NCBI GenBank assembly: GCA_019662065.1
Contig: JAIFWC010000002.1
Location: 9,298-33,297 of the forward strand
DNA from: Candidatus Saccharimonadota bacterium
GTDB taxonomy: Bacteria > Patescibacteriota > Saccharimonadia > Saccharimonadales > UBA10212
DNA: 24,000 nt
Direction: 5' to 3'
Shown: piece after piece, positions 1-24,000 of the stretch
Numbering within the stretch: position 1 is the first letter of the stretch
Layout: every line of letters begins with the position of its first letter
Program-made: the position numbers and the translations under genes
Notes under the pieces: model-generated
The model's input: only the letters and a program-made list of their open reading frames with translations
Databases searched by the model: none
Told to the model about the DNA's origin: nothing

Positions 1-325
1 GGGTTTTCATTTGGGCATCGTATACCTGCCAGGTACTGATTAATAGGGATCTTTTAAAATCTTTTTTTAAGGCGGCGATTGGCTGATTCTTAGAATCAAA
101 AACATCATAAATTGCTCCAAAATCAAGGACAGATCGGGCTTTGGAGGATGCTACTACTTCTTGCTGGGATTCATCTTTATAAAGCGAGAATTGTTCGCGC
201 AAAGCAAACCGTTTTTGCTTTACGAAGCCAGCTGTTTGCTGCTGGCCATCGGGGCCATCCACAAGTACGTGGTATTCATTAACCAGCAGTGTAATTTTTT
301 GATGGAGCTCAAATAGTTTTTTCAT
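1..325 (-). CDS. LURP-one-related / YxjI-like (DUF567-type) protein, partial (runs off left edge)
   Basis: Absent from the ORF track because it is truncated. My translation from ATG (cat at 323-325) gives MKKLFELHQKITLLVNEYHVLVDGPDGQQQTAGFVKQKRFALREQFSLYKDES... and stays open to base 1. The KQK-x-F-x-LR-xx-F pattern recalls the YxjI/LURP-one family. Confidence 0.45.
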   Translation of the reverse strand, partial: MKKLFELHQKITLLVNEYHVLVDGPDGQQQTAGFVKQKRFALREQFSLYKDESQQEVVASSKARSVLDFGAIYDVFDSKNQPIAALKKDFKRSLLISTWQVYDAQMKT

Positions 326-485
326 GGGACGAAATGCGTGAAGACCATAGTGTTAATATTGTAACTAAATTGCCGGACAAAAAGCACCTCACAAAGTGCC
401 AGTAGGGTGAGCTGGATACCGAACCCACAACTAGTGTCTGCTAAAGCAGTCAGTCGCGGGAATCAAAGCCCACCAGAGCAACCAT

Positions 486-516
486 AAAAAAGTCCAAACC
501 AGGCTGGACTTTTTTT
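486..516 (-). terminator. Rho-independent terminator after tRNA-Lys (bidirectional shape)
   Basis: Stem agtcca (491-496) pairs with tggact (505-510) around an 8-nt loop. It is flanked by an A-run (486-490) and a T-run (511-516), so the minus strand reads hairpin then UUUUU. Confidence 0.7.
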
Positions 517-517
517 G

Positions 518-594
518 TGGAGGGCCCAGTGGGATTCGAACCCACGACACGCGGCTTAAAAGGCCGCTGCTCTAACCAACTGAGCTATGGGCCC
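518..594 (-). tRNA. tRNA-Lys (anticodon UUU), CCA encoded
   Basis: The reverse complement folds as a cloverleaf: GGGCCCA-TA-GCTC-AGTTGGTTA-GAGC-A-GCGGC-CTTTTAA-GCCGC-GTGTC-GTGGG-TTCGAAT-CCCAC-TGGGCCC-T-CCA. Confidence 0.95.
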
Positions 595-788
595 CCAAAT
601 CATTGTGCCGCCTCGACACTGCTTCAGGCTTAGCCCGAACCCTATCGAGGCTCTTGGCGAACTAGCGGATTGCTCGCTTGCGGTGCGTCCTCAATGTAGT
701 TTACTACACCTCCGGGCGCTCCTCAGCGGCGCCCCGCTATTTCGCTTAAGCACAATGATTTGGAGGTCTTAGCAGAATCTGAACAACT
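595..788 (-). ncRNA. Structured ~190-nt RNA co-transcribed 5' of tRNA-Lys; candidate SRP RNA with Alu-like 5' domain (family unverified)
   Basis: A perfect 14-bp closing helix joins 595-608 to 750-763. Nested hairpins are 610-616/645-651, 657-662/672-677 (G.U on minus, A.C on plus, so minus is the sense strand), 695-699/704-708 and 714-719/729-734. The minus strand reads UAGGG-[UUCGGGC UAA GCCUGAA]-GCAG (domain-IV-like AGG...GAAGCAG) and has a loop AAUCCGCUA. It has a dedicated promoter at 795-822. The only ORF here (587-772 +) overlaps the tRNA and is implausible. Confidence 0.5.
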
Positions 789-794
789 TCTTAG

Positions 795-822
795 ATTATC
801 GGTTTTTAAGAATAAAAGTCAA
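795..822 (-). promoter_or_regulatory. Sigma70-type promoter for the structured RNA + tRNA-Lys transcript
   Basis: On the minus strand, TTGACT (817-822) is followed by a 16-nt spacer and GATAAT (795-800). Confidence 0.5.
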
Positions 823-836
823 CACTTCTAAACTGC

Positions 837-862
837 AATAAAAAACACCCGATTTGGGTGTT
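837..862 (-). terminator. Rho-independent terminator of cassette 1 (repeat module, copy 1)
   Basis: The minus strand reads ACACCC-AAAUC-GGGUGU followed by UUUUUUAUU. It is 24/26 identical to 1459-1484, and both differences fall in the loop. Confidence 0.75.
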
Positions 863-868
863 GTGATT

Positions 869-903
869 GCCCCACCCAGGTTTCCGAAGAAACCGGGTGG
901 GGC
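869..903 (-). other. GC-rich 3' UTR hairpin capped by cUUCGg tetraloop (cassette 1)
   Basis: The minus RNA is GCCCCACCCGGUUUCUUCGGAAACCUGGGUGGGGC. It folds as an 11-bp outer stem (one G.U), a 1-nt 3' bulge, 4 bp and a UUCG loop, starting 23 nt after the stop codon. Confidence 0.7.
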
Positions 904-925
904 AGATGAAGCTCGAAGTGACCTC

Positions 926-1300
926 TCAGCTGTGAAGGCTGATATTGGCCACATCGCCAGGCGTGATGACGAGTTGCTCGCCACCGCTGTTGAAGATGGT
1001 GGTCTTGTCGACGCCAGGACCCGTTTTGAGCGTGACGTTGCAGCCCATGTTCAGATGCCCGCTGGAGGTCGCTACCAGATGGGTGATGACGCCGGAGTAG
1101 TAGCTATCAATGGTGGTGACGCTGCAGTTGTCGCCGACCTGCTTGCCAGAGTTGACGACCTCCGCGCCGTTGTCGAGCGAGAAGGTGTACGCACTAGGCG
1201 AACTGTCGGCTGTAGCCGAACTAGCGGCCTTGGCGCCGCCGGCGAAGGCAGCGATGGCGCAGAGAGCGACCAGCATGACGATGATATTGCGGAGAGACAC
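926..1300 (-). CDS. Small secreted protein, high-GC codon usage (paralog A), unknown function
   Basis: The GTG start at 1300 follows SD GGAGAAAGGAG by 7 nt; the longer track ORF 926..1381 has no RBS. The signal peptide is SLRNIIVMLVALCAIAAFAGGAKA/ASS. The mature part is S/T/G/N/V-rich with 2 Cys, and third codon positions are mostly G/C. Confidence 0.7.
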   Translation of the reverse strand: MSLRNIIVMLVALCAIAAFAGGAKAASSATADSSPSAYTFSLDNGAEVVNSGKQVGDNCSVTTIDSYYSGVITHLVATSSGHLNMGCNVTLKTGPGVDKTTIFNSGGEQLVITPGDVANISLHS

Positions 1301-1374
1301 GGTGTGTCTCCTTTCTCCCCTGATGGGGATAGATGACCTCAAATTTTCAAACTTCATATCCTTAGTAAGGAGTA

Positions 1375-1428
1375 ATCCCACCTCGGATTGTTATATATTA
1401 ACATAAACACGATAAAAAAGCAACATCT
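1375..1428 (-). repeat. 54-nt promoter/leader repeat, copy 1 (upstream of paralog A)
   Basis: atcccacctcggattgttatatattaacataaacacgataaaaaagcaacatct is 52/54 identical to 1989-2042. It is AT-rich with TATATA/TATAAC -10-like boxes on the minus strand. Confidence 0.85.
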
Positions 1429-1458
1429 AAAACTAAAACTTAACCTGGAATACTTGAT

Positions 1459-1484
1459 AATAAAAAACACCCGACGTGGGTGTT
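1459..1484 (-). terminator. Rho-independent terminator of cassette 2 (repeat module, copy 2)
   Basis: aataaaaaacacccgacgtgggtgtt has the same stem and U-tract as 837-862. Confidence 0.75.
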
Positions 1485-1487
1485 ACT

Positions 1488-1524
1488 GCCGCGACTCGAA
1501 ACTCCGAAGAGTTCGAGCCGCGGC
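1488..1524 (-). other. GC-rich 3' UTR hairpin capped by cUUCGg tetraloop (cassette 2)
   Basis: The minus RNA is GCCGCGGCUCGAACUCUUCGGAGUUUCGAGUCGCGGC. It folds as a 12-bp outer stem, a 1-nt 3' bulge, 4 bp and a UUCG loop. The architecture matches 869-903 although the stem sequence differs. Confidence 0.7.
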
Positions 1525-1544
1525 CTTGAAGTGAAGATGATTCC

Positions 1545-1910
1545 CTAGCGGACCTTGATGTTGACAGCCCTGGATGCGACGAGACTGCCGTTGCACATGA
1601 GGTCGAACGTCAACTTCGAGTTCTTGTAGAGCGCCGGAGTGCTGAGCTGGCCGCCAGCCGATTGGCCAGAGGCGATAGTGCCCAGCGGGGCGTCGAAATT
1701 GAGCTCTTCGATGTGCAGGTAGCACGAGGCGTCCGAGGACGTGTTGTTCGTGACCGCGTAGTTCACTGTTGCGTTCCCGCCCGTCGAAACGAACGAGACT
1801 TGCGGCACCACACTCAGGCTGAAGCCTGACGGACTTGCAGATGCGACGGCTGAAGCCGCGAGAGCGAGTGTCAGTGAAGCGACTGCAATGACGATGAACT
1901 TGCGAAGCAT
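1545..1910 (-). CDS. Small secreted protein, high-GC codon usage (paralog B), unknown function
   Basis: The ATG at 1910 is preceded by GGGGAGGAAGTGAGG. The signal peptide is MLRKFIVIAVASLTLALAASAVASA/SPSG. There are 2 Cys and GC3 is visibly high. The track ORF 1545..2024 extends into the AT-rich leader and is not credible upstream of 1910. Confidence 0.7.
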   Translation of the reverse strand: MLRKFIVIAVASLTLALAASAVASASPSGFSLSVVPQVSFVSTGGNATVNYAVTNNTSSDASCYLHIEELNFDAPLGTIASGQSAGGQLSTPALYKNSKLTFDLMCNGSLVASRAVNIKVR

Positions 1911-1988
1911 TTCTGCCTCACTTCCTCCCCGAGGGGGAATCGTAGGTCCCTGGTTGTCAAATCTTGTACTTCTATCCTCAGCAGGAGT

Positions 1989-2042
1989 ATCCCACCTTGG
2001 ATTGTTATATATTAACATAAACACGATAAAAAAGCAATATCT
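1989..2042 (-). repeat. 54-nt promoter/leader repeat, copy 2 (upstream of paralog B)
   Basis: It is 52/54 identical to 1375-1428. Weaker homology continues through both leaders to a CCCC-N3/4-GGGG hairpin just 5' of each SD. Confidence 0.85.
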
Positions 2043-2127
2043 TTTATGGTTTTACTCCTTAAACTCAAGCAATTAACTTCTTAGCCAAGCTGTGGGATTA
2101 TTGCTTTGTCCACCGAAATTTTTCATC

Positions 2128-2391
2128 ATGCAATATGTATACGTACTAAGAAGTAAAAAAGATAAGCAGCTGTATGTTGGCTGTACCTACGATGTTAAGA
2201 AGCGTCTGTATGAGCATAATGGTAATAGAGTCCCTGCAACATCCTACAGAGGTCCATTTGAGGTAATTTACTATGAAGCATACCGAAATAAGTATGATGC
2301 TTTCTTCCGTGAAAAATGGCTAAAGACCGGTTGGGGACGACGGTACCTGAGAAAGGCGCTCCATAGTACGATGAAAAATTTAGGCGGATAA
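2128..2391 (+). CDS. GIY-YIG nuclease family protein (small, stand-alone)
   Basis: MQYVYVLRSKKDKQLYVGCTYDVKKRLYEHN carries the GIY...YIG-type motifs (YVY / YVG) plus R and E-H-N. I prefer the ATG at 2128 to the GTG at 2092. Confidence 0.8.
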   Translation: MQYVYVLRSKKDKQLYVGCTYDVKKRLYEHNGNRVPATSYRGPFEVIYYEAYRNKYDAFFREKWLKTGWGRRYLRKALHSTMKNLGG

Positions 2392-2393
2392 AA

Positions 2394-3833
2394 ATGAGGA
2401 AATTCCGCCGCACCAGTTTAATTGCCGCTCTTTGCTTATCGGCTTTAGTCGGGTTAGGGCTATCTAGAAAAATCAGTTTTACACCCAATATTTGGTACTT
2501 AGGGCTTTCGCCAGTGTTATTACTCCTTAAGCGTAAAAGCCTTTTGTCCCTGCTGGTGATTGTAGGGTTAGGCCTCGGGCTTGGTCTGTGGCGTGGTAGT
2601 TTGTACATGAATCATGTCTATCAGCTTAAGGCCCTAACAGGTCAAAAAGTTACCATTCAGGCTACGGCGACTGCCGATGCGGTTTACTCAACACGTGGGC
2701 AGATTGAATTCACGGCCAACAAGTCTCAGCTTTTGCTACCTGACAATAAACCGCTGGCTGGCAGTTTTAAAATCAGCGGCTTTGGCGTGCCGATGATTTA
2801 TCGGGGCGATAAAGTCCAGGTTTCGGGCAAGCTGTTTCCAATGCGCGGCAGTAATCAAGCCCGGATTGCCTACGCTCAGTTGCAGCGGCTGAGAGGCAAC
2901 GATGGCTTACTGTTTGGATTGACCCGCCGCTTTAACGCCGGCATGCAAAGCGCCTTACCGGAGCCTATGGCCTCATTCGGGCTAGGGCTCTTAATAGGCC
3001 AGCGGACTACCCTGCCGGCCGACATTACTGCGGCTCTGACAGCCGTTGGGCTAGTGCATATCGTGGCTGTTTCGGGCTATAACCTGACAATTATTGTCCG
3101 CGGTGTCGGCCGGCTAAAGCTGGGCTCCAAGTACCAAAAGTTGCTTATTTCGCTGGGATTGATAGCAATTTTTGTGCTAGTGACCGGCTTTAGCGCCAGC
3201 ATAGTCCGGGCGGCCATCGTATCAGTTCTTAGCCTGTGGGCTTGGTATTATGGCCGACATATCAAACCAGTCGCCCTTATTAGTTTTGCCGCAGCCGTCA
3301 CCGGACTGTGGAATCCGTTTTATATCTGGGGCGACCTGGGCTGGTATTTGTCTTTCCTAGCTTTCTTTGGCGTATTAGTGATTGCCCCGCTAATCGCTGC
3401 CCGCTTTAAGCAACAGCCCAAATTATTAACTATGGTACTGCTAGAAACCTTATCGGCCGAGGTTATGACGCTGCCGTTGATCCTGATGACTTTTAGCCAG
3501 CTATCTATTGTGGCGCTAATCGCTAATCTGTTAATTGTGCCTTTGGTGCCACTGGCGATGCTGTTAACGGCTGTAGCCGGAGCGGCCGGGGCTTTTATGC
3601 CACAAATTGCCGGCTGGTTGGCTTTGCCAGCCCGCTTGCTACTGACATACATGCTTGATCTAGTCCACGCGCTATCTAATATTCCATCAGCGTTAGTCCA
3701 TAGGGCTATCAGTCTCATATATATGTTGGCTTTCTACACAGTCGTTTTATTGGTGGTGTTAATTATGCATCATAGAAGGTCCAAAGCTAGGCCCAAAGGG
3801 CCCATCATGAACACCTTAAACATGGTAAAATAA
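2394..3833 (+). CDS. comEC: ComEC/Rec2-family DNA internalisation channel, short form without C-terminal MBL domain
   Basis: Polytopic membrane protein with an N-terminal OB-like region (DUF4131-like) and the competence-domain motif GLVHIVAVSGYNLTII. It ends about 30 aa after the last TM segment. Confidence 0.8.
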   Translation: MRKFRRTSLIAALCLSALVGLGLSRKISFTPNIWYLGLSPVLLLLKRKSLLSLLVIVGLGLGLGLWRGSLYMNHVYQLKALTGQKVTIQATATADAVYSTRGQIEFTANKSQLLLPDNKPLAGSFKISGFGVPMIYRGDKVQVSGKLFPMRGSNQARIAYAQLQRLRGNDGLLFGLTRRFNAGMQSALPEPMASFGLGLLIGQRTTLPADITAALTAVGLVHIVAVSGYNLTIIVRGVGRLKLGSKYQKLLISLGLIAIFVLVTGFSASIVRAAIVSVLSLWAWYYGRHIKPVALISFAAAVTGLWNPFYIWGDLGWYLSFLAFFGVLVIAPLIAARFKQQPKLLTMVLLETLSAEVMTLPLILMTFSQLSIVALIANLLIVPLVPLAMLLTAVAGAAGAFMPQIAGWLALPARLLLTYMLDLVHALSNIPSALVHRAISLIYMLAFYTVVLLVVLIMHHRRSKARPKGPIMNTLNMVK

Positions 3834-3838
3834 CAGAT

Positions 3839-4570
3839 ATGTCTGGACATTCTAAGTGGGCGACAATTAAGCGCCAAAAAGGAGCTAACGATGCCAAACG
3901 TGGCGCTTTATTTACCAAGCTGGGAAATCAGCTGGCAATTGCGGCTCGCGGCGGTATTGACCCGGCGCACAATTCGGCGCTGGCGCTGGCTATAGAAAAA
4001 GCTAAAGCCGCCAACATGCCAACCGCCAACATTGAGCGGTCTATCCAGCGGGCCGCCGATAAGTCAGCCGCCCAACTAGAACAAGCCATGTACGAGGGCT
4101 ATGGGCCTGGTGGTGTAGCGGTTTTAGTGGAAGTTGCCACAGATAACAAAAATCGCACCTTGCCGGAAGTCCGCACTGCTTTTAGCAAAAGTGGCGGCAG
4201 CATGGCTGAGCCGGGTAGCGTGGCTTTTCAATTTAGCCGCAAGGGAATAATTCGTTTGAAAGGGACTGGTGACGGGGTAGAATTGCAGGCCATCGAAGCC
4301 GGCGCCGAAGATGTTTTTGAGGAGCCAGAAACCGGGGAAACCGTCGTGCATACTGCCCCTAATGAATTAGCCAAAGTCCGAGATGCCTTGAAGAAGCAGG
4401 GGGCCGAAGTCGTAGATGCCGAACTCAGCCATGAGCCCAACAACACCATGGAAATATCTGATCCCGAAACTGCCCGCAAAATTATTCGGCTAATGGACAC
4501 TTTGGAAGACCTCGATGATGTCACCGCCACCCACACCAACTTCGAGCTAGCTGATAGCTTAAATCTTTAG
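3839..4570 (+). CDS. yebC: YebC/PmpR family DNA-binding transcriptional regulator
   Basis: It has the N-terminal MSGHSKWATIKRQKG signature, is 243 aa long, and shows the classical linkage upstream of ruvC. Confidence 0.9.
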   Translation: MSGHSKWATIKRQKGANDAKRGALFTKLGNQLAIAARGGIDPAHNSALALAIEKAKAANMPTANIERSIQRAADKSAAQLEQAMYEGYGPGGVAVLVEVATDNKNRTLPEVRTAFSKSGGSMAEPGSVAFQFSRKGIIRLKGTGDGVELQAIEAGAEDVFEEPETGETVVHTAPNELAKVRDALKKQGAEVVDAELSHEPNNTMEISDPETARKIIRLMDTLEDLDDVTATHTNFELADSLNL

Positions 4571-4571
4571 A

Positions 4572-5210
4572 ATGCGCTTGTTTTTATCTTCTTACAGGGC
4601 GGGGAATTACCCTGAAAAGCTGGTAAAGCTTTTTGGCAAGGGTACCAAGGTGGCGGTTATTACCAATGCCAAAGATTACAAAAGCCCAGCCGAACGCCAG
4701 GAAAGTGCAGGGGATTTACTCGATTTTTTAAGTGAGTTGGGGTTAAAGCCGATAGAGCTGGATTTACGGTCGTATTTTGATAACAAAGATAAATTAAACA
4801 AAGAGCTATCAAACTATGCGGCTGTGTGGCTGGCCGGCGGCAACGCCTTTCTATTACGCCGGGCGTTAGCTTATAGCGGCGCCGATAAGCTACTCTATGA
4901 CTTAGTGCGTAAAAATGAGTTAGTGTATGCCGGCGAAAGCGCTGGAGCTATTTTAGCAACGCCTAGCCTTACTGGCGCAAGTGGTGAGGGTGAGGACGAT
5001 CCTAAACTTGTGCCTGACGGCTATCAACCCGAAATTATTTGGAACGGGCTGGATTTTATTTCTTATCATCTGGTGCCGCACTATCAATCGGAATGGTCGG
5101 GTGCCGACGATATGCTCAAAACCCTCATGGCCAAAAATTTGCCATATAAAACTTTGACCGACAATCAAGTATTGTTAATAAACGGTGCCCAAGAGGAACT
5201 TTTAGGATGA
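4572..5210 (+). CDS. Peptidase S51 (dipeptidase E-like) / type 1 glutamine amidotransferase-like protein
   Basis: It has LAGGNAFLL and the GESAGA nucleophile-elbow motif. It sits between yebC and ruvC and overlaps ruvC by ATGA. Confidence 0.7.
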   Translation: MRLFLSSYRAGNYPEKLVKLFGKGTKVAVITNAKDYKSPAERQESAGDLLDFLSELGLKPIELDLRSYFDNKDKLNKELSNYAAVWLAGGNAFLLRRALAYSGADKLLYDLVRKNELVYAGESAGAILATPSLTGASGEGEDDPKLVPDGYQPEIIWNGLDFISYHLVPHYQSEWSGADDMLKTLMAKNLPYKTLTDNQVLLINGAQEELLG

Positions 5211-5683
5211 GGATTATTGGCATTGACCCTGGTACGGGTATTTTGGGGTTTGGGGTAATTGAGTCAGAGAGTGGCAAAAACCAGCTGGTGGATGCTGGTG
5301 TGATTCGGACTCCAGTCAAAGAGGACGATGCCGTACGATTGCAGACGATTTATGAAGAAATATCAGATATAATCGCCCAGACAAAACCTCAGGAAATGTC
5401 TATCGAAAGGCTATTTTTTGCCCAAAATGTCACTACGGCCATGACCGTGGCACAGGCCAGGGGAGTGGTACTGCTGGCCGGTATGCAGGCTGGACTGAAA
5501 ATCAGCGAATACACACCGCTGCAAATCAAACAGTCTTTGACCGGCTATGGCCGGGCCGAGAAAAAGCAGATGCAGGAGATGGTTCGAGTCCTGCTGGGGC
5601 TACCAGAGGTACCTCAGCCCGATGACTGTGCCGATGCCTTGGCGGCGGCCTTAACCCACGCTGCCACGAGTAAGGTAAAATAA
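5207..5683 (+). CDS. ruvC: Crossover junction endodeoxyribonuclease RuvC
   Basis: It has the MRIIGIDPG N-terminus and the C-terminal DDCADALAAALTH motif, and is 158 aa long. Confidence 0.92.
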   Translation: MRIIGIDPGTGILGFGVIESESGKNQLVDAGVIRTPVKEDDAVRLQTIYEEISDIIAQTKPQEMSIERLFFAQNVTTAMTVAQARGVVLLAGMQAGLKISEYTPLQIKQSLTGYGRAEKKQMQEMVRVLLGLPEVPQPDDCADALAAALTHAATSKVK

Positions 5684-5687
5684 GGCC

Positions 5688-6260
5688 ATGATAGCGACGC
5701 TGGAAGGGAAGATAGCCCAAAAAATCGGTGACTTAGTCGTCATTGAATGCGGCGGCGTGGGCTACGGCCTGTTCGTCACATTCGAGGATTTTGGGGCTCT
5801 TAACAGCGGCGAAGAAGCCAAATTATTTATTTACGAGCATATCCGCGAAAACACCCACGATTTATTTGGTTTTCGTAATCTTGAAACTAAGTTTTTATTT
5901 GAGCAACTACTGAGTGTTAATGGAGTGGGGCCTAAAATGGCCCTGGCGATTTTAAGTGTTGCCAATGCCAGCCAGGTGCGCAAAGCCATTGCCGCCGGCG
6001 ACACCAAATTTATCTCGCAAGCCACAGGGGTCGGAAAGCGCGTCGCTGAGCGGGTAGTAGTAGACCTCAAAGACAAGGTTGGCTTAACTTCAGACGAAAA
6101 CGCCACAGACTTCCTAACTGCCACCGCCAACCCCAACGACGAAGCCCTGCAAGGCCTCGTAGCCCTTGGCTACTCCGTCCAAGATGCCGCTGAGGCTTTA
6201 AAAGACATAGATGATAAACTGTCTGCAGAAGAACGTATCAAGTTAGCCCTAAAAAACTAA
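5688..6260 (+). CDS. ruvA: Holliday junction branch migration complex subunit RuvA
   Basis: It begins MIATLEGKI...GGVGYGLFV, has the HhH motifs LLSVNGVGPKMALAIL and GVGKRVAERVVVDLK, and is 190 aa long. Confidence 0.92.
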   Translation: MIATLEGKIAQKIGDLVVIECGGVGYGLFVTFEDFGALNSGEEAKLFIYEHIRENTHDLFGFRNLETKFLFEQLLSVNGVGPKMALAILSVANASQVRKAIAAGDTKFISQATGVGKRVAERVVVDLKDKVGLTSDENATDFLTATANPNDEALQGLVALGYSVQDAAEALKDIDDKLSAEERIKLALKN

Positions 6261-6262
6261 AA

Positions 6263-7402
6263 ATGACCGAAAATTTAGCCAAAACCGAAGCCAGCGTCGA
6301 GCTATCAGATGAGAAATCATCTGAGAACCTGGATTATTATCTGAATAAAATAGGTGCGGCTGATGTTATTGACCGGTTTTCGCCATACGATAAGCGTACT
6401 ATGGCTGTGCCTTTGATATTGCACCTCGAACCTTTGCCCGTTCCCCAGAAACCAAGTACTGAAAGGGATAGGATGGTAGCTTTTTTCGAAGGGCAGAATT
6501 GGCTGCCCAAACAGCGCCAAGAAGCCACCATAGCCAGCTTAACCGGCATAGATGAAACACTGAGACGCGCTAAAAAGACTAAAAAAGGCGATCCGCTCAG
6601 GGCCCAGAAGTCGTTTTTAGCCAGCATAAGAGGCTACGACCAAGAAGCTATAAAAGACGAGAAAATATTAAGCGCTGTCCGTATTCCCACTGAAGAGATG
6701 ACGATAATCCCTGATATCGATAGATTGCGGACTGACCGGGCGGCTTTGTACACTTTAGCCGACTATTTAATGGCCAGGGAGTTTCTGGACAAAGCTGAGT
6801 GGCCCAGCTCGAATAGCCACGCCTATAGAGACCGGCAAAGTTACTGGCGAGGATTTATGATTTTTGCCGGCCAACACGCGCCAGAGGAAGTTCTTAAGGA
6901 TGTATTCAACTATTACTTTGATAAGGCTCAGGAAAGACGTAATTTCTGGTCAGAGAAGTTTAAGAACGTTAATGGGAAAATTGGCCACTTGGCAGTTGAG
7001 GACGTGGCTATGACAGTGATACCTGAAAGGCCAGTTGAAGAGATAAGCTATAAAAGCGGCAACCGGCCAGATATCGATAGCTTTAATGAAATGCTTTCAG
7101 ACAAAGCGGTTGATGAACTAGCCACCGCGGCTGCTAAATACACCGATAAGACTGACCAAATCATGAGATATGTCCAAGACCAAGGCATGAGCCAGGCGCA
7201 GGCTGAGCTTAGGGTGCTGGGCCGGCGAGCCGAGTGGCATGAAGGGCACATTGTAGGGTTAAAGCCCATTGACGACAAACCAAGTCCAGAAGCTATAGAA
7301 AAAGCCAAGAAGCCCGCCAGTAATGCATCACTTAAACCTGGAGTACGTCGTTTGCCTGGTTATGATCAGGAGCGTGATCCTAGTAACCCGCAACCTTTCT
7401 AG
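6263..7402 (+). CDS. Hypothetical cytoplasmic protein (379 aa), tightly linked to ruvA
   Basis: Long clean ORF starting 2 nt after the ruvA stop. It has no TM segment or signal peptide and no motif I recognise; the sequence is charged and helix-prone. Confidence 0.75.
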   Translation: MTENLAKTEASVELSDEKSSENLDYYLNKIGAADVIDRFSPYDKRTMAVPLILHLEPLPVPQKPSTERDRMVAFFEGQNWLPKQRQEATIASLTGIDETLRRAKKTKKGDPLRAQKSFLASIRGYDQEAIKDEKILSAVRIPTEEMTIIPDIDRLRTDRAALYTLADYLMAREFLDKAEWPSSNSHAYRDRQSYWRGFMIFAGQHAPEEVLKDVFNYYFDKAQERRNFWSEKFKNVNGKIGHLAVEDVAMTVIPERPVEEISYKSGNRPDIDSFNEMLSDKAVDELATAAAKYTDKTDQIMRYVQDQGMSQAQAELRVLGRRAEWHEGHIVGLKPIDDKPSPEAIEKAKKPASNASLKPGVRRLPGYDQERDPSNPQPF

Positions 7403-7411
7403 TAATATATA

Positions 7412-8410
7412 GTGATGAGTTTTTTGGAGGAGTTGCCGAGGCCGTTTTTTGTGTTGGCGCCGATGGATGATGTGACGGATGTAGTATTTCGTCAGATTGT
7501 GGCTGAGTGCGCCAAGCCCGATATTTCATTTACGGAATTTGTAAATGTCGATGGCCTGCAAAGCCCGGGCCGAGAGAAGCTGCTACACAAGTTAAAGCTT
7601 TCTGAAAATGAAGGGCCGGTAATTGCCCAGTTGTGGGGACTAAAGCCCGAAAATTTTTATAAAACTGTAAAAGAGCTTGTGGATGGGACGCTTGTTGCGG
7701 AAGCGAATGCACTGCAAGGAAAAGACGAGAAGCGGAGCTTTGCAGGGGTGGATTTGAATATGGGCTGCCCAGTAAAAACAGTTATTAAAAACGGCGCCTG
7801 CGCGGCACTGATCAATAACAGGGAACTAGCCGGAGAAATTATAGATGCCGCCAAGCAAGCAGCAGGGGAAGACTTCCCTGTCAGTGTTAAGACTCGCGTA
7901 GGATTTACAACGATTGATATGAGCTGGATTGAGTTTTTATTATCTAAAAAAATACTTAACATGTTAAGTATTCATGGCCGCACAGCTAAAGAGCTGTCTA
8001 GCGTTCCGGCTAACTGGGACTTGGTTGGCCAAGCCCGGCAACTGCGTGATTCCCTGTCGCCCTCGACCTTAATTGTCGGCAATGGGGACGTAATGAGCCG
8101 CCAGCAGGGCGAAGAACTAGCCCAAAAGTATAAATTAGACGGCATCATGATTGGCCGCGGCATTTTTCATGACCCATTCGCTTTTGCCGAACATAGCCCC
8201 TGGGCGCGGTGGAGTGAGGCTCAAAAGCTAGAGCTTTTTAGAAGGCATATCGAACTTTATCTGGATACCTACAAAAAAAATGAGCGTCGTTTTGAAGCCC
8301 TGCGTAAGTTCTGCAAACTCTACATAAGTGGCTTTGACGATGCCTCAGAGCTACGAGCCAGATTTATGGAAACAAAAACCCCACAGCAAGTCCTGCAACT
8401 ACTGAACTAA
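7412..8410 (+). CDS. tRNA-dihydrouridine synthase (Dus family)
   Basis: It has the FVLAPMDDVTDVVFR signature, GVDLNMGCP (catalytic Cys region) and a TIM-barrel-like length. The start is GTG 7412 or ATG 7415. Confidence 0.88.
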   Translation: MMSFLEELPRPFFVLAPMDDVTDVVFRQIVAECAKPDISFTEFVNVDGLQSPGREKLLHKLKLSENEGPVIAQLWGLKPENFYKTVKELVDGTLVAEANALQGKDEKRSFAGVDLNMGCPVKTVIKNGACAALINNRELAGEIIDAAKQAAGEDFPVSVKTRVGFTTIDMSWIEFLLSKKILNMLSIHGRTAKELSSVPANWDLVGQARQLRDSLSPSTLIVGNGDVMSRQQGEELAQKYKLDGIMIGRGIFHDPFAFAEHSPWARWSEAQKLELFRRHIELYLDTYKKNERRFEALRKFCKLYISGFDDASELRARFMETKTPQQVLQLLN

Positions 8411-8419
8411 AATGGGATC

Positions 8420-8977
8420 ATGGATAGGATAGGACAAGCATTCACTAAGTTTGACAGAGTCAACTTTATTCCAAATGAAGCCAAGCCAATGGCGCAAGTC
8501 GATGCGCCAGTGCCGATTGGCTATGGCCAAACCAATAGCCAGCCGACCACCGTTGAGATGATGCTGGAATGGCTGGATGTACAACCCGGAGATAAAGTGC
8601 TGGACGTTGGATCGGGTTCTGGCTGGACTACTGCCCTGTTATCTTATTTGGCTGGACCGAAAGGTGAAATTTATGCAGTTGAGCTGGTGCCAGAGCTGGT
8701 AGAGTTTGGGCGCGAAAATGCCGAGCGCGCCGGAGTTAAAAACGCCAAGTTTTATCAAGCTGGCGACCAGTTTGGCTTACCCGAGAGGGCACCATTTGAC
8801 CGGATCTTGGTCAGCGCCTCGGCCGACAAATTGCCTCAAGTGCTTATTGACCAGCTAAAACCTGGCGGCAAACTGGTTGTGCCGGTGCACAACGATATTT
8901 TGGAAGTCATCAAAGACACTAATGGCAAAACTCATACAAAAACCCATCCAGGCTTTGTTTTCGTGCCCTTAATTTAG
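8420..8977 (+). CDS. pcm: Protein-L-isoaspartate O-methyltransferase
   Basis: It has PIGYGQTNSQP, the SAM motif VLDVGSGSGW, and the FDRILVSASA / PGGKLVVPV motifs. Confidence 0.88.
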   Translation: MDRIGQAFTKFDRVNFIPNEAKPMAQVDAPVPIGYGQTNSQPTTVEMMLEWLDVQPGDKVLDVGSGSGWTTALLSYLAGPKGEIYAVELVPELVEFGRENAERAGVKNAKFYQAGDQFGLPERAPFDRILVSASADKLPQVLIDQLKPGGKLVVPVHNDILEVIKDTNGKTHTKTHPGFVFVPLI

Positions 8978-8987
8978 GATTTACATC

Positions 8988-8996
8988 TGTTATAAT
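8988..8996 (+). promoter_or_regulatory. Extended -10 promoter (TGTTATAAT) for the tRNA(CAU) at 9093
   Basis: There is a perfect TGnTATAAT match. It would give a ~90-nt leader containing an 11-bp stem (one mismatch), 9028-9038 paired with 9057-9067. Confidence 0.45.
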
Positions 8997-9092
8997 TCGA
9001 CTGGTCAAAGAGAATTATATGCCGAGCCCGACTCGTTCCATCTTTGAAAAAACATAGAACGAGCCGGCGCGAAGCTATATACTGGGCTCTAC

Positions 9093-9168
9093 GGGGGCGT
9101 AGCTCAGTGGTTAGAGCAGTCGGCTCATAACCGATTGGTCCCTGGTTCGAACCCAGGCGCCCCCACCA
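9093..9168 (+). tRNA. tRNA with CAU anticodon, probably tRNA-Ile2 (lysidine-modified), CCA encoded
   Basis: Cloverleaf: GGGGGCG-TA-GCTC-AGTGGTTA-GAGC-A-GTCGG-CTCATAA-CCGAT-TGGTC-CCTGG-TTCGAAC-CCAGG-CGCCCCC-A-CCA. The G1-C72 pair rules out an initiator. The D-arm, variable region and T-arm resemble E. coli tRNA-Ile2 as I recall it, and tilS lies in the same window. Confidence 0.9.
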
Positions 9169-9173
9169 TTATT

Positions 9174-9635
9174 ATGTTTGATCAAATAAAAAACGCTCTG
9201 AGTAGCAAGCAGGCCCAACAACTAACCGATGTGCGCAATATCGGGCTGTATATTTTTGGAATTGTAGTATTGGCAATCGCTTGGAGCGGGGCTAGGACTG
9301 TCCAAAGCAACTATGAACTGCAGAAAAAAATCGCCACCCTAAAGCAGGAAAACACTGTTTTATGGCTGCAAAATCAGAACACTTACCTCCAAACTCAATA
9401 TTACAAAACCGACCAATACTTAGAACTATCGGCTCGCCAAAACCTGGGTTTAGCGGCGCCTGGCGAACAGGTTCTGTTAGTGCCCAAAGATGTTGCTAGC
9501 CGTTACGTGGACCCAAATCTTAACAAGACAAGCAGCGTTTCTGAAACAGCCGTGCCGGATAATCGCGCTGGTTATATTAAAAATCTCGAAGCTTGGCGTG
9601 ATTTCCTGTTAGGACGTAAGCTCACCAACGACTAA
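9174..9635 (+). CDS. ftsB: Septum formation initiator family protein (FtsB/DivIC-like)
   Basis: The start is ATG 9174; the track ORF begins inside the tRNA. It has a single TM segment (IGLYIFGIVVLAIAW), then a coiled coil (LQKKIATLKQENTVLWLQNQ) and the YLELSARQNLGL motif. Confidence 0.75.
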   Translation: MFDQIKNALSSKQAQQLTDVRNIGLYIFGIVVLAIAWSGARTVQSNYELQKKIATLKQENTVLWLQNQNTYLQTQYYKTDQYLELSARQNLGLAAPGEQVLLVPKDVASRYVDPNLNKTSSVSETAVPDNRAGYIKNLEAWRDFLLGRKLTND

Positions 9636-9691
9636 GCGGACTATAAAAACCGTTATTTGACATATTTACAACAAGCTTTTCAGGGGTGAGC

Positions 9692-9719
9692 TTGACTTAT
9701 ATTTTAGGGACTGTACGAT
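9692..9719 (+). promoter_or_regulatory. Candidate sigma70 promoter for the rpf-like gene
   Basis: TTGACT (9692-9697) is followed by a 16-nt spacer and TACGAT (9714-9719), leaving a ~140-nt leader. Confidence 0.3.
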
Positions 9720-9864
9720 TGTCCTTGTGTCTTTTGTTTGTGAGGATGGAGACACGACCGAAAAATCGAATTTCAAACTGTCAAAATCTAAATAAAAACG
9801 GACTTTGTTAAAGAAGCAAAGCCAGTTTTGGTATTGGCATTTTGAATTAATCTAAGGAGGATAA

Positions 9865-10458
<594 letters not shown>

Positions 10459-10492
10459 TCTCTAAATAACACTGAGTTTCGCACCTGTGCTG

Positions 10493-10519
10493 AGAGGCTT
10501 CCGGAAACCGGAAGCCTCT
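10493..10519 (+). terminator. Strong 12-bp hairpin after rpf (no U-tract)
   Basis: The sequence is agaggcttccgg-aaa-ccggaagcctct. It is followed by gcggcg, so it is not a canonical intrinsic terminator. Confidence 0.45.
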
Positions 10520-10525
10520 GCGGCG

Positions 10526-10555
10526 TTGACAAAACACCTTACAACAGATTAGAAT
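10526..10555 (+). promoter_or_regulatory. Sigma70 promoter for tRNA-fMet
   Basis: TTGACA (10526-10531) is followed by an 18-nt spacer and TAGAAT (10550-10555). The predicted TSS lies about 15 nt before the tRNA. Confidence 0.55.
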
Positions 10556-10576
10556 ATCAAAGCTTCATTTAGATAT

Positions 10577-10651
10577 CGCGGGGTGGAGCAGCGGCAGCTC
10601 GCATGGCTCATAACCATGAGGTCGCAGGTTCGAGTCCTGCCCCCGCTACCA
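10577..10651 (+). tRNA. Initiator tRNA-fMet (CAU), CCA encoded
   Basis: The 5' end CGCGGGGTGGAGCAGC is identical to the E. coli initiator. It has a C1xU72 mismatch and an A11:U24 pair. The anticodon stem has only two G-C pairs next to the loop instead of three. Confidence 0.9.
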
Positions 10652-10667
10652 AGTTGAATAACAGATT

Positions 10668-10700
10668 GAGATTAGCAAACAAGCTAATCTCTTTTCTTTT
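10668..10700 (+). terminator. Rho-independent terminator after tRNA-fMet
   Basis: A 9-bp stem gagattagc/gctaatctc with loop aaacaa is followed by ttttctttt. Confidence 0.8.
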
Positions 10701-10741
10701 ATTACCTCTGTAATCTAGGTTCCAGTCCTTCCTGGTCAGTT

Positions 10742-10750
10742 TGTTAGAAT
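10742..10750 (+). promoter_or_regulatory. Extended -10 promoter TGTTAGAAT, 7 nt before the GTG at 10757
   Basis: The same 9-mer recurs at 19641-19649. The spacing puts +1 on the first base of the start codon, which would make the transcript leaderless. Confidence 0.4.
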
Positions 10751-10756
10751 GTAAGT

Positions 10757-11002
10757 GTGACGAAGAAAGACAACCCAGCTGGCAGTAATCATAAAGTTCT
10801 AAAAAGATTATTGTTAGGATTCTTGTTTCTTGTACTCATATATATTTTCTTGGGTGAATATAAAGTTCTCTATGTAAACATTCATAATACAGACGCAGCA
10901 AAGTTAAATTTATATAACCCAAACGGAGATTTACTAATCGCAGCATTTAGCAGTGTTTTTATAGGTTTTGTTTTAGGCTACTGGTTCAAAAGTAAAAGAT
11001 AG
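10757..11002 (+). CDS. Small two-TM membrane protein, AT-rich, unknown function
   Basis: 81 aa with hydrophobic spans RLLLGFLFLVLIYIFLG and LLIAAFSSVFIGFVLGYWF. GC is clearly below the window average. It has a GTG start, no SD, and a terminator at 11073-11098. Confidence 0.45.
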   Translation: MTKKDNPAGSNHKVLKRLLLGFLFLVLIYIFLGEYKVLYVNIHNTDAAKLNLYNPNGDLLIAAFSSVFIGFVLGYWFKSKR

Positions 11003-11064
11003 CCCTCTCCACCTACTCAGTTCTGGCAAGATAAGGTTCCAATTCGAATGTACAAGGGCTACCA
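11001..11064 (+). pseudogene. 64-nt tRNA-like fragment ending GCTACCA (degenerate tRNA remnant)
   Basis: agccct (11001-11006) pairs with agggct (11055-11060) and is followed by ACCA. It contains a D-loop-like TACTCAGTTCTGG and a TTCGAAT box, but no anticodon arm or proper T stem. Confidence 0.35.
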
Positions 11065-11072
11065 AGAAAAAT

Positions 11073-11098
11073 GCCTCATCGTAAGATGGGGTATTTTT
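11073..11098 (+). terminator. Intrinsic terminator-like hairpin
   Basis: gcctcatc-gtaa-gatggggt forms 8 bp including 2 G.U pairs, followed by attttt and preceded by an A-run. Confidence 0.5.
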
Positions 11099-11158
11099 CT
11101 TGGTCATTGAGATGCAGGGCTCGGTTCTGCGACTAGCACAAGCTTCTGGCTTGGGCGT

Positions 11159-11246
11159 GGTCGCAGGTTCGGTCATCCAAGCCGGGCGCAGATGCTTGCA
11201 TCGAGCACGGCTGCAGATGTGCGCTGTCCTGCCCCCGCTACCAAGT
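11159..11246 (+). repeat. Duplicate of the 3' 35 nt of tRNA-fMet, split in the T-loop by a 54-nt GC-rich insertion
   Basis: 11159-11171 is identical to 10620-10632 (13/13) and 11226-11246 to 10634-10654 (21/21, extending 3 nt past CCA). The single A (10633) is replaced by 11172-11225. Confidence 0.85.
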
Positions 11247-11333
11247 ATAAGCAGTTTAAATAGTTTTGTTTTATCCTCCGACTGGCGGACATCAAACGGT
11301 GATGATTTTCGGTCTCGTGAGGGCCATCGTGAG

Positions 11334-12056
11334 TTAGTCTTCGCCAACATTGGCTAATTTGGTCTTTTTATAATCATTTGGCATATCGGGCTGGTTCGAA
11401 GTTACATACTTTATGAATTCAGCCTTAGCCATTGATAAGGCAGAGTTCTTCTTTCTTTCCCGGCCAAGCGTAGAAATCATCTTGCCGGACATGCCTTTGC
11501 CGCAAGCAGAGCCCGCGAAATGCCCTGGGTAGACCTCGGTCCATTCAGGTAATCTAAGTAGCTTCTGAATTGAACCATAGAGTTTAGCAGCATTGGCCTC
11601 TACCACACCTTCCTCTAATCGGCCAAGGGCCAAATCAACACGTCCTACATCGCCGACAAACAGCGTATCGCCGGTTAGCAAGTACCAATCGTCGACATAA
11701 AGTGTTATCCCGTCAGATGTATGCCCAGGGGTAGAAATAACTTGAAAGTGTCTGTTACCAATATAAAATTTATTAGAGTCTACCAGTTTTTGGTCCACGC
11801 CATTTACTTCAGAATTTTTATGCATAAATAGCTTAGCGCCAGTGAGTTTGGCTAACTTGCGTGCACCGGACTGATGGTCAGCATGGGTATGGGTATCAAT
11901 CACAATATCTATTGAGAGCTTGTGCCGCTCGGCTGTTTTCATATAGAGTTCAATGTCGATTTGAGGGTCAATGACGGCAACGGTATTTTCAGTTGTACAG
12001 CCAACCATGTACGATAAACAGCTTTGCTCCTCATGAATATATTGCCGAAAAATCAC
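11334..12056 (-). CDS. MBL-fold metallo-hydrolase (glyoxalase II / persulfide dioxygenase-like)
   Basis: It has an MIFRQY N-terminus typical of this subfamily, the DTHTHADH metal motif, and later GHT.D and H residues. The start is GTG at 12056. Confidence 0.85.
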   Translation of the reverse strand: MIFRQYIHEEQSCLSYMVGCTTENTVAVIDPQIDIELYMKTAERHKLSIDIVIDTHTHADHQSGARKLAKLTGAKLFMHKNSEVNGVDQKLVDSNKFYIGNRHFQVISTPGHTSDGITLYVDDWYLLTGDTLFVGDVGRVDLALGRLEEGVVEANAAKLYGSIQKLLRLPEWTEVYPGHFAGSACGKGMSGKMISTLGRERKKNSALSMAKAEFIKYVTSNQPDMPNDYKKTKLANVGED

Positions 12057-12062
12057 TATGTA

Positions 12063-12560
12063 CTACTCAGCTTTGACTTCAAGCGTTAGTGGTATAGCTT
12101 TACTCAGCGAGTCGCCAACTGGAGAAGAACGCTCGCAGCGTTCTCTCAAGTATTTAATTTGTTTAGGGGTGGCTTTCGGGGCTTTGAGATGAATTGTATA
12201 AGCTATGCTGTTGTAGCCTGCTCCTGAAGCCCCCTCGATACCATAATACGCCCGTGAGTTAAAGCGGCCTGATGCTTCTATCCATAACTCCTCGATATCT
12301 ACGCCTAACAGAGCAGCGTGGGTTGCTACCAAGTCAATGTCGCAAGCCGACAGACTGGCTAAAAGCGTTTGCATGGCATTCAAGTTGCCATCGCCACCAA
12401 TCTCTAAAAAAACGCCACCCAACTCGATTCTGGCTTTACTGCCGCCTAGCCACTTAGCCATAATTTTCGGTTCCCGTTCGGTTACAGCCGGATCCTTTTG
12501 GGCCTGTTCTTTTGTCTGTTTAATTTTAGCTACATCTACGCCATTTATTAAATCTGCCAC
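12063..12560 (-). CDS. OsmC/Ohr family peroxiredoxin-like protein
   Basis: The GTG at 12560 follows a strong SD AAGGAGGAG (12565-12573); the track start at 12626 has no RBS. Two conserved Cys contexts are present (LSACDIDL and RCERSSPV). Confidence 0.8.
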   Translation of the reverse strand: MADLINGVDVAKIKQTKEQAQKDPAVTEREPKIMAKWLGGSKARIELGGVFLEIGGDGNLNAMQTLLASLSACDIDLVATHAALLGVDIEELWIEASGRFNSRAYYGIEGASGAGYNSIAYTIHLKAPKATPKQIKYLRERCERSSPVGDSLSKAIPLTLEVKAE

Positions 12561-12691
12561 GCTGCTCCTCCTTTGTGCTTCAAAATAAAAACTTCGCACT
12601 ATCATTATATGCTCTGCTTGGCTCAAGCTAGAGAAAATAGATGCTCCCTTGTAGTAACTAGTTCCACTGCGAGAGCACCAGCTCTACCACG

Positions 12692-12722
12692 AAAAAAGCC
12701 TCAGGAAGCTGGGGCTTTTTTC
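12692..12722 (-). terminator. Rho-independent terminator after the LUD-domain gene
   Basis: aaaaaagcctcaggaagctggggctttttt forms an imperfect stem flanked by A and T runs. Confidence 0.6.
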
Positions 12723-12736
12723 GTTTGCTGAACTAG

Positions 12737-13390
12737 CTAGAAGCCGACTGGTTCTTTGACTAGAATTATTGTCACCCGGCCGGCGGGCTCTTGACGATAA
12801 ATTAACAGTTTGTTTAGGGACGAACCGGTGCCATAGGCAGCCTTGGCGCGCTCATCTTCTAAATGGAAGGTATAATCTTCAATCCGCTGGAGGCCTTCAG
12901 CCAAATCCTTAACGATTTTCTGGCTGCCTACCACCCAGATAACATTGCTAGCGCCGTAAGCATAGTTAGGCAATTGGCTACCGGAGGCCGAAGCCACTAC
13001 TACTTGGCCGTCTTGGGTCACAGCATGCACGCTGCCGACCGCATAATCAGCTCCAGAGCCAATTCGCTTCATTTCTACACTTTTGTCTGGCTGCCCATAC
13101 AATTCCATAAACTTGTTACGGACGGATACATATTTACCGGACTCGTTAAACTCTTTATCCAATCCGGACTTTTCTAAAGTCCTGGAAGTAGCTGTAAAAA
13201 CTTCTGATCCCGCCGGAATTAGGTTCTCGACTTCTTCTTTAGCATCTATTAAGTTATCGACGACCTTTACCTTAAAGCCGTGATTTTCTAAAGCTTTAGT
13301 AGCCTTTTGAATTTCACTGTAGGAAGTTGCCTGTGAGAACCTAGTGCTGTAAGTGGCGGCCCGGCCAACATTAGTTGTTATTTTGGACAT
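12737..13390 (-). CDS. LUD (lactate utilisation B/C-like, YkgG family) domain protein
   Basis: 217 aa whose length and sequence pattern (ADYAVGSVHAVTQDGQVVVASASGSQL...VIWVVGSQKIV) are typical of LUD_dom proteins. The SD is AGAGGG. Confidence 0.7.
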   Translation of the reverse strand: MSKITTNVGRAATYSTRFSQATSYSEIQKATKALENHGFKVKVVDNLIDAKEEVENLIPAGSEVFTATSRTLEKSGLDKEFNESGKYVSVRNKFMELYGQPDKSVEMKRIGSGADYAVGSVHAVTQDGQVVVASASGSQLPNYAYGASNVIWVVGSQKIVKDLAEGLQRIEDYTFHLEDERAKAAYGTGSSLNKLLIYRQEPAGRVTIILVKEPVGF

Positions 13391-13416
13391 TTTTACCCTC
13401 TTTCTTGCTATAATTT

Positions 13417-13444
13417 GTATAGTATTAACATATCTATACTATAC
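13417..13444. promoter_or_regulatory. Inverted repeat GTATAGTA-N12-TACTATAC in the divergent LUD/HxlR intergenic region (candidate HxlR operator)
   Basis: Perfect 8-bp arms at 13417-13424 and 13437-13444 sit between two divergently transcribed genes, one of them a wHTH regulator. Confidence 0.45.
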
Positions 13445-13458
13445 TAGGTAAAGTAACT

Positions 13459-13794
13459 ATGCAAGATATAGTAAAGGAAAATTTAGAGATTGAAAGCCGG
13501 CCCGGTTGCATCGCTGCTGCCTTGTATGTATTGGGCAATAAATGGACGGCCCTTATAGTAAATGAACTTTATGATCGCCCGGCCCGTTTTTCGGCCCTAG
13601 AGCACGCCCTGGTGGGAATTAGTCCCCGCACCTTGTCCCAACGGCTGGATGAGCTGGAAGAACAGAAATTTATAACTAAAAAAAGCTTTGCCGAAGTACC
13701 GCCCCGGGTTGAGTACACTCTGACGCAAAAGGGAAGAGACTTGATACCTATACTTAAGAGTATGGCCGATTGGGGCGACAAACACTCTAAATAA
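13459..13794 (+). CDS. HxlR-family winged-helix transcriptional regulator
   Basis: It carries the LGNKWTALIVNEL...RFSALEHALVGISPRTLSQRLDELEE...PPRVEYTLTQKG signature. Confidence 0.88.
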   Translation: MQDIVKENLEIESRPGCIAAALYVLGNKWTALIVNELYDRPARFSALEHALVGISPRTLSQRLDELEEQKFITKKSFAEVPPRVEYTLTQKGRDLIPILKSMADWGDKHSK

Positions 13795-13822
13795 AAAACT
13801 CCCTTTTCAGGGAGTTTTCTTT
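13794..13822. terminator. Bidirectional terminator between the convergent hxlR-like and RRM genes
   Basis: The sequence aaaaaactcccttttcagggagttttctt contains the stem actccc/gggagt. Confidence 0.7.
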
Positions 13823-13834
13823 ACCGGTTAAAAA

Positions 13835-14107
13835 TTACCAGCGATTTTCGCGGGGGCGGTCCTCTTTAGGACGGGCCTCGGCGACCGAAATAGTGCGGCC
13901 ACCGACTTCTGAGCCGTTGAGCGCCTTTTCGGCGGCTTTGCCTTCTTCATCGTTCTCGAATTCGACAAAACCGAAACCTTTGCTGCGGCCACTCTCGCGG
14001 TCGCGAACGACGTTGGCTGAAGCGACTGTGCCATGGGCGGCAAACAGTTGGTTAAGCTCGTCGTCGGTGGTTGCAAAGGGCAGACCACCTACAAAAACTT
14101 TGTACAT
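13835..14107 (-). CDS. RRM-type RNA-binding protein
   Basis: It has RNP-2 VFVGGL and RNP-1 KGFGFVEF, is 90 aa long, and has SD AAGGA. Confidence 0.9.
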   Translation of the reverse strand: MYKVFVGGLPFATTDDELNQLFAAHGTVASANVVRDRESGRSKGFGFVEFENDEEGKAAEKALNGSEVGGRTISVAEARPKEDRPRENRW

Positions 14108-14262
14108 GTATTAGTTCCTTATTAATTCTTACTAGGTACGACCCTTACTGGACTGGAATATCGAACTGGGCTTTTGGGCCGAACATTCTCACCAAGAACA
14201 GATAAGCTCCTAACATCGCCAAGTTAACCACTAATCGGCACGAAAAGCAATTTAAATAGAGG

Positions 14263-14290
14263 TTGACTTTTTAAAAGAATTGTGTATAAT
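14263..14290 (+). promoter_or_regulatory. Near-consensus sigma70 promoter driving the 26-codon sORF
   Basis: TTGACT (14263-14268) is followed by a 16-nt spacer and TATAAT (14285-14290). Confidence 0.6.
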
Positions 14291-14330
14291 ATAATTTAGG
14301 TTTTAGCAAAAACAAAAAGGACAAAAATAA

Positions 14331-14411
14331 ATGCCACAGCTTGCATATATTCTATTGCCGACAGTTGATGAGCAGATTCTAGAACTCGATGAGGTTCTAG
14401 CCGAAGCTTAA
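14331..14411 (+). CDS. sORF, 26 aa: MPQLAYILLPTVDEQILELDEVLAEA
   Basis: Found by hand because it is below the track cutoff. It has AAGGA 9 nt upstream, a consensus promoter about 40 nt upstream and a terminator at 14435-14460. There is no homology evidence. Confidence 0.35.
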   Translation: MPQLAYILLPTVDEQILELDEVLAEA

Positions 14412-14434
14412 AAAAGCTGGCAATAAAACCAAAA

Positions 14435-14460
14435 AACGATCCAAGAACGGGTCGTTTTTA
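14435..14460. terminator. Bidirectional terminator (sORF on plus, tRNA-Met on minus)
   Basis: aacgatcc-aagaac-gggtcgtt is followed by tttt on plus, and the complement has a tttttt run on minus. Confidence 0.65.
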
Positions 14461-14470
14461 ATTTCTAACG

Positions 14471-14547
14471 TGGTAGCAGGGGCGAGATTTGAACTCGCGA
14501 CCCCAGGCTTATGAGTCCTGTGCTCTAACCAACTGAGCTACCCTGCC
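14471..14547 (-). tRNA. Elongator tRNA-Met (CAU), CCA encoded
   Basis: The reverse complement is GGCAGGG-TA-GCTC-AGTTGGTTA-GAGC-A-CAGGA-CTCATAA-GCCTG-GGGTC-GCGAG-TTCAAAT-CTCGC-CCCTGCT-A-CCA. The D-arm and variable region are very close to E. coli elongator tRNA-Met. Positions 31:39 are an A/G mismatch. Confidence 0.88.
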
Positions 14548-14674
14548 TCGTCGGAATCGAGGCGTCGGCTTCCGTAAGCGCGTTATACTTGCTTACTTCC
14601 AGCCTCGGCTCGCTTCCTCCTCTCAATTTTGCCAAATACTGCACTGCGGAATTTGGCAAAATTGTAGAAGAACA
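14548..14674 (-). other. ~127-nt structured 5' leader of tRNA-Met
   Basis: It has a perfect 14-bp hairpin, 14624-14637 paired with 14651-14664, with a 13-nt loop. There are also mutually exclusive CGAGGC/GCCTCG and CCTCG/CGAGG pairings next to the tRNA 5' end. Confidence 0.5.
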
Positions 14675-14680
14675 GAGGTA

Positions 14681-14689
14681 ATTATACCA
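14681..14689 (-). promoter_or_regulatory. Extended -10 promoter (TGGTATAAT) for the tRNA-Met transcript
   Basis: The reverse complement of attatacca is a perfect TGnTATAAT. Confidence 0.5.
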
Positions 14690-14701
14690 ATTTATGTTTA
14701 T

Positions 14702-14971
14702 TTATTCTTCTTTGTTGTCTCTGTCATCATCGTCATCGCTTTTGGCGGGCGGAGTGTAGCCTAGGATGCCGCGGTTGCCTGGGTCATCAGTTTCATCAGC
14801 GCCAGAAATACCTTCATCATAATGCTCCATGGAATCTACGTTAGTATCAGCCTGAGGATGCGTATCATCGGTACTGTCGTGTACACCGCTAGGCGCCGAA
14901 AAGGGCGTTGAGTAATCCTCTGGCAGTTTTTCCTGCTCTTCTTCATCGTTGACTAATCCCTGTGGTGGCAT
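14702..14971 (-). CDS. Highly acidic, probably disordered small protein (89 aa)
   Basis: SD GGAGGG lies 4 nt upstream of the ATG. It has 27 Asp/Glu against 5 Lys/Arg, a DDDDD run and a low-complexity P/S/T/G composition. Confidence 0.65.
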   Translation of the reverse strand: MPPQGLVNDEEEQEKLPEDYSTPFSAPSGVHDSTDDTHPQADTNVDSMEHYDEGISGADETDDPGNRGILGYTPPAKSDDDDDRDNKEE

Positions 14972-15097
14972 AATCCCTCCTGGTTACACATCCAGCCTAA
15001 CATCTTTAGGTGTCCCCTTTAAGTTAAATAAGTCACAGCTTGTAAAAATCATAGGTCCTATTCTTAATATTCAGGGAAAGGAGGCTTTATAGCTGAT

Positions 15098-15628
15098 TTG
15101 GCTGGTAAAAATGTGGCTGTGATGGCTACAGACTATTTTGAAGAAGCCGAGCTGACAGAGCCTGTAAAGGCTTTGCGTGAAGCCGGCGCTAAAGTTGAGA
15201 TCATCGCTCCTAAAGCTGGTGAAATTAAGGGCTTAAAGCATGTCGAACTCGGAAAGAGCGTAAGGGTGGATAAAACTTTAGACGAAGCTAATGCCGATGA
15301 TTACGACGCCCTGGTATTGCCCGGTGGGGCTATAAATGCCGACCACTTACGGATGGAGGAAAAAGCCCGCCAATTTGTAATTAAGATGATGGATGAGCAA
15401 ACTAAGCCAACGGCTGTAATTTGCCATGCTCCCTGGATGTTGGTGTCTGCCCACTTGGCGCGTGGTAAAAAACTGACCAGCTTCTTTACGATTCAGGATG
15501 ATATGCGCAACGCCGGGGCCGATTGGGTAGATGAGCAGGTAGTAATTGACGGCAATCTGATAACCAGCCGTAACCCAGACGACCTGCCGGCATTCAATAA
15601 AGCTATTATCTCAGCTATAGGAGGTTAG
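15098..15628 (+). CDS. DJ-1/PfpI family protein (type 1 glutamine amidotransferase-like)
   Basis: The N-terminus is KNVAVMATDYFEEAEL, with LPGG and the nucleophile elbow AVICHAPW. It has a TTG start with AAAGGAGG upstream. Confidence 0.85.
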   Translation: MAGKNVAVMATDYFEEAELTEPVKALREAGAKVEIIAPKAGEIKGLKHVELGKSVRVDKTLDEANADDYDALVLPGGAINADHLRMEEKARQFVIKMMDEQTKPTAVICHAPWMLVSAHLARGKKLTSFFTIQDDMRNAGADWVDEQVVIDGNLITSRNPDDLPAFNKAIISAIGG

Positions 15629-15632
15629 GTTA

Positions 15633-16805
15633 ATGCCAAAACTGCCCGGCAAAGATACTTCTTTATGGCTGGATACAACACCAAAAACTAATTTTACTGA
15701 ACTGGCTGACTTAAAACATACGCTGGACGTTGCAGTAGTCGGCGGTGGGATTGCCGGGATTTTAACGGCTTGGTATTTGCAACAAATCGGACTTAAGGTG
15801 GCCATTATCGAAAAGGCCCGGATTATCGAGAACACCACCGGTAATACCACCGCTAAGCTCACCTCCCAGCACAATTTAGTCTATGCTTATCTAATACGGC
15901 AGCACGGCCGCCCAGCCGCCCGGGCTTTTGGCGAAGCCAATCAGCAAGCCATAGAAGATATATTCAATCTTTCAAAACAGCTGGCAATTGATTGTGATTT
16001 TGAGCGGGCTGAAGCTTACGTCTTTACTCAACGGAAGGATAAGCTGGAGGCTATTAAACAAGAAACCGAGGCCGCCAAAAGCCTGGGCTTGCCGGCCAGC
16101 TTTGAAACCAAAACTGACTTACCATTTTCAGTCAAGGGTGCTATTAAATTTGCTAATCAGGCCCAATTCCACCCCCGTAAATTCTTATTAGGGGTAATAG
16201 CTGAGCTAAGAAAAAATAAAGTACCGATTTTTGAGCAGACTGAAGCCCTAGACATTAAACCGGGCTCCGTTGCCATCTTAAAAACCAATAAGGGCGAACT
16301 AAAAGCTAAGTACATTGTGGGGGCTACAAAATACCCATTCTGGCGCCAAGATTTGTTTGAGGATAAGACTTGGGTTAAATTATCTTACGCCCTTGGGGTA
16401 CTGCTAAAAGGTGATTATCCCCAACAGATGTATATTTCGGCTGAAGAGCCGGTCCGGACCATCCGCTCGCATCCCTATAAAGCTGGCCGGATATTAATTT
16501 TTGGCGGCGAAAGCCACTTAATGACCAAGGACTACAACAAAGACGAACACTATCAAAATTTGATTGACGATGTTAAGCGGAAGTTCAAAGTTAAACAGAT
16601 AGTTTATAGGTGGATTGCTGGCGATATGATGCCTAACGATAAGATGCCATACATCGGCGCCTATCCAGGGGAGAGTAACATTTTTGTAATCACTGGTTTC
16701 CATGCGTGGGGTTTGGGCTGGGGAATGGCCGCCGCCCAAATGATCAGAGATGAAATAGCCAAGCAGCCGAACCAATATAAGCAATTCTTTAGCCTGTCTC
16801 GCTAA
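15633..16805 (+). CDS. FAD-dependent oxidoreductase (DAO family)
   Basis: It has the Rossmann dinucleotide motif VAVVGGGIAGILTAWYL...IIEK and is 390 aa long. Confidence 0.8.
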   Translation: MPKLPGKDTSLWLDTTPKTNFTELADLKHTLDVAVVGGGIAGILTAWYLQQIGLKVAIIEKARIIENTTGNTTAKLTSQHNLVYAYLIRQHGRPAARAFGEANQQAIEDIFNLSKQLAIDCDFERAEAYVFTQRKDKLEAIKQETEAAKSLGLPASFETKTDLPFSVKGAIKFANQAQFHPRKFLLGVIAELRKNKVPIFEQTEALDIKPGSVAILKTNKGELKAKYIVGATKYPFWRQDLFEDKTWVKLSYALGVLLKGDYPQQMYISAEEPVRTIRSHPYKAGRILIFGGESHLMTKDYNKDEHYQNLIDDVKRKFKVKQIVYRWIAGDMMPNDKMPYIGAYPGESNIFVITGFHAWGLGWGMAAAQMIRDEIAKQPNQYKQFFSLSR

Positions 16806-16831
16806 AAAGAGTTAAGGTTTTTGCTAATATA

Positions 16832-17713
16832 ATGCCTATGAAGCTCAATATCGAACCAGGTACGTATGTAGTGGCCGTTAGCGGCGGCGTCGACTCTGTG
16901 GTGTTGCTAGATTTACTGTCTAGGAGGCCGGGGCTTAAACTGATTGTGGCTCATTTTAATCACGGAATTAGAAGTGATTCGGCAGAAGATGAGAAATTGG
17001 TCAAACGCACGGCCAGAAACTACGGTTTAAAGTTTGAAGCTACCAATGGCCAGCTGGGAGTTGTGAGTGAAGAAATCGCCAGAAAAGCCCGCTATGTTTT
17101 CCTGGAGGCTATTAAAGCCAAGTATCAGGCTCAGGCTATTATCACGGCTCATCATCAGGACGACTTGATTGAAACAACCATGATTAATTTACTGCGCGGT
17201 ACTGGACGCCAGGGCTTATCGTCAATTATTAATAATCAAAAAATTATCCGGCCACTTTTGAATGTGTCAAAGCAGTCGATTCTGGAATATGCGCATCAGC
17301 ATAATTTAGAGTGGCAGGAAGATTCAACAAACCAAAATCCAGATTACCTAAGGAACTATTTGAGACTAAAGGTATTAATGAAATTAAATAAAAAGCAAAG
17401 AGAAATTCTTATCTGTAATATCGAAAAAGTCGCAAAAATTAATAATTCTTTAGATAATGAATTTGCGAAATTATCGCATAATATTGGTCAAACTGAGATT
17501 GATCGGCAAGCTTTTTCTAAACTGCCAGCCGAGGTTGGTACCGAATATATGGCTTATCTACTTAGACAGTGCCAGATTAAAGACTACGACTCTACGACAA
17601 TTAACCGTCTCAGCTTGTCGATCAAGACATCTAAACCTAATACAGCTCAACCGATTAGGCAACTACAGTCGCTTAAACTGACTGCCGCTACTGCCACTAT
17701 CGCAACTTCTTAG
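16832..17713 (+). CDS. tilS: tRNA(Ile)-lysidine synthetase
   Basis: It has the PP-loop VAVSGGVDSVVLLDLL, AHFNHGIR and HHQDDLIET, and lies directly upstream of ftsH as in many bacteria. Confidence 0.9.
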   Translation: MPMKLNIEPGTYVVAVSGGVDSVVLLDLLSRRPGLKLIVAHFNHGIRSDSAEDEKLVKRTARNYGLKFEATNGQLGVVSEEIARKARYVFLEAIKAKYQAQAIITAHHQDDLIETTMINLLRGTGRQGLSSIINNQKIIRPLLNVSKQSILEYAHQHNLEWQEDSTNQNPDYLRNYLRLKVLMKLNKKQREILICNIEKVAKINNSLDNEFAKLSHNIGQTEIDRQAFSKLPAEVGTEYMAYLLRQCQIKDYDSTTINRLSLSIKTSKPNTAQPIRQLQSLKLTAATATIATS

Positions 17714-17743
17714 CCTAAGGGGTCGCAAACTAACCGTTGCAAC

Positions 17744-17752
17744 TGATATAAT
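17744..17752 (+). promoter_or_regulatory. Extended -10 promoter (TGATATAAT) immediately upstream of ftsH
   Basis: The -10 ends 9 nt before the ATG at 17762 and there is no SD. This implies a transcript with a leader of about 3 nt or none. Confidence 0.4.
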
Positions 17753-17761
17753 AACTTTGAT

Positions 17762-19633
17762 ATGGAGAAAAAGCCTTTCCGCTTGAGTGGCGGCCGGGGA
17801 GACGGTCGCGGCAACCGCTTTAAGAATGCGGGGTTTGTTGCCTTGATAATTCTGTTTGGCATGATTGTTTATGCGGCTCTGAACCAACCCAGTCCACTAA
17901 AGACCGTGCCCTTCTCTCAGGTAGTGGCTCAGGCTAACAATGGCCAAATTAAGCGGATTGAGGTTAATGGCGACCAAACCTTAGAAATTACACCGGTAGG
18001 GCAGAACCATCCGACAGAGAAGTCTTATAAAGAAGCGGGCTCCAGCATTTACGAGCAGGGTCTAAAACAGGGCAAGGTAGAGTTAGTCAATAAGCCGCAA
18101 TCAGATAACAATGGCATCTGGATTACTCTTTTGGGTAGCGTACTGCCAATTGTGATTATCGCTGGGATATTAATTTTGATGTTCCGTAGCGCCCAGGGCC
18201 AGGGTAACCAGGCGTTGAGCTTTGGCAAAAGCCGCGCCCGGTTATACGGTAACGAGAAGGATAAGATTAACTTTAAAGAAGTCGCCGGCAACGAAGAGGC
18301 CAAGCAAGACCTCCAAGAAGTGGTGGAGTTTTTGAAATACCCTAAAAAGTTTGAAGGGGTAGGAGCCAAAATTCCTAAAGGAGTGCTGCTGGTAGGGCCA
18401 CCGGGTACCGGTAAGACACTGTTGGCCCGGGCAGTGGCCGGTGAAGCTAATGCGCCATTTTTCAGCATCAGTGGTTCGGAATTTGTAGAAATGTTTGTCG
18501 GTGTCGGGGCCAGTCGAGTGCGCGACCTGTTTAATAAGGCCAAAAAGAACGCACCCTGCATCATTTTTATAGATGAGATTGATGCTGTAGGCCGCCGACG
18601 TGGCTCAGGTATGGGCGGTGGCCACGACGAACGTGAGCAAACCCTCAATCAAATCCTAGTAGAGATGGATGGTTTTGAGCAAGGCCAAAACGTCATTGTG
18701 TTAGCAGCCACTAACCGCTCAGATGTACTTGACCCAGCCTTGCTGCGACCAGGCCGGTTTGACCGCCGGGTAAATATTGATTTGCCAGACCGCAAAGACC
18801 GTGAAGCTATCTTAAAAGTTCATTTCAGTGAAAAGCCGGTCAGCAAGGACGTTGACCTGAATTCACTGGCGGCCAAAAGCGCTGGCTCATCCGGTGCTGA
18901 TTTAGCCAACATCGCTAATGAGGCTGCTATATTGGCCGCCCGCCATAACCGCAAAGTAATTGAGAACGAAGACGTAGTTTCGGCCTTTGAAAAAGTGGCC
19001 ATCGGACCAGAGCGCAAAAGTAAGATTATGAGCGAGAAAGAGAAAGAACTAACAGCCTACCATGAAGCTGGTCATGCAGTCGTAGGACATGTTTTGCCAG
19101 ATAGCGATATGGTCCATAAAGTCACCATCATTCCACGCGGCGGCACTGGTGGCGTAACCTGGTTTATCCCTCCAGAAGATAAAAGCTACCACAGTATTAT
19201 CGAGTACAAAGATGTCCTGGCTAGGATGCTGGGTGGCCGGGTAGCCGAGGAAGTAGTTTACGGCCATGATAGAGTGACCACTGGCGCCGGCAGCGACCTG
19301 CAAAAGGCTGCCGAACTGGCCCGTGATATGGTGGTTAACCAGGGTATGGGCCGCAAGCTGCGCGACCAAGTCTTCCATGTAGAAGAGGGCATGATGCTAG
19401 AACGAATGGTCCACGAGCGTCAGTATTCCGACGAAACTGCCAAAATTATCGACGATGAAGTCGAAGCCTTGATTACCGAAGCTGCAAACCGGGCCCGGAC
19501 AGTTGTCAAAGCCAACTTGCACAAACTAGAAGAACTCAAAAAGGCCCTGTTAGATAAAGAGACCGTCGAAGCCAAAGAAGTCGTCAAACTCCTCGAGGGT
19601 TCACACATGCCCAAAGCTGCCGCTTTGTACTAG
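17762..19633 (+). CDS. ftsH: ATP-dependent zinc metalloprotease FtsH
   Basis: It has two TM segments, Walker A GPPGTGKT, Walker B IIFIDEID, the SRH region, and the zinc site HEAGHA. Confidence 0.97.
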
Positions 19634-19640
19634 TGCGAAA

Positions 19641-19649
19641 TGTTAGAAT
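19641..19649 (+). promoter_or_regulatory. Extended -10 promoter TGTTAGAAT, 7 nt before the ATG at 19656
   Basis: The 9-mer is identical to 10742-10750, with the same 7-nt distance to a start codon. Confidence 0.4.
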
Positions 19650-19655
19650 ACACTT

Positions 19656-19766
19656 ATGGCGATTGAGCGGATTATAAACAGAAATAAGACACCCCTTCGG
19701 GGTTTCTTATCGCGCCGGGTACGGAATCAATCCGCCACTCGGGCTACCTTCCCGAAAGGTGATTGA
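19656..19766 (+). CDS. uORF (36 aa) whose first 8 codons duplicate the ruvB N-terminus (MAIERIIN)
   Basis: ATGGCGATTGAGCGGATTATAAAC compares with ruvB GTGGCTATAGAAAGAATTATAAAC. All 5 internal differences are synonymous. It stops at a TGA overlapping the ruvB start region. Confidence 0.3.
19686..19708 (+). terminator. Hairpin / probable ftsH terminator inside the uORF
   Basis: aagacacccc-ttc-ggggtttctt forms 10 bp with one mismatch. The T-rich 3' arm runs into tat. Confidence 0.5.
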
Positions 19767-19767
19767 A

Positions 19768-20793
19768 GTGGCTATAGAAAGAATTATAAACACATCGGCT
19801 AAAGATGAACCCGAAGAGCAAGAGTTAGAACAAACATTGCGGCCACGTGACTTTAAAAGTTACGTGGGCCAAGAGCGTTTAAAGAAAAACCTCAAACTGG
19901 CAATCAGTGCTGCCAAAAAACGCGGTGAGCCGATTGACCACGTGCTGCTTTATGGGCCGCCGGGGTTGGGCAAAACAACCATGGCCACGGTGATCGCCAA
20001 CGAGATGGGCGCCCAAATCAGGGTAACTAGCGGCCCGGCGATCGAGCGGGCTGGCGATTTGGCATCTTTGCTGACTAACTTGCAAGACAGCGATATTTTA
20101 TTCATTGATGAAATTCACCGCTTGCATCGGGTTGTAGAGGAAGTCTTATATTCGGCGATGGAAGATTTTAAGCTCGATATTATGTTGGGCAAAGGCCCCA
20201 GCGCCCGCAGTCTACGGCTAGATTTGCCTAAATTTACTATCATTGGCGCTACCACCCGTACTGGTGCCTTAGCGGCGCCATTGCGTGATCGGTTTGGCAT
20301 GATCCACCGCCTGGAATTTTATGAACCAGATGAGATCAAGCAGATTATCAAGCGCTCGGCAGCGATTTTGAAGGTGCCAGTTGATGATGAAGCCGCCGGA
20401 CTGCTCGCCGGTCGGGCCCGCCTGACACCGCGGATTGCCAACCGGCTGCTAAAACGGGTACGCGATTATGCCGATATTAACGGTGATGGAATTATTGATG
20501 CCAAAATTGCCACCGAAGCGCTAGGTTTATTAGAAATAGATTCACTCGGCCTAGATCCAGCCGACCGCAGCATTTTGGTGGCGATTATGGAACACCACAA
20601 CGGCGGCCCGGTAGGTGTAGAGACTCTGGCCGCGCTGACCGCCGAAGAACGCACCACCATTGAAGATTTTTACGAGCCATATCTGATGCAAATTGGCTTA
20701 TTGGAGCGCACGCCGCGCGGCCGTAAAGTTACCCATCGGGCTTGGGAACATCTCGGAAAGAAACCGGCCAAAACTCAGCCATCTTTACTGTAA
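19768..20793 (+). CDS. ruvB: Holliday junction branch migration DNA helicase RuvB
   Basis: It has Walker [10 protein letters not shown], Walker [10 protein letters not shown], a sensor/arginine-finger region and a C-terminal winged helix. I prefer the GTG at 19768 (SD-like AAAGGTGA at 19754-19761) to the track start at 19759. Confidence 0.93.
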
Positions 20794-20812
20794 ATCCTAT
20801 ATAATCTAGCCA

Positions 20813-21412
20813 ATGGCAGAAAAACCTAACCCTCCGGCGACACCTCCGCCGCTAACTGGGCTATCCGCCTTACCCGAAGCCGACATGCTGGAGCCGGGCG
20901 AGAGCATTGTAACTGTGATTCATCGTTCATTGATTGGGCTGGTCGGCATATACTTAGTTGCGATTGCGGCCGTAGGGGCTATATTTACATTGCTGATTGC
21001 AATTTCTCCGGACACCTTTGATACCGAGAGCGCCACCATATCACCTACTTTGAGTGCCATCATGATATTGGGGGCTATCCTATTAGTGCTGATTTTATTT
21101 GCAGCCACCTACATCTACCGCCAAAGCCGATTGATACTGACTGACAGAAGTCTCTTACAAATTATGCAAAAATCGCTTTTTATCAGAAAAGCCTCCAGGT
21201 TAAGCTATTCTAATGTTGAGGATGTCAGCGCTGAGCAAAGGGGTATATTGGCCAGCTTGTTTAGCTACGGCACTTTAATGATCCAAACTGCCGGCGAGCG
21301 GGATAATTTTGATTTTAGTCTCTGTCCCAACCCTAATGAACTAGCCGACCGAATAATCGAAGAACGCCAAAAATATGCTGAAAGCATTAAAGAAGAGAAC
21401 GAACGCCATTAA
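20813..21412 (+). CDS. Bacterial PH-domain (bPH_2, YdbS/YdbT-like) membrane protein
   Basis: It has a Pro-rich N-terminus and two TM segments, then LTDRSLLQI...YGTLMIQTAG, which is typical of DUF304/bPH_2. Confidence 0.7.
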   Translation: MAEKPNPPATPPPLTGLSALPEADMLEPGESIVTVIHRSLIGLVGIYLVAIAAVGAIFTLLIAISPDTFDTESATISPTLSAIMILGAILLVLILFAATYIYRQSRLILTDRSLLQIMQKSLFIRKASRLSYSNVEDVSAEQRGILASLFSYGTLMIQTAGERDNFDFSLCPNPNELADRIIEERQKYAESIKEENERH

Positions 21413-21432
21413 ATACTTAACAAGTTAAGTAT
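21413..21432. terminator. AT-rich bidirectional hairpin between convergent genes
   Basis: The palindrome is atacttaac-aa-gttaagtat. Confidence 0.4.
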
Positions 21433-21441
21433 AGCTAATAG

Positions 21442-21747
21442 CTACTCTTGGAAAGGGTTGTTGCGGGCGGATTCAAATAGAGCGTGGATATCTGTATTAT
21501 TTTGCTCAAGCGATTGGATTTGATTAACGGCGTTTTTGTCGACTTTAGGAATAGAGGTGGTAACTGTTACTTCTTGATCGGGTCCGGGCTCTGCCTTGGC
21601 CAGATTACTGATTTTGAAAACTATAATTAGGTATACCAGCAGCACGCCAAAGACAGCTGCAAAAATTATATGCTTACTAAATCGGCCAAAGTATTTTTTA
21701 ATTAACGGCCTAAAGTTTAGTGATTTTAAATCGATATTTTTACTCAT
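21442..21747 (-). CDS. Single-pass membrane protein, last gene of the pilMNO operon (unknown; PilP-position)
   Basis: It has an ATGA overlap with pilO. Its TM segment is IIFAAVFGVLLVYLIIVF, followed by a short periplasmic tail. Confidence 0.6.
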   Translation of the reverse strand: MSKNIDLKSLNFRPLIKKYFGRFSKHIIFAAVFGVLLVYLIIVFKISNLAKAEPGPDQEVTVTTSIPKVDKNAVNQIQSLEQNNTDIHALFESARNNPFQE

Positions 21748-22397
21748 GGCTTGATAAATATGTTAATAGTCAGCGTGAAGGTAAGGGACGTTTTGCCGTT
21801 AGCCGGCTGGATGGTCACTTGAGTAATTTGGGCGGTGTGGCGATTATTCTCAATCCGGTGCAAGAAACTGAGCATTTTATCGTAAGTTACTTGCTTGCTG
21901 GGAGCGGCAGTATTGCTGGATTCGGGCGTGATTATAAGCTCAAGGCTGTATAGGCCAGGAATGCCGGTGACTGGTTTGGCTTGGCTAATAGCTGCTGAAG
22001 ATGAGCTAGCCGAAGTGGCGTCCTGTTGGGTGGGCGTAGTAGTAGTGCGCAGGCCAAGAGTGCTGGCGGGGAAGGTTATGCTTTGAATCGAAATACCAGA
22101 TTGGCTAGCCATTTGATTGATTTCCAGGACTGCTTGAGCCTGGTCCTTGTCGTTAGGAATAACGGTTTTGGCAACATCTTTAAAGTATGAATATTTCTCG
22201 ATATCTTTTTTAGTTTGTTCAAGATTAGATAGCTGGGCATCGGCTGTCTCACTTTGGACTCTTAAATCAACCATTTTCTTACTCTCGCTGCCAAGGGTAG
22301 AGAGACCGGCTAACATAACTCCAAAAAAACCAACAATTGATAGGGCTAAGACTCCAAGTAACAGTAATCGCAACCGTTTACTATCAAGCTTAATCAT
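21744..22397 (-). CDS. pilO: Type IV pilus assembly protein PilO-like
   Basis: It has an N-terminal TM segment, a coiled coil, then the ferredoxin-like region LEINQMASQSGISIQSITF. Its operon position follows pilN. Confidence 0.7.
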   Translation of the reverse strand: MIKLDSKRLRLLLLGVLALSIVGFFGVMLAGLSTLGSESKKMVDLRVQSETADAQLSNLEQTKKDIEKYSYFKDVAKTVIPNDKDQAQAVLEINQMASQSGISIQSITFPASTLGLRTTTTPTQQDATSASSSSAAISQAKPVTGIPGLYSLELIITPESSNTAAPSKQVTYDKMLSFLHRIENNRHTAQITQVTIQPANGKTSLTFTLTINIFIKP

Positions 22398-22990
22398 TGG
22401 GACCCCTTAGGTACGCTTAAGAAGCGGTTCTTGGCATCAGCTGAAAACAGGGCTTTAAATGTAGCGCCACATTTATAAACAGTTTGATCGAGAGTAGTTG
22501 TGCAGTTAATGGCGATAATATCAACTTTGGAAAACAACTTATTTTTAGAGCCACTTAAATTAACGGCAATTTGGGCCGCCGAAGCATAGTCTTTAGCGCT
22601 GGCGCTTAAGTCCAGCGTGCCATTGATTTGGGTCAAACTGAGCGTACCCAATACAGTGCCGGGCGGCATATCGTTACCAATCGCCTGGATAAGATCGGAA
22701 AAACGGATCTCAGTACCAAGCACTTGGTTAATGACCTTGATATCACCGGTGATTTCTTTAGCGTCTTTTTGCACTTTAGCCAAATTTTGAGCTTTAAGCT
22801 GCTGATTAGTGATATCAATATTTTTTTGCAGGGTTTTAGATTGCTGGTTAATGTATAGCCAGCCGCCAGCTAGGATGATCACTAGGCCAACCATCGCTAT
22901 CGCGACGCCAATCAGCCAGTTGCGGAGGATGGTATTTTGCCGGCCGTAGCGTATAGATTCGGCATAAGTTGTCGGCAGTAAATTGATCAT
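22394..22990 (-). CDS. pilN: Type IV pilus assembly protein PilN
   Basis: It has the hallmark N-terminal INLLP motif, a single TM segment and a coiled coil. It overlaps both neighbours by ATGA. Confidence 0.8.
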   Translation of the reverse strand: MINLLPTTYAESIRYGRQNTILRNWLIGVAIAMVGLVIILAGGWLYINQQSKTLQKNIDITNQQLKAQNLAKVQKDAKEITGDIKVINQVLGTEIRFSDLIQAIGNDMPPGTVLGTLSLTQINGTLDLSASAKDYASAAQIAVNLSGSKNKLFSKVDIIAINCTTTLDQTVYKCGATFKALFSADAKNRFLSVPKGSQ

Positions 22991-24000
22991 TGCAAGGCCT
23001 CGGCCGGGTTTACTAAAGCTTCGCCAGCCGCGATGATATAACCAGCTCGTTCGGCTTCGTTAGGAACCGGCAGTTGACCGAACTTAATCGTCTGCCAAGG
23101 ATCCAGGTTTTGGGTTGGTAAGCGCAGTTGTTTTGATAAGTATTGATTAAAACCGGGCATAACAGAGCCGCCACCAACAGTGATAATCTGCGAAATTTCA
23201 CCACCAGATTTAGTGCCGCGCTCGGCATAAAACCGAATCGATTTTTCGATGGCTCCAATTAGAATATCCAGGCTAGGCTTAATGGCATCGATAATTCGCT
23301 GTTGGCGTTCGCTATAAGAAATTCCATACTCGTCTTTTAAATCAGCAGCCTGTTGTTCGCTCAAATGCAGTTGCTGTGCAATTAGCTCAGTCATGTTTTG
23401 ACCGCCGGTACTAACCGTACTGGCTACCAGCAAGGTTTTATCGTATACGGCAATATCAGATGTAACCGAACCAATATCAACAATGATAGCGGTTTCGGAC
23501 TGAGACACGCCCATCATCTGGACAATCCGCGAGGCGGCATTGATGGTCGGTTCAAAAGCGACTGGCTCCAGCTGCAGAGCTTCGAGCGTTCGATGGTAGC
23601 TATCAACGATATTTTTAGAAACCGCTACTAGCAACAGTTCCATACCGGCTGGGTCCCTATGGGTAATTTCGTAATCCAGATATAAGTTGTTAAGTGGAAT
23701 TGGTATATACTGCTCGGCTTCAAGATGGATAGCATCCATGATAGCCTCGTGGTCCATAAGCGGTATCTTCATTGGCCGGCTAAAGGTCCGCGAAGCCGGT
23801 AAGCTGCAAGCCACCCGTCGGCTATTGATAGTGCCAGCCAAACTTTTTTCAAACAACTTGTGCATAGCCTCGGCAATAAGCTCTGGCTTAATAATCACAC
23901 CATTTTCAATTGCCTGGGCATCAAATTCACTGACGCCATAACCTAAAATATTCAAGGACTTGCCCGGCAGATTATTTACCTGCATGGCTTTTAAGCTAGA
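22987..24000 (-). CDS. pilM: Type IV pilus assembly ATPase-fold protein PilM (N-terminus beyond window)
   Basis: The frame stays open upstream of the track Met to the window edge (...SSLKAMQV...). It has an actin-like fold pattern with IIVDIGSVTSDIAV and ITVGGGS. Confidence 0.85.
   Translation of the reverse strand, partial: SSLKAMQVNNLPGKSLNILGYGVSEFDAQAIENGVIIKPELIAEAMHKLFEKSLAGTINSRRVACSLPASRTFSRPMKIPLMDHEAIMDAIHLEAEQYIPIPLNNLYLDYEITHRDPAGMELLLVAVSKNIVDSYHRTLEALQLEPVAFEPTINAASRIVQMMGVSQSETAIIVDIGSVTSDIAVYDKTLLVASTVSTGGQNMTELIAQQLHLSEQQAADLKDEYGISYSERQQRIIDAIKPSLDILIGAIEKSIRFYAERGTKSGGEISQIITVGGGSVMPGFNQYLSKQLRLPTQNLDPWQTIKFGQLPVPNEAERAGYIIAAGEALVNPAEALQ

Follow-up and report, generated by a model that had tools for sequence, protein, structure and literature searches.

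Tandem, putatively self-contained single-gene expression cassettes with GC-rich cargo beside comEC in Saccharibacteria

Introduction

The variable lipoprotein genes of Mycoplasma (vlp and vsp) are tandem paralogues whose promoters, 5′ untranslated regions and signal peptides are highly conserved, whereas their mature parts diverge. In Bacillus thuringiensis, cry mRNA carries a STAB-SD 5′ stabilizer together with a 3′ stem-loop termed a "positive retroregulator," and the minimal mobile elements of Neisseria consist of variable cassettes that lie between conserved flanks and are exchanged by transformation. Little has been established about how Saccharibacteria recognize their actinobacterial hosts, attach to them and exploit them, and a literature search found nothing describing the cassettes presented here or comparable ones.

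The locus considered here shares elements with each of these systems. Within the window, by which is meant the whole 24,000-nt stretch of DNA that was analyzed, two minus-strand units, A (837-1428) and B (1459-2042), show a common order of elements and are probably tandem cassettes, each self-contained and expressing a single gene, of a kind that occurs in soil Saccharibacteria. The initial annotation had seen in them paralogous cassettes for small signal-peptide proteins, with flanks better kept than the genes and diverged coding parts. Our analysis supports this description; BLASTP of A against B gives no similarity, and by this measure the mature proteins are unrelated.

Organization of the two cassettes

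The features of the locus, in window coordinates, are as follows.

518-594, minus strand: tRNA-Lys(UUU), one border of the variable slot
837-862, minus strand: predicted intrinsic terminator of unit A, AACACCC-AAAUC-GGGUGUU then U6
868-904, minus strand: long 3′ hairpin of unit A, 10 bp, bulged U, 6 bp, UUCG loop
926-1300, minus strand: CDS A (KW801_00405), 124 aa, GTG start
929-1225, minus strand: mature 99-aa two-Cys domain of A
1226-1300, minus strand: putative signal peptide of A
1293-1311, minus strand: SD/start hairpin of unit A, GGAGACAC paired with GUGUCUCC
1301-1390, minus strand: leader of unit A, about 90 nt, with a 5′ hairpin and the CCCC/GGGG hairpin (1316-1329)
1375-1428, minus strand: promoter block of unit A, -35 at 1423-1418 and -10 at 1400-1395
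About 1388-1392, minus strand: transcription start of unit A, estimated from hexamer spacing
1459-1484, minus strand: predicted intrinsic terminator of unit B, AACACCC-ACGUC-GGGUGUU then U6
1488-1524, minus strand: long 3′ hairpin of unit B, 16 bp, 1-nt 3′-side bulge, cUUCGg loop
1545-1910, minus strand: CDS B (KW801_00410), 121 aa
1548-1835, minus strand: mature 96-aa two-Cys domain of B
1836-1910, minus strand: putative signal peptide of B
1902-1921, minus strand: SD/start-codon hairpin of unit B
1911-2004, minus strand: leader of unit B, about 94 nt, with a 5′ hairpin bearing SD-like GGUGGGA
1924-1934, minus strand: CCCC/GGGG hairpin of unit B
1989-2042, minus strand: promoter block of unit B, -35 TTGCTT at 2037-2032, TG extension, -10 TAATAT at 2014-2009
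About 2002-2006, minus strand: transcription start of unit B, estimated from hexamer spacing
2092-2391, plus strand: GIY-YIG nuclease gene, between cassette B and comEC and outside the cassette
2394-3833, plus strand: comEC, the opposite border of the variable slot

For CDS A the GTG start is favored over the annotated 143-aa form. The position of the pair between tRNA-Lys and the GIY-YIG gene is as first reported; the latter gene is missing from four other cassette loci (L004, L009, L020 and L024) and represents a separate insertion, not part of one islet with the cassettes.

Promoter, leader and translation start region

The two 54-nt blocks are identical at 52 of 54 positions (96%), the value originally claimed, and the 32-nt promoter core occurs exactly twice in the 24 kb at up to three mismatches (0.00 copies expected by chance). 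Among 12 cassettes compared, 10 carry TTGCTT-N17-TAATAT with TGt or TGg directly before the -10, the other two having TTGACT with TATAGT or TATAAT, and the consensus of all 12 reads TA-TTGCtT-TTTTAT..TGTTTATG.-TAatAT-Ata. A near-consensus sigma-70-type promoter with an extended -10 (TG) is thus predicted. The 17-nt spacer is T-rich and conserved, and the length of its T6 run is constant across cassettes, so that there is no sign of phase variation. A scan of viral contigs gave no match to the promoter core. Two of the five metagenome matches (L005 and L008) are attributable to chance, having a GC content of 0.24 and lacking both the T-run and a cargo gene. In L006/L007 a promoter of the cassette type precedes a 228-aa protein without a signal peptide, indicating that the module is not exclusive to secreted proteins.

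In both units the leader contains the CCCC/GGGG hairpin noted at the outset, which is followed by a hairpin at the SD and start region. When four leaders were aligned with MAFFT, RNAalifold recovered the CCCC/GGGG hairpin alone; the SD/start hairpin is offset in that alignment and was for this reason judged sequence by sequence. The SD is paired with codons 2-4 in A, B, L001, L004, L018 and L025, in a hairpin of about -13 to -15 kcal/mol as predicted, and the start regions of the cassettes have a mean minimum free energy of -12.6 kcal/mol vs. -5.4 ± 3.6 kcal/mol in 24 host genes. The SDs themselves were rightly singled out as unusually strong, their duplex energies being -11.7 and -11.2 kcal/mol where host genes average -4.2 ± 4.1. 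In 6-7 of the 12 cassettes an additional SD-like GAGGUGGGA, carried by the 5′-proximal leader hairpin, lies approximately 12-25 nt from the estimated 5′ end with no start codon after it. Rfam reported only tRNAs at gathering score and no cis-regulatory RNA family, ROSE and fourU included; for the region 500-2150, the remaining matches at E up to 5 all scored well under the gathering scores of their families. The combination of a strong promoter with an occluded SD is unusual, and no factor that would open the hairpin was found here.

3′ hairpins and terminators

The 26-nt blocks at 837-862 and 1459-1484 are identical at 24 of 26 positions (92%), with both changes in the loop, in agreement with the initial annotation. 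A terminator scan detects the terminators of both units, predicted as 7-bp stems with four GC pairs followed by TTTTTTATT at 862-844 and 1484-1466.

Upstream of each terminator lies the long GC hairpin, and the folds of the 3′ regions have z-scores of -7.8 and -7.2. Its earlier interpretation as a selected structure is strengthened by changes on both sides at 11 of 16 pairs across four cassettes, with 98% of cells paired vs. 34-47% in slid controls, these values deriving from only four sequences, which were aligned on structure. The inner stem had been described as 4 bp but has 6 bp, of which one is the closing C-G pair. The proposed common geometry stands in part, in that 10 bp, a bulge, 6 bp and UUCG can be drawn in B, but the position of the bulge is ambiguous in B's minimum free energy (MFE) fold. 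The MFE folds of A, L018 and L020 are alike in having a 1-nt 3′ bulge, a 6-bp inner stem and a UUCG loop, on an outer stem that is one pair shorter in L018 (9 bp) than in A and L020 (10 bp). The hairpins are mosaic with respect to cargo; those of L001 and L024 are near-identical although the cargo subfamilies differ. A GC-rich 3′ hairpin lacking a U-tract, such as this one, may resemble terminators reported for Actinobacteria.

The encoded proteins

The mature proteins, put at about 95 residues with two Cys in the first description, are 99 aa (A) and 96 aa (B) with two Cys each, and are predicted to consist mostly of beta-strand. Both are preceded by a signal-peptide-like N-terminus of 25 aa, ending in AKA in A and ASA in B; signal peptides were assessed with rule-based criteria together with the conservation of AxA among aligned family members. 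Searches of A, B and other cargo against Pfam, NCBIfam, PHROGs and PADLOC identified no family, sequence profile searches of the PDB gave only chance matches to antibody leader sequences, and tblastn of A, B and P0137 against plasmids returned no match.

Protein A has no homologue among 5.8 billion proteins and is, by sequence comparison, an orphan. Its AlphaFold model (pLDDT 48) is unusable, and that it is a coding gene is suggested by its frame-specific GC3, by the signal peptide and by the layout common to both units. Membership of A in the B family was considered and rejected, as the hhalign match of A to that family, at a probability of 76%, extends only over residues 1-54, which comprise the signal peptide and the first 20 or so residues of the mature part, and BLASTP between the two is blank.

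Protein B belongs to an uncharacterized family (P0003, P0124-P0154) with 33 HMM matches, some 20 of which are small signal-peptide proteins with two Cys and AxA. The profile extends over the whole mature domain (5.6e-53 for P0003, with 11 proteins at or below 1e-10), and identity to the first sequence ranges from 28 to 60%. Residues A23, A25, C63 and C106 vary little or not at all and N55 hardly varies; B itself has the AxA signal peptide, the two invariant Cys and the N-N-T motif. Its low-confidence model (pLDDT 61) is an all-beta, seven-strand Ig-like sandwich that superposes on Ig-like accessory domains with a TM-score of about 0.7, and an Ig-like fold is therefore probable for the family; weak matches of the B profile fall on PKD/Big_9 repeats. 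Distant members (E 3e-11 and 5e-7) occur on contigs of 65 and 67% GC, where neighboring genes match best to Pseudonocardia/Streptomyces and Nonomuraea/Streptomyces and include an IS1380 transposase and an AfsR/SARP regulator. On the high-GC contigs (L021, L022 and L023) the B-family gene has 0.57-0.62 GC vs. 0.67-0.79 in its surroundings. Being less GC-rich than its contig, it could equally have had its donor on the Saccharibacteria side or in a third party. The family has probably been exchanged at least once with high-GC bacteria, in all likelihood Actinomycetota.

Recurrence and genomic location

The 12 cassettes were collected from at least nine independent assemblies and all carry GC-rich cargo. 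Most have an RBS paired with the first codons, a long post-stop GC hairpin and an ACACCC-loop-GGGUGU-U6 terminator. The promoter core was found in Saccharibacteria contigs (L001/L003 and L002) and in metagenome contigs L004, L006 and L007; further cassettes adjoin comEC in L009-L011, L018-L019, L020 and L024, and those of L025/L026 adjoin tRNA-Arg. Recurrence of the layout within Saccharibacteria gene order in these independent assemblies led us to reject an assembly chimera.

Most cassettes are housed in a variable slot between tRNA-Lys(UUU) and comEC. The slot is occupied by this cassette type even where ComEC is only 65-84% identical; in three relatives it lacks a cassette, being empty (L012 and L016) or holding an acetyltransferase (L014). 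None of the modules is present in approximately 68 kb of cassette-free syntenic loci (L012-L017), consistent with their proposed specificity to cassettes. At this one locus, near-identical modules accompany unalignable cargo families (window A and B, L004, L009, L018, L020 and L024), and the cargo varies between genomes while the regulatory modules are kept.

Origin and composition of the cargo

The GC3 of A (0.78) and B (0.76) lies outside the range of the 26 other ORFs in the window (0.39-0.58), as had been anticipated, and across lineages cargo GC3 is 0.76-0.87 vs. 0.30-0.72 in host genes, in genomes of 41-55% GC. Such values would be expected if both genes had been freshly imported from a high-GC organism and their GC3 had not yet drifted. 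This explanation is also favored by the abundance of C-ending and G-ending codons alike, a sign of an overall GC shift and not of translational selection, by the B relatives among actinomycete-like neighbors on 65-67% GC contigs, and by the possible likeness of the U-tract-less 3′ hairpin to actinobacterial terminators. However, cargo orthologues in different Saccharibacteria are 45-61% identical and their four-fold sites 0.31-0.50 identical, where 0.34 is expected at random, yet GC3 is at least 0.76 everywhere; with these sites saturated and GC3 high in each lineage, the composition is maintained rather than a fading relic. The AT-rich promoter, leader, MSLRK-type N-terminus (MLRK in B) and terminator are, moreover, of Saccharibacteria type and absent from the high-GC copies, the slot is unchanged across the diverged ComEC backgrounds, and A lacks a homologue in the protein collection searched. 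Recent acquisition is accordingly unlikely, and the original suggestion of a small islet acquired from a high-GC organism is not supported in the form of a recent gain, given the same slot across diverged ComEC and the saturated four-fold sites. The broader link to high-GC bacteria survives in part, in the distant B relatives on actinomycete-like contigs, but less probably as a recent import, the regulatory modules being Saccharibacteria-specific. Selection for optimal codons in very highly expressed genes would agree with the near-consensus promoter and strong SD, with the 87% of two-fold codons that end in C in the cargo, and with the richness in C-ending codons of the RRM gene, which is probably highly expressed. 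Against this, Lys, Glu and Gln codons end in G in 80% of cases in cargo and 40% in host genes, the figures being 35% (window) and 11% (L012) for RRM genes and 39% for dnaK; dnaK has an ordinary GC3 of 0.53-0.59, and the strongly structured start regions are the opposite of what maximal translation would lead one to expect. Translational selection, which we regard as very improbable, would thus not account for the GC3 of the cargo, whose GC-richness appears to be a maintained property and not simply the residue of recent transfer.

The nature of the units themselves can be questioned from two sides, each of which we consider scarcely tenable. Like dispersed MITE- or REP-like repeats, the 54-nt and 26-nt blocks lie between genes, are short and conserved, and are palindromic in part. 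Each is nevertheless present in only two copies in the 24-kb window and in none across the cassette-free loci, whole-collection scans match two species-representative genomes, once each, and all real matches flank GC-rich cargo in constant order and orientation. There are no terminal inverted repeats, and of the window ORFs scanned with Pfam none shows a domain of a transposase, integrase or recombinase. A dispersed REP/MITE repeat, for which many gene-independent copies per genome would be expected, was on this ground rejected. Alternatively, the units might not encode these proteins at all, being structured RNA genes or, in the case of A, a cover for a true antisense gene (the plus-strand ORF 854-1336), since high GC keeps long antisense ORFs open and A is without a homologue. 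The B family is, however, conserved in its amino acids with saturated synonymous sites; GC peaks at the third codon position of the sense frame, the antisense ORF being its mirror image (GC1 0.76, GC3 0.50); an SD, start codon and signal peptide are in place; and Rfam gives no match to the units.

Proposed expression and role

If the units are single-gene expression cassettes, as we consider probable, their transcription would be strong and the 5′ and 3′ hairpins may shield the ends of the mRNA. Translation would be gated by the hairpin, of the stability given above, that occludes the SD. The product would be exported by Sec, cut after AxA and stabilized by one disulfide, and would act extracellularly, most plausibly where epibiont and host meet; it may diverge fast or be replaced. 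This marks out a small set of rapidly evolving secreted proteins, which have conserved expression signals dedicated to them and in some cases are shared with actinomycete-like genomes, as candidate host-interaction factors. The promoter, leader and terminator modules would be the first strongly conserved expression signals found for the clade and possible genetic parts, and a GC3 near 0.8 in genomes of such moderate GC, despite saturated synonymous divergence, would be an unusual compositional phenomenon.

A more speculative proposal, which we hold to be decidedly doubtful, is that the modules serve as portable "landing pads" or homology arms, between which GC-rich cargo is swapped beside comEC by natural transformation and homologous recombination, from a pool partly shared with high-GC actinobacterial hosts. 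Unalignable cargo behind like modules, mosaic hairpins and empty slots fit this proposal, which is not to say that they prove it. Were it true, soil Saccharibacteria would own a cassette-exchange system for host-interaction proteins, and the high GC3 could stem from GC-biased gene conversion accompanying frequent recombination or from turnover through a high-GC pool.

Comparison with known systems

The cassettes are similar to vlp/vsp in being tandem paralogues that join well-conserved 5′ signals to divergent mature parts and encode exported or surface products in a host-dependent bacterium with a reduced genome. In contrast to that system, their proteins have no lipobox Cys at mature position +1 and, by reading, no obvious internal repeats, there is no invertible element or recombinase here, and the cargo has an anomalous base composition and falls into several mutually unalignable families. 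A phase-variable lipoprotein family of the vlp type was rejected, as the lipobox is lacking and the T6 run and spacer are constant. The B profile recalls PKD/Big_9 through its weak matches to repeats of giant surface proteins, but B falls below every Pfam threshold and consists of one domain that stands alone, has a signal peptide of its own and keeps a conserved pair of Cys.

With cry mRNA the cassettes share the SD-like GAGGUGGGA near the 5′ end without a start codon and a very stable stem-loop after the stop codon; they differ in that their real SD is occluded and a second, canonical terminator comes after the hairpin. Pairing of the RBS in a start-codon hairpin is reminiscent of the ROSE and fourU RNA thermometers, but Rfam gives no match and the RBS is paired with codons 2-4; the GC-rich hairpins, with -13 to -15 kcal/mol, are also to our knowledge more stable than is usual for RNA thermometers.

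Integron cassettes, like those described here, are small tandem single-gene units with an end hairpin containing an extrahelical base. Here, by contrast, every unit brings a promoter and a terminator of its own, the sequence of the hairpin varies from unit to unit, and no shared attC-like core sites were seen by reading. An integron gene cassette was rejected on account of these promoters and terminators and of the lack of a Pfam integrase or recombinase in the window ORFs scanned. The minimal mobile elements of Neisseria differ from the present units, whose conserved modules span only about 30-54 nt and 26 nt and for which exchange by recombination is hypothetical. The two systems are alike in that alternative content is found between conserved flanks, here tRNA-Lys and comEC, in a lineage equipped with genes for a DNA-uptake machinery.

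Architecture and recurrence of the cassettes

Units A and B are tandem cassettes in which promoter, leader, GC-rich cargo gene, 3' hairpin and terminator follow one another in the same order:

2042-1459, minus strand: unit B, part order identical to unit A
1428-837, minus strand: unit A, part order identical to unit B
1545-1910, minus strand: ORF B (KW801_00410), ATG start, 96 residues with two Cys after an AxA-type site
926-1300, minus strand: ORF A (KW801_00405), GTG start, 99 residues with two Cys after an AxA-type site

The coding parts had been described as less conserved than their flanks, and this was borne out: a repeat finder paired the 54-nt blocks at 96% identity and the 26-nt blocks at 92%, while BLASTP detected no similarity between proteins A and B. 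The 26-nt blocks coincide with the two terminator-like sites found on the minus strand by a terminator scan. Both N-termini carry positive charge followed by a hydrophobic core and an AKA (A) or ASA (B) site. Public annotation gives KW801_00405 143 aa, with a start upstream of the GTG at 1300 (window 1300-1381, minus); the 124-aa form is favoured because comparison with B and the related loci L001 and L018 shows a conserved leader, SD and MSLR start. The window comes from a Candidatus Saccharibacteria MAG, and the neighbours are housekeeping genes (comEC, yebC, S51 peptidase, ruvCAB, dus, ftsH, tilS, and pilMNO); no integrase, transposase or recombinase domain was found by Pfam among the window ORFs scanned.

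At ≤3 mismatches the 24 kb contain exactly two copies of the 32-nt promoter core, where chance predicts none. This core matched two further Saccharibacteria contigs among species-representative genomes and three real contigs in a metagenome scan; two other metagenome matches were chance hits, and the viral contigs scanned gave no match. With cassettes collected from contigs encoding ComEC relatives and B-family members, the total is 12 (window A and B, L001, L002, L004, L006/7, the first and second of L009, L018, L020, L024, and L025), and the promoter consensus reads TA-TTGCtT-TTTTAT..TGTTTATG.-TAatAT-Ata. Eight cassettes share a two-hairpin 3' end with an invariant ACACCC...GGGUGU-U6 terminator stem. 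Since the modules recur with GC-rich cargo and neither the promoter nor the terminator module is present in the cassette-free syntenic loci L012-L017, they are tied to these cassettes, as first proposed, rather than forming a generic dispersed intergenic repeat. Assignment to REP/MITE repeats was also considered and rejected. The cassettes are a real feature, of which a literature search found no description.

In L006 (373-1270) and L007 (1-900) the promoter core drives a 228-aa protein of GC3 0.87 that lacks a signal peptide and has no family match, with more GC-rich ORFs upstream. Use of the promoter module thus extends beyond secreted cargo.

Leader and 3' RNA structures

Each leader forms three hairpins: one at the 5' side, one of CCCC/GGGG (with one compensatory change, CCAC/GUGG, in L018) and one pairing the SD with the start region, through GGAGACAC with GUGUCUCC in A and GAGGCA with UGCUUC in B. 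Codons 2-4 are the pairing partner of the SD in A, B, L001, L004, L018, and L025, and folding energy from -25 to +20 averages -12.6 kcal/mol in cassettes versus -5.4 +/- 3.6 in 24 host genes. The M-S-L-R start, AUG UCC CUU CGC, is complementary to GUGAGGGGA, and this pairing of its codons with the SD probably explains the conserved N-terminus M-S-L-R-K. The initial annotation held the SDs to be far stronger than those of core genes; with duplex energies of -11.7 (A) and -11.2 kcal/mol (B) against a host mean of -4.2, they indeed rank among the strongest in the window. Among 25 host gene starts in the window, many have little or no SD complementarity, several lying near 0 kcal/mol. No Rfam family matches the RNA features, and the SD/start hairpin did not qualify as a member of the Rfam thermometers.

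In both 3' regions the terminator hairpin is preceded by a long GC hairpin (z = -7.8 and -7.2). In A, L018 and L020 the long hairpin has a 10-bp outer stem (9 bp in L018), a 1-nt 3'-side bulge, 6 bp and a UUCG loop, and that of B can be drawn with the same geometry. When these four sequences were aligned by us according to structure, 98% of cells were paired, against 34-47% in slid controls, and 11 of 16 pairs had changed on both sides, which upholds the earlier reading of a selected RNA structure. Stems are uninterrupted in L001 (17 bp), L024 (15 bp) and the second cassette of L009 (13 bp). Near-identical hairpins accompany cargo of different subfamilies in L001 and L024, so the 3' module either has recombined or is under tighter constraint than the cargo.

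Cargo proteins

Among 5.8 billion proteins, A matched only itself, and B matched itself and one Saccharibacteria protein (57% identical). An exhaustive profile search with this pair as query returned 33 proteins. About 20 of them, of 118-157 aa, combine a signal peptide and AxA site with an N-N-T motif and an invariant pair of Cys; the remainder are weak matches on PKD/Big_9 repeats of giant proteins. B is modelled, with low confidence (pLDDT 61), as a seven-strand beta sandwich with a TM-score of about 0.7 to Ig-like accessory domains; the model of A was unusable, and the part of A that aligns with the B family is confined to the signal peptide plus about 20 residues of the mature protein. 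The cargo as a whole comprises at least five mutually unalignable families, one of them (L006) without a signal peptide.

A variable slot beside comEC

The stretch between tRNA-Lys(UUU) and comEC varies between relatives. In L012 and L016 comEC lies within about 90 nt after the tRNA, and in L014 an acetyltransferase intervenes. Immediately upstream of comEC there is a single cassette in L004, L009, L020 and L024 (the L004 contig ends before the tRNA), one cassette plus another gene fills the slot in L018, and two cassettes fill it in the window. L001 and L025 carry cassettes at other sites. A second slot, comEC-yebC, is occupied in L002 and L009 by cargo that differs from that of the first slot and is mutually homologous (E 2e-7). 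The slot features are:

Window 2092-2391, plus strand: GIY-YIG nuclease ORF flanked by the promoter of cassette B and by comEC, GC3 0.39
L009 6718-7320, minus strand: second-slot cassette, diverged promoter TTGACT..TATAGT
L002 3823-4450, plus strand: second-slot cassette, cargo homologous to the L009 copy

Of the accessory islet proposed between tRNA-Lys and the GIY-YIG gene, the variable slot stands; the nuclease gene is a separate insertion, because it is missing at the corresponding position in L004, L009, L020 and L024, where comEC starts directly after a conserved 'AAGCAATTAAC...' region. It looks like a free-standing homing-type insertion.

Directly upstream of tRNA-Lys, the window (595-830, minus) and L024 (4655-5011) have a conserved promoter in common (TTGACTTTTA..CTAAAAACCGATAATCTAAG), which leads into ~200 nt of GC-rich sequence with the core GAGGA.CG.CCGGAGGUGUA.UAAA.UACAUUGAGGACG.ACCGC; this sequence has no Rfam match and may represent a small RNA or tRNA leader not described before. 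The tRNA-Met 3' end forms an exact 21-nt direct repeat (window 10634-10654 and 11226-11246) enclosing about 570 bp of AT-rich DNA with a small membrane-protein-like ORF, with a degenerate 3' half of a tRNA at ~11158-11246; the region 10634-11246 resembles the relic of an element once integrated at tRNA-Met. Inside the ruvC 3' end (5581-5605) is a tRNA-3'-end-like GGTTCGAGTCCTGCTGGGGCTACCA that matches the 3' end of tRNA-Met at 84% identity; ARAGORN called no tRNA there. L024 carries a phage Mu Gam-like gene (643-1089), absent from the window, between ruvC and the S51 peptidase gene.

Origin of the GC-rich composition

The reported third-position bias is clear: GC3 is 0.78 in A and 0.76 in B against 0.39-0.58 in 26 other window ORFs, and all cargo falls at 0.76-0.87 in genomes of 41% to 55% GC. 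Secretion alone does not explain it, because a native secreted LysM-transglycosylase in the window has a GC3 of 0.42. Recent import from high-GC bacteria would do so, and a link to such bacteria is indicated by the B-family proteins P0137 and P0131, which lie on contigs of 65% and 67% GC beside an IS1380 transposase and an AfsR/SARP-type regulator, with best matches in Pseudonocardia/Streptomyces and Nonomuraea/Streptomyces; the Saccharibacteria modules are missing from these gene copies, whose GC content is below that of the surrounding DNA. Four-fold sites speak against recency: their identity between Saccharibacteria cargo orthologues is 0.31-0.50 (random expectation 0.34), no better preserved than in comEC (0.34-0.55, expected 0.26), yet every cargo lineage keeps a GC3 of at least 0.76. 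The suggested high-GC acquisition is borne out in part, as a link to actinomycete-like contigs; a recent event is unlikely. Translational selection could likewise favour such codons, but the G-ending share of Lys/Glu/Gln codons is 80% in cargo, 40% in host genes, 35% and 11% in the RRM genes of the window and L012, and 39% in dnaK, whose GC3 is ordinary. The composition is actively maintained or else continually renewed; candidate causes are turnover from a high-GC pool, selection acting on the mRNA, and GC-biased gene conversion at a hot spot of recombination.

Proposed function and comparison with known systems

Anatomy, conservation, slot, protein family and compositional pattern are observed directly; the following steps are predicted from them. 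The near-consensus promoter would give strong transcription, the mRNA would be stabilized by the 3' hairpin and by the 5' hairpin, which contains an SD-like box, and the occluded SD would gate translation. The product would be exported by Sec, cleaved after AxA and held by one disulfide, to act extracellularly at the interface with the host, while its mature domain diverges rapidly or is replaced. The description of cassettes and secreted proteins taken together we regard as likely, whereas the host-interface role is a tentative suggestion and on balance doubtful. For a lineage that is still poorly understood, the cassettes point to candidate host-interaction proteins and to expression signals that could be reused, and the maintained GC anomaly adds to the interest of the finding.

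Integron gene cassettes were considered and rejected as a class. In the Mycoplasma vlp/vsp genes the 5' region and signal peptide are conserved and the mature part is divergent. These genes and, tentatively, the stabilizer architecture of B. thuringiensis cry mRNAs are the closest analogies. The lipobox and variable homopolymer that define the former are absent from the cassettes, whose proteins also show no obvious internal repeats.
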